IMG/VR virus record: IMGVR_UViG_2778261251_000018
Span: 1-8,887 of that record
Length of the DNA stretch: 8,887 bases
Origin: a virus
Taxonomy: Duplodnaviria > Heunggongvirae > Uroviricota > Caudoviricetes
Strand: one strand, 5' to 3'
Below the pieces are notes generated by a model. That model was given only the letters and a program-made list of their open reading frames with translations. It made no database searches and was not told the DNA's origin. This document shows, one piece after another, positions 1-8,887 of this stretch. The stretch's first letter is position 1. The number at the start of each line of letters is the position of its first letter. Both the position numbers and the translations under genes were made by a program.

Positions 1-46
1 GAAAGCGTGCGTATTGCCTGAAAACACAACCCGCTACGGGGGAGAC

Positions 47-292
47 TTACCCGAAATCTGATTTATTCAACAAAGCCATGGTGAGGTTGAGAAAGAACTC
101 TGCGGGATCAACCTGCGTATATTTCCCGTAAAAAATTCGTAGGGCTATCCACGCAGCAGACAGAATCGCCAGGTAAGCAGTTAGTGAGATAAAAAAACGA
201 TAGCGGCCTGTTTTTTGAAAAAACATCAACCGCAGTGCCAGCATCAGACAGATAATTGCATTGGCATTGATGAGGACAGAGTGCAGGGTCAT
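47..292 (-). CDS. Small two-TM membrane protein, holin-like (putative lysis-cassette gene), 81 aa
   Basis: ORF-track ORF. ATG at 292-290 shares one nt with the upstream gene's TAA stop (TAATG). AAGGGG Shine-Dalgarno ~8 nt upstream. Two hydrophobic segments (res ~6-25 and ~33-54) and a short polar tail. Second gene after the putative Q/late promoter. Holin assignment is inferred from position and topology, not from recognised sequence identity. Confidence 0.45.
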   Translation of the reverse strand: MTLHSVLINANAIICLMLALRLMFFQKTGRYRFFISLTAYLAILSAAWIALRIFYGKYTQVDPAEFFLNLTMALLNKSDFG

Positions 293-675
293 TATTTCAT
301 CCCCTTATCTGATTTCCATAAACGAGCTTGTGACATGATCCGCAACAGTGATGTAACGCTGATTACTGATGCAACCAGTGCACCAATGGCGGGAGAGACT
401 TTTACTGTTACGGGAGGGTTCAGGTGACTCAGCACCGCATTCAGAATACCGGTAATGATGGCTGATGCTGTCTCAGCGCAATACACACCGCCAACAAACG
501 AAATGAGTGCGAAAATAACCTGCTTCCAGAATCGATGCTGCCCGGATGACAACACATAGAGAGCTGCGCCTGCCAGCGCACAGATCATCACTGCAGGTGT
601 TGCCTCAGGAAATAACGCAGCAAACGTCACCCCCGCCGAGCCAGCAGCAACGCCAGCGGTTAGAGGTTCAGACAT
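292..675 (-). CDS. Multi-TM membrane protein, putative holin or lysis-associated protein, 127 aa; first gene of the late operon
   Basis: ORF-track ORF. ATG at 675-673 with AGGAAA ~7 nt upstream. Three to four hydrophobic helices followed by a basic C-terminus (RIMSQARLWKSDKGMK), typical of holins. Lies immediately downstream of the pR'/tR'-like region. Confidence 0.5.
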   Translation of the reverse strand: MSEPLTAGVAAGSAGVTFAALFPEATPAVMICALAGAALYVLSSGQHRFWKQVIFALISFVGGVYCAETASAIITGILNAVLSHLNPPVTVKVSPAIGALVASVISVTSLLRIMSQARLWKSDKGMK

Positions 676-692
676 GATTTTTCCTGATTCAG

Positions 693-719
693 AAACGACA
701 AAACCCCGCCGTGGCGAGG
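693..719 (-). terminator. tR'-like intrinsic terminator between putative Q and the late genes
   Basis: Minus-strand RNA 5'-CCUCGCC-ACGG-CGGGG followed by UUUUGUCGUUUCU. GC-rich 6-bp stem with one mismatch (704-709 with 714-719), 4-nt loop, U-rich tail from plus 693-703. Confidence 0.45.
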
Positions 720-786
720 TTCTTAGAAATTTGGCAACATACCAAATTAGCGTTAAATATGGCCTATTTTGTTCGGTTTTGCAAGC

Positions 787-792
787 ATTATA
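787..792 (-). promoter_or_regulatory. Consensus -10 hexamer TATAAT, putative pR'-like late promoter
   Basis: Minus strand reads cgtttgcgTATAATgcttgc, overlapping the stop codon of the putative Q gene and ~70 nt upstream of the terminator at 693-719. No good -35 found (GAACCA at 17-bp spacing). Confidence 0.3.
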
Positions 793-1459
793 CGCAAACG
801 TCGTCTAAATGGTTCTGATAATGATGCAAAGTTGCAAAAAGTGCCACTTCATCAAGTGCTCTCACCGCCTCTTTCATTCCTACCCAGTGCGGGGAGTATG
901 TTTCGCACCAGGTGGAACGAGAAACAGACAACATTCCAGCTAGCGCAGATCCGGCCATCTCCTTAAAATCCTCGCGTTTATTTGCTGCTGCGACCGCCTG
1001 CACGGACAACCACACCAACGAAAGCAGGCGCTTGACTACTTTTCTCTGAGTTGACGCAGAGATGTTTCCTTTATAGCGACTCCAGACAGCCTCACAAATA
1101 GCTGTTTGGTGTTTGAACGCCAGGTTACCACCGTAGCAATAGCGCAACCACGCCTGCTGGCTAACGTCGAGCGCGTTCACGGCACGGCGCCACGATGAAT
1201 CAGCGAATTCAAAATCATTCATCGGCGGCGCGGGGCGACGTCTGCTGAAACTTTCCAGGGCATAAACTGGCGGAACCAGAGCATCAACGGTCCGGTCCTC
1301 CAGTTGCACACGATGAATATGTTTGCGTGGGTATGCGTTTTTATCTGCTGGCGGGTGCTCACACAATGCTTCCAGTTGCCCCTTAGAACCACCAGACAAA
1401 TCCCGTAATGCAGCACGCAGTTTTATGCGGGTATATTCCAATAAATACTCGTTACTCAT
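788..1459 (-). CDS. Putative late-gene antitermination protein Q, 223 aa
   Basis: ORF-track ORF. GAGGAG Shine-Dalgarno 8 nt before the ATG. Start overlaps the stop of the upstream DUF1364 gene (TGATG). Position is canonical for lambdoid Q: last gene of the nin-type operon, directly followed by a -10/terminator pair and lysis-like genes. The assignment is positional; I did not recognise a Q zinc-finger motif by eye. Confidence 0.5.
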   Translation of the reverse strand: MSNEYLLEYTRIKLRAALRDLSGGSKGQLEALCEHPPADKNAYPRKHIHRVQLEDRTVDALVPPVYALESFSRRRPAPPMNDFEFADSSWRRAVNALDVSQQAWLRYCYGGNLAFKHQTAICEAVWSRYKGNISASTQRKVVKRLLSLVWLSVQAVAAANKREDFKEMAGSALAGMLSVSRSTWCETYSPHWVGMKEAVRALDEVALFATLHHYQNHLDDVCV

Positions 1460-1752
1460 CAGATAAACTCCTCATCGCGCCAGATAGCCAGTGTTCTGAA
1501 AACTCCTTCAGCGTGCATCAACAACAATGAGTCGTGCTCGTAATCCGTTTTTGTACGCCCGTCGATGGCATCGTGACACGCACTGCAGGCGATAGCGCCC
1601 TGCATATCGTGAGGTTTGATGGCTGTGCCGCACGTTCCGGCGAGGCGGTAGTGAGCCAGTACACTGGTTTCCGGATTGTGATTACACACACCGGGGATAC
1701 GCACAGTACAAGCGCGACCGCATGCAGCTTTTCTCAGGTCGATTTTTTTCAT
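1459..1752 (-). CDS. DUF1364 family (YbcO-like) nin-region protein, Cys/His-rich putative nuclease, 97 aa
   Basis: ORF-track ORF. Cys/His pattern (C11, C15, C23, C41, C56, C59, H60) and ~95-aa length match the DUF1364/YbcO family of lambdoid nin regions as I remember it. 4-nt ATGA overlap with the upstream gene. Confidence 0.75.
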   Translation of the reverse strand: MKKIDLRKAACGRACTVRIPGVCNHNPETSVLAHYRLAGTCGTAIKPHDMQGAIACSACHDAIDGRTKTDYEHDSLLLMHAEGVFRTLAIWRDEEFI

Positions 1753-2345
1753 GATGTGTAATCCAGCAGCTGCGCGGCAGCATTTTCAGCGGCCTCCTGA
1801 GAGGCAAACGTGCGGAACAAAATATAATTCCACAGCACATCTAAAACGGCTGAATACAGTTGACCGAACTCAAGATCGTCCATCGCAGCAAACGAGATTG
1901 AACGAGGTACGCGCATCAAACTGCCATCCGGCATCTGATGAACGTCATAAAACCCAGCTTCCATAATCGCCCAGGCGCGAAACGCCTCGAACGACTTCAC
2001 CGCACTGATATTCCCCGCGCGCTTTTCCGACTCATCGAGAAGATACTGATCAGCCAGCTCTGCCATGACATCACCGTGTCCACCGTAATACGCCAGTAAC
2101 TTAACGTAGCCATGGACCAGTTCGCGCTCCGCAGGAGAAATAGCCCCTCCGGACGGATGCCAGTAATCAAAGCCCAGGTTTAGAAGTGAGAAAAATTTAC
2201 GATGAAACGCGGGATTACGCGCCTGTTTGAAATCTGCATACACAACAGCATCTGGTTTGACTCGTTCAGTCAACCAGCGTTGCGTGTCTGGTGTCGCGGG
2301 TATTAGCGAACCGCCGGATACCCTGATAAATGAATGCTGCGCCAT
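1749..2345 (-). CDS. nin-region phage protein, DUF1367-like, 198 aa
   Basis: ORF-track ORF. GGAG Shine-Dalgarno 8 nt upstream of the ATG at 2345. Translationally coupled to the DUF1364 gene. The DUF1367 label comes from remembered co-occurrence with DUF1364 in enterobacterial prophages and needs an HMM check. Confidence 0.6.
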   Translation of the reverse strand: MAQHSFIRVSGGSLIPATPDTQRWLTERVKPDAVVYADFKQARNPAFHRKFFSLLNLGFDYWHPSGGAISPAERELVHGYVKLLAYYGGHGDVMAELADQYLLDESEKRAGNISAVKSFEAFRAWAIMEAGFYDVHQMPDGSLMRVPRSISFAAMDDLEFGQLYSAVLDVLWNYILFRTFASQEAAENAAAQLLDYTS

Positions 2346-2374
2346 GTTTAACTCCAGGTGGCGCGGCAGTGCTC

Positions 2375-2406
2375 AGAAAATGGTGCCGGGTGTTCAGACC
2401 AGCACC
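2375..2406 (-). terminator. Intrinsic terminator between the small SOS-box gene and the DUF1367-DUF1364-Q operon (nin-region tR2-like)
   Basis: Minus-strand RNA GGUGCUGG-UCUGAACAC-CCGGCACC followed by AUUUUCU. 8-bp stem (7 Watson-Crick plus 1 G-U), 9-nt loop. The hairpin is better on the minus strand than the plus strand (G-U versus C-A). Confidence 0.45.
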
Positions 2407-2422
2407 AGTATTATACCGCGTA

Positions 2423-2602
2423 TTACGCGTCAGGGGGTGTAATAGTATATCCAGCTGTTTCTGCCAACTCGAGAAACGCCAGCAGGCTGGCAATCCGCTC
2501 GTCGTCGCTGAGGACGCGTACAATCACTACGCGCCCCTCTTCTCGTTTGATTACAGCCCGGCACGTATCCGGTAATTTGCTGATCGCCTCGTGTGTGTTC
2601 AT
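2423..2602 (-). CDS. Small hypothetical protein, 59 aa (MNTHEAISKLPDTCRAVIKREEGRVVIVRVLSDDERIASLLAFLELAETAGYTITPPDA), candidate SOS-induced regulator
   Basis: Not in the ORF track (below 60 aa); translated by hand. ATG at 2602-2600, TAA at 2425-2423. GGGGGA Shine-Dalgarno 5-10 nt upstream. Sits between a LexA-box promoter and a terminator, forming a self-contained transcription unit. Confidence 0.5.
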   Translation of the reverse strand: MNTHEAISKLPDTCRAVIKREEGRVVIVRVLSDDERIASLLAFLELAETAGYTITPPDA

Positions 2603-2620
2603 ATTTCCCCCTGACAGAAA

Positions 2621-2640
2621 CCCTGTATATATATACAGTA
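2621..2640. promoter_or_regulatory. LexA (SOS) box, perfect match to the CTGT-N8-ACAG consensus
   Basis: ccCTGTATATATATACAGta; core at 2623-2638 is CTGT + (AT)4 + ACAG, matching the E. coli LexA consensus TACTGTATATATATACAGTA. Overlaps the -10 of the minus-strand promoter. Confidence 0.75.
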
Positions 2641-2658
2641 TTTTTTATCGTATGTCAT
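2630..2658 (-). promoter_or_regulatory. Sigma70-like promoter for the 59-aa gene, with the -10 inside the LexA box
   Basis: Minus strand: -35 ATGACA (plus 2653-2658), 17-bp spacer, -10 TATATA (plus 2630-2635). Predicted start ~20 nt upstream of the ATG at 2602. Confidence 0.45.
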
Positions 2659-2715
2659 AACATCAAATGCAATGGGGGAATAATGAGCAATTATATTCAC
2701 CGCGTGAATTTGATT

Positions 2716-2746
2716 AAACGGTTTATTCCCGGAAAAAACGGTTTAT
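2716..2746. repeat. Tandem direct repeat of AAACGGTTTAT, two copies 20 bp apart
   Basis: Copies at 2716-2726 and 2736-2746. Each copy is internally near-palindromic (AAAC-G-GTTT). Located ~60-90 bp upstream of the LexA-box promoter and just past the stop of the 210-aa gene. Confidence 0.4.
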
Positions 2747-2751
2747 GGTTA

Positions 2752-3384
2752 TTATTTTTCATTTCCATAAACATGGGTTAACCATTTTCTAATAGTTGAC
2801 TCCGCCGGAACGTCAGCATATTTTTTTACGAGAATTTCGTTAATACGTGCCACCGCCGCACTAACCCGTGCGTGGGGATTATTTGTGAAAAAAACCTCTG
2901 CAATCTGTAATGCCTCGTCTTTTAGCCTGTGCTGTGGCCTCCCTCCGCCCTTTGTTCCCAGATAACGCGCCAGTTGTTTGAACCGGTACGCCACGATTAG
3001 TGGCCGCATCATCATATTGAAAAAATCACGTGCATCGTCGTCCTCTCCTCGCGCTATCAACAGCGCAAAAAACAGGTACGGTATTGTATATACGTCAGGG
3101 GAAATCATTACGCGCCTGCACACAGTCGGCGCCAGTGCGATCAGTGTGTCTGCCAGCGCGTCGCTCTCTCCTCCACGTTTGTAATACCGGTAGAGTGGTC
3201 CTAAGTCGAGTTCACTGGTATTGAATCCAGTCACAGCCTCACGAACCTCGTCTGCCAGCGCGTTGTAAATCGCCCCTGTACGTTTTGTGTAGAGTCTCCG
3301 GGTTGCCCCCCGGTTATCCAGCGCCCGCAGCATGTCAAGTCGGGTGACAAACGTTTCAGGCCAGTCCTCATAGAATGATCTCAT
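2752..3384 (-). CDS. Hypothetical protein, 210 aa; unknown-function accessory (moron-like) gene
   Basis: ORF-track ORF 2752..3420, trimmed to the ATG at 3384 (MRSFYEDWPE...), which has a GAGGTG Shine-Dalgarno ~7 nt upstream. The 12 extra N-terminal codons have no ribosome-binding site. No family recognised. Confidence 0.7.
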   Translation of the reverse strand: MRSFYEDWPETFVTRLDMLRALDNRGATRRLYTKRTGAIYNALADEVREAVTGFNTSELDLGPLYRYYKRGGESDALADTLIALAPTVCRRVMISPDVYTIPYLFFALLIARGEDDDARDFFNMMMRPLIVAYRFKQLARYLGTKGGGRPQHRLKDEALQIAEVFFTNNPHARVSAAVARINEILVKKYADVPAESTIRKWLTHVYGNEK

Positions 3385-3625
3385 ATCCACCTCGAATAAT
3401 AAAAACAGCACTATTTGCACAATTTATTATTCGTTGTCGCATCGCAGAGTTCTATAAAAAGAAAACCCGCCGAGTCAGGGTTTTGTTATGACTCGTGAAA
3501 CAACCATCCAAGTTTTTAGACTGAACGGTGATACTTGCAAATATTTGAAAATATGGGCTGGGCCCCTATCTTATGATGTGCCTGGTAATTTATATTGTTG
3601 GGTCTTTATATCATGAGGAATCACT

Positions 3626-3859
3626 ATGGGTACGTTAGGCAACCAGCCGTGCAGAAGTCGTTATGAGTTCGATGATTTTAATTTAGCCAATCGGGCTGAG
3701 GCTCTTACTAAGTTAGCAAAAGAAACTGATGTATCGGTAGATACTTTAATCAAACTTGAAATTGCTATGCAACTGAATCGGCTCAACTCCATCCTTATCG
3801 AAAACGGTGACAAGATGGATGAGAACCTGGCAGGTATTGGCGAGATACTGCAGAAGTGA
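3626..3859 (+). CDS. Hypothetical small protein, 77 aa; only convincing plus-strand gene
   Basis: ORF-track ORF. GAGGAA Shine-Dalgarno 7 nt upstream. Followed 5 nt after the stop by a GC-rich hairpin. Divergent from the 210-aa gene across a 240-bp AT-rich intergenic region. Confidence 0.6.
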   Translation: MGTLGNQPCRSRYEFDDFNLANRAEALTKLAKETDVSVDTLIKLEIAMQLNRLNSILIENGDKMDENLAGIGEILQK

Positions 3860-3863
3860 GAAT

Positions 3864-3883
3864 AGCCCCTCTTTTGAGGGGCT
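3864..3883 (+). terminator. Stem-loop terminator candidate after the 77-aa gene
   Basis: AGCCCCTC-tttt-GAGGGGCT: perfect 8-bp GC-rich stem with a 4-nt loop. The downstream U-tract is weak (gcaccTTTaaT) and a second hairpin (GCACCTT-taat-AAGGTGC, 3881-3898) abuts it. Confidence 0.4.
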
Positions 3884-3996
3884 GCACCTTTAATAAGGTG
3901 CGATATTCTTCACGTTTCACCGTCACCTGGGTGCTCAGTACCGTTGAAAACGGTATTCAGAAACTGGTAATCATGTCAATCACCTGGAAAGGCAAG

Positions 3997-4033
3997 CCCC
4001 GCGAGATGGTGAGGCTACCGGAGCATCGCGGGG
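3997..4033 (-). terminator. Hairpin just past the stop of the 226-aa membrane-protein gene
   Basis: CCCCGCGA ... TCGCGGGG: 8-bp GC-rich arms with a 21-nt loop, starting 4 nt after the stop at 4037. The following sequence is only moderately U-rich, so the call is weak. Confidence 0.3.
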
Positions 4034-4036
4034 ATA

Positions 4037-4717
4037 CTATTCGGCACTTGTGTTAGGTTGCTGAGCGTTCTCGTTTTTGTCTTTATTAAATTGAATGTTT
4101 GGCTGTTGGAATAACGATCCCTGCAGATTTTTAAACGCTCCATCCACAATGTCGTCTCTGGATTTTTGTGGCAATGCCCAAGTACAAATACCATAGACAA
4201 TGACAGCGAAGGTTATTGTGGCGAAAATGCTGGCAAACCCATTCCAGTACCATCCTAACGAGCGGGAAACACGCCCACGTTTGCGTGCCTGGGTGATTTC
4301 AACCATGCGATGAAAATTGAGAATAGCATCCTCTCCAGCCTTCCTTAGCTCGCTCTCACGTGATGCTTTCATAGCCTGTATTTCTGCTTTCAGCCGTTCT
4401 ATTTCAACATCCTGCAAGTTAGCACCGGCTAACTGTGCATCGTACTCAAGCCGGATATCAGCATCTATCTGGTCTGTTAAGTTTGTGACGATGGCTTCTG
4501 CTTTTTCTTTGTAAGACTCAATTCGGCCTGGCGAGTTAACTGTCTGCTCATGAAAGATCTTCAGTTGGGCGTTAATATCTTCTTCTGTATATTCGCCACT
4601 ACTACGCAACTTCTCTGCATATTCATTTTTGTCGTGCTTATAGAGCGCGTAAGCCAAAAAGCCAGATGTGTCATCTTTCCCTGTAACTAATTGAGTAAAA
4701 ACCCAGAGCTTTTCCAT
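4037..4717 (-). CDS. Coiled-coil protein with a single C-terminal transmembrane helix, 226 aa; candidate membrane-anchored exclusion or abortive-infection effector
   Basis: ORF-track ORF 4037..4765, trimmed to the ATG at 4717 (MEKLWVFTQL...). The upstream 16 codons start at TTG and run through the terminator hairpin. Predicted helical heptad-like region (res ~75-130), hydrophobic stretch LGWYWNGFASIFATITFAVIVYGICTWAL (res ~155-182), Q/N-rich tail. No family recognised. Confidence 0.7.
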   Translation of the reverse strand: MEKLWVFTQLVTGKDDTSGFLAYALYKHDKNEYAEKLRSSGEYTEEDINAQLKIFHEQTVNSPGRIESYKEKAEAIVTNLTDQIDADIRLEYDAQLAGANLQDVEIERLKAEIQAMKASRESELRKAGEDAILNFHRMVEITQARKRGRVSRSLGWYWNGFASIFATITFAVIVYGICTWALPQKSRDDIVDGAFKNLQGSLFQQPNIQFNKDKNENAQQPNTSAE

Positions 4718-4730
4718 TTGGTTTTTCCGC

Positions 4731-4758
4731 AATAAAAAAGCGCCAGAAAAAGGCGCTT
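4731..4758 (-). terminator. Strong rho-independent terminator between the 64-aa gene and the 226-aa gene
   Basis: Minus-strand RNA AAGCGCC-UUUUUCU-GGCGCUU followed by UUUUAUU. 7-bp stem (4738-4744 with 4752-4758), 7-nt loop. Begins ~19 nt after the stop of the 64-aa gene and ends 14 nt before the ATG of the 226-aa gene. Confidence 0.7.
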
Positions 4759-4776
4759 TAATCAATTAAAGTAAAA

Positions 4777-4971
4777 TTATCCTTTGGCTACAACTGTCCT
4801 GAATGCACGATCCATCATTACTCGCGCAGTATCTCGTGATCTCTGTATTGAAGCAGAGCCAGAGGACATTGAAGCAGTAGGCTTAGCAGGGGCTCTATTT
4901 TGTGCTAATGCACTGCGAGCAATGTCAGCCTTACGGCTATCTGACAGTGGTCGAAGTTCATATTTAGCCAT
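4777..4971 (-). CDS. Small basic Ser/Ala/Arg-rich hypothetical protein, 64 aa
   Basis: ORF-track ORF. Near-ideal GGAGGA Shine-Dalgarno ending 4 nt before the ATG (GGAGGATAAATG). Canonical terminator just downstream. Preferred over the antisense ORF 4784..5152, which starts at TTG. Confidence 0.6.
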   Translation of the reverse strand: MAKYELRPLSDSRKADIARSALAQNRAPAKPTASMSSGSASIQRSRDTARVMMDRAFRTVVAKG

Positions 4972-4994
4972 TTATCCTCCCCATATATCCGGCG

Positions 4995-5034
4995 ATTATC
5001 CACAATCCAACACTGTTGACTATTCTGTGGATAG
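4995..5034 (-). promoter_or_regulatory. Promoter of the 64-aa gene flanked by inverted DnaA-box-like 9-mers (candidate operator)
   Basis: Minus strand: -35 TAGTCA (plus 5017-5022), 16-bp spacer, -10 GATAAT (plus 4995-5000). TTATCCACA at 4996-5004 matches the DnaA-box consensus TTATNCACA; its inverted partner TGTGGATAG at 5026-5034 is the complement of CTATCCACA. The perfect 8-bp arms are 21 bp apart. Confidence 0.3.
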
Positions 5035-5329
5035 TTTACCACAGACACCGTTAAATGCCATGTGCAGAATTGTCAAGCACTTAAACGACGAAAATCACTA
5101 TATGCAGGTTATTTTATTTCAGCTACCACTAGATGTAGTAAGTAGTCGCTAAAAATAAATAATGTTTGATAATGAAGTCGGTTTAAGAGCAGCTGGTCTG
5201 CGTTAGATGCAGGTACTCAGCTGGCTGCTTGCGCAGGATCGCCTCTGCGATAACAGGCATGCTCAGGCATTCTTTGCAAGCCACATCTGGATACCCCTTA
5301 TCAGACGATACGTAATATCCATCCAGCAT

Positions 5330-5878
5330 TCAAGGGTGCCACATACTCCCGCGAGTAAGAGTCAAACAGGATAGTAGTACATTGCTGGCATGTGAAAAAT
5401 TAGCTTCCTGGTCTTCGAGGTTGTAAGACCATTTTTCTCCATGGAAAAGATTATGCCGTAACCTAAAAATCACTTTGAACACAAAGCTGATTTTATCTTC
5501 AATTGTTGGAGACTGTATCTGAAGTAGCGTAACAAAGCGTTCTCTGATTGCATTCTTAACATACTCAGGCGGGGCCAGTTTATTGAAGCGGTAATCGCTA
5601 TCAGGGCTGTCTCGATAGCGTCGTATAAAATAACGATAGCAATCATCTATGGTCTGACTGTCCATGCCGTTATGCACAACCAGTTCCTGTGCCAGTGCGT
5701 CAGTTCTACCAAGGCCAGCAGCCATTGATGTTAACTTTGATTCAGCCAGGGAAAAATAAATCATAAAGCGACATAAGTTATCATATTGATTCTGATGAAA
5801 TGGTTGTGCTTGTAACAGATCTGCCAATTCGGCGACTACTGGGCGTGGGGCGTCTTCTACGATACTCACTTCCGACAT
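5330..5878 (-). CDS. Hypothetical protein with a C-terminal R-x4-H motif (HEPN-like, putative RNase), 182 aa
   Basis: ORF-track ORF. AAGGGAG Shine-Dalgarno ~6 nt upstream. Motif FRLRHNLFHGEKW (res ~139-151) contains R-H-N-L-F-H, matching the HEPN R-x(4-6)-H signature with a polar residue after the Arg. The fold is not verified. Confidence 0.6.
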   Translation of the reverse strand: MSEVSIVEDAPRPVVAELADLLQAQPFHQNQYDNLCRFMIYFSLAESKLTSMAAGLGRTDALAQELVVHNGMDSQTIDDCYRYFIRRYRDSPDSDYRFNKLAPPEYVKNAIRERFVTLLQIQSPTIEDKISFVFKVIFRLRHNLFHGEKWSYNLEDQEANFSHASNVLLSCLTLTRGSMWHP

Positions 5879-6357
5879 AAAAACTCCCTTATGTTATGGA
5901 GAGGGTGAAAATAACTGTATCTGTCAGGAGATTCTTTCTCGGTTGGTCATTGAGCGCGCTCCTATAAAGCATATGTTATACCCAATATTACAAAAACCAG
6001 GTACATATGCTTGTTCTATTTAACCTGCGTCCTCTGCAAGATAATGCGACACTATCAGCAAACGTTACTGTTGTACATGAGCGGTACTTAAACTGAGGTA
6101 TTCGGCCTCGTGTTGGTCGTGACCAAATACCTTTTTAAACGCAAGTAACTCTCTCTATGAAACAGACTTTAGTCGATTTTCGAACACCTTAGTCGCAGGG
6201 TCTTGATAAATTAACAATGTATTGAAAACATATAATTATCCCATCAACTCCAACGTAATACATCACAAAAAAATCTATTTTTTGTTCTAACGTCAATACG
6301 TGTTCTAAAAACAATATTTCACTAAGAATGAGAGGATTCAGAGTACATTAAAATGAT

Positions 6358-6388
6358 GGGTTGTTTATTCAATTCTTATAAACAACCC
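6358..6388 (-). terminator. Hairpin terminator after the DUF262 gene
   Basis: Perfect inverted repeat GGGTTGTTTAT-(9 nt)-ATAAACAACCC, starting 12 nt past the stop at 6400 and followed on the minus strand by AUCAUUUUAAU. Confidence 0.5.
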
Positions 6389-6399
6389 ACTTTCGTCAT

Positions 6400-7458
6400 T
6401 TAATCATGTAAAGAGCAAAATTCTTTCAAAATATCAAATCTACGCTGTCTGTTATGACTCTTCTTTGAACCCTCTTGGCTGAGGAATCTATATTCCTCAA
6501 CCAGTGGATGGGGGTTATCTTGTTCATTTAACTCATAAATATTAAAAAAATCCTCGAGCTTTGAACTAATAACATTCATATCAACAAGCTTAGATTTACT
6601 AAGCTGTAAATAATAGTATGCCAGCACAAATATAAAATACAAATGGCCTTTTTTCTTTACAACTGATTCTAATACTTGTTTATTGTTGATAATTTGAGAT
6701 ATGATCCTTAACACTTCGTTAAAGATAATTCTGTCCTCAGTCGCCTCAGGGTAATTCTCATTGTATTGATCATACACTCGATTAATTGATTTTTGTGTAT
6801 TATCCTGCTCAATACCCATTCGTAAGAAAATCAATAATGTGCTGATGAATTGAATGTCTTGCATCCGACGGATATCTGACTGAGTAAATATCTTATAATT
6901 ATCCCAAAATTCATTTTGTGCAATTTCTTCGGCTAATCTTAAAAACTCGCCATTAAATTCAGCATTACGAAGTTCTTGAGGATTTAACGTAGTATTTGTT
7001 CTATTTAGACGTAAAAATAACTTTGCAATCTCATCATATCTCAATGATTCATTAATAAATCTGGATGAGAATTGGTATCGCCAAAAATCACGTTTGTTAT
7101 CTGCCGACAATTCTGAAAAAATTTTCCCACTATAGTCGGCTTCTTTATCATCTATAGCTGCTTTGCTTAACTTAAACTCATCATTTAAATATCGCTGGAT
7201 TGTGGTTAGCCTTTGCTGTCCATCTACAATTGAATATTTAGTATCTCCAGTGTCAGGATCAGTATTATTTGCCCAAAGGTAAATCTCAGGGATTGGGTAG
7301 CCAATTAATATTGTCTCAATTAAGGCCACTTGGTCTTTTTGCTGCCAGATATATTTTCTCTGATATGAATTATCAACTGTAATAACACCTGATTTCAAAT
7401 TATCCGTCAACCATTTAATGTCTTTCGATTCAACTTTAATTAGATCAATAGCTCTCAT
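6400..7458 (-). CDS. DUF262 (ParB/Srx-fold, GmrS-like N-terminal NTPase domain) protein, 352 aa, without a recognisable DUF1524/HNH nuclease module
   Basis: ORF-track ORF. DUF262 hallmark motifs read directly: YQRKYIW (res 32-38) and DGQQR (res 79-83, nt 7210-7224). AGGA Shine-Dalgarno 9 nt upstream. ATG overlaps the NTase stop (ATGA). The C-terminal ~200 aa is low-complexity K/N/Y-rich, with no His-Me finger seen by eye. Confidence 0.85.
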   Translation of the reverse strand: MRAIDLIKVESKDIKWLTDNLKSGVITVDNSYQRKYIWQQKDQVALIETILIGYPIPEIYLWANNTDPDTGDTKYSIVDGQQRLTTIQRYLNDEFKLSKAAIDDKEADYSGKIFSELSADNKRDFWRYQFSSRFINESLRYDEIAKLFLRLNRTNTTLNPQELRNAEFNGEFLRLAEEIAQNEFWDNYKIFTQSDIRRMQDIQFISTLLIFLRMGIEQDNTQKSINRVYDQYNENYPEATEDRIIFNEVLRIISQIINNKQVLESVVKKKGHLYFIFVLAYYYLQLSKSKLVDMNVISSKLEDFFNIYELNEQDNPHPLVEEYRFLSQEGSKKSHNRQRRFDILKEFCSLHD

Positions 7459-8045
7459 ATCAATTGTCCTTGTAACTTATCTTTTAGACTATTCAACCCA
7501 GCTATGTGATAGCGTTCAACGGACTCCCAAGAGTCATAAATTCTGTAGTTGATGTCGTTAGGTATTCCAAAAATAGTTTGAATGTCTTTTTTTAATGGTT
7601 CAACGTTACGGGACCATTTATTAAAAAAATCGACTCTAATATCTAACTCCTTCAATGACACGAATCCTTTGAAAATATTTTTAGCTACAGGAGCATATAC
7701 AGGCAAATAATTCTTTGATTGTAATTCAATAAATGCCATCCAGGAAGATTTATAAATTCTGTCGGATACTAAAACCAAGTCTATATCTGACTCATCGTTA
7801 AATGTTCGATAATTTTTATCAGGGCTCAAGCTGAATCCCATCTTAGCACTTCCAACAATTGCAATATTATTTACATGAATTTCAAGCTTCTTAGACATAT
7901 ATAGCTTAAACTCATCATAATCTTTAGCAAAGGTTATTGATTTTTTTTGTTCCCGAAAATACCAAATGTCATGTCCTAAAAGGTATCGTTGGTAGACATC
8001 GCGGATATCGTCGGATAGTAGCTTTTCCTTAAATTCATTTAACAT
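7455..8045 (-). CDS. Minimal nucleotidyltransferase (Pol-beta superfamily, MNT/SMODS-like), ~196 aa
   Basis: ORF-track ORF 7455..8069 starts at TTG; the first ATG is at 8045 (MLNEFKEKLL...). Neither start has a strong ribosome-binding site. NTase signature read directly: IVGSAKMG (GS motif, nt ~7848-7856), then NDESDIDLVLV (acidic D-x-D pair, nt 7779-7787), then LDIRVD as a likely third acidic residue. Confidence 0.8.
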   Translation of the reverse strand: MLNEFKEKLLSDDIRDVYQRYLLGHDIWYFREQKKSITFAKDYDEFKLYMSKKLEIHVNNIAIVGSAKMGFSLSPDKNYRTFNDESDIDLVLVSDRIYKSSWMAFIELQSKNYLPVYAPVAKNIFKGFVSLKELDIRVDFFNKWSRNVEPLKKDIQTIFGIPNDINYRIYDSWESVERYHIAGLNSLKDKLQGQLI

Positions 8046-8096
8046 TTTCTTGTGCGCCCCTATTGACAAGAACTGTAGATTAGCTGTTACATTTCC

Positions 8097-8125
8097 ATAG
8101 TATGTTTTTATTGCGTCATTAACAA
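8097..8125 (-). promoter_or_regulatory. Candidate sigma70 promoter for the NTase-DUF262 operon
   Basis: Minus strand: -35 TTGTTA (plus 8120-8125), 17-bp spacer, -10 TACTAT (plus 8097-8102), ~50 nt upstream of the ATG at 8045. Only 4 of 6 matches in each hexamer. Confidence 0.25.
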
Positions 8126-8887
8126 GTAATTAAATGCTTTCACCAGATTTAATTTCGCTGATACACTTGTTTTTTTCATGGTTATGACTGATTTTTTAGT
8201 TCATCGCAGTCATTGCGGAGCACCCTGCTAATGAGGTATCACTACATTTAATGCTGGCAATCATTAATAAATAATTTTTCATGTTATTTTACTTGGTCGT
8301 TAACGTGATATCGGCCTCAGAACAATCACCAATAGACAATATATCTCATGCCGTTAATGGTCAAATCACAGCCCCCCTTCAGTAAGCTAATAGATGTCTG
8401 CTTACTGCCAGATAAAGTCATTGTTCTTATAGACAGGTAATAATCCCACATCGAAATTAAATATCTTCCTTTTACATTAGAAATAATTCCTCCAGGACAC
8501 TATCCATTGCCGGGCACAATCACTCGGGGTATAACGATATAAAATATGTTCATGATAGTGCAGGTTCGTATATTAAGTTCAGCAGCGAAAACATGCCTTA
8601 CAGGTTTCCAGTTTTGGGAGCGTCGTTACAGGATCCTGTGCATACCGTTCCCATCTGTTGAATTAAAGGTTTCACAGCCTTTGCCGATATCACCTTTTAC
8701 CTTGCCTGTGATGCGTTCAGTGCTCAGCGCTGAGAGATCCCCTCATAATTTCCCCAAAGCGTAACCATGTGTGAATAAATTTTGAGCTAGTAGGGTTGCA
8801 GCCACGAGTAAGTCTTCCCTTGTTATTGTGTAGCCAGAATGCCGCAAAACTTCCATGCCTAAGCGAACTGTTGAGAGTACGTTTCGA

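Follow-up and report, generated by a model that had tools for sequence, protein, structure and literature searches.

Between positions 2375 and 2658 of an 8,887-nucleotide stretch of phage DNA (the window), a sequence resembling a LexA box stands before a small gene on the minus strand. Does a prophage use this gene to respond to DNA damage, and if so, on what might its product act? The initial annotation had proposed a consensus LexA box, and we confirmed it exactly: CTGTATATATATACAG at 2623-2638, read directly in the window, has the core CTGT-N8-ACAG. Read on the minus strand, the match is longer, TACTGTATATATATACAG (2623-2640), and the complete LexA (SOS) box, TACTGTATATATATACAGGG, occupies 2621-2640. 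The 20-nt LexA consensus is TACTG(TA)5CAGTA. With strength given as identity to this consensus, the box matched at 18 of 20 positions. In shuffled versions of the window, an exact CTGT-N8-ACAG was expected 0.09 times and appeared at least once in 16 of 200 shuffles, and the 18-mer consensus with at most three mismatches was expected 0.01 times by chance. No other exact LexA box occurs in the window, and the box is likewise the only one in about 49 kb of near-identical prophage (loci L001 and L003).

The minus-strand promoter that had been proposed to overlap the box was found in all its parts: a -35-like hexamer, ATGACA (2653-2658, read directly), a 17-nt spacer, and a -10-like hexamer, TATATA (2630-2635), that lies inside the box. 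It is not canonical and was missed by a sigma-70 consensus scan of positions 2100-3000, as the -10 hexamer has A in place of the final T. We regard ATGACA-N17-TATATA as a plausible noncanonical promoter. The hexamer ATGACA is kept in L002 (83% identical) and L007 (about 60%) amid variable bases, and the -10 site reads TATAAA or TATATA in related lineages. Promoter-like hexamers overlap or abut the LexA box in each lineage inspected, and a terminator precedes some of them, as in Gifsy prophages, where a promoter overlapped by a LexA box has been described (PMC3121763). At the level of sequence, a LexA operator overlaps the promoter of the candidate antirepressor unit. About 70 nt upstream of this promoter, also on the minus strand, lies a second promoter-like element, TTTAAT-N17-TATAAT (2690-2718). 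It contains the palindrome TTCACGCGGTGAA, and the 83%-identical relatives conserve it strongly amid variable adjoining bases. This element could be a LexA-independent promoter or the operator of another regulator.

The box recurs in diverged lineages. An exact copy is found upstream of the homologous small gene in L002, L007, L010, L011, and L018, in which protein identity is 37 to 76% and the flanks are unrelated. Its distance from the start codon varies, from 22 nt in L007 (CTGTATAAATATACAG) to 77 nt in L011 (CTGTATATAATTACAG), 104 nt in L018 (CTGTGTTTATATACAG), and 129 nt in L010 (CTGTTTATACATACAG); the box of L015, CTGGTTGGATATACAG, is about 175 nt before the start. All loci reached through distant homologs that retain the DUF1367 neighborhood carry a box upstream of the small gene, and their surrounding DNA is unalignable. 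An IMG/VR scan anchored on DUF1367 returned 80 loci, which we pooled with the window and six earlier loci. An ORF of the antirepressor family lies directly upstream of DUF1367 in 60 loci of the pooled set, giving 43 distinct protein variants. The box is exact in 32 variants, has the one-mismatch form CTGG...ACAG at the same place in 4, and is missing in 7.

One of the seven variants without a box is on a truncated contig, and the other six are a single lineage (L130-L142 and L154), which is marked by the C terminus AGYI[IV]T[IN]PDI and by an ORF that ends 73 nt before DUF1367. No LexA box was found within 550 nt upstream of the antirepressor ORFs of this lineage, nor was one found upstream of rem, a family member in the cryptic prophage Qin. 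These two cases suggest that the family is wired to different signals in different phages. A further family member, the 62-aa protein P0011 (L017, 4102-4290), is surrounded by genes for an integrase, AlpA, Bro-N, a DUF927 primase-like protein, and PerC. Neither a LexA box nor a DUF1367 gene was found at L017, which resembles a satellite or an island more than a lambdoid prophage.

The small gene itself was correctly described in the initial annotation. It occupies 2423-2602 on the minus strand, starts with ATG 20 nt past the LexA box, and is preceded by a G-rich Shine-Dalgarno sequence, GGGGG (2607-2611), 4 nt upstream of the ATG. Its 59-aa product matches phrog_340 (E = 2e-17), a family of unknown function in PHROGs. 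A word-indexed homology search returned just 5 close relatives; an exhaustive HMMER search reached the family, with 14 representatives, nearly all of 60 to 65 aa, that have in common the motif GRvvI..enG.V.s.Rv..dEHIAsL.aF.ElA..AGYti.PP. A tblastn search of phage genomes hit the Fels-1 ORF STM0898.2n. We identify STM0898.2n as FsoA because primers le154 and le162 (PMC3121763, Table S1) encode its N and C termini. The same table gives GftA as Gifsy-2 STM1020.1n, and a 28-nt gfoA probe from it located Gifsy-1/-3-like contigs in IMG/VR. On one of these, L021, the order is a LexA box (TACTGTGTTTATATACAGTA), dinI, a TTG-initiated ORF for an 82-aa GfoA-like protein, a hairpin with the loop CCTGAACAA, and irsA. 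The start of this irsA matches irsA primer pp644, and its product is a DUF1367 protein, 56% identical to that of the window.

The similarity to experimentally validated antirepressors is significant. Aligned with hhalign, the family profile matched FsoA of Fels-1 at 98.5% (E = 1.9e-15), the GfoA-like protein of Gifsy-1/-3 at 97.1% (E = 6e-11), and Rem of Qin at 91.8% (E = 7.5e-7); the match to GftA, the Gifsy-2 antirepressor, was not significant (3.3%). The 59-aa protein is 33% identical to the GfoA-like protein over 51 aa (BLASTP, E = 2e-9) and 49% identical to FsoA over 42 aa (tblastn). Weak or faint precomputed matches to the Pfam family Rem (PF27490) are present on relatives P0007, P0009, P0010, and P0012. 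A scan of the 59-aa protein with a copy of Pfam that lacks PF27490 gave no match even at E values up to 10, and NCBIfam and PADLOC scans gave none either. FsoA, GfoA, and GftA inactivate Gifsy repressors, and direct repressor binding was shown for GfoA and GftA (PMC3121763); Rem derepresses the DicA-controlled promoter dicBp 165-fold (PMC10448788). Taken together, these homologies support the assignment of the 59-aa protein to the Gifsy-type family of small antirepressors (FsoA, GfoA, Rem).

An AlphaFold2 model built from a 15-sequence alignment (pLDDT, 88.9) has the order helix, beta-hairpin, helix: a short helix, a beta-hairpin at residues 16-30, a 17-residue helix at 33-49, and an extended GYTITPP tail. 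The modeled protein is soluble, without a hydrophobic segment, and its size is in keeping with the range of about 60 to 85 aa of such antirepressors. The PDB yielded no meaningful match, by sequence or by fold, and there appears to be no solved structure for any member of the family. We rejected a small toxin as an identity for the protein, since the predicted model is soluble. The DinI-like modulator that had been raised as an alternative was set aside as well: the protein has no DinI or other Pfam match, and dinI in Gifsy is a separate gene that is absent here.

We identified the host element through near-identical prophages in complete genomes. The window has 99.4% identity with a lambdoid prophage of the pig Escherichia coli strains HCP5S3_I2, LCP30S3_I5, and ETEC1738, which sits beside a tRNA-Leu gene, on the downstream side of uvrC-pgsA. 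In 439 further complete E. coli genomes the 500-nt region is present in an 80 to 90% identical form, with the small gene annotated as "hypothetical protein." The genes of the prophage are ordered as an integrase gene, recombination genes, the repressor gene, a cro-like gene (YdaS), YdaT, replication genes, and a cargo region; there follow a 222-aa gene, the LexA box, the 59-aa gene, DUF1367, YbcO/DUF1364, Q, and holin genes. The copy in HCP5S3_I2 has several IS insertions and may be defective. Upstream of the box, the 222-aa gene (2752-3420, minus strand; phrog_5215) ends 113 nt before it, has no Pfam, NCBIfam, or PADLOC match, and is a constant neighbor of the LexA-antirepressor unit in the E. 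coli lineages (L002, L007-L009, and the window).

Within 6400-8069 on the minus strand, a 352-aa DUF262 protein matches PADLOC NsnA (E = 4e-41) and also PD-T4-2_A; translational coupling links its gene with a 204-aa gene of unknown function upstream, and the pair is probably anti-phage defense cargo. An IS3 element adjoins the DUF262 gene in HCP5S3_I2 and ETEC1738 and is absent from the window. Positions 1-77 have no match in the otherwise 99.4%-identical prophages of complete E. coli genomes, and the holin-like ORF at 47-292 encodes 81 aa in the window, versus 90 aa in complete genomes. This mismatch may mark a junction or rearrangement at the window edge.

The repressor gene lies outside the window. 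In the near-identical prophage of HCP5S3_I2 it encodes a 130-aa protein (WP_000853106.1) whose sole domain is HTH_3, and it has YdaS- and YdaT-like genes as its flanking neighbors. Over its full length this repressor is 33% identical to GtgR of Gifsy-2 (E = 5e-23) and 31% identical to DicA (E = 1e-15), which makes it a short repressor of the GtgR/GfoR/DicA type, without an S24 peptidase domain. L010, a distant relative of the locus, has an HTH_3 repressor as well, of 134 aa. Short repressors of the GtgR/DicA type are not cleaved in the SOS response and depend on an antirepressor (PMC3121763, PMC10448788).

The proposal that the small gene is an SOS-induced, LexA-controlled antirepressor was thus supported by homology to FsoA, the GfoA-like protein, and Rem, by synteny with Gifsy, and by the GtgR/DicA-type repressor. 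We consider it probable that the region serves a Gifsy-like lambdoid E. coli prophage with RacR/DicA-type immunity as its SOS induction module, with the 59-aa antirepressor under LexA control. In a lysogen, host LexA bound to the box, over the -10 and start region of a sigma-70 promoter, would keep the 59-aa gene silent. DNA damage would lead to RecA-stimulated self-cleavage of LexA, the promoter would fire, and the small protein would be made. The antirepressor, a function predicted for the 59-aa protein by homology with GfoA/GfhA, FsoA, and Rem, would then bind the 130-aa repressor, with its HTH, its C-terminal dimerization part, and no peptidase domain, and remove it from its operators, and lytic transcription would start. 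We infer LexA binding, promoter activity, and the interaction between the two proteins, including the target of the antirepressor. Antirepressors can act on noncognate repressors, so the true target could be in another prophage.

Downstream of the small gene, the minus strand carries a DUF1367 gene (1749-2345; Pfam PF07105, E = 4e-77), the irsA homolog of the locus, followed by a YbcO/DUF1364 nuclease-like gene (1459-1752) and the antiterminator gene Q (788-1459), the two together spanning 788-1752. The ends of these three genes overlap one another. Between the small gene and DUF1367, a stem-loop had been described as a terminator. The stem-loop is real and stable: at 2381-2407 (minus strand), the ViennaRNA fold has a 9-bp stem with the loop UCUGAACAC, followed by AUUUUCU (2375-2380). 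Its role as a terminator fared less well. A terminator scan of positions 2100-3000 did not call it, and it proved to be a conserved, covarying element of the DUF1367 leader. AUUUUCU follows the hairpin in the window and in L002, and the U-tract is missing or displaced in most relatives. As the U-tract is confined to the lineage of the window and the loop is invariant, a recognition or regulatory hairpin fits better than a simple terminator. In the lineage of the window, the hairpin may still stop part of the SOS-driven transcripts.

The conservation was assessed in 24 nonredundant DUF1367 leaders, which take in Gifsy-1-like and Gifsy-2 loci together with loci that have no antirepressor gene or LexA box. 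Six of seven hairpin pairs change on both sides; 92.6% of the hairpin cells are paired, versus at most 46% with the partner slid, and none of 500 shuffles reached the observed value. The 9-nt loop, YYTGAACAM, is invariant. A second helix (2340-2363, minus strand; RNAalifold) pairs CGCCA (2359-2363) with UGGCG (2340-2344) in the DUF1367 start-codon region and holds the Shine-Dalgarno sequence in its loop. It is 97.5% paired, versus at most 57% with the partner slid, and a C-G pair changes to U-A in step with the GCG or GCA second codon. Just upstream of the hairpin is a -10-like hexamer, TATAAT (2410-2415, minus strand), invariant as T-A-n-n-n-T across the family and always 5 to 9 nt from the stem. 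It is kept regardless of overlap with the antirepressor stop codon, also in loci without an antirepressor gene. Neither a -35 element nor an extended -10 element consistent across lineages was found for a promoter at this TATAAT.

The leader was observed at 2340-2415 of the window (minus strand), at 11700-11770 of L005, at 3020-3080 of L021, and at about 1420-1500 of L126-L159. Rfam 15 has no family for it; the sole match in the window was RsaE, with an E value of 0.43, far below the gathering score of that family. Tentatively, the hexamer, the hairpin, and the helix that would sequester the start codon might together be a cis-regulatory leader, so far undescribed, that precedes the DUF1367/irsA-Q operons of lambdoid prophages, a reading to which we give less than even weight. 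If it is true, the leader would gate the early or SOS-driven transcription and translation that reach the late-gene antiterminator Q; a phage or host factor could read it, as a new RNA for antitermination or translational control. The view of the region as a self-contained module became doubtful and is probably wrong: the hairpin is an element of DUF1367/irsA leaders, also at loci that lack an antirepressor gene, and irsA was described as belonging to a LexA-regulated operon (Lemire et al., PMC3121763).

The arrangement downstream leads to a different account of the locus, in which the LexA-controlled transcript mainly reads through the hairpin into DUF1367-YbcO-Q, SOS turns on Q directly, and the small protein is secondary. 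The end-to-end overlap of the genes from DUF1367 to Q would favor such a transcript. So would the lack of other stop signals: apart from the hairpin, with its weak U-tract that relatives do not conserve, no terminator-like site was found between the LexA promoter and Q in the scan of 2100-3000 or, for the rest, from the gene overlaps. The hairpin and the start-codon-sequestering helix are nevertheless conserved leader elements that look inhibitory, and the same leader exists without a LexA box or antirepressor gene upstream. We judge this account unlikely as the main function of the locus; read-through could coexist with an antirepressor role. It is less likely still that the small protein is SOS induced and acts otherwise, whether only on the repressors of coresident prophages, by DinI-like modulation of RecA, or as a small toxin. 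Our PDB searches found no structural analog that would fix the mechanism, which leaves room for this idea, but DinI and all other Pfam matches are absent, the predicted protein is a soluble helix/beta-hairpin/helix without a hydrophobic segment, its gene has the position of gfoA beside irsA, and the repressor of the prophage is of the class that requires an antirepressor.

The box itself might also be a fortuitous AT-rich palindrome, with the gene expressed from other signals, such as the element at 2690-2718. The bare core did arise in some of the shuffles noted above (16 of 200), the second promoter-like element some 70 nt upstream is conserved in close relatives, and both Rem and one homolog lineage do without a box. 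Chance would produce the full 18-nt consensus match far more rarely (0.01 times expected), however, and the box retains its position in lineages whose flanks have diverged beyond alignment; we consider a fortuitous box very improbable. The reading that we prefer is a LexA-controlled small antirepressor that would inactivate an uncleavable prophage repressor.

On this reading, phrog_340 would gain a function, and so would a gene that more than 400 complete E. coli genomes list as "hypothetical protein." The predicted route of induction for this group of E. coli prophages runs from LexA through an antirepressor to an uncleavable repressor, rather than through repressor cleavage of the lambda type. 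Which of the two routes a prophage takes, that of Gifsy or that of lambda, bears on how well induction by DNA-damaging antibiotics can be predicted and on cross talk between coresident prophages. The dinI-less arrangement is common, with a LexA box in 36 of the 43 distinct variants beside DUF1367. The analysis also exposed a conserved and so far unexplained RNA leader before the DUF1367-Q operon, which is the item most worth further work.

That of Gifsy is among the closest known systems. Judged by gene order, the window locus is the positional homolog of the Gifsy dinI-gfoA-irsA LexA operon, minus dinI. The small gene is located beyond the immunity region, after the replication genes and ahead of irsA (DUF1367) and Q (L001, L003, and L021), and gfoA likewise lies between the replication genes and Q, directly upstream of irsA. 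In both, a LexA box overlaps the promoter, the repressor is a short, uncleavable protein of the GtgR/DicA type, and a hairpin with a CUGAACA loop separates the antirepressor gene from irsA. The two proteins have in common the core and C-terminal pattern G-R-x-[LV]-I ... D-D-E ... G-Y-x-[VI]-T-P-P. They differ in length, 59 aa in the window versus about 80 aa for GfoA, whose N-terminal extension is missing from the window protein, and in start codon, which is ATG in the window gene and noncanonical in gfoA. The hosts are E. coli and Salmonella, respectively, and identity between the window protein and the GfoA-like protein is only about 33%. In the window the box is followed by the antirepressor gene, whereas Gifsy has dinI between them; we found no DinI-like ORF or Pfam match here. 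Nonpolar deletions of dinI and of irsA had no significant effect on induction (Lemire et al. 2011, PMC3121763). Since deleting dinI in Gifsy was without effect, its absence is no argument against function of the window locus.

FsoA of Fels-1 is the closest experimentally characterized relative in sequence, with proven antirepressor activity on GtgR, but fsoA is controlled by the Fels-1 repressor and not by LexA. Rem, from the cryptic prophage Qin of E. coli K-12, is of the same family as the window protein and is an antirepressor of DicA (PMC10448788). Like the window gene, rem stands directly before the genes that lead up to Q, and its target is a short repressor of the DicA type; Rem has 83 aa, however, and its downstream gene, ydfU, is not a DUF1367 gene. 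K-12 ybcN, considered as a comparator for DUF1367, was rejected because it belongs to another family. In wiring, the locus also resembles Tum of coliphage 186 and AntC of N15, in which LexA represses the antirepressor gene and SOS thereby leads to induction although the prophage repressor escapes cleavage. Tum has 146 aa and a DinI-like half, and both Tum and AntC are proteins that are unrelated to or larger than the window protein. Both are established LexA-controlled antirepressors (PMC3121763). Set beside these systems, the gene order and homologies support placing the locus in the known Gifsy-type induction system of LexA and antirepressor, as a new E. coli member that has no dinI.

What the first reader, a model, noticed from the sequence alone, without database searches (positions are those of the whole stretch)
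4037..5036. Two-gene cassette: small basic protein, strong intrinsic terminator, then a coiled-coil single-pass membrane protein
Seen in sequence: a 64-aa basic protein with a near-ideal GGAGGA ribosome-binding site is followed by a canonical terminator (4731-4758). Only 14 nt later comes the ATG of a 226-aa protein with a long helical region and one C-terminal transmembrane helix. There is no room for a separate conventional promoter, so the membrane protein must be expressed by terminator read-through or from a promoter overlapping the hairpin (TTGTAG-N17-TTTAAT on the minus strand, 4765-4793). Inference: this gives high expression of the small protein and low expression of the membrane protein, as expected for a regulator or antitoxin paired with a membrane-damaging exclusion or abortive-infection effector. 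Neither protein was recognised.
Basis: partly seen in the sequence, partly recalled or inferred. Interest (0 to 1): 0.5.

Follow-up and report, generated by a model that had tools for sequence, protein, structure and literature searches.

The report
Mobile two-gene operon with internal terminator
A small basic protein gene, a leaky transcription stop signal and a membrane-anchored rod-shaped protein gene form a conserved, mobile two-gene unit of unknown function that sits as optional cargo in an E. coli prophage; it is a plausible but unproven new toxin-antitoxin-like or anti-phage module.

Summary
All of it lies on the minus strand.
- A 64-aa basic ORF (4971-4777) has a GGAGGA ribosome-binding site.
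- An intrinsic terminator follows (hairpin 4759-4737 plus T-run).
- A 226-aa ORF (4717-4037) follows. It has an acidic three-helix head, an ~80-residue helix and one C-terminal membrane helix.

New evidence:
- The 64-aa ORF is missing from RefSeq annotation but is a true gene (pN/pS 0.26-0.6, in-frame indels).
- The pair is a self-contained ~1.16-kb unit (5146-3984). It occurs in prophages, plasmids, a P1-like phage-plasmid and chromosomal sites.
- In every related lineage but one, a small partner gene with the same C-terminal motif lies 55-64 nt upstream. The spacer holds a terminator hairpin with six different stem sequences, down to 24% identity of the large protein.
- The slot in the prophage is variable: the flank occurs in 438 E. 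coli genomes and the cassette in 8.

Neither protein matches Pfam, NCBIfam, PADLOC or any solved structure. The large protein belongs to an unnamed family of 259 clusters at 50% identity.

The proposed internal promoter is not. The antitoxin/abortive-infection role remains inference.

The parts
3984..5146 (-). Core of the mobile two-gene cassette: the stretch shared with copies in unrelated contexts
   Evidence: blastn of the window against loci from plasmids, chromosomes and a phage-tail-adjacent site. Homology runs 5146->3984 at 91-92% (L009, L010, L011) and 74-85% in L004 and L006; the shortest shared stretch is L005 (76%, 5083->4089). Flanks are unrelated.
5033..5061 (-). Best candidate promoter of the operon: -35-like ATGGCA (5061-5056), 17-nt spacer, extended -10 TGgTAAACT (5041-5033)
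   Evidence: Read from the sequence. TG-n-TAAACT is invariant in 7 of 7 diverged cassettes. It is inferred, not mapped. A second candidate, TAGTCA-N16-GATAAT (5022-4995), came from the scan, but its -10 is GATAAC in 4 of 7 copies.
5025..5044 (-). Palindrome CTGTGG-N8-CCACAG overlapping the -10; contains the DnaA-box-like CTATCCACA (5034-5026)
   Evidence: Conserved in 6 of 7 diverged copies. A role as an operator is inferred.
4996..5004 (+). Perfect DnaA-box 9-mer TTATCCACA in the 5' leader, on the opposite strand
   Evidence: Invariant in 7 of 7 cassettes. However, the whole leader is highly conserved, and 5 one-mismatch matches in the window are not significant (22 of 200 shuffles reach 5).
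4975..4980 (-). Shine-Dalgarno sequence GGAGGA of the small gene
   Evidence: GGGGAGGA is kept in all close copies but L005 (GAGGGGGA); AAGGAGGGAG in Providencia.
4777..4971 (-). 64-aa basic partner protein (real CDS, unannotated in RefSeq)
   Evidence: The ORF is intact in every lineage, with in-frame indels confined to the S/T/A-rich linker. pN/pS is 0.41-0.64 overall and 0.26-0.27 at the conserved termini against L004 and L005 (0.37-0.55 against the more distant L016 and L022), while pS is 0.5-0.75. Conserved N-terminus MAKYELRPLSDSRKADI.RSAL and C-terminus MMDRAFR. pI 11.5. No Pfam, PHROG, PADLOC, NCBIfam or PDB match.
4731..4759 (-). Intercistronic intrinsic terminator (8-bp stem, 7-nt loop, T-run)
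   Evidence: Scan hit. -12.5 kcal/mol, z = -4.2. A hairpin lies in the same spacer in all related lineages with different stems: GCGCC/GGCGC, CGCCAC/GTGGCG, AUGCCGC/GCGGCAU, CCCCUAAAAUAGA/UCUAUUUUGGGG, GCCCC/GGGGC+U8.
4708..4741 (-). Predicted alternative RNA helix: terminator 3' arm and U-tract (4741-4731) paired with AAAUGGAAAAGC (4719-4708), which contains the start codon of the large gene
   Evidence: It is part of the minimum-free-energy fold in all six copies folded from the Enterobacter/E. coli/Pectobacterium clade. It is not predicted in Providencia, Klebsiella or L018 copies. There is no covariation test, so this is inference.
4037..4717 (-). 226-aa tail-anchored membrane protein
   Evidence: Annotated as hypothetical WP_064226194.1. 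PHROG 25194, E = 2.5e-23, function unknown. Unnamed family of 259 clusters at 50% identity. AlphaFold2 mean pLDDT 87.
4532..4717 (-). Conserved acidic N-terminal head (residues 1-62, three helices)
4280..4531 (-). Long single helix / coiled-coil stalk (residues 63-146)
   Evidence: AlphaFold2 helix 63-143 with pLDDT of at least 91. Sequence and length vary across the family. Only generic coiled-coil fold hits.
4172..4243 (-). Single C-terminal transmembrane helix (residues ~159-182), N-terminus inside
   Evidence: Hydropathy maximum at residues 160-182, no charged residues, preceded by the basic patch RKRGRVSRS. Helix 162-181 in the model. W156 nearly invariant and G160 invariant.
3997..4033 (-). 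3' hairpin after the large gene (CCCCGCGA...TCGCGGGG) followed by CTTGCCTTTCC; probable weak terminator marking the cassette end
   Evidence: Fold of 3965-4045 gives -27.2 kcal/mol, z = -2.0. Cassette homology ends at 3984.
4765..4793 (-).
   Evidence: 7 of 12 consensus matches and not called by the scan. The -10 is not conserved.

Best explanation
This is a self-contained two-gene operon that moves horizontally. In this window it sits as optional cargo in a variable slot of a lambdoid E. coli prophage, between the replication genes and the Q antiterminator.

How it is expressed: a promoter region upstream of 4983 drives a strongly translated 64-aa basic protein. Eighteen nucleotides after its stop codon, a moderately strong intrinsic terminator ends most transcripts. 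Only read-through RNA carries the 226-aa gene. That gene also lacks a good ribosome-binding site, and in this clade its start codon can pair with the terminator's U-tract. The cell should therefore make much of the small protein and little of the large one.

What the large protein looks like: it is anchored in the inner membrane by one C-terminal helix. It holds an acidic three-helix head in the cytoplasm on an ~80-residue helical stalk.

Inferred function: the small basic protein binds that head through its conserved C-terminal helix (motif M-x-x-R-A-F-R) and acts as its antidote or regulator. The pair would then work like a toxin-antitoxin, abortive-infection or exclusion module that benefits the mobile element carrying it.

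Shown: gene structure, coding status of the small ORF, conservation of the terminator, strict pairing, mobility, lack of any known family.
Inferred: physical binding, toxicity or membrane action, and any anti-phage or addiction role.
For: Anatomy.

The small ORF is coding:
- pN/pS is 0.26-0.27 at its conserved termini against L004 and L005.
- Indels are in frame and confined to the linker.

Strict pairing with constant spacing:
- A 58-130-aa upstream gene ends in the same C-terminal ..AF.. helix motif in the following lineages: E. coli/Enterobacter/Pantoea/Pectobacterium copies, Providencia (large protein 53% identical), Klebsiella IncFIB plasmids (38%), a prophage-like contig (31%), a Photobacterium plasmid (27%) and the P1-like phage-plasmid pHYEC7-mcr1 (24%).
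- The spacer is 55-64 nt and holds a hairpin in every linease checked for it (Photobacterium was not), with six different stem sequences.

Autonomy and mobility:
- The same 1.16-kb core lies next to fimbrial genes, phage tail genes, IncFII/RepL/Rep3 replicons and housekeeping genes.
- The prophage flank is present in 438 E. coli genomes but the cassette in only 8. A related prophage carries other cargo at this spot.

Neighbourhoods:
- Neighbours are often toxin-antitoxin or defence loci: ParDE, TacAT, Zeta, MazEF, Csy1, and a DUF262/NsnA-like gene in the window.

Charge and conservation:
- Charges are complementary: the small protein carries about +8, and the head and stalk have pI ~5.
- The most conserved parts of the two proteins are the small protein's C-terminal helix and the large protein's head.

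Analogy from established knowledge: antitoxin-first operons make antitoxin in excess, and colicin operons place the membrane-active lysis gene behind a leaky terminator.
Against: - The small protein has no recognisable DNA-binding or antitoxin fold.
- Toxicity, binding and phage or plasmid phenotypes were not tested, and cannot be tested with these tools.
- Throttling is not universal. Klebsiella-plasmid relatives have a hairpin with a short T-run and a strong GGAGG. The Xenorhabdus relative has no hairpin and an unrelated 56-aa upstream gene.
- Known membrane toxins are usually much smaller than 226 aa.
- The promoter is inferred only.
- The alternative RNA helix has no covariation support. 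It could simply follow from an A-rich start (Met-Glu-Lys) lying next to a U-tract.
Confidence: 0.45

Rival explanations
1. Non-toxic superinfection-exclusion or entry-blocking module. The tail-anchored membrane protein sits at the inner membrane and blocks DNA entry of incoming phages or plasmids, as phage HK97 gp15 or P22 SieA do. The small protein is only its transcriptional or post-translational regulator.
For: - Inner-membrane location with a ~45-residue periplasmic tail that carries a motif conserved within the clade (LFQQPN).
- Carried by prophages, phage-plasmids and plasmids in cargo positions.
- From established knowledge, exclusion proteins are typical phage morons.
Against: - Most of the conserved mass (head and stalk) is cytoplasmic, not periplasmic.
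- A constitutively useful exclusion protein would not need a conserved terminator that keeps it scarce.
- Copies also sit between housekeeping genes with no mobile element to protect.
Confidence: 0.15
2. Maintenance or physiology module with no killing function. The membrane-anchored rod tethers or sequesters a cytoplasmic target at the membrane. Candidates are the element's DNA via the basic small protein, or a host division or replication factor. Expression is coupled to replication status through DnaA boxes.
For: - The small protein is very basic (pI 11.5) and could bind nucleic acid.
- Two DnaA-box-like 9-mers flank the likely transcription start and are conserved.
- Copies frequently lie near plasmid replicons.
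Against: - The head is acidic and shows no sequence relation to HMG boxes.
- The DnaA-box count in the window is not significant, and the whole leader is conserved.
- Chromosomal copies need no tethering.
- No partition or replication genes are consistently linked.
Confidence: 0.15
3. Two independent genes that merely sit side by side. The small gene is a complete promoter-gene-terminator moron. The membrane gene has its own promoter in or near the hairpin.
For: - A terminator directly after the small gene is what a stand-alone moron would have.
- AT-rich, -10-like hexamers (TTTAAT, TCTAAT) precede the hairpin in several copies.
Against: - The two genes never occur apart in the more than 20 distinct loci read, and the spacer length is fixed at 55-64 nt.
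- The proposed -35 and -10 elements are not conserved.
- A start site 7 nt after TTTAAT falls on the first base of the hairpin, so the transcript would still meet the terminator.
- There are only 13 nt between the T-run and the ATG.
Confidence: 0.1
4. The 64-aa ORF is not a gene (as RefSeq annotation implies). The 612-nt stretch would then be a non-coding leader or small RNA ending at the terminator that regulates the membrane gene.
For: - PGAP leaves it unannotated in three records.
- The middle of the ORF is low-complexity.
Against: - Purifying selection in this reading frame, with pN/pS down to 0.26 while synonymous sites are near saturation.
- In-frame indels only, and a conserved strong Shine-Dalgarno sequence.
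- Other gene callers call the ORF in JGI, NCBI and ENA assemblies.
- No Rfam match.
Confidence: 0.03

Closest known systems
Type II (or type IV-like) toxin-antitoxin operons with the antitoxin gene first
   Same: - A small two-gene unit that moves between plasmids, prophages and chromosomal islands.
- The small upstream protein has a disordered linker and is made in excess.
- The downstream product is kept scarce.
- The unit often sits beside other toxin-antitoxin loci (ParDE, TacAT, MazEF, Zeta).
   Different: - Neither protein belongs to any known toxin or antitoxin family.
- No RHH, HTH or AbrB domain is detectable in the small protein.
- The ratio is set by an intercistronic terminator rather than by translational coupling.
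- The putative effector is a 226-aa tail-anchored coiled-coil protein.
- Toxicity is unproven.
Colicin operons (for example ColE1, E2, E3, E7, E9): a leaky terminator placed before the lysis (kil/cel) gene
   Same: A membrane-active, potentially lethal product lies directly behind an intrinsic terminator, so only read-through transcripts encode it. The protective partner is encoded upstream. This comparison rests on established knowledge and was not tested here.
   Different: - There is no sequence relation.
- Colicin lysis proteins are small lipoproteins.
- Those operons are SOS-controlled, and no LexA box is evident here.
Phage morons (promoter-gene-terminator cargo, in the sense of Hendrix and colleagues) and prophage defence hotspots
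   Same: - Presence/absence polymorphism at one slot of otherwise related prophages (8 against 438 genomes).
- The cassette has terminators of its own and probably its own promoter.
- Its neighbours are defence-like: a DUF262/NsnA-like gene and a protein with an R-x4-H motif.
   Different: The same unit is equally at home on plasmids and in chromosomes, so it is not phage-specific cargo.
Membrane-acting abortive-infection or exclusion proteins (lambda RexB, P22 SieA/SieB, HK97 gp15)
   Same: A prophage-borne inner-membrane protein expressed from the lysogen with a soluble partner or regulator.
   Different: - No homology.
- The topology differs: a single C-terminal anchor with a large cytoplasmic rod, against multi-pass or short proteins.
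- No phenotype is known.
PHROG 25194 and PHROG 22648 (phage protein families of unknown function)
   Same: The 226-aa protein matches both over nearly its full length (E = 2.5e-23 and 3.8e-08).
   Different: These families carry no functional annotation, so the match only shows that relatives occur in phage genomes.

Membership tests
Rho-independent (intrinsic) terminator | G+C-rich stem-loop immediately followed by a T/U-run on the transcribed strand | tested here: met
   8-bp stem (5 G-C pairs), 7-nt loop, TTTTTTATT tail. -12.5 kcal/mol, z = -4.2.
Rho-independent (intrinsic) terminator | Structure maintained in evolution (pairing kept while sequence changes) | tested here: met
   Six different stem sequences occupy the same spacer position in homologous cassettes, and all form a hairpin. 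Five are followed by a U-run. The comparison was made by eye from folds; no formal covariation statistic was computed.
Rho-independent (intrinsic) terminator | Actual termination and its efficiency in vivo | not testable with these tools
   Needs Term-seq, Northern blots or a reporter read-through assay.
Type II toxin-antitoxin system | Two adjacent co-oriented genes, small antitoxin first, found on mobile elements | tested here: met
Type II toxin-antitoxin system | Toxin belongs to a recognised toxin superfamily | tested here: not met
   No Pfam, NCBIfam, PADLOC or PDB match for the 226-aa protein or for 42 diverse relatives.
Type II toxin-antitoxin system | Antitoxin carries a DNA-binding domain (RHH, HTH, AbrB, Phd/YefM) | tested here: not met
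   No family or PDB match for 11 small-protein homologues, even at E <= 1 for Pfam and E <= 10 for the PDB. No structure prediction could be run for it.
Type II toxin-antitoxin system | Toxin arrests growth and the antitoxin neutralises it by direct binding | not testable with these tools
An experiment is needed.
Known anti-phage defence systems (PADLOC-DB v2.0.0) | Significant match of a component to a system model | tested here: not met
   There are no hits for either protein. Relatives give only 13-18-bit matches of the coiled-coil stalk to LeoBC, JetC and LmuB, all long coiled-coil models.
Phage moron | Present or absent between otherwise conserved genes of related prophages | tested here: met
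   The flank 2400-3900 is in 438 E. coli genomes and the cassette in 8. Strain H105 carries ImmA/IrrE cargo at this spot.
Phage moron | Own promoter and own terminator | tested here: inconclusive
   The terminators are present. The conserved TG-n-TAAACT extended -10 with a 4/6 -35 is plausible, but it is below the scan threshold and unmapped.
Holin / spanin / other phage lysis proteins | Located in the lysis cassette, with family match or characteristic topology | tested here: not met
   The lysis genes lie elsewhere in the window (47-675, holins). There is no family match. The topology is N-in with a C-terminal anchor, unlike an i-spanin. The unit also occurs outside phages.
HMG-box domain | L-shaped three-helix fold | tested here: inconclusive
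   [not shown]
HMG-box domain | Sequence-profile match and a basic DNA-binding surface | tested here: not met
   No Pfam HMG_box hit. hhalign against HMGB1 box A gives probability 0.1. The head is acidic, pI 4.9.

The most novel reading that the evidence does not exclude
The pair founds a previously undescribed family of toxin-antitoxin-like or anti-phage systems spread across Gammaproteobacteria (at least 259 clusters at 50% identity).

In this reading, a membrane-tethered rod with an acidic, HMG-box-like head is the sensor-effector, and a small basic protein holds it in check. The ratio of the two is fixed by an anciently conserved intercistronic terminator, and in this clade also by a start-codon-masking RNA helix. 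The promoter is wired to replication status through DnaA boxes. Phage or plasmid replication, or read-through of the terminator by anti-terminated phage transcription, would then tip the balance and release the effector.
Probability: 0.25. Interest if true: 0.65.

Novelty: new variant of a known kind. Interest (0 to 1): 0.45.

Why it matters
If the functional inference holds, this is an unlisted two-gene addiction or defence module built from two protein families with no annotation anywhere. It is widespread on plasmids, phage-plasmids (including mcr-1-bearing P1-like plasmids) and prophages of Enterobacterales and Vibrionales.

It would also be a clean natural example of fixing protein stoichiometry with a conserved intercistronic terminator.

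Even without a known function, two practical points stand:
- Genome annotation pipelines systematically miss the small partner gene.
- The large protein defines a family that deserves a name and a test.

Tried and rejected
- Rfam on the whole window at E <= 1: only a chance RsaE-like match elsewhere.
- Pfam, NCBIfam, PADLOC and PHROG on both proteins: only function-unknown PHROGs for the large one.
- Pfam and PADLOC on 42 diverse relatives: scattered coiled-coil noise. LeoBC matched 19 of 42 members, but at 13-18 bits and only against a coiled-coil stretch, so it was rejected as compositional.
- Profile search of the PDB for both families: nothing below E = 0.01.
- First AlphaFold2 model from 9 close sequences was poor (pLDDT 65). 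The second, from 42 sequences, was good.
- hhalign against HMGB1: no relation.
- BFVD: nothing.
- The afdb50 library was unavailable.
- The phage collection gave no DNA or protein match.
- The search for related loci failed with the diverse alignments and gave few loci with the close one.
- dN/dS among the E. coli copies alone was uninformative because there were too few differences.
- Literature search by accession and PHROG id found nothing.
- The 182-aa upstream gene as a third component: rejected. It accompanies the cassette only in the E. coli prophage lineage.
- A domain-fusion search among longer family members found only a tandem duplication of the head.
Full report
1. WHAT IS THERE

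The finding lies on the minus strand.

The window is the early-right/nin-like region of a lambdoid E. coli prophage. In transcription order it carries:
- a 204-aa gene,
- a DUF262/GmrSD_N gene,
- a 182-aa gene,
- the cassette in question,
- a convergent 77-aa gene,
- a 222-aa gene and a 59-aa gene,
- DUF1367 and DUF1364 genes,
- antiterminator Q,
- two holins.

The small ORF runs 4971-4777 (64 aa). It is preceded by GGGGAGGA (4982-4975).

The hairpin AAAGCGCC-TTTTTCT-GGCGCTTT (4759-4737) plus a T-rich tail follows the stop codon after 17 nt.

The 226-aa ORF starts at 4717, 13 nt after the tail. It has no convincing Shine-Dalgarno sequence.

Folded alone, the hairpin gives -12.5 kcal/mol (z = -4.2). 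It is canonical in form but of moderate strength.

The small protein has pI 11.5.

The large protein has these parts:
- an acidic three-helix head (residues 1-62, pI 4.9),
- one ~80-residue helix,
- a basic juxtamembrane patch,
- a single hydrophobic helix (about residues 160-182),
- a ~45-residue tail.

The AlphaFold2 model built with a 42-sequence alignment has mean pLDDT 87. By the positive-inside rule the head and stalk are cytoplasmic.

2. IS THE SMALL ORF A GENE?

RefSeq leaves it unannotated in all three E. coli records read. Differences among the E. coli copies are too few to decide.

More distant cassettes settle it.
- The ORF is intact everywhere.
- Indels are in frame and confined to an S/T/A-rich linker.
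- The N-terminus (MAKYELRPLSDSRKADI.RSAL) and the C-terminus (MMDRAFR) are conserved.
- pN/pS is 0.41-0.64 overall and 0.26-0.27 at the termini against L004 and L005, while synonymous sites are half to three-quarters changed.

It is a real protein-coding gene.

3. IS IT A UNIT?

A word-indexed search found only 8 clusters (at 90% identity) related to the 226-aa protein. The exhaustive HMMER search found 259 cluster representatives (at 50% identity) with E <= 1e-3, and 104 with E <= 1e-10. Nearly all are 180-250 aa with the same head-stalk-anchor layout.

Every related locus I could read, except one, has a small gene just upstream whose product ends in the same helix motif (..AF..).

| Lineage | Identity of large protein |
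|---|---|
| Enterobacter/Pantoea/Pectobacterium/E. coli | 71-100% |
| Providencia | 53% |
| Klebsiella IncFIB plasmids | 38% |
| Prophage-like contig | 31% |
| Photobacterium plasmid | 27% |
| P1-like phage-plasmid pHYEC7-mcr1 (partner is 130 aa) | 24% |

The exception is a Xenorhabdus copy. It has an unrelated 56-aa upstream gene, a 31-nt spacer and no hairpin.

The spacer is 55-64 nt in all other lineages measured and always contains a hairpin. Its stems differ: GCGCC/GGCGC, GCGCCU/GGGCGC, CGCCAC/GUGGCG, AUGCCGC/GCGGCAU, CCCCUAAAAUAGA/UCUAUUUUGGGG and GCCCC/GGGGC+U8. Pairing that survives while the sequence is replaced is the signature of a selected structure.

The scan expects about 2.3 terminator-like sites per 3 kb on both strands. 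That is roughly 0.02 per 60-nt spacer on one strand.

The 182-aa upstream gene is not part of the unit. It accompanies the cassette only in the E. coli prophage lineage.

4. MOBILITY AND CONTEXT

Homology between the window and copies elsewhere runs from 5146 to 3984 and then stops.

The same core lies in these settings:
- next to fimbrial genes,
- after a phage baseplate module near a type I-F cas gene,
- on IncFII, RepL and Rep3 plasmids,
- between housekeeping genes.

It often sits beside ParDE, TacAT, Zeta or MazEF loci.

In several of those copies a slightly larger 1,458-bp unit is bounded by imperfect inverted repeats that include GTCCGC-N12-GCGGWC hairpins. This hints at mobilisation in trans. 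The window copy lacks these ends.

Within E. coli, the flanking prophage genes (2400-3900) occur in 438 of 5,426 complete genomes. The cassette occurs in 8. A related prophage carries an ImmA/IrrE pair at this position instead. The cassette is therefore optional cargo in a variable slot.

5. EXPRESSION LOGIC

Upstream conserved blocks are:
- TTGACA (5076-5071),
- ATGGCA-N17-TGgTAAACT (5061-5033),
- a palindrome CTGTGG-N8-CCACAG over the -10,
- a perfect TTATCCACA on the other strand (4996-5004),
- the ribosome-binding site.

TTGACA has no usable -10 at 16-18 nt. I take the extended -10 as the likeliest promoter, but it is unmapped.

Its transcript would start on the first base of the hairpin, so it would not bypass the terminator. 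Read-through is thus required in either case.

In the clade containing the window, the minimum-free-energy fold of the read-through RNA pairs the terminator's U-tract (4741-4731) with AAAUGGAAAAGC (4719-4708). That would mask the start codon. This would be a second brake. However, it lacks covariation support and is not seen in the more distant copies.

The Klebsiella-plasmid version has a short T-run and a strong GGAGG before the large gene. The degree of throttling therefore varies.

6. WHAT IT IS NOT, AND WHAT IT RESEMBLES

Neither protein matches Pfam, NCBIfam or PADLOC, and neither matches a solved structure by sequence.

PADLOC hits of relatives to LeoBC, JetC and LmuB are 13-18-bit coiled-coil matches.

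It is not a lysis gene. The lysis cassette lies elsewhere in the window, and the unit lives outside phages too.

7. MOST LIKELY MECHANISM

Shown: an autonomous operon in which a conserved leaky terminator and a poor translation start keep a tail-anchored membrane protein scarce relative to a small basic partner.

Inferred:
- The partner's conserved C-terminal helix binds the conserved acidic head.
- The partner restrains or regulates the membrane protein.
- The pair acts as an addiction, abortive-infection or exclusion module.

The inference rests on five things:
- the gene order,
- the expression ratio,
- the charge complementarity,
- the co-conservation of the two interacting-looking parts,
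- the mobile, toxin-antitoxin-rich neighbourhoods.

I put about 0.85 on the architectural and regulatory part. I put about 0.35-0.4 on the toxin-antitoxin-like or defence function, and 0.45 on the combined statement.

8. NOVELTY

The kind of thing (a small mobile two-gene module with an over-produced partner and a throttled effector) is familiar. The two protein families and the conserved intercistronic terminator are not described in any library or paper I could search. I rate it a new variant of a known kind, of moderate interest. It is a good candidate for a simple toxicity and phage-challenge experiment.

Noticed in passing
window 4777-4971 (-): RefSeq/PGAP does not annotate the 64-aa gene in any of the three E. 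coli records read and leaves a 612-nt 'intergenic' gap. Other pipelines (JGI, ENA, some NCBI records) do call it.
   Followed up: yes
window 4996-5004 (+) and 5026-5034 (-): A perfect DnaA-box 9-mer (TTATCCACA) and an 8/9 copy (CTATCCACA) flank the likely transcription start of the small gene. The second copy sits inside a palindrome CTGTGG-N8-CCACAG that overlaps the -10. They are conserved in 7/7 and 6/7 diverged cassettes, but the whole leader is conserved and the count in the window is not significant.
   Followed up: partly
window 4708-4741 (-): The predicted lowest-energy fold of read-through RNA pairs the terminator U-tract with the start codon region of the 226-aa gene. This holds in all six copies folded from the Enterobacter/E. 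coli/Pectobacterium clade and not in more distant relatives.
   Followed up: partly
L009/L010/L011 4770-6227; L010 4746-4786 and 6193-6233; L014 4558-4590 and 6186-6218: Outside prophages the cassette often lies in a 1,458-bp unit that is 97% identical between unrelated contexts. The unit is bounded by imperfect inverted repeats that contain GTCCGC-N12-GCGGWC hairpins. This suggests a non-autonomous mobile element. The window copy lacks these ends.
   Followed up: partly
window 5330-5878 (-): A 182-aa protein with an R-x4-H motif (RHNLFH) reminiscent of HEPN nucleases. It has no Pfam, PADLOC or PDB match and hits PHROG 27260 (function unknown). It travels with the cassette only in the E. coli prophage lineage.
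   Followed up: partly
window 6400-7458 (-) and 7455-8069 (-): A DUF262/GmrSD_N protein (PADLOC NsnA, E = 4e-41) overlaps by 4 nt with a 204-aa protein of unknown family. This is probably a separate defence pair in the same cargo region. It is absent from strains EC28 and JNE151685, which carry other genes there.
   Followed up: no
[not shown]
   Followed up: yes
L023 3538-4690 (pHYEC7-mcr1, IncY P1-like phage-plasmid): A distant copy of the module sits after the baseplate genes of mcr-1-bearing P1-like phage-plasmids. It has a 130-aa partner, a GCCCC/GGGGC+U8 terminator and a 233-aa large protein. It is absent from the phage collection searched.
   Followed up: partly
P0150 (291 aa family member): One relative carries two tandem copies of the conserved head domain before the stalk and anchor.
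   Followed up: no
window 3626-3859 (+): A 77-aa gene (PHROG 5550) lies convergent to the cassette. It belongs to the prophage backbone (present in the 438-genome flank) and marks the fixed edge of the variable cargo slot.
   Followed up: partly

Follow-up and report, generated by a model that had tools for sequence, protein, structure and literature searches.

Gene order and transcription signals in the prophage

The DNA analysed here, called the window, is a viral stretch of 8,887 nucleotides (IMGVR_UViG_2778261251_000018:1-8887) which shares 99.9% identity with a lambdoid prophage from Escherichia coli ETEC1738. A late-regulation and lysis module on the minus strand, consisting of two holin genes (47..292 and 292..675), the gene for the antiterminator Q (788..1459), a YbcO/DUF1364 gene (1459..1752) and a DUF1367 gene (1749..2345), confirms the lambdoid prophage setting. 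In the ETEC1738 prophage, cI/cro-like regulators are followed by YdaT, a replication protein, a DnaB-type helicase, small genes and an IS3 element; after this come a nucleotidyltransferase-like (NTase-like) and a DUF262 gene, the gene which is the subject of this analysis, and the genes for a 226-aa protein, DUF1367, YbcO (DUF1364), Q, holins and terminase. The slot occupied by the gene of interest is the one between the replication genes, ending with the replicative helicase, and DUF1367/YbcO/Q. An IS3-family transposase gene (L001, 16920..18133) adjoins the NTase-DUF262 block in ETEC1738, and in two pig isolates (the H2 and H3 records) the region matching the window is broken by an IS3 element and an LprI-family gene.

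The gene itself occupies 5330..5878 (-), starts with ATG and encodes a HEPN-like protein of 182 aa. The product is RefSeq WP_064226193.1 of E. coli ETEC1738, annotated as a “hypothetical protein”, and a 100% identical gene is annotated in NZ_CP122768.1. All ten close homologues from E. coli, Klebsiella and Enterobacter (59-96% identity) are exactly 182 aa long and share the invariant segment FRLRHNLFHGEKWS, and the nucleotide changes relative to homologues of 62-69% identity fall mostly in the third codon position (e.g. 40/37/105 by codon position). As homologues of equal length exist and the substitutions show this third-position bias, the open reading frame, which is also in the ORF list, is a real gene. 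It has a Shine-Dalgarno sequence of its own (AGGGAG, 5884..5889 (-)) 5 nt before the ATG, so that the first-pass annotation was right to describe a stand-alone gene with its own ribosome-binding site.

Upstream of the gene lies a non-coding stretch (5879..6089 (-)) which is the presumed location of its promoter and travels with the gene in other prophages; a promoter scan of this stretch called no consensus sigma-70 promoter, and its promoter function is put forward here as a presumption. Homology with EC28-type prophages that have no NTase-DUF262 block reaches window position 6089, and homology with the JNE151685 prophage reaches 6296. As this homology between prophages stops 211-418 bp upstream of the ATG, the gene travels together with its own upstream region. 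No promoter was detected. Its orientation is that of the early-right operon, so that it could be a gene of the lytic cycle and not one expressed in the lysogen.

At the other end, an intrinsic terminator was found at 4737..4759 (-) by a terminator scan (8-bp GC-rich stem followed by a T-run, folding energy -13.1 kcal/mol). No strong terminator precedes it on the downstream side of the gene, whose transcription unit probably ends here. Two small ORFs lie in between. A 48-aa ORF (5183..5329 (-)) begins directly after the stop codon of the gene (TGA-ATG) and is a remnant of a phage gene for DNA polymerase III theta (holE-like, phrog_1105); in other lambdoid prophages the intact 85-aa holE-like gene is found immediately upstream of the family member instead of downstream. 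Between a strong Shine-Dalgarno sequence (GGAGG) and the strong terminator lies a basic, unannotated ORF of 64 aa (4777..4971 (-)), which may share a transcript with the gene. It has no PHROG match, and its conservation is limited to the four closely related prophages that were examined.

On the upstream side, the nearest neighbours are a DUF262/GmrSD_N gene of 352 aa (6400..7458 (-), Pfam E-value 1e-24) and an NTase-like gene from the ORF list of 204 aa (7455..8069 (-)), which overlap in an ATGA at 7455-7458. The gene of interest is on the same strand, 521 bp downstream of the DUF262 gene, in agreement with the gap of about 520 bp given in the first-pass annotation, and 1.6 kb away from the NTase-like gene. 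After the DUF262 stop codon, a hairpin (6356..6390 (-), 13-bp stem, -16 kcal/mol, z = -2.9 compared with shuffled sequences) forms a terminator-like boundary between the NTase-DUF262 operon and the gene. An intervening terminator had been proposed at this place; the terminator scan did not call the hairpin, because its U-tail is weak. The base composition also changes, with a GC content of 30-34% for the NTase-DUF262 block and 41-45% for the gene. Between the two, the stretch at about 6066..6333 shares ~80% identity with a section of a “hypothetical protein” gene from about 400 E. coli genomes. Within it is a 41-aa ORF (6189..6314 (-)) which is probably a remnant of the small prophage gene for WP_033814620.1 marking the junction of the NTase-DUF262 insertion, as the equivalent region of JNE151685 holds the 3' end of this gene.

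The protein family and its R-x4-H motif

The segment FRLRHNLFHGEKW comprises residues 138-150 of the protein and includes RHNLFH (residues 141-146). The codons of R141-H142-N143-L144-F145-H146 (5441..5458 (-)) mark the predicted catalytic site, an assignment that draws on the sequence read, conservation and an AF2 model. HEPN proteins are defined by a conserved Rx4-6H motif in which a polar residue, mostly N, D or H, comes right after the arginine (PMC3710099). Both features are seen in the family described here. Taken alone, however, the Rx4H motif is not above chance: among 20,000 shuffles of the protein, Rx4-6H occurs in 74%, Rx4H in 36% and R[NDH]x3H in 5.8%. The significance of the motif comes from its conservation and not from its mere presence. 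The consensus R-[N/H/C]-N-L-F-H-G is found at the homologous site in 159 of 159 relatives among the matches listed, with N or H following the arginine in 156 of these and C in three; H142 is the variant of the clade to which the protein belongs. In an alignment of 139 sequences with a mean column identity of 23%, R87, R141, H146 and K149 are the only four invariant columns, and a further nine positions (F38, E46, Y88, L101, R139, N143, G147, Q157 and N160) are conserved to at least 90%. The R-x4-H reading of RHNLFH in the C-terminal part of the protein, first made from this one sequence, is thereby extended to the whole family alignment.

When 1.84 billion representative proteins were searched by profile, the result was at least 561 relatives at E-values up to 1e-3, counted as clusters at 50% identity, nearly all of them single-domain proteins of 160-180 aa. 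Outside phages, relatives are encoded in 297 stretches of about 186,000 species-representative genomes, mainly from alpha-, beta- and gamma-proteobacteria, and nine Rhizobiales plasmids carry the family as well; 69 family loci are in viral contigs. Four of its clades are absent from 50,697 sequenced phage isolate genomes searched with tblastn, a point against the effector reading given below. In the source annotations these proteins are named “hypothetical protein”. No match was found in Pfam or NCBIfam for the protein, the consensus of the family or the 139 members scanned, in PADLOC for the protein or the consensus, or among PDB sequences for the protein, the family profile (E-values up to 10) or a distant member, P0081. 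The only PHROG of the family is phrog_27260 (PHROGs v4, function unknown). It is matched by the protein with an E-value of 1.2e-9, end to end by a lambdoid-prophage clade of 160-aa members (1.8e-93), and by other clades with E-values of 1e-6 to 2e-11; by these profile matches, phrog_27260 is the same family. In the literature searched, neither the accessions of the proteins nor the motif nor the PHROG identifier turned up.

The HEPN fold is a four-helix up-down bundle with frequent inserts between helices 2 and 3, in which the motif closes core helix 3 and leads into the loop before helix 4; often, another conserved acidic residue, typically within E-x3-[KR], precedes Rx4H in the sequence and is spatially near it (PMC3710099). 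The AF2 model built from the 139-sequence alignment (pLDDT 90.5, pTM 0.87) is all-helical, with long helices at residues 29-48, 74-90, 126-145 and 158-175 and shorter helices between them. In this model the motif (141-146) sits where helix 126-145 ends, and a 12-residue loop (146-157) connects it to the last helix (158-175), so that the predicted position of the motif is the one expected of a HEPN protein. The conserved acidic residue E46 (at least 90%) is at the end of helix 29-48, in the context E-x-K rather than the usual E-x3-[KR]. Judging by the alternating direction of the modelled helices, E46, R87/Y88, R141-H146, K149, Q157 and N160 should all share one pole of the bundle.

Similarity searches give a less clear picture. 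Foldseek, which had been suggested as a check for the HEPN fold, found nothing significant in the PDB (best E-value 0.95), and the matches of the fold searches to HEPN structures are weak and non-discriminating. Comparison of the family by hhalign with a single HEPN_LA2681 protein was negative, and with a purpose-built alignment of 58 LA2681 proteins the probability was 0.1% and the motifs were not aligned. No profile-level similarity to an established HEPN family was therefore seen with Pfam, NCBIfam or the HEPN_LA2681 alignment. This weakens the HEPN claim without excluding it, since the divergence between HEPN families is often of this degree. Individual distant members do show weak matches in PADLOC: P0081 matches positions 318-428 of 476 in the CARF_HEPN model, the C-terminal and presumed HEPN part (E-value 1.2e-4), another member matches Csx1/Csm6 (6e-3), and four of the 139 match DzbB (best E-value 6e-5), with P0081 placed on DzbB positions 249-320 of 341, in the C-terminal part of that model. 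The latter hints that DzbB, the second protein of the Dazbog system, may hold a related, possibly HEPN-like domain. On balance, we consider it probable that the 182-aa protein belongs to the HEPN superfamily.

Genomic neighbours and the search for a partner

Among 5,426 complete E. coli genomes, the gene is present in eight, chromosomal every time, and the NTase-DUF262 block in three. Five of the eight genomes with the gene lack the pair; three of these five were checked directly or by the extent of homology. In JNE151685, the copy of the gene (99.5% nucleotide identity) comes directly after a small prophage gene, and in EC28 (97.1%) a different set of genes precedes it, for a 450-aa protein, a SMEK-domain protein and a methyltransferase. 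The NTase-DUF262 pair is absent from both strains. Homologues of the same clade in Klebsiella (62%) and E. coli (69%) occupy the same slot, from the replication genes to DUF1367/YbcO/antiterminator or RusA/Q. Of 167 family loci searched with jackhmmer, none but the prophage of the window itself has DUF262 and NTase homologues nearby. The gene does not depend on its neighbours.

The search for other partners was extended to the family as a whole. Clustering of the neighbours from 79 diverse genomes gave no cluster that was present in more than five loci, and the ORFs tightly linked to family genes on either side show local synteny only, with no conserved partner. A Pfam census of 143 flanking proteins was heterogeneous, the most frequent entries being phage integrase (4), the CAP12/Pycsar TIR effector domain (3), and N6 methylase/HsdM, HipA and Eco57I methylase (2 each). 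An 85-aa gene found upstream of members from other clades was considered as a partner and rejected; this holE-like gene belongs to the phage backbone and is present in 37 phages without the family. Scans with Rfam and for tandem and inverted repeats found nothing near the gene that would resemble an RNA antitoxin.

Some associations are confined to single lineages. In Bradyrhizobium, where the family locus is a conserved chromosomal site between UDG and thiC, a 72-aa HTH_73 gene is found 43 bp upstream of the family member (L004, L006 and L007; 5740..5958). This neighbour is restricted to Bradyrhizobium and could be a lineage-specific regulator or antitoxin. In some distant members, there is a 4-bp overlap between the family gene and the next gene downstream. 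In Kiloniella antarctica (L020, 1641..6037) the overlapping gene encodes a 178-aa DUF2130 protein, and a 510-aa protein with TPR and HEPN_LA2681 domains is encoded 1.8 kb upstream; in three metagenomic loci (L017-L019, 5001..6742) the overlapping gene encodes a 412-aa protein with no Pfam match. These two downstream proteins are unrelated to each other.

HepT is a member of DUF86 with an RX4HXY motif, the tyrosine of which is AMPylated. The possibility that the gene product is a toxin of the HepT kind which the minimal nucleotidyltransferase nearby would neutralise, in a type VII HEPN/MNT pair, was raised by the first-pass annotation as a functional link to the upstream NTase. The 204-aa protein does have a minimal-NTase-like motif (GSAKMG...SDIDLVLV) and matches phrog_32008 (function unknown), with no match in Pfam or PADLOC. 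However, its gene overlaps and is coupled to the DUF262 gene and not to the gene in question, copies of the latter with 97-99.5% identity stand without the pair, and all other family loci among the 167 lack it. Furthermore, H146 is followed by G-E, with no tyrosine two residues past the histidine, and neither DUF86 nor a HEPN entry of Pfam is matched. The same differences separate the protein from the HepT/MntA systems and from the MNT-associated HEPN proteins HI0074, TTHA0636 and AF0298: the family at large has no adjacent MNT, and the H-x-Y motif and the DUF86/HEPN Pfam match are missing. The protein is also about 40-60 residues longer than HepT-type and MNT-associated HEPN proteins, with extra helices between the core helices, and a regular-expression search of the family loci examined found no HepT/MNT pairs. 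By comparative genomics such a pairing is largely refuted, and we regard it as highly improbable.

A link to the DUF262 gene would take a different form. DUF262 proteins of the ParB/GmrSD_N type could sense modified DNA and control a second, toxic protein, which in this case would be the 182-aa protein, in the manner of Dazbog or PD-T4-2. Dazbog, reported as an abortive infection system, has DUF262 in its first gene, and PD-T4-2 is placed under both DUF262 and the HEPN domain in the domain table of a review. In the window, the DUF262 gene is upstream on the same strand, its product matches NsnA (4e-41) and PD-T4-2_A (2.5e-19) in PADLOC, and the weak DzbB matches of the four distant members point in the same direction. 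Against this, the 182-aa protein itself has no DzbB match, the window DUF262 protein matches neither DzbA nor DzbB in PADLOC, and the two genes do not form an operon but are separated by the 521-bp gap, the hairpin and the shift in GC content, while DUF262 is translationally coupled to the NTase-like gene. As the adjacency is unique to this prophage among the 167 loci and near-identical copies of the gene stand without DUF262, a role as DUF262 effector seems quite improbable, though it deserves to be borne in mind. The NTase-DUF262 pair, next to which NsnB and NsnC were not found, is rather a candidate for a two-gene defence module of its own.

Only slightly better placed, and still improbable, is the proposal that the protein is the toxin of a cryptic toxin-antitoxin pair whose antitoxin is either an RNA or a small product of the same transcription unit, such as that of the 64-aa ORF. 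The GGAGG preceding this ORF, its position before the first strong terminator and its retention in four related prophages would fit an antitoxin, as would the HTH_73 gene in Bradyrhizobium and the overlapping downstream gene in some members. Yet the 64-aa ORF is found only in closely related prophages and the HTH_73 gene only in Bradyrhizobium, and the overlapping genes are mutually unrelated. For an RNA antitoxin, there is neither an Rfam match nor a repeat array like those of type III antitoxins. In addition, a solo HEPN protein need not have an antitoxin at all, as HepS is intrinsically inactive without one.

A putative single-gene abortive-infection effector

The closest functional counterpart is HepS from the Salmonella prophage Gifsy-1 (PDB 9OIJ/9OIK), reported in 2026 as a solo HEPN abortive-infection protein (PMC13043305). 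HepS is constitutively expressed and non-toxic until its tetramer is opened by the tail-tip protein J of siphoviruses, upon which it cuts tRNA anticodon loops (PMC13043305). Both HepS and the protein described here are single small proteins with a motif of the R-N-x3-H type and no conserved partner gene, and the genes of both belong to the accessory region that follows the replication genes in a lambdoid prophage. By analogy, HepS is the best functional model; the likeness is one of function only, and no homology to HepS (PDB 9OIJ) was detected. In the Gifsy-1 record of strain LT2, no ORF with R100 and H105 of HepS was found, and STM2620 was rejected as HepS, since it is a DUF1367 protein without a PDB match.

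Other HEPN effectors fit the same general pattern. Tha of Staphylococcus aureus prophages, ApeA, AbiV and AbiD/F-type proteins are HEPN effectors of abortive infection carried by prophages or mobile elements. They differ from the present family in that their PADLOC models match neither the protein nor the family consensus. The family is a new and unannotated one, the kind of protein and its genomic place are already known, and the behaviour to be expected would resemble that of HepS, Tha and ApeA.

Taken together, the 182-aa protein may best be explained as a stand-alone, all-helical member of this family which is a HEPN-type RNase and acts as a single-gene effector of abortive infection or exclusion. 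We give this reading a probability of roughly 55%. The first-pass annotation had offered an independent, Abi-type HEPN effector as one of its two options; of this, the solitary prophage accessory gene and the invariant motif stand, the HEPN assignment is likely, and the defensive function would follow from the analogies above. In such a model, the active site would be formed by R141 and H146, aided by N or H at position 142, N143, K149, R87 and E46, at one pole of the helical bundle, and a homodimer would probably complete it, as it does in HEPN enzymes elsewhere. The chemistry would be that of a metal-independent RNase, as in the HEPN superfamily. The gene, which brings along its ribosome-binding site and upstream region and has a hairpin on either side, is carried as autonomous prophage cargo. 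The protein, if expressed in the lysogen, would be inactive there until a component of a superinfecting phage acts as the trigger, and the activated protein would then cleave cellular RNA, either tRNA or mRNA, thereby stopping phage growth and aborting the infection.

The main competitor of the RNase model is a helical protein in which the conserved cluster of arginine, histidine and lysine residues binds a ligand, a nucleic acid or a partner protein. Such a protein would not be an RNase, and its likeness to HEPN would be convergent or superficial; examples would be phage proteins from the early operon that serve in taking over the host, in anti-defence or in regulation. The weak evidence for the HEPN fold speaks in its favour. 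We consider a non-nuclease role unlikely, although clearly less so than any of the partner-dependent explanations.

A further step is to extend the single-gene RNase model from the one protein to all of its relatives, which would make them a widespread, unrecognised family of solo HEPN-type nucleases, each acting as a single-gene abortive-infection system. This generalisation is tentative and falls somewhat short of even odds. If true, a new and fairly widespread family would be added to the solo HEPN defence proteins, of which HepS is the characterised example from a prophage. The family is invisible to present annotation and defence finders, as Pfam, NCBIfam and PADLOC miss both the protein and the consensus and only single distant members match PADLOC weakly. 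Being small and self-contained, the protein is easy to test.

At least four clades of the family, about 25-30% identical to one another, are found between the replication genes and the nin/Q genes of enterobacterial lambdoid prophages. Three of these, seen among the loci in viral contigs and including phrog_27260, are about 25-33% identical to the 182-aa protein and are located between the holE-like gene for DNA polymerase III theta and ninB. By analogy with the tail-tip sensing of HepS, the diversity of clades in this slot suggests a swapping of cassettes which diversifies the phage that is sensed. The slot from the replication genes to ninB/Q with its divergent clades would therefore be a place to study how a phage is recognised while the cell's own prophage is spared. 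In the window, the same accessory region also holds a 242-aa ORF (4037..4765 (-), 226 aa in the RefSeq annotation) which matches phrog_25194 (function unknown). By eye its product is rich in coiled coils and has a hydrophobic, probably membrane-spanning stretch near residues 176-205, and it might be a membrane-associated exclusion protein.

Follow-up and report, generated by a model that had tools for sequence, protein, structure and literature searches.

DUF262 proteins provide the sensor/NTPase of the GmrSD, BrxU, SspE, and Menshen systems, and the characterized non-ParB DUF262 proteins are all defense sensors (PMC12065111, PMC10952713). In GmrSD, BrxU, and SspE the protein measures ~560-590 aa and ends in a DUF1524 His-Me finger (HNH) nuclease domain; in Menshen, NsnA is accompanied by a downstream ABC ATPase, NsnB (AAA_15 and DUF3696), and by an effector, NsnC (an inPIN and a nuclease domain). 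PD-T4-2, in which a DUF262 protein is partnered with a HEPN (RiboL-PSP) protein, and the MNT-HEPN toxin-antitoxin pairs resemble the pair described here in being cassettes of two genes that occur in prophage hotspots. The P2 gpA-gpQ locus is an experimentally validated defense hotspot (PMC9122126). The supplementary tables of Rousset et al. list uncharacterized 'hypothetical + DUF262' arrangements in P2 and P4 hotspots, with no accession linking them to the pair described here, and we found no description of an NTase + DUF262 pair in the searchable literature.

The DNA that we analyzed, an 8,887-nt stretch referred to here as the window, corresponds to the replication-to-Q region in a lambda-like (lambdoid) E. 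coli prophage. It includes genes for Q, YbcO, DUF1367, and a holin, and terminase, portal, and DnaB genes surround the region. We read an AT-rich block in this window (6147-8365) as an exchangeable two-gene cargo cassette that occupies a variable slot of the prophage; for this explanation as a whole, including the route of exchange and the candidate function set out below, we estimate a joint probability of about 0.72.

Between 5880 and 8480, the only supported open reading frames are two minus-strand genes, one encoding a 196-aa NTase-like protein (7455-8045; ATG at 8045, with a TTG at 8069 also open) and the other a 352-aa DUF262 protein (6400-7458), whose start lies over the NTase-like stop in a 4-bp overlap (ATGA). 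Ten nucleotides past the DUF262 stop, a minus-strand hairpin at 6357-6389, with a 12-bp perfect stem and a 9-nt loop and followed by UCAUUUUAAU, is a putative operon terminator; it is predicted to fold at -16.4 kcal/mol (z -2.65), and the consensus terminator scan skips it because its loop exceeds 8 nt. The AT-rich non-coding DNA upstream of the operon (8046-8365; GC 0.344) presumably contains its promoter and is module-specific, having no similarity outside the islet-bearing lineage. Across 5800-8887, we counted 8 weak sigma-70-like matches versus 13.2 expected from shuffled sequences, and the consensus scan returned no terminators; with fewer such sites than in the shuffles, the scan is uninformative and offers no convincing sigma-70 promoter for autonomous expression in the lysogen. 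A first-pass annotation had described the content of the region as an NTase-DUF262 operon plus ~900 bp of non-coding flank. The two genes are indeed its sole supported ORFs, and the non-coding DNA (5880-6399 and 8046-8480) amounts to ~950 bp, but the left flank proved to include a boundary repeat with a gene relic, and the right flank, from 8366 on, belongs to a separate LprI module.

The DUF262 protein, a ParB/Srx-fold NTPase, is NsnA-like. The PADLOC NsnA model matches it over its full length (4.3e-41, residues 9-348) and was the best match for all 37 family members tested, and the protein shares with NsnA the ParB-DUF262 domain followed by a helical (ParBDB) C-terminal domain, with the QRxxxW, DGxQR, and FxxxN motifs intact (PMC12065111). 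The remainder of Menshen is missing, however: NsnB is absent downstream both in the window and in 59 paired loci, which have no conserved third gene downstream, and NsnC is absent from the window and related loci. Instead, the gene is followed by the hairpin, the boundary repeat, and a 182-aa backbone gene, and it is preceded by the small overlapping NTase-like gene. Likeness to the GmrSD family is seen in a match to Pfam GmrSD_N (1e-24) and in the invariant DGQQR motif (D79, G80, Q81, Q82, R83), but the protein is shorter than GmrSD, BrxU, and SspE, lacks their C-terminal nuclease domain, and belongs to a two-gene cassette with an NTase-like partner. PD-T4-2_A also matches the DUF262 protein, more weakly than NsnA (2.5e-19), whereas no HEPN (RiboL-PSP) or PD-T4-2_B match was found for the NTase-like partner or 52 relatives in Pfam and PADLOC. 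Unlike in MNT-HEPN, the MNT-like protein here is paired with DUF262, and HEPN is absent. Judged by domain content, the pair combines one component each from PD-T4-2 and MNT-HEPN, and the cargo module matches no complete known defense system.

From its motifs and predicted fold, the 196-aa protein can be described as a divergent Pol-beta-type nucleotidyltransferase-like protein. The catalytic signature hG[GS]...[DE]h[DE]h is present on a predicted strand/helix/strand core, as IVGS (63-66), where a strand gives way to a helix, and as SDIDLVLV (86-93), on the strand that follows. Across 52 sequences of the family, G65, S86, D87, and D89 do not vary, and the GS-to-DxD spacing is ~20 residues, versus the classic 9-13. 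The nearest solved folds are MNT nucleotidyltransferases (HI0073, 8xeh MNT, and 1wot); a Foldseek search of the PDB gave no significant match. The family profile matched no PDB sequences, the protein itself had no match in PADLOC, NCBIfam, or Pfam, and its 52 relatives had no consistent match in PADLOC; by tblastn, the protein was absent from 50,697 sequenced phage records. For both cargo proteins, the predicted folds are of high confidence and the catalytic motifs are intact and invariant across phyla, and neither contains a recognizable toxic or nuclease effector domain.

The NTase-like and DUF262 genes are syntenic in 50 of 55 species-level loci spanning many phyla (full-length matches, with a same-strand DUF262 gene immediately downstream), and their order is kept in every genomic context extracted. 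In E. coli P2-like prophages, a homologous pair lies between gpA and the portal gene gpQ, that is, in the validated P2 hotspot. Elsewhere the pair is often chromosomal, outside mobile elements, in settings that resemble defense islands; it adjoins TIR genes in Ferruginibacter and a KAP NTPase in a Photobacterium prophage, and a C5 DNA methylase is located immediately upstream in 15 loci and in Bacillus (Bacillota). From these contexts and from the role of DUF262 in the systems described above, we infer that the conserved operon, comprising a Pol-beta-type NTase-like protein and an NsnA-like NTPase of the DUF262/ParB fold whose helical C-terminal domain is of a DNA-binding type, is a candidate anti-phage system carried by the prophage for superinfection exclusion. 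Detection of incoming DNA, most likely by its state of modification, would fall to the DUF262 protein, as it does to DUF262 in GmrSD, BrxU, and SspE, and the NTase partner would serve as effector or regulator through nucleotidyl transfer. A bolder proposal, which we regard as rather unlikely, is that the pair constitutes a widespread, unnamed two-component anti-phage system in which a Pol-beta NTase takes the place of the effectors used by GmrSD (nuclease), PD-T4-2 (HEPN), and Menshen (ABC ATPase), so that recognition of DNA by a ParB-fold NTPase would lead to nucleotidyl transfer and not to cleavage; if so, the Bacillota version with its C5 methylase would resemble a restriction-modification system whose restriction arm is not a nuclease. 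Being conserved across many phyla, with an optional methylase, and located in a validated P2 hotspot, the pair is a cheap and well-motivated candidate for testing.

The slot that holds the cassette is in a nin-like region, with the replication genes on one side and the Q antiterminator on the other, and its borders in the lambdoid prophage are an 85-aa gene and the 182-aa gene. The latter, a hypothetical minus-strand ORF (5330-5878; GC 0.432) annotated in L001, L002, and L004, is backbone immediately left (transcriptionally downstream) of the hotspot, and its region is common to the empty-site prophage at 98.5% identity. Next to it, backbone intergenic DNA at 5879-6057 (GC 0.391) is identical or near-identical in the empty site of L002 and in L004 and lies outside the islet. 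The first-pass annotation took the block to be cargo inserted into a variable region of the prophage, and this was borne out. The site is polymorphic: of eight complete E. coli genomes sharing the immediate left flank, three carry the islet, one (the near-identical prophage L002) has an empty site, and four carry other cargo, including ImmA/IrrE, LprI, and ORF6N genes in L003 and SMEK and methyltransferase genes in L004. More than 400 additional genomes of the wider prophage family contain yet other cargo. The islet is a textbook mosaic prophage cargo, and near-identical prophages that differ in the AT-rich cargo at one fixed position of the backbone are also what is seen for morons, the P2 gpA-gpQ site, and the lambdoid nin region. 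The lambdoid slot differs from known prophage hotspots in being bounded by a specific ~250-280 bp repeat duplicated at the cargo borders; neither the hotspot nor its repeat was found described in the searchable literature.

The repeats that mark the insertion junctions are direct and diverged. Copy A spans 6058-6338 and is 80.7% identical to L001 19043-19291 and L006rc 12355-12603, and copy B is outside the window, past the LprI gene. Additional copies are found at the module borders in L003 and L004, and 450 of 5426 E. coli genomes contain the repeat, exclusively on chromosomes and usually twice (median 2 copies), which gives this cargo hotspot a specific defining element. Within and just beyond copy A is a minus-strand gene relic (6241-6345), the 3' part of the 85-aa gene (a homolog of WP_033814620), its 5' end cut off by the cargo; residues 41-76 of the 85-aa protein match the relic at 56% identity (tblastn, E 1e-7). 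Around 6147-8365, we detected no terminal inverted repeats or target-site duplication, only short repeats at chance level, and the module has none of the features of a transposon- or integrase-borne islet, including a transposase or integrase of its own. A hairpin predicted in the repeat core has no compensatory pairs among five copies, leaving a structured RNA unsupported, and no Rfam family matched anywhere in the window at gathering thresholds. The repeat, which would represent the 3' end of the 85-aa gene together with its downstream spacer, appears to be a recombination handle: cassettes would enter and leave by homologous recombination between the ~250-280 bp copies, with neither transposition nor site-specific integration. 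Compared with the empty site, ~3.75 kb of DNA is inserted. This includes, beyond the window, the LprI module of ordinary GC (0.448), so that the AT-rich block makes up only a portion of the insert.

An alternative that retains appreciable weight, while being less probable than exchange of a cassette into and out of the slot, is that the islet is ancestral to the prophage sub-lineage and was lost from the empty-site strain by recombination between the boundary repeats. In a three-way alignment, the empty site turns from A-like on the left to B-identical on the right between ~6114 and 6174, exactly as an A x B crossover would leave it, and direct repeats 3.75 kb apart favor deletion. The same chimera, however, would be produced by a double crossover importing the cassette, and the empty site includes a private 35-nt patch (equivalent to 6139-6172 of the window) unlike either repeat copy, which a simple A x B deletion within this exact sequence would not have produced. 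Moreover, with the islet in three of the eight closest prophages and unrelated cargo in four, replacement would be frequent both ways. Gain and loss are not polarizable from the repeats, and the direction and timing of gain are points that we infer.

Sliding-window GC (300 nt) is 0.30-0.37 across ~6001-8550, compared with 0.45-0.55 over 1-3450 and 0.39-0.49 over 3451-6000, with an intermediate step over 3451-5878 (0.435). As whole segments, the islet (6147-8365) has a GC of 0.326 and the backbone (1-3450) one of 0.496. In the sister prophage L002, which has the empty site, 2219-bp windows average 0.496 (sd 0.034, minimum 0.417); relative to these, the islet has a z of -4.99, and 0 of 400 windows had a GC of 0.34 or less. 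Both cargo genes share this composition (DUF262, GC 0.325 and GC3 0.295; NTase-like, GC 0.327 and GC3 0.315), as against a GC3 of 0.47-0.58 in backbone genes. The fall in GC reported by the first-pass annotation for 5880-8480 is therefore confirmed, as is its end, near 8500; its start is not, since the sharp drop begins at 6100-6150 and 5879-6057 is backbone.

Low GC did not hold up as evidence of recent or foreign acquisition. The module is below flank GC in all 57 species-level loci (mean difference -0.112), in the low-GC host Bacillus (0.275 vs 0.445) as in the high-GC host Variovorax (0.44 vs 0.66). Because the shift is found in every host, composition is a trait of the family, and because module GC tracks host GC (slope 0.59, r 0.86), a long residence without full amelioration is implied. 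The Enterobacter version and the P2-borne E. coli version are likewise at ~0.32-0.34, and alternative cargos of the same hotspot are AT-rich to an equal degree. AT-richness is an intrinsic, persistent trait of the module family and of hotspot cargo generally, not a mark of recent arrival; the compositional anomaly is by itself ordinary, and these loci offer a clean, quantified counter-example to equating low GC with recent transfer.

The same observations make it improbable that the low GC reflects a recent arrival from a donor of low GC, such as one of the Vibrionaceae, with amelioration to E. coli still incomplete. In favor of such a transfer are the rarity of the islet, present in 3 of 5426 complete E. 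coli genomes, and the 99.8-99.9% identity of these copies, the only two observations that suggest recency. The nearest non-E. coli relatives, moreover, include Vibrio and Photobacterium (69-76% amino acid identity), and near-identical copies cross genera, with Pectobacterium in a cluster at 90% identity or above and Enterobacter and Pseudomonas at 86-87%. At the nucleotide level the Enterobacter copy resembles the module (77%) over 6413-8073 alone, which marks the extent of the module.

MNT-type nucleotidyltransferases are the antitoxins of MNT-HEPN pairs, and nucleotidyltransferase toxins (AbiEii/MenT) exist as well. It is therefore conceivable, if doubtful, that the pair is a toxin-antitoxin (addiction) or ParB-like maintenance module that stabilizes the prophage and has no anti-phage role, as its small size, the tight overlap of its genes, and the ParB fold of DUF262 might suggest; partition systems have been noted in P2 hotspots (Rousset et al., PMC9122126). 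Nevertheless, a ParA partner and a HEPN partner are both absent, the pair is often found on chromosomes outside mobile elements, in settings like defense islands and beside a DNA methylase, and the record of characterized non-ParB DUF262 proteins is one of defense sensors throughout. Toxin-antitoxin activity and abortive-infection defense can, moreover, coexist, so the two are not mutually exclusive. That the block is decaying, non-functional DNA, or its composition an artifact, is effectively refuted by conservation, even though IS elements accumulate nearby (IS10 in the window; IS3 in H1-H3), as more than 100 contigs carry both ORFs unbroken, with identical or near-identical sequences, the motifs and predicted folds are as described above, and composition was checked numerically.

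To the right of the cassette, 8366-8729 (GC 0.42) is the upstream region of the neighboring LprI-family gene, a separate cargo module, and is 91.6% identical to L003 13212-13578, which lies directly upstream of LprI; LprI is also next in the IS-free locus L006, and its start is expected at ~8802. An IS10/ISVsa5 insertion occupies 8721-8887, comprising a 9-bp target, TGCTCAGCG, at 8721-8729 and an IS end that fills the rest of the window from 8730 on and matches ISVsa5 of more than 1000 plasmid records at 100% identity. The target agrees with the IS10 consensus, NGCTNAGCN. As the IS10 at 8730 is absent from L006, comparison of the loci identifies it as a separate, later insertion than the module. 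In L007, IS10 is found at the same target site, with the opposite end presented.

The window covers the replication-to-lysis part of a lambdoid prophage of E. coli. Its minus strand encodes the Q antiterminator, YbcO/DUF1364, DUF1367 and holin; full-length relatives have terminase, portal and capsid genes on the left side and DnaB-type helicase, YdaS/YdaT and repressor genes on the right. In 300-nt sliding windows, GC was 0.45-0.55 for positions 1-3450, 0.39-0.49 for 3451-6000, and 0.30-0.37 across approximately 6001-8550. The AT-rich block at 6147-8365 (the islet; GC 0.326) gave a z of -4.99 relative to all 2219-bp windows of L002, a near-identical prophage lacking it (mean 0.496, sd 0.034, minimum 0.417). 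The first-pass annotation had placed this shift at 5880-8480; the shift is real, but the GC drop begins at about 6100-6150, and 5879-6057 is backbone DNA. As had also been proposed, the stretch 5880-8480 holds two overlapping genes and approximately 950 bp of non-coding DNA. GC and GC3 are 0.325 and 0.295 for the DUF262 gene, and 0.327 and 0.315 for the small gene upstream of it, with backbone genes at a GC3 of 0.47-0.58. A zone of intermediate GC (0.435) at 3451-5878 contains genes without an assigned function: the 226/242-aa, 64-aa and 182-aa genes on the minus strand and, on the plus strand, a 77-aa gene matching phrog_5550 (1.5e-53).

The larger islet gene (6400-7458, minus strand) encodes a 352-aa protein with a GmrSD_N/DUF262 domain (1e-24), which matches PADLOC NsnA over its full length (4.3e-41). 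Its QRxxxW, DGQQR and FxxxN motifs are intact and are invariant across its family, and a 12-bp hairpin follows its stop codon. The 196-aa gene (7455-8045, minus strand), which overlaps the DUF262 gene by ATGA, encodes a protein without a match in Pfam, NCBIfam or PADLOC. In the alignment of its family, G65 and S86-D87-x-D89 are invariant, and the very confident structural model (pLDDT 95) places these residues on a strand-helix-strand core. The fold evidence is modest; we accept the protein as a putative divergent Pol-beta-type NTase. The reading frame is also open from a TTG at 8069 (204 aa; 7455-8069), the length of some database cluster members; homolog alignments and the RefSeq annotation favor the ATG at 8045.

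The small gene lies directly upstream of the DUF262 gene in every context retrieved (E. coli lambdoid and P2-like prophages, Enterobacter P2-like remnants, a Photobacterium lambdoid prophage, Variovorax, Ferruginibacter, Bacillus and Pseudomonas). When one genome per species was scanned, 50 of 55 full-length hits, from Proteobacteria, Bacteroidota, Bacillota, Actinomycetota, Acidobacteriota, Deinococcota and others, were followed immediately by the DUF262 gene in the same orientation; no third conserved gene was found downstream of the pair. A C5 DNA methyltransferase gene lies directly upstream on the same strand, 2-25 bp from the NTase-like gene, at 15 loci (mostly Bacillota, with Synergistes and Victivallaceae) as well as in Bacillus, yielding a three-gene variant that is not among the proteobacterial or Bacteroidota versions. 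This gene sits just upstream of about position 6001, or its equivalent, in loci L039, L044-L047, L049-L052, L054, L055, L057, L058 and L068, and at 6787-7983 in L021/L022. The P2-like prophages of E. coli carry the pair between gpA and gpQ, the portal gene, at a locus shown experimentally to be a defence hotspot (Rousset et al., PMC9122126). The Photobacterium iliopiscarium prophage (L023, 8001-11917) carries the same pair (69-73% aa identity) at an analogous lambdoid site, between replication genes and lysis, followed by a KAP-family NTPase gene. In Variovorax (L018, 8582-9832), the DUF262 partner has 416 aa and an additional DUF3606 region, and the pair adjoins an integrase fragment and an NYN-domain gene. 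The pair differs from known systems in lacking both NsnB and NsnC of Menshen, the DUF1524 of GmrSD, and the HEPN of PD-T4-2 (PMC12065111, PMC10952713), and we found no description of it in the literature.

Alignment to related prophages broadly bore out the suggestion that a variable region holds the islet as cargo. Eight genomes share the DNA immediately to its left (5000-6057): three with the islet, one (JNE151685, carrying L002) with nothing at the site, and four with unrelated cargo (L004 type: a 450-aa protein, a SMEK-domain protein and a methyltransferase). The site is therefore a cargo hotspot. The wider prophage family, in more than 400 genomes, is mostly of the type of the ST131-type prophage L003, whose cargo includes ImmA/IrrE, LprI and ORF6N; because L003 departs from the window already at 3930, the variable region extends beyond the AT-rich block. 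The alternative cargos at the site are AT-rich as well (GC minima 0.338 and 0.310). Of 5426 complete E. coli genomes, only three, all from pig isolates, carried the two islet genes, in copies 99.8-99.9% identical.

The search for flanking direct repeats uncovered a diverged pair of about 250-280 bp: positions 6058-6302 recur approximately 3.75 kb rightward in islet-bearing prophages, at 80.7% identity. This boundary repeat consists of the 3' end of an 85-aa gene (WP_033814620) plus spacer, duplicated at the cargo borders. Copy A (6058-6338) holds a 5'-truncated relic of a homolog of that gene (6241-6345; 56% identity to residues 41-76), and copy B (19043-19291 in the islet-bearing L001) lies past the LprI-family gene, overlapping the 3' end of the 85-aa gene. 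In a three-way alignment, the left part of the empty site is identical to copy A and its right part to copy B; the switch falls at about 6114-6174, with a private 35-nt patch between. Partial or full copies also border the other cargos (L003, 11215-11476 and 14631-14720; L004, 14016-14107), and the repeat occurs, always chromosomally, in 450 of 5426 E. coli genomes (median two copies). Its core (about 6107-6138) is almost invariant and can form a hairpin, for which covariation gave no support. The module lacks flanking inverted repeats and a short target duplication, and neither an integrase nor a transposase adjoins it. Long diverged repeats without transposon or integrase marks indicate homologous recombination between copies of a conserved boundary element as the route of cassette exchange; the direction of the event is not polarisable, because gain and loss yield the same chimera. 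Compared with the empty site, the inserted DNA is made up of the AT-rich pair and a second module, LprI (GC 0.448), whose upstream region starts at 8366 and is common to L003.

Composition had been taken as a sign of recent acquisition. Module GC was below flank GC in nine of nine hand-picked contexts (-0.065 to -0.22) and at all 57 species-level loci (mean -0.112; sign-test p ~1e-17), and it followed flank GC (slope 0.59, r 0.86). AT-richness is therefore a persistent property of the gene family, and also of the hotspot's cargo pool, and provides no evidence for a recent arrival in E. coli. This AT-richness would fit the established AT shift of mobile and defence genes, which H-NS typically targets in enterobacteria. 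Recency of the E. coli copy is suggested only by its rarity, its near-identity among carriers, and close relatives in other genera (Pectobacterium, at least 90%; Enterobacter and Pseudomonas, 86-87% aa identity); the 77% nucleotide similarity to the Enterobacter copy is restricted to the two coding sequences.

A recombination-bounded hotspot carries a conserved operon of two genes whose NTPase and NTase motifs are intact, and we consider this pair to be a prophage-borne anti-phage module with a probability of about 0.6. A toxin-antitoxin or maintenance module appears unlikely. That the block is decayed or artefactual DNA is highly improbable beside motifs invariant across the family. If the pair does act against phages, incoming DNA would be bound and examined by the DUF262/ParB-fold protein, probably for its modification state, and nucleotidyl transfer by the NTase would carry out or gate the response. 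Modification sensing is proposed because of the analogy with GmrSD, BrxU and SspE and because of the methylase-linked variant; the sensor-executor division of labour is tentative and less likely than not. The phenomenon is ordinary, and the cargo and boundary repeat are modestly novel and open to direct testing.

The final 158 bases of the window (8730-8887) are an IS10/ISVsa5 end inserted at the consensus target TGCTCAGCG; with this 9-bp target the site spans 8721-8887, approximately 72 bp upstream of the expected LprI start codon. The same prophage exists without IS10 (L006). Other assemblies (L007, L009) have IS10 at the same 9-bp site with the opposite end presented, suggesting either IS10-mediated inversion or independent insertions at a hotspot target. 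IS3-family and ISVsa5 insertions occur in or around the hotspot in all three complete islet-bearing genomes (L005, 16975-18203 and 6014-7222; L001, 17540-18753). One IS3 separates the 182-aa gene from the DUF262 gene and one ISVsa5 interrupts the terminase gene; given these insertions, the prophages of those genomes are probably defective.

What the first reader, a model, noticed from the sequence alone, without database searches (positions are those of the whole stretch)
6400..8069. Translationally coupled minimal nucleotidyltransferase + DUF262 operon: candidate undescribed defence or toxin-like module
Seen in sequence: two minus-strand genes overlap by 4 nt (ATGA at 7455-7458). The first encodes a ~200-aa protein with the Pol-beta nucleotidyltransferase signature (GS at IVGSAKMG, acidic pair in ESDIDLVLV, later LDIRVD). 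The second encodes a 352-aa protein with the DUF262 motifs YQRKYIW and DGQQR. The pair has its own candidate promoter (8097-8125) and terminator hairpin (6358-6388), and sits in a ~2.6-kb AT-rich islet inside a prophage. Established knowledge: DUF262 is the NTP-binding ParB/Srx-fold module of GmrSD, BrxU and SspE type IV restriction and defence proteins, where it is fused to or paired with a DUF1524 HNH nuclease. Minimal nucleotidyltransferases act as signal synthases (CD-NTase/SMODS), as tRNA or protein nucleotidylating toxins (MenT, AbiEii), or as antitoxins (MntA). Inference: I cannot match an NTase + stand-alone DUF262 pairing to any named system from memory. Either the NTase makes or transfers a nucleotide that the DUF262 protein senses, or one protein is a toxin controlled by the other.
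Basis: partly seen in the sequence, partly recalled or inferred. Interest (0 to 1): 0.85.

Follow-up and report, generated by a model that had tools for sequence, protein, structure and literature searches.

The report
Nucleotidyltransferase plus DUF262 defence gene pair
A prophage in a pig E. coli carries two overlapping genes, a very divergent small nucleotidyltransferase and a ParB-like DUF262 DNA/NTP-binding protein. The two travel together across most bacterial phyla, sit in known phage-defence hotspots, and in many species lie in one operon with a DNA methylase, so they are probably an unnamed restriction-like anti-phage system with no recognisable nuclease.

Summary
Two minus-strand genes overlap by ATGA at 7455-7458. 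Gene A is 7455-8045 (196 aa, ATG start more likely than TTG 8069). Gene B is 6400-7458 (352 aa).

The pair is a conserved unit:
- 69 of 73 species-level loci have the genes overlapping or no more than 20 nt apart.
- Two natural A-B fusions exist.
- The two proteins co-diverge (r 0.95).

It lies in lambdoid, P2 and P4-satellite hotspots and in defence islands. In about 40% of species a C5 or N4/N6 DNA methylase, often with Vsr, is in the same operon, where a restriction gene would sit. NsnB/C, HEPN and DUF1524 are absent, and I found no paper describing the pair.

Best reading: an unnamed DNA-sensing restriction-like defence cassette whose catalytic partner is a nucleotidyltransferase. The mechanism is inferred, not shown.

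The parts
7455..8045 (-). Gene A: 196-aa divergent minimal nucleotidyltransferase-like protein (WP_064226191.1). TTG 8069 is an alternative start.
7779..7853 (-). Putative active-site block of gene A: IVGSAK (G65 S66, 7853-7848) to SDID (D87 7787-7785, D89 7781-7779).
   Evidence: At least 90% conserved in 66 species-level homologues, and invariant in alignment A1. In the model the motifs sit at strand-GS-helix and at the start of the next strand.
6400..7458 (-). Gene B: 352-aa DUF262 (ParB/Srx-fold NTP-binding) domain plus an all-helical C-terminal domain. NsnA-like architecture (WP_064226192.1).
7003..7362 (-). DUF262 motifs of gene B: QRxxxW (Q33-W38, 7362-7345), DGQQR (7224-7210), FxRxN (7017-7003).
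   Evidence: At least 90% conserved in 69 species-level homologues. Motif definitions are from PMC12065111.
7455..7458 (-). ATGA stop/start overlap (translational coupling), with an AAGGA Shine-Dalgarno-like sequence 8 nt upstream inside gene A.
   Evidence: Sequence. Overlap or a gap of 20 nt or less in 69 of 73 species loci; a 4-nt overlap is the commonest arrangement.
6358..6388 (-). Hairpin 12 nt downstream of the gene B stop codon. Plausible but weak intrinsic terminator.
   Evidence: RNA fold -16.6 kcal/mol, z -3.15. Not called by the terminator scan because the loop is 9 nt and the U-run is short.
8097..8125 (-). Weak candidate promoter (TTGTTA, 17 nt spacer, TACTAT; 8 of 12 consensus positions).
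   Evidence: Read from the sequence. Below the scan threshold and not listed. Unverified.
6000..8400 (.). AT-rich islet (GC 0.30-0.36) carrying the pair inside a lambdoid prophage, between the replication genes and the nin/Q region.
   Evidence: Composition profile. Prophage annotation of NZ_CP122768.1.

Best explanation
The two genes form a self-contained, horizontally mobile anti-phage cassette of the DUF262 (ParB-like) kind.

Gene B is the sensor. It has an NTP-binding DUF262 domain and a helical DNA-binding domain. This is the same architecture as Menshen NsnA and the sensing half of GmrSD, BrxU and SspE.

Gene A is a small Mg2+-dependent nucleotidyltransferase that works in physical complex with gene B. 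It takes the place that a nuclease occupies in the known systems (DUF1524 HNH in GmrSD, HEPN in PD-T4-2, NsnB/NsnC in Menshen).

Proposed sequence of events:
1. Gene B binds DNA that it classes as foreign.
2. An NTP-dependent switch in gene B licenses gene A.
3. Gene A transfers a nucleotide onto a macromolecular target, most likely a nucleic-acid 3' end (tRNA, as MenT toxins do, or the invading DNA).
4. Phage replication is blocked.

In relatives from Bacillota and some other phyla the same pair is co-transcribed with its own DNA methylase, which marks self DNA, so there the pair plays the restriction role. The E. coli copy has no methylase of its own. It must either rely on host marks or recognise a phage-specific DNA feature.

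Shown here:
- the fold and motifs of gene B
- the conserved GS...DxD core of gene A
- the obligate pairing, fusions and co-divergence of the two genes
- the hotspot locations
- the methylase linkage

Inferred:
- that the cassette defends against phage
- that gene B senses DNA
- that gene A is the effector
- what gene A modifies
For: Pairing:
- 80 species loci were retrieved with gene A. 73 non-redundant loci carry both genes. 38 overlap, 31 have a gap of 0-20 nt, and 3 of the 4 exceptions are frameshifts or an IS insertion.
- Three reverse look-ups starting from gene B homologues all found gene A upstream.
- All 8 viral-contig loci have the pair.
- In-frame A-B fusions exist in L096 and P0351.
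- The pairwise identity matrices of A and B correlate at r = 0.946, with 0 of 999 permutations reaching that value.

Gene B:
- No nuclease domain by Pfam, and an all-alpha C-terminal half.

Gene A:
- Conserved IVGSAKxGxS...SDxD.
- PF01909 is the only recurrent Pfam family, in 27 of 54 members.

Defence context:
- lambdoid nin-region islet
- P2-like prophage between the replication gene and the portal gene
- Klebsiella P4-like satellite between psu and int
- next to HsdR, an Mrr-helicase protein and a CHAT-TPR protein

Methylase linkage:
- A C5 methylase is the immediate upstream neighbour in 25 of 70 loci, on the same strand, with gaps of -7 to +14 nt.
- Vsr occurs in 8-10 loci.
- An N4/N6 methylase overlaps the 3' end of gene B in 3 loci and lies about 0.6-0.9 kb upstream of gene A in 2 more.
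- The Bacillus island is exactly methylase, A, B, sitting between guaA and a purine permease gene.
- No other recurrent partner, and no nuclease, was found.
Against: - No experiment exists on any member.
- The GS-to-DxD spacing is 21 residues, against the 10-12 I recall as usual for MNTs.
- No conserved third carboxylate is present.
- The window's clade has no linked methylase within 6 kb, so self versus non-self discrimination in E. coli is unexplained.
- A related subfamily of gene A (about 260 aa) occurs without any DUF262, so gene A does not strictly need gene B.
- Three loci have a degraded gene A with an intact gene B, and one has the reverse. This does not tell which protein is the effector.
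- Restriction by nucleotidyl transfer has no precedent.
Confidence: 0.5

Rival explanations
1. Toxin-antitoxin-like regulation on the HepT/MntA model. Gene A is not the effector but a regulator. It covalently nucleotidylates (for example AMPylates) gene B to keep it inactive. Gene B is the effector, acting through NTP hydrolysis, DNA clamping and silencing, or a cryptic ParB-type nuclease activity. It is released when infection disturbs the modification.
For: - The closest structural relatives of gene A are MNT antitoxins: HI0073, 8xeh MNT and 5yep MntA.
- The gene order, small nucleotidyltransferase first and overlapping its partner, is as in MNT-HEPN operons.
- Fused forms exist here, as fused MNT-HEPN forms do (PMC13000451, listed).
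- Tyrosines Y170 and Y179 are at least 90% conserved in gene A.
Against: - Loci with a frameshifted or truncated gene A keep an intact gene B (L019, L020, L046). That would be lethal if gene A were an essential antitoxin.
- The methylase linkage argues for DNA-level self-marking rather than antitoxin control.
- Gene B has no recognisable toxic domain.
Confidence: 0.2
2. Signalling or guard model. Gene B binds this ligand through its NTP or DNA site, and the ligand activates it or holds it in check.
For: - Gene B has an intact nucleotide pocket.
- Two-gene nucleotidyltransferase-plus-receptor systems are an established theme, on my own knowledge.
Against: - No SMODS or CD-NTase family hit appears even at E = 10 in any of 54 members.
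- Gene A lacks the C-terminal helical lobe of CD-NTases.
- Natural fusions and strict co-divergence fit a stable complex better than a diffusible signal.
- The model does not explain the methylase linkage.
Confidence: 0.1
3. A modification-dependent (Type IV-like) or modification-blocked restriction enzyme in which the ParB/DUF262 protein itself cuts or nicks DNA. Gene A would then be an accessory subunit for specificity, loading or NTP supply, and not a transferase acting on a target.
For: - REBASE already labels a DUF262-only protein next to a methylase as a putative Type II restriction enzyme (PMC13091528).
- A PADLOC Type II REase model matches the DUF262 half of gene B at 5e-10.
- The pair sits in the operon position of a restriction gene.
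- Some ParB-fold proteins are annotated as nucleases.
Against: - In characterised DUF262 enzymes the cutting is done by the DUF1524 domain (PMC10952713; PMC12137116).
- The GS and DxD residues of gene A are conserved as strictly as the DGQQR motif of gene B, which argues for catalysis by gene A.
Confidence: 0.12
4. Not a defence system. The pair is a prophage accessory module with another role, for example DNA partition or silencing, or DNA or RNA modification for the phage's own benefit.
For: - No phenotype is known.
Against: - The pair occurs in chromosomal two-gene or three-gene islands outside any phage, for example Bacillus between guaA and a permease gene.
- It lies next to restriction-modification and other defence genes, and in the P2 and P4 hotspots.
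- It is absent from 50,697 sequenced phage records.
Confidence: 0.05

Closest known systems
Menshen (NsnA-NsnB-NsnC)
   Same: Gene B aligns over its whole length with the NsnA model (E 4.3e-41, residues 9-348 to model positions 48-379 of 385). It has the same DUF262 plus helical DNA-binding (ParBDB) architecture and motifs as described in PMC12065111.
   Different: No NsnB ABC-ATPase and no NsnC inPIN/nuclease effector is present in the window or in any of about 75 related loci. The partner is a nucleotidyltransferase placed upstream. The pair co-diverges as a unit, rather than shuffling effector domains as described for Menshen.
PD-T4-2 (DUF262 protein plus HEPN protein)
   Same: It is a two-gene system with a DUF262 protein lacking DUF1524. 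Gene B matches PD-T4-2_A at 2.5e-19.
   Different: Gene A does not match PD-T4-2_B and is not a HEPN protein. The nearby 182-aa ORF with an Rx4H-like motif is unrelated to the pair.
GmrSD / BrxU / SspE (DUF262 + DUF1524 Type IV and phosphorothioate-sensing enzymes)
   Same: Same N-terminal ParB/Srx-fold NTP-binding domain, with BrxU and SspE as the top structural matches and the DGQQR motif present.
   Different: No DUF1524 His-Me nuclease is present. About 40% of relatives are linked to a methylase in the same operon. That linkage is the signature of modification-blocked rather than modification-dependent restriction.
HepT/MntA (HEPN-MNT) toxin-antitoxin pairs
   Same: Gene A is a small Pol-beta-type nucleotidyltransferase with hGS...SDxD. 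MNT antitoxins are its best structural matches. It is encoded first and overlaps its partner.
   Different: The partner is DUF262, not HEPN. Gene A is twice the length I recall for MNTs (about 100 aa), with extra N- and C-terminal helices. The GS-DxD spacing is 21 residues. PF01909 is matched only below threshold.
Type II restriction-modification operons with a Dcm-type methylase and Vsr
   Same: In about 25 species the order is (small HTH protein) - C5 methylase - A - B - (Vsr), on one strand, with gaps of a few nucleotides. This is the layout of a restriction-modification operon.
   Different: The restriction position is filled by a nucleotidyltransferase plus a ParB-like NTP-binding protein with no known nuclease fold. 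The window's own copy has no methylase.
MenT / AbiEii nucleotidyltransferase toxins
   Same: On the favoured reading, gene A is likewise a nucleotidyltransferase used as the harmful activity of a defence or toxin module.
   Different: No sequence family match. MenT and AbiEii belong to the DUF1814 family and pair with antitoxins, not with DUF262 (my own knowledge).

Membership tests
DUF262 / GmrSD_N (ParB/Srx-fold NTP-binding domain) | Pfam PF03235 above the gathering score, with the QRxxxW, DGxQR and FxxxN motifs | tested here: met
GmrSD family Type IV restriction enzymes | A DUF1524 His-Me (HNH-like) nuclease domain, fused or encoded by the partner gene | tested here: not met
   No PF07510 or HNH hit in gene A or gene B. 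The C-terminal half of gene B is all-helical. No such neighbour recurs in related loci.
Menshen | NsnA-like gene followed by an NsnB ABC-ATPase and an NsnC effector | tested here: not met
   An NsnA-like protein is present, but no NsnB or NsnC hit appears in the window or among related loci.
PD-T4-2 | DUF262 protein paired with the PD-T4-2_B HEPN protein | tested here: not met
   Gene A and the other window ORFs give no PD-T4-2_B hit at E up to 0.1. The 182-aa neighbour has no Pfam hit at E up to 1.
Pol-beta superfamily minimal nucleotidyltransferase (NTP_transf_2 / MNT) | hG[GS] after strand 1 and [DE]h[DE] on strand 2, in the alpha/beta nucleotidyltransferase fold | tested here: met
Pol-beta superfamily minimal nucleotidyltransferase (NTP_transf_2 / MNT) | Family profile match above the curated threshold | tested here: not met
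   The window protein has no PF01909 hit at all (table A). 27 of 54 relatives hit it only weakly, best E 7.8e-4. Foldseek against the PDB is not significant.
Pol-beta superfamily minimal nucleotidyltransferase (NTP_transf_2 / MNT) | A third catalytic carboxylate on a neighbouring strand | tested here: inconclusive
   No further acidic residue reaches 80% conservation. Model coordinates could not be inspected.
CD-NTase / SMODS signal synthases (CBASS) | SMODS or CD-NTase profile match and an adjacent effector with a nucleotide sensor domain | tested here: not met
Restriction-modification system | A methylase in the same operon as the restriction component | tested here: not met
   There is no methylase in the window or the surrounding prophage annotation. 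The feature is met in relatives: a C5 methylase lies directly upstream in 25 of 70 loci and an N4/N6 methylase is linked in 5 loci.
Restriction-modification system | Restriction of unmethylated DNA, and lethality of the restriction genes without the methylase | not testable with these tools
   Needs cloning and transformation or plaque assays.

The most novel reading that the evidence does not exclude
The pair is the restriction arm of a previously unrecognised class of restriction-modification-like immunity. Foreign DNA is recognised by a ParB-like NTP-dependent sensor. The damage is done by nucleotidyl transfer onto nucleic acid or protein, with no nuclease involved. Methylase-less copies, such as the E. 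coli prophage one, would work as stand-alone sensors.
Probability: 0.25. Interest if true: 0.9.

Novelty: new variant of a known kind. Interest (0 to 1): 0.7.

Why it matters
DUF262/ParB-like sensors are a recurring front end of bacterial immunity (GmrSD, BrxU, SspE, Menshen, PD-T4-2, Dazbog). So far they have been tied to nucleases or RNases. Here the same front end is locked to a family of about 200-aa nucleotidyltransferase-like proteins that matches no curated family in Pfam, NCBIfam or PADLOC. That family has about 1500 clusters at 50% identity.

The pair spans most bacterial phyla and at least one archaeon. It sits in three classic phage and satellite defence hotspots. In many species it occupies the restriction slot of a methylase-Vsr operon.

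If it defends, it adds a widespread unnamed system to the catalogue. It also raises a sharp mechanistic question: how can a restriction-like system work without a nuclease? The system is small (1.65 kb), comes from E. coli, and its predicted active-site residues are obvious, so the question can be tested directly.

Tried and rejected
- **Gene A identification by sequence.** Pfam, NCBIfam and PADLOC scans found nothing. Only PHROG 32008, of unknown function, matched. Single-sequence and profile searches of solved structures found no relative. Foldseek against the PDB was not significant. The afdb50 Foldseek library was unavailable.
- **The 182-aa ORF at 5330-5878 as a third component.** It has an RHNLFHG (Rx4H) motif, so I considered a PD-T4-2-like HEPN partner or an MNT partner. 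I rejected this for four reasons. It has no Pfam hit at E up to 1. It has no homologue in any of 87 related loci. Its GC content differs. An IS3 separates it from the pair in two E. coli genomes.
- **The C5 methylase as part of a neighbouring ordinary restriction-modification system.** This is true for a second methylase paired with an EcoO109I-like enzyme in 6 loci. The methylase that abuts gene A is a separate gene and is present without any other restriction gene elsewhere.
- **Gene A as a Toprim or PD-(D/E)xK nuclease.** I rejected this from the motif pattern (GS rather than E before the helix; two helices between the DxD strand and the next strand) and from the recurrent PF01909 hits.
- **A linker-joined A+B structure prediction.** I prepared it and then dropped it. 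The tool returns no coordinates or interface scores and was likely to refuse a concatenated sequence.
- **E. coli distribution.** The P2-type variant was not found in complete E. coli genomes.
- **Literature.** Searches for a described nucleotidyltransferase + DUF262 system found none.
Full report
**Where the window comes from.** The region is 100% identical to a lambdoid prophage of Escherichia coli ETEC1738 (pig faeces). Only two other genomes out of 5426 complete E. coli genomes carry it. No match exists in 50,697 GenBank phage records, by DNA or by protein. In the annotated genome the pair lies between the replication genes and the nin/Q/lysis region. The window also holds DUF1367, YbcO, antiterminator Q and a holin. 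GC is 0.30-0.36 across about 6000-8400 and 0.41-0.54 elsewhere. This is the signature of an acquired accessory islet.

**The observation.** Two minus-strand ORFs, 6400-7458 (352 aa) and 7455-8069, share ATGA at 7455-7458.
- RefSeq starts the upstream gene at ATG 8045 (196 aa). All homologues begin at the equivalent residue, so I use 7455-8045.
- An AAGGA lies 8 nt before the gene B start codon.
- The hairpin after gene B folds well (12-bp stem, z = -3.15), but it has a 9-nt loop and a short U-run, so the terminator scan does not list it.
- The proposed promoter matches only 8 of 12 consensus positions and is not returned by the scan.

**Gene B.**
- Pfam gives PF03235 (GmrSD_N/DUF262) at 1e-24 and nothing else.
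- PADLOC's best hit is Menshen NsnA (4.3e-41), aligned over residues 9-348. PD-T4-2_A follows at 2.5e-19, then a Type II REase model that covers only the DUF262 half, then SspE and the HEC-05/06 models weakly.
- An AlphaFold2 model (pLDDT 86, pTM 0.57, with a disordered hinge at 153-168) has an alpha/beta N-terminal domain and an all-helical C-terminal half.
- Across 69 species-level homologues the three DUF262 motifs defined in the literature (QRxxxW, DGxQR, FxxxN; PMC12065111) are at least 90% conserved. So are several basic residues in the C-terminal domain.
- Gene B is therefore an NsnA-type protein, "ParB-DUF262 + ParBDB", without DUF1524.

**Gene A.**
- No Pfam, NCBIfam or PADLOC hit. 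Only PHROG 32008, of unknown function.
- It belongs to a large family. A word-indexed search found 121 clusters. An exhaustive profile search of 1.84 billion representatives found 1541 clusters at E up to 1e-3 and 872 at E up to 1e-10. In the best 150, the only ones listed, nearly all full-length members are stand-alone proteins of about 195-215 aa.
- IVGSAKxGxS and SDxD are at least 90% conserved, together with Y170 and Y179.
- The AlphaFold2 model is confident (pLDDT 95.5, pTM 0.88). It places GS between a strand and a helix, and DxD at the start of the next strand. This is the Pol-beta nucleotidyltransferase signature.
- Foldseek finds nothing significant, although its best hit is again a TUTase.
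- When all 54 members of the alignment are scanned one by one at a permissive threshold, 27 hit PF01909 NTP_transf_2 (best 7.8e-4) and 7 hit Polbeta. No other family is hit by more than 3 members.
- I conclude that gene A is a very divergent minimal nucleotidyltransferase. Two caveats apply. The GS-DxD spacing is 21 residues, longer than the 10-12 I recall as usual.

**The pair is a unit.**
- A scan of one genome per species with the gene A profile returned 123 confirmed loci, of which 80 were kept.
- After removing redundant loci, 73 carry both genes. 38 overlap, with a 4-nt overlap the commonest arrangement (15 loci). 31 have gaps of 0-20 nt.
- Of the four exceptions, two have a frameshifted gene A and one has an IS inserted between the genes.
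- The hosts span Pseudomonadota, Bacteroidota, Bacillota, Actinomycetota, Cyanobacteria, Planctomycetota, Acidobacteriota, Deinococcus and a Methanoregula MAG.
- Three look-ups that started from gene B homologues instead (Klebsiella, Priestia, Paenibacillus) all found gene A directly upstream.
- All eight viral-contig loci have the pair.
- Two natural in-frame A-B fusions exist: L096 and P0351.
- The pairwise identity matrices of A and B correlate at r = 0.946, with 0 of 999 permutations reaching that value.
- These points argue for a stable two-protein machine.

**Genomic context.**
- E. coli variants at 49% identity sit in P2-like prophages, between the replication gene and the portal gene.
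- A Klebsiella variant sits in a P4-like satellite, between psu and the integrase gene.
- Elsewhere the pair abuts a Type I HsdR, an Mrr-helicase protein, a CHAT-TPR protein and integrases. It also forms two-gene islands between housekeeping genes.

**Methylase linkage.**
- In 25 of 70 loci the immediate upstream gene is a C5 cytosine methylase (PF00145). It is on the same strand, with gaps of -7 to +14 nt.
- Vsr is adjacent in 8-10 loci. A small HTH protein precedes the methylase in a few.
- In Bacillus the island is exactly methylase, A, B, between guaA and a purine permease gene.
- In five further loci from other phyla the linked methylase is of the N4/N6 type (PF01555). In three of them it overlaps the 3' end of gene B; in the other two it lies about 0.6-0.9 kb upstream of gene A.
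- Six loci also carry an EcoO109I-like enzyme with a second methylase just upstream. That is a separate, ordinary restriction-modification system.
- No nuclease or other partner recurs near the pair.
- Two unrelated methylase families have thus been recruited into the same operon, in the layout of restriction-modification systems. This is the strongest clue to function. In those lineages the A-B pair behaves like the restriction component, so its activity is directed at DNA status and is harmful to unmarked DNA or to the cell.
- REBASE curators have already labelled a DUF262-only protein next to a methylase as a putative Type II enzyme in Bifidobacterium (PMC13091528).
- The window's clade (Pseudomonadota and Bacteroidota) has no methylase within 6 kb, and none is annotated in the prophage.

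**Mechanism.** The known DUF262 systems use the domain as an NTP-dependent sensor of DNA state that licenses an effector. The effector is DUF1524 in GmrSD, BrxU and SspE, HEPN in PD-T4-2, and NsnB/NsnC in Menshen (PMC10952713; PMC12065111; PMC12137116). By position and conservation, gene A is the catalytic partner here. I therefore favour sensor (B) plus nucleotidyltransferase effector (A), at about 0.5.

The rivals are:
- an MntA-like regulator that nucleotidylates B (0.2)
- a cutting or nicking ParB-fold enzyme with A as accessory (0.12)
- a nucleotide or oligonucleotide signal made by A (0.1)
- a non-defence role (0.05)

Degraded copies exist in both directions, which weakly argues against a classical toxin-antitoxin relation. 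What gene A modifies is unknown. How the methylase-less E. coli copy spares its host is also unexplained. Reliance on host Dam or Dcm marks, or recognition of a phage-specific feature, are speculations.

**Novelty.** PADLOC 2.0, Pfam and NCBIfam do not know gene A. Seven full-text searches, plus the GmrSD phylogenomics paper and the Menshen survey, gave no description of a nucleotidyltransferase + DUF262 system. A 2025 survey of enterobacterial DUF262 clusters describes only nuclease-containing architectures (PMC12373910). I could not query REBASE, or current DefenseFinder or PADLOC releases. I rate the pair a new variant of a known kind (DUF262-based restriction/defence), with a real chance that the chemistry is new.

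Noticed in passing
window 5330-5878 (-): A 182-aa ORF just downstream of the pair carries RLRHNLFHG, an Rx4H motif reminiscent of HEPN RNases. It has no Pfam hit even at E = 1, only PHROG 27260 (unknown function). It has no homologue in any related locus, and an IS3 separates it from the pair in two E. coli genomes. It may be an independent single-gene accessory or defence gene.
   Followed up: partly
L081 5938-6720, L084 5920-6717, L088 5803-6579, L066, L078, L082, L085: A sister subfamily of gene A (about 260 aa, same CIVGSAKLGFSPSP...SDVDVV core, acidic C-terminal tail) occurs without any DUF262. In two loci it overlaps the start of a DUF499 (Hma/BREX-related) ATPase gene. In one locus it follows a short Piwi-domain (pAgo-like) protein. 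Elsewhere it stands alone. This suggests the nucleotidyltransferase module is reused by other immune systems.
   Followed up: partly
L096 4139-7728 (IMG/VR UViG_2910832237_000010): A viral contig encodes an in-frame fusion of gene A and gene B (ORF 5842-7728). The fusion is preceded by a C5 methylase and an EcoO109I-family restriction enzyme. It is a ready-made single-chain version for structural or functional work.
   Followed up: partly
L097-L099 (Klebsiella) and L002-L005 (E. coli): Variants of the pair occupy the psu-integrase slot of a P4-like satellite, and the slot between the replication gene and the portal gene of P2-like prophages. In the P2 loci two further proteins without Pfam hits (243 and 220 aa) lie just upstream.
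   Followed up: partly
window 4037-4765 (-): A 242-aa protein with a coiled-coil-like middle and a hydrophobic C-terminal segment. It matches PHROG 25194 (unknown function) and has no Pfam or PADLOC hit.
   Followed up: no
window 2752-3420 (-) and 3626-3859 (+): Two conserved phage ORFs of unknown function (PHROG 5215 at 2.6e-102; PHROG 5550 at 1.5e-53) flank an AT-rich intergenic stretch. They are divergently oriented, which may indicate a small regulatory pair.
   Followed up: no
L103 1696-2924; L001 18420-19633: IS3-family elements sit on different sides of the pair in different E. coli genomes: downstream of gene B in two UK pig isolates, and upstream in ETEC1738. Both genes are left intact.
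   Followed up: partly
window 8196-8282 (-): A 28-aa ORF (MKNYLLMIASIKCSDTSLAGCSAMTAMN) with a lipobox-like LAGC lies upstream of gene A. It looks like the remnant of a lipoprotein gene. This was read from the sequence only.
   Followed up: no
L019, L020, L046, L010, L061: Decayed copies exist: gene A is frameshifted or truncated with gene B intact (3 loci), gene B is lost with gene A intact (1 locus), and an IS is inserted between the genes (1 locus). Some of these may be assembly errors.
   Followed up: no

What the first reader, a model, noticed from the sequence alone, without database searches (positions are those of the whole stretch)
6400..7458. DUF262 protein lacks the usual HNH/DUF1524 nuclease partner; its C-terminal ~200 aa is uncharacterised
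The DUF262 motifs occupy roughly the first 100-150 residues. The remainder (about res 150-352) is K/N/Y/I-rich, and I could not see a His-Me or HNH motif, or any adjacent DUF1524 gene. In GmrSD-like enzymes the nuclease is DUF1524, so the effector function here is either in a novel C-terminal domain or supplied by another protein.
Basis: partly seen in the sequence, partly recalled or inferred. Interest (0 to 1): 0.55.

Follow-up and report, generated by a model that had tools for sequence, protein, structure and literature searches.

The report
DUF262 sensor paired with nucleotidyltransferase gene
The nuclease-less DUF262 protein in this E. coli prophage is one half of a strictly conserved two-gene cassette whose other half is an unannotated nucleotidyltransferase-like protein, which makes it a likely new variant of the known DUF262-based anti-phage systems.

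Summary
ORF 6400-7458(-) encodes a 352-aa protein with an intact DUF262 domain (res 22-168). Its C-terminal ~185 aa has no HNH or DUF1524 match, is predicted all-helical, and has no DUF1524 gene nearby.

It overlaps the DUF262 start by ATGA and encodes a 196-aa protein with invariant GS...SDxD motifs. Its confident model (pLDDT 95) is closest, though weakly, to minimal nucleotidyltransferases.

The pair is obligate. 48 of 48 testable genomic loci found with the DUF262 query carry the partner, and 85 of 86 found with the partner query carry the DUF262 gene. It occurs across several phyla and in viral contigs, often beside restriction-modification genes.

The helical C-domain always follows a DUF262 domain. 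Relatives carrying it pair instead with HEPN, SIR2-like or RelA/SpoT genes, or carry a fused HNH tail. I read it as the constant sensor scaffold, like the ParBDB or middle domain of NsnA, GmrSD and SspE, rather than the effector.

The most likely reading is a PD-T4-2/Menshen-like two-gene defence module whose effector is the nucleotidyltransferase-like protein. Neither defence nor enzyme activity has been tested. It is a new variant of a known kind, of moderate interest.

The parts
7455..8045 (-). Partner gene: 196-aa nucleotidyltransferase-fold protein (ATG at 8045; the ORF listing gives a 204-aa ORF from the upstream TTG at 8069). Publicly annotated 'hypothetical protein'.
7455..7458 (-). 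ATGA overlap: the partner's TGA stop lies inside the DUF262 ATG start, indicating translational coupling.
   Evidence: Read directly from the sequence. In 132 of 134 related loci the junction overlaps or has a gap of at most 11 nt (start codons were inferred).
6400..7458 (-). DUF262 gene (352 aa plus stop), the finding itself.
   Evidence: PADLOC NsnA 4.3e-41 over res 9-348 and PD-T4-2_A 2.5e-19 over res 22-312. phrog_2598 at 9.6e-42, full length.
6955..7395 (-). ParB/Srx-like DUF262 NTPase domain (res 22-168) with intact QRxxxW, DGQQR and FxxxN motifs.
6403..6951 (-). All-helical C-terminal domain (res 170-352). It is the family-wide scaffold domain and is ParBDB/middle-domain-like. It contains no nuclease motif.
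   Evidence: Helices only. No Pfam or PADLOC hit on its own. Invariant R197, R198, M199, D201, R213, Q222, N226, Y229, D230, N233, Y236, D242 and H272 within the subfamily. 251 clusters share it, and all 74 of the listed hits that are >=300 aa have it after a DUF262 domain. It lies between DUF262 and an HNH tail in at least 7 representative relatives.
6357..6389 (-). 12-bp hairpin directly after the DUF262 stop codon, a probable operon end.
   Evidence: RNA fold dG -16.4 kcal/mol, z -3.66, 0 of 200 shuffles as stable, followed by AUCAUUUU. The consensus terminator scan missed it, probably because the 9-nt loop exceeds its 3-8 nt limit.
6300..8500 (.). Low-GC (31-35%) cargo island holding the two genes, inside a ~43-52% GC lambdoid prophage between the replication and nin/Q modules.
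   Evidence: Composition profile. Annotated context in E. coli ETEC1738. Only 3 of 5426 complete E. coli genomes carry it; other prophages matching the flanks of this region carry different genes between them.

Best explanation
ORF 6400-7458 and the overlapping upstream ORF 7455-8045 form one two-gene cassette carried as cargo by a lambdoid prophage.

The DUF262 protein consists of a ParB-like NTPase domain and a helical, probably DNA-binding, domain. It is the sensor or switch, in the role proposed for NsnA of Menshen and played by the DUF262 parts of GmrSD, BrxU and SspE. It has no catalytic killing domain of its own.

The output function comes from the co-translated 196-aa nucleotidyltransferase-fold protein. 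It occupies the slot that HEPN RNases, SIR2-like proteins, RelA/SpoT-like enzymes or a fused HNH nuclease fill in sister systems.

The proposed course is as follows. On infection the DUF262 protein binds phage DNA in an NTP-dependent way and releases or activates the nucleotidyltransferase. That enzyme nucleotidylylates a cellular or phage target (the precedent is MenT/AbiEii-type toxins acting on tRNA) and stops phage growth.

Shown here: the domain content, the absence of a nuclease, the obligate linkage and co-inheritance of the two genes, the shared scaffold with swappable partners, and the mobile-element and restriction-modification neighbourhood.

Inferred: the defence function, DNA sensing, enzymatic activity of the partner, and the direction of control.

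My confidence by layer is about 0.95 for the nuclease-less DUF262 + helical anatomy, 0.9 for the obligate two-gene module, 0.7 for anti-phage defence, and 0.45 for the nucleotidyltransferase being the effector.
For: - Domain content and absence of a nuclease.
- Partner fold and motifs.
- Linkage from the DUF262 side: every genomic locus with a DUF262 score of at least 280 bits and usable upstream DNA has the partner directly upstream on the same strand (48/48, plus L055). None of the 25 more distant DUF262 loci has it.
- Linkage from the partner side: 85 of 86 testable loci found with the partner have the DUF262 gene directly downstream, including 9 IMG/VR viral contigs.
- The junction overlaps or has a gap of at most 11 nt in 132 of 134 loci.
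- Divergence of the two genes is correlated (rho 0.85, n=114).
- No third conserved gene was found.
- An HMM built from the C-domain alone hits the C-termini of partner-less relatives at 33-65 bits.
- Those relatives are each tightly linked to RelA_SpoT (Pfam 5e-19, 8 loci), HEPN with invariant Rx4H (7 loci, plus 5 loci whose DUF262 gave no C-domain hit), or SIR2-like (9e-5, 4 loci) genes.
- At least 7 representative clusters carry a fused HNH tail.
- Neighbours include NaeI-type R-M with Vsr, type I R-M, Schlafen/AlbA_2, AIPR, integrases and prophage genes.
- In the window the pair is a low-GC island in a variable prophage slot.
- Full-length PADLOC hits to NsnA and PD-T4-2_A, both components of validated defence systems (PMC12065111, PMC9519451, PMC10952713).
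Against: - No experiment exists for this pair, and neither protein hits a defence model as a pair. The partner has no PADLOC hit.
- The Pfam NTP_transf_2 hits are below threshold. The GS-to-DxD spacing (19-20 residues) is longer than the classical 9-13. A conserved third carboxylate is not evident (D171 is D/E in 26 of 30 members).
- The closest structural relatives (MNT of HEPN-MNT pairs) are antitoxins that modify their partner rather than toxins. The gene order here (NTase first, overlapping) is the same as in those pairs, which favours the rival reading.
Confidence: 0.5

Rival explanations
1. A toxin-antitoxin-like arrangement in the manner of HEPN-MNT (type VII TA). The nucleotidyltransferase-like protein is the regulator. 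It covalently nucleotidylylates (for example AMPylates a tyrosine of) the DUF262 protein to keep it inactive. The DUF262/helical protein is then the growth-arresting component, for example by NTP consumption or by clamping DNA.
For: The best structural matches of the partner are MNT antitoxins (HI0073, 8xeh_E, 1wot, 5yep). The gene order and overlap (NTase upstream, partner downstream) mirror mntA-hepT, as I recall the type VII TA literature. Several tyrosines are invariant in the C-domain of this subfamily (Y229, Y236; Y274, Y308 and Y323 near-invariant).
Confidence: 0.2
2. A signal-generating module. The nucleotidyltransferase synthesises a nucleotide or short oligonucleotide second messenger or decoy, as CD-NTases and the Hailong HalB enzyme do (recalled, not checked here). 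The DUF262/helical protein binds it or is regulated by it.
Against: No recognisable effector would remain in the two-gene unit, and no third conserved gene exists. There is no detectable relation to the RelA/SpoT partners (hhalign probability 0.1%). Similarity to CD-NTases is no better than to many unrelated folds.
Confidence: 0.1
3. The DUF262 protein is itself the nuclease, or is a restriction subunit linked to a neighbouring methyltransferase (an R-M-type or type IV system without a His-Me finger). The small partner would be only a specificity or assembly factor.
For: A PADLOC 'REase_II' model hits the N-terminal domain (5.3e-10). 14 of 50 related loci have a C5-methyltransferase within 3 kb, often 6-150 bp away. 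ParB-like domains have been called DNases in comparative-genomics literature (PMC3710099).
Against: Where checked by Pfam, those methyltransferases mostly come with their own NaeI endonuclease (9 loci) and Vsr (6-8 loci). The R-M system is therefore already complete and the pair is a neighbour. Most loci, including this window, have no adjacent methyltransferase. In characterised GmrSD, BrxU and SspE the DUF262 domain is an NTPase/sensor and cleavage resides in DUF1524 (PMC10952713). Invariant GS/DxD residues in the partner argue for catalysis rather than a structural role.
Confidence: 0.1
4. The cassette is not a defence system. It could be a phage-benefit function such as DNA modification or anti-restriction, or a ParB-like regulatory or partition function carried by mobile elements.
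For: ParB/DUF262-like proteins also act in DNA-modification pathways: DndB (PMC12065111) and DpdB (recalled), with a weak DpdB hit at 0.009. The genes occur in phages and prophages.
Against: The closest profile matches over the full length are components of experimentally validated defence systems. Sister architectures carry abortive-infection effector domains. The neighbourhoods are enriched in R-M and other defence genes. No modification enzymes are co-conserved.
Confidence: 0.1

Closest known systems
PD-T4-2 (Vassallo et al. 2022; DUF262 protein A plus RiboL-PSP HEPN protein B)
   Same: A two-gene unit built on a short (~350-aa) DUF262 protein without DUF1524. The PD-T4-2_A profile matches res 22-312 (2.5e-19). 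Both are found in E. coli accessory DNA.
   Different: The second gene here is a nucleotidyltransferase-fold protein encoded upstream, rather than a HEPN RNase encoded downstream. It has no PD-T4-2_B hit. The true PD-T4-2-like loci in my sample (L075-L080, RiboL-PSP HEPN at 7e-22) have DUF262 proteins whose C-terminus is not hit by this family's C-domain model.
Menshen NsnA (NsnABC; Millman 2022; Li et al. 2025, PMC12065111)
   Same: This is the best PADLOC match, end to end (res 9-348 against profile positions 48-379 of 385, 4.3e-41). The architecture is the same: ParB-DUF262 followed by a helical domain (ParBDB). The proposed sensor role is the same.
   Different: There is no NsnB ABC-ATPase and no NsnC effector in the window or in related loci. 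Sequence similarity in the C-domain is marginal (+17 bits; 1 of 46 segments hits NsnA).
GmrSD / BrxU / SspE (DUF262 + middle domain + DUF1524 His-Me nuclease)
   Different: The window protein stops after the helical domain. It has no DUF1524 or HNH in cis or in a neighbouring gene.
HEPN-MNT (HepT/MntA) type VII toxin-antitoxin pairs; minimal nucleotidyltransferases
   Same: The partner's top structural matches are MNT proteins, and it carries a GS...DxD signature. It is a small protein encoded first in an overlapping two-gene operon.
Nucleotidyltransferase-fold toxins in abortive infection (AbiEii/MenT DUF1814; toxSAS RelA/SpoT such as CapRel)
   Same: This is a functional analogy only: NTase-fold enzymes used as growth-arresting effectors. 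A sister branch of this DUF262 family is linked to RelA_SpoT proteins (PADLOC PDC-S33).
   Different: No sequence relation was detected (hhalign probability 0.1% against the RelA/SpoT partners). The partner has no DUF1814 hit in Pfam.

Membership tests
GmrSD-type type IV restriction enzyme | N-terminal DUF262 domain with the DGQQR NTP-binding motif | tested here: met
   Pfam GmrSD_N at 1e-24 over res 22-168. D79-G80-Q81-Q82-R83 are invariant.
GmrSD-type type IV restriction enzyme | DUF1524 His-Me finger nuclease, either in the same polypeptide or as an adjacent GmrD gene | tested here: not met
   No Pfam hit in res 170-352 at E<=10. The model is all-helical. No HNH pattern matches. No DUF1524 among the window ORFs scanned.
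Menshen (NsnABC) | NsnA-like protein (ParB-DUF262 + ParBDB) | tested here: met
   PADLOC NsnA at 4.3e-41, covering res 9-348. Most of the score comes from the N-terminal domain: 122.6 of 139.4 bits.
Menshen (NsnABC) | Adjacent NsnB ABC-ATPase (AAA_15 + DUF3696) and NsnC effector | tested here: not met
   No such gene in the window. No conserved third gene in 50 related loci.
PD-T4-2 | DUF262 component A | tested here: met
   PADLOC PD-T4-2_A at 2.5e-19, res 22-312.
PD-T4-2 | HEPN (RiboL-PSP) component B in the same operon | tested here: not met
   The operon partner has no HEPN or PD-T4-2_B hit. The 182-aa ORF 5330-5878 has an Rx4H-like string, but it lies ~520 nt away beyond a hairpin. It has no Pfam hit at E<=0.1 and hhalign probability 2% against HEPN partners.
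ParBDB / GmrSD-M / SspE-M helical domain (Li et al. 2025) | All-alpha domain of about eight helices directly following the DUF262 domain | tested here: met
   AF2 shows helices only from 171 to 348 (11 DSSP helices, several short), with pLDDT mostly above 85.
ParBDB / GmrSD-M / SspE-M helical domain (Li et al. 2025) | Detectable sequence or structural homology to NsnA-C, SspE-M or BrxU-M | tested here: inconclusive
ParBDB / GmrSD-M / SspE-M helical domain (Li et al. 2025) | DNA binding | not testable with these tools
   This needs EMSA or a similar assay. Conserved basic residues (R197, R198, R213, R337, R340) are compatible with it.
Pol-beta-type nucleotidyltransferase superfamily / MNT (partner protein) | hG[GS] ... 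D-x-D active-site signature | tested here: met
   G65, D87 and D89 are invariant and S66 is present in at least 90% of 30 homologs. The spacer is 19-20 residues, longer than the classical 9-13.
Pol-beta-type nucleotidyltransferase superfamily / MNT (partner protein) | NTase fold recognised by structure or profile comparison | tested here: inconclusive
HEPN-MNT type VII toxin-antitoxin | HEPN toxin with an Rx4-6H motif as operon mate | tested here: not met
   The operon mate is a DUF262 protein. hhalign of its C-domain against HEPN partners gives probability 0.15%.

The most novel reading that the evidence does not exclude
The cassette is a previously undescribed anti-phage system. In it a ParB-like NTP-driven DNA sensor controls a new family of minimal nucleotidyltransferase, which acts either as an effector that nucleotidylylates a target (tRNA, protein or DNA ends) or as a signal-maker. 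More broadly, the ~350-aa 'DUF262 + helical domain' protein would be a universal plug-in sensor that evolution has combined with at least five different outputs: HEPN, SIR2, RelA/SpoT, HNH and this nucleotidyltransferase.
Probability: 0.4. Interest if true: 0.7.

Novelty: new variant of a known kind. Interest (0 to 1): 0.55.

Why it matters
DUF262 proteins without DUF1524 (Menshen, PD-T4-2, Dazbog) are validated defence components whose mechanisms are still open.

This family offers a very small and very clean case: two genes, about 1.65 kb, strictly co-inherited, widespread, and present in E. coli prophages. It could be used to study how a ParB-like NTPase passes an infection signal to an unrelated output enzyme.

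The partner is an unannotated protein family with a nucleotidyltransferase signature. If it is an effector, it adds a new toxin type to abortive-infection biology.

The sister pairings found along the way (RelA/SpoT, SIR2-like, HEPN, fused HNH) give a natural comparative series for testing the sensor-plus-swappable-effector idea. On the practical side, both genes are currently labelled 'DUF262 domain-containing protein' and 'hypothetical protein', and the defence-model library searched here (PADLOC-DB 2.0.0) has no model for the partner.

Tried and rejected
- **Diverged DUF1524/HNH in the C-terminus.** Rejected. No Pfam hit at E<=10, an all-helical model and no motif.
- **C-domain as a cryptic HEPN**, which would make this a HEPN-MNT pair. 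Rejected by hhalign (probability 0.15%).
- **Partner as a miniature RelA/SpoT enzyme** related to the partners of the sister clade. No support (hhalign probability 0.1%).
- **Neighbouring C5-methyltransferases as the cognate protection** of a DUF262 restriction enzyme. Weakened, because those loci also encode NaeI and Vsr, which already make a complete R-M system.
- **Downstream 182-aa ORF (Rx4H-like string) as a PD-T4-2_B-type third component.** Not supported. It lies beyond a hairpin in different-GC DNA, is not conserved in related loci, and has no HEPN profile match.
- **PDB sequence searches.** Single sequences and family profiles found nothing for the partner or the C-domain.
- **Other negative searches.** The plasmid collection had no match. 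No Rfam family or tRNA gene occurs in the window. The promoter scan found fewer sites than the shuffles gave and the terminator scan found none; the repeat scan returned only short two-copy matches.

Full report
**Setting.** The window is part of a lambdoid prophage of Escherichia coli. Window bases 5900-8732 are 99.9% identical to the chromosome of strain ETEC1738. There the region lies between the replication module and the nin/Q/lysis module. Pfam recognises DUF1367, YbcO, antiterminator Q and a holin in the left half of the window. The target ORF and the ORF upstream of it sit in a 31-35% GC island (about 6300-8500) within 43-52% GC phage DNA. Only 3 of 5426 complete E. coli genomes carry this island. 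Other prophages that match the flanks of this region carry different genes between them. It is therefore accessory cargo in a variable prophage slot.

**Checking the observation.** The ORF lies at exactly 6400-7458 on the minus strand and encodes 352 aa. Pfam GmrSD_N/DUF262 covers residues 22-168 (E 1e-24). The QRxxxW, DGQQR and FxxxN motifs are invariant in 35 homologs. Residues 170-352, searched alone, give no Pfam hit at E<=10 and no PADLOC hit at E<=1. The AlphaFold2 model, built on a 35-sequence alignment (mean pLDDT 85), has only helices after residue 135, so a beta-beta-alpha His-Me finger is excluded. An HNH pattern that matches relatives does not match this protein. No DUF1524 gene occurs among the window's ORFs.

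**Linkage of the two genes.**
- A scan of one genome per species with the DUF262 family returned 79 loci.
- Every locus whose DUF262 gene scores at least 280 bits against the family profile and has usable upstream DNA carries the partner directly upstream on the same strand (48 of 48, plus L055). None of the 25 more distant DUF262 loci has it.
- The reverse scans with the partner family returned 80 metagenomic and 9 IMG/VR viral loci. Of these, 85 of 86 testable loci have the DUF262 gene directly downstream.
- The junction overlaps or has a gap of at most 11 nt in 132 of 134 loci (start codons inferred).
- The divergence of the two genes is correlated (Spearman 0.85, n=114).
- No third gene is conserved.
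- A stable hairpin follows the DUF262 stop codon (dG -16.4, z -3.7).

The functional unit is thus a two-gene operon. It occurs in Gamma-, Beta- and Alphaproteobacteria, Bacteroidota, Bacillota and other groups.

**What the C-terminal domain is.** A search with residues 170-352 alone against 1.84 billion representative proteins found 251 clusters.
- All 74 of the listed hits that are 300 aa or longer carry a DUF262 domain in front of the matched region. None of the 148 sequences retrieved exceeds 461 aa, so the domain was not seen in long GmrSD-like proteins.
- At least seven representative clusters carry a classical HNH tail (CxxC...DHxxP...GG...N...H..CN) after this domain. That tail has weak PDB matches to intron-maturase and Cas9 HNH domains. 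In those relatives the helical domain is literally a middle domain between sensor and nuclease.
- A profile built from the C-domain alone also hits the C-termini of the partner-less DUF262 proteins in my genome sample at 33-65 bits. Each of those is tightly linked to a different gene:
  - a RelA_SpoT protein (8 loci; Pfam 5e-19; PADLOC PDC-S33);
  - a short HEPN protein with an invariant Rx4H motif (7 loci);
  - a SIR2-like protein (4 loci; 9e-5).
- A further group with RiboL-PSP HEPN partners (7e-22) corresponds to PD-T4-2, but the C-domain profile does not reach its DUF262 proteins.

The helical domain is therefore the constant part of a scaffold whose partner varies. This argues against its being the effector.

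Li et al. 2025 (PMC12065111) describe an eight-helix 'ParBDB' domain after the DUF262 domain of NsnA. They equate it structurally with the middle domains of GmrSD and SspE and with DndB-C, and they propose DNA binding. My evidence that this C-domain belongs there is indirect:
- the NsnA and PD-T4-2_A profiles align end to end and gain 15-17 bits from the C-domain;
- Foldseek aligns 462-544 columns to BrxU and SspE at low TM-score;
- only 1 of 46 C-domain segments hits NsnA on its own, and no PDB sequence match exists.

I file it as ParBDB-like, with membership not settled.

**Context.** Neighbours of the pair include C5-methyltransferases in 14 of 50 loci, mostly alphaproteobacterial and often within 150 bp. 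Where checked by Pfam, those loci mostly also encode NaeI endonuclease (9) and Vsr (6-8). The R-M system is therefore complete without the pair. Other neighbours are type I R-M subunits, Schlafen/AlbA_2, AIPR, PIN, integrases and prophage structural genes. This is a typical defence-island or mobile-element neighbourhood.

**Mechanism.** The best-supported reading is a PD-T4-2/Menshen-like system. The DUF262/helical protein senses phage DNA using NTP binding and hydrolysis, as shown for BrxU and SspE and proposed for NsnA (PMC10952713, PMC12065111). The nucleotidyltransferase-like partner is the output, occupying the position taken by HEPN, SIR2-like, RelA/SpoT or HNH in sister systems.

The anatomy, the linkage, the swappable-partner pattern and the context are shown. 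Defence, DNA sensing, catalysis by the partner and the direction of control are inferred.

The main rival is an HEPN-MNT-like logic in which the nucleotidyltransferase modifies and silences the DUF262 protein. The MNT-like structural matches and the gene order favour it. The lack of any toxic motif in the DUF262 protein and the absence of HEPN similarity (hhalign 0.15%) count against it. Signal synthesis, an intrinsic DUF262 nuclease and a non-defence role are less likely.

**Novelty.** Public records call the two proteins 'DUF262 domain-containing protein' and 'hypothetical protein'. PADLOC 2.0 has no model for the partner. Full-text searches found no paper describing a DUF262-nucleotidyltransferase pair. 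Li et al. do mention further unnamed DUF262-centred systems.

I rate it a new variant of a known kind, of moderate interest. It is small, widespread, sits in a tractable host, and has a clear set of decisive experiments. There is as yet no functional evidence, and the fold assignment for the key partner is weak.

Noticed in passing
window 5330-5878 (-): A 182-aa ORF downstream of the cassette contains 'FRLRHNLFHGEKW', an Rx4H string like the HEPN catalytic motif. It has no Pfam hit at E<=0.1, matches phrog_27260 (unknown function, 1.2e-9), and gives hhalign probability of only 2% against the HEPN partners of DUF262 relatives. It is separated from the DUF262 gene by ~520 nt and a hairpin, and was not seen as a conserved neighbour in related loci.
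   Followed up: partly
L051, L052, L057, L058, L062, L065, L066, L073 (genes directly downstream of the DUF262 gene): A sister clade of DUF262+helical-domain proteins is tightly linked to 345-359-aa RelA_SpoT-domain proteins (Pfam 5e-19; PADLOC candidate PDC-S33). This looks like a sensor plus toxic alarmone-synthetase-like pair.
   Followed up: partly
L067, L070, L072, L074 (genes directly upstream of the DUF262 gene): Another sister clade is linked to ~350-aa SIR2_2-like proteins (9.4e-5). In three of these loci an NgoMIV-type restriction enzyme lies one gene further upstream.
   Followed up: partly
proteins P0308, P0312, P0320, P0332, P0345, P0349, P0381: Relatives of 405-427 aa (one, P0312, is a 261-aa sequence) carry a classical HNH motif after the same helical domain. 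This makes a miniature DUF262-middle-nuclease architecture distinct from DUF1524-type GmrSD. Other long relatives (P0313, P0328, P0340, P0376) instead end in Cys-rich, zinc-ribbon-like tails of unknown function.
   Followed up: partly
L018, L019, L033, L035, L036, L037, L038, L041, L046, L047, L048, L054 and L013, L016: In Alphaproteobacteria, some Clostridia and one Marinimicrobia MAG (L047), the NTase-DUF262 pair sits within a few hundred bases of a C5-methyltransferase. Pfam scans of the nearest neighbours also found NaeI-family endonucleases (9 loci) and Vsr genes (6-8 loci) in this set, which suggests that the pair travels with a complete R-M unit.
   Followed up: partly
window 8740-8887: The right end of the window is 99.3% identical to an IS10 end/transposase region annotated in phage CL707. 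The ETEC1738 match stops at window ~8732, and that genome has an IS3-family element further upstream. Insertion sequences therefore flank the cargo island in different strains.
   Followed up: no
window 8070-8740: About 650 nt upstream of the partner gene hold only one short mechanical ORF (8546-8764, +, 72 aa) and no convincing gene, Rfam family or tRNA. The promoter scan gave no more hits than the shuffles. The promoter and any regulator of the operon are unidentified.
   Followed up: partly
L081 (E. coli NZ_OZ040555) 1980-4244: Between flanks matching this region, another E. coli prophage carries an ImmA/IrrE metallopeptidase gene plus hypothetical genes, with an LprI-family gene nearby. 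The slot appears to be a hotspot for exchangeable cargo.
   Followed up: no
L091: This is the only locus found with the partner query in which the DUF262 gene is not adjacent (gap ~340 nt). It may be a decayed or rearranged copy.
   Followed up: no
window 4037-4765 (-): A 242-aa ORF with a charged, repetitive central region that looks coiled-coil-like and a hydrophobic segment near the C-terminus (judged by eye from the sequence). It matches phrog_25194 (unknown function, 2e-23) and has no Pfam or PADLOC hit. It is another uncharacterised prophage accessory gene.
   Followed up: no
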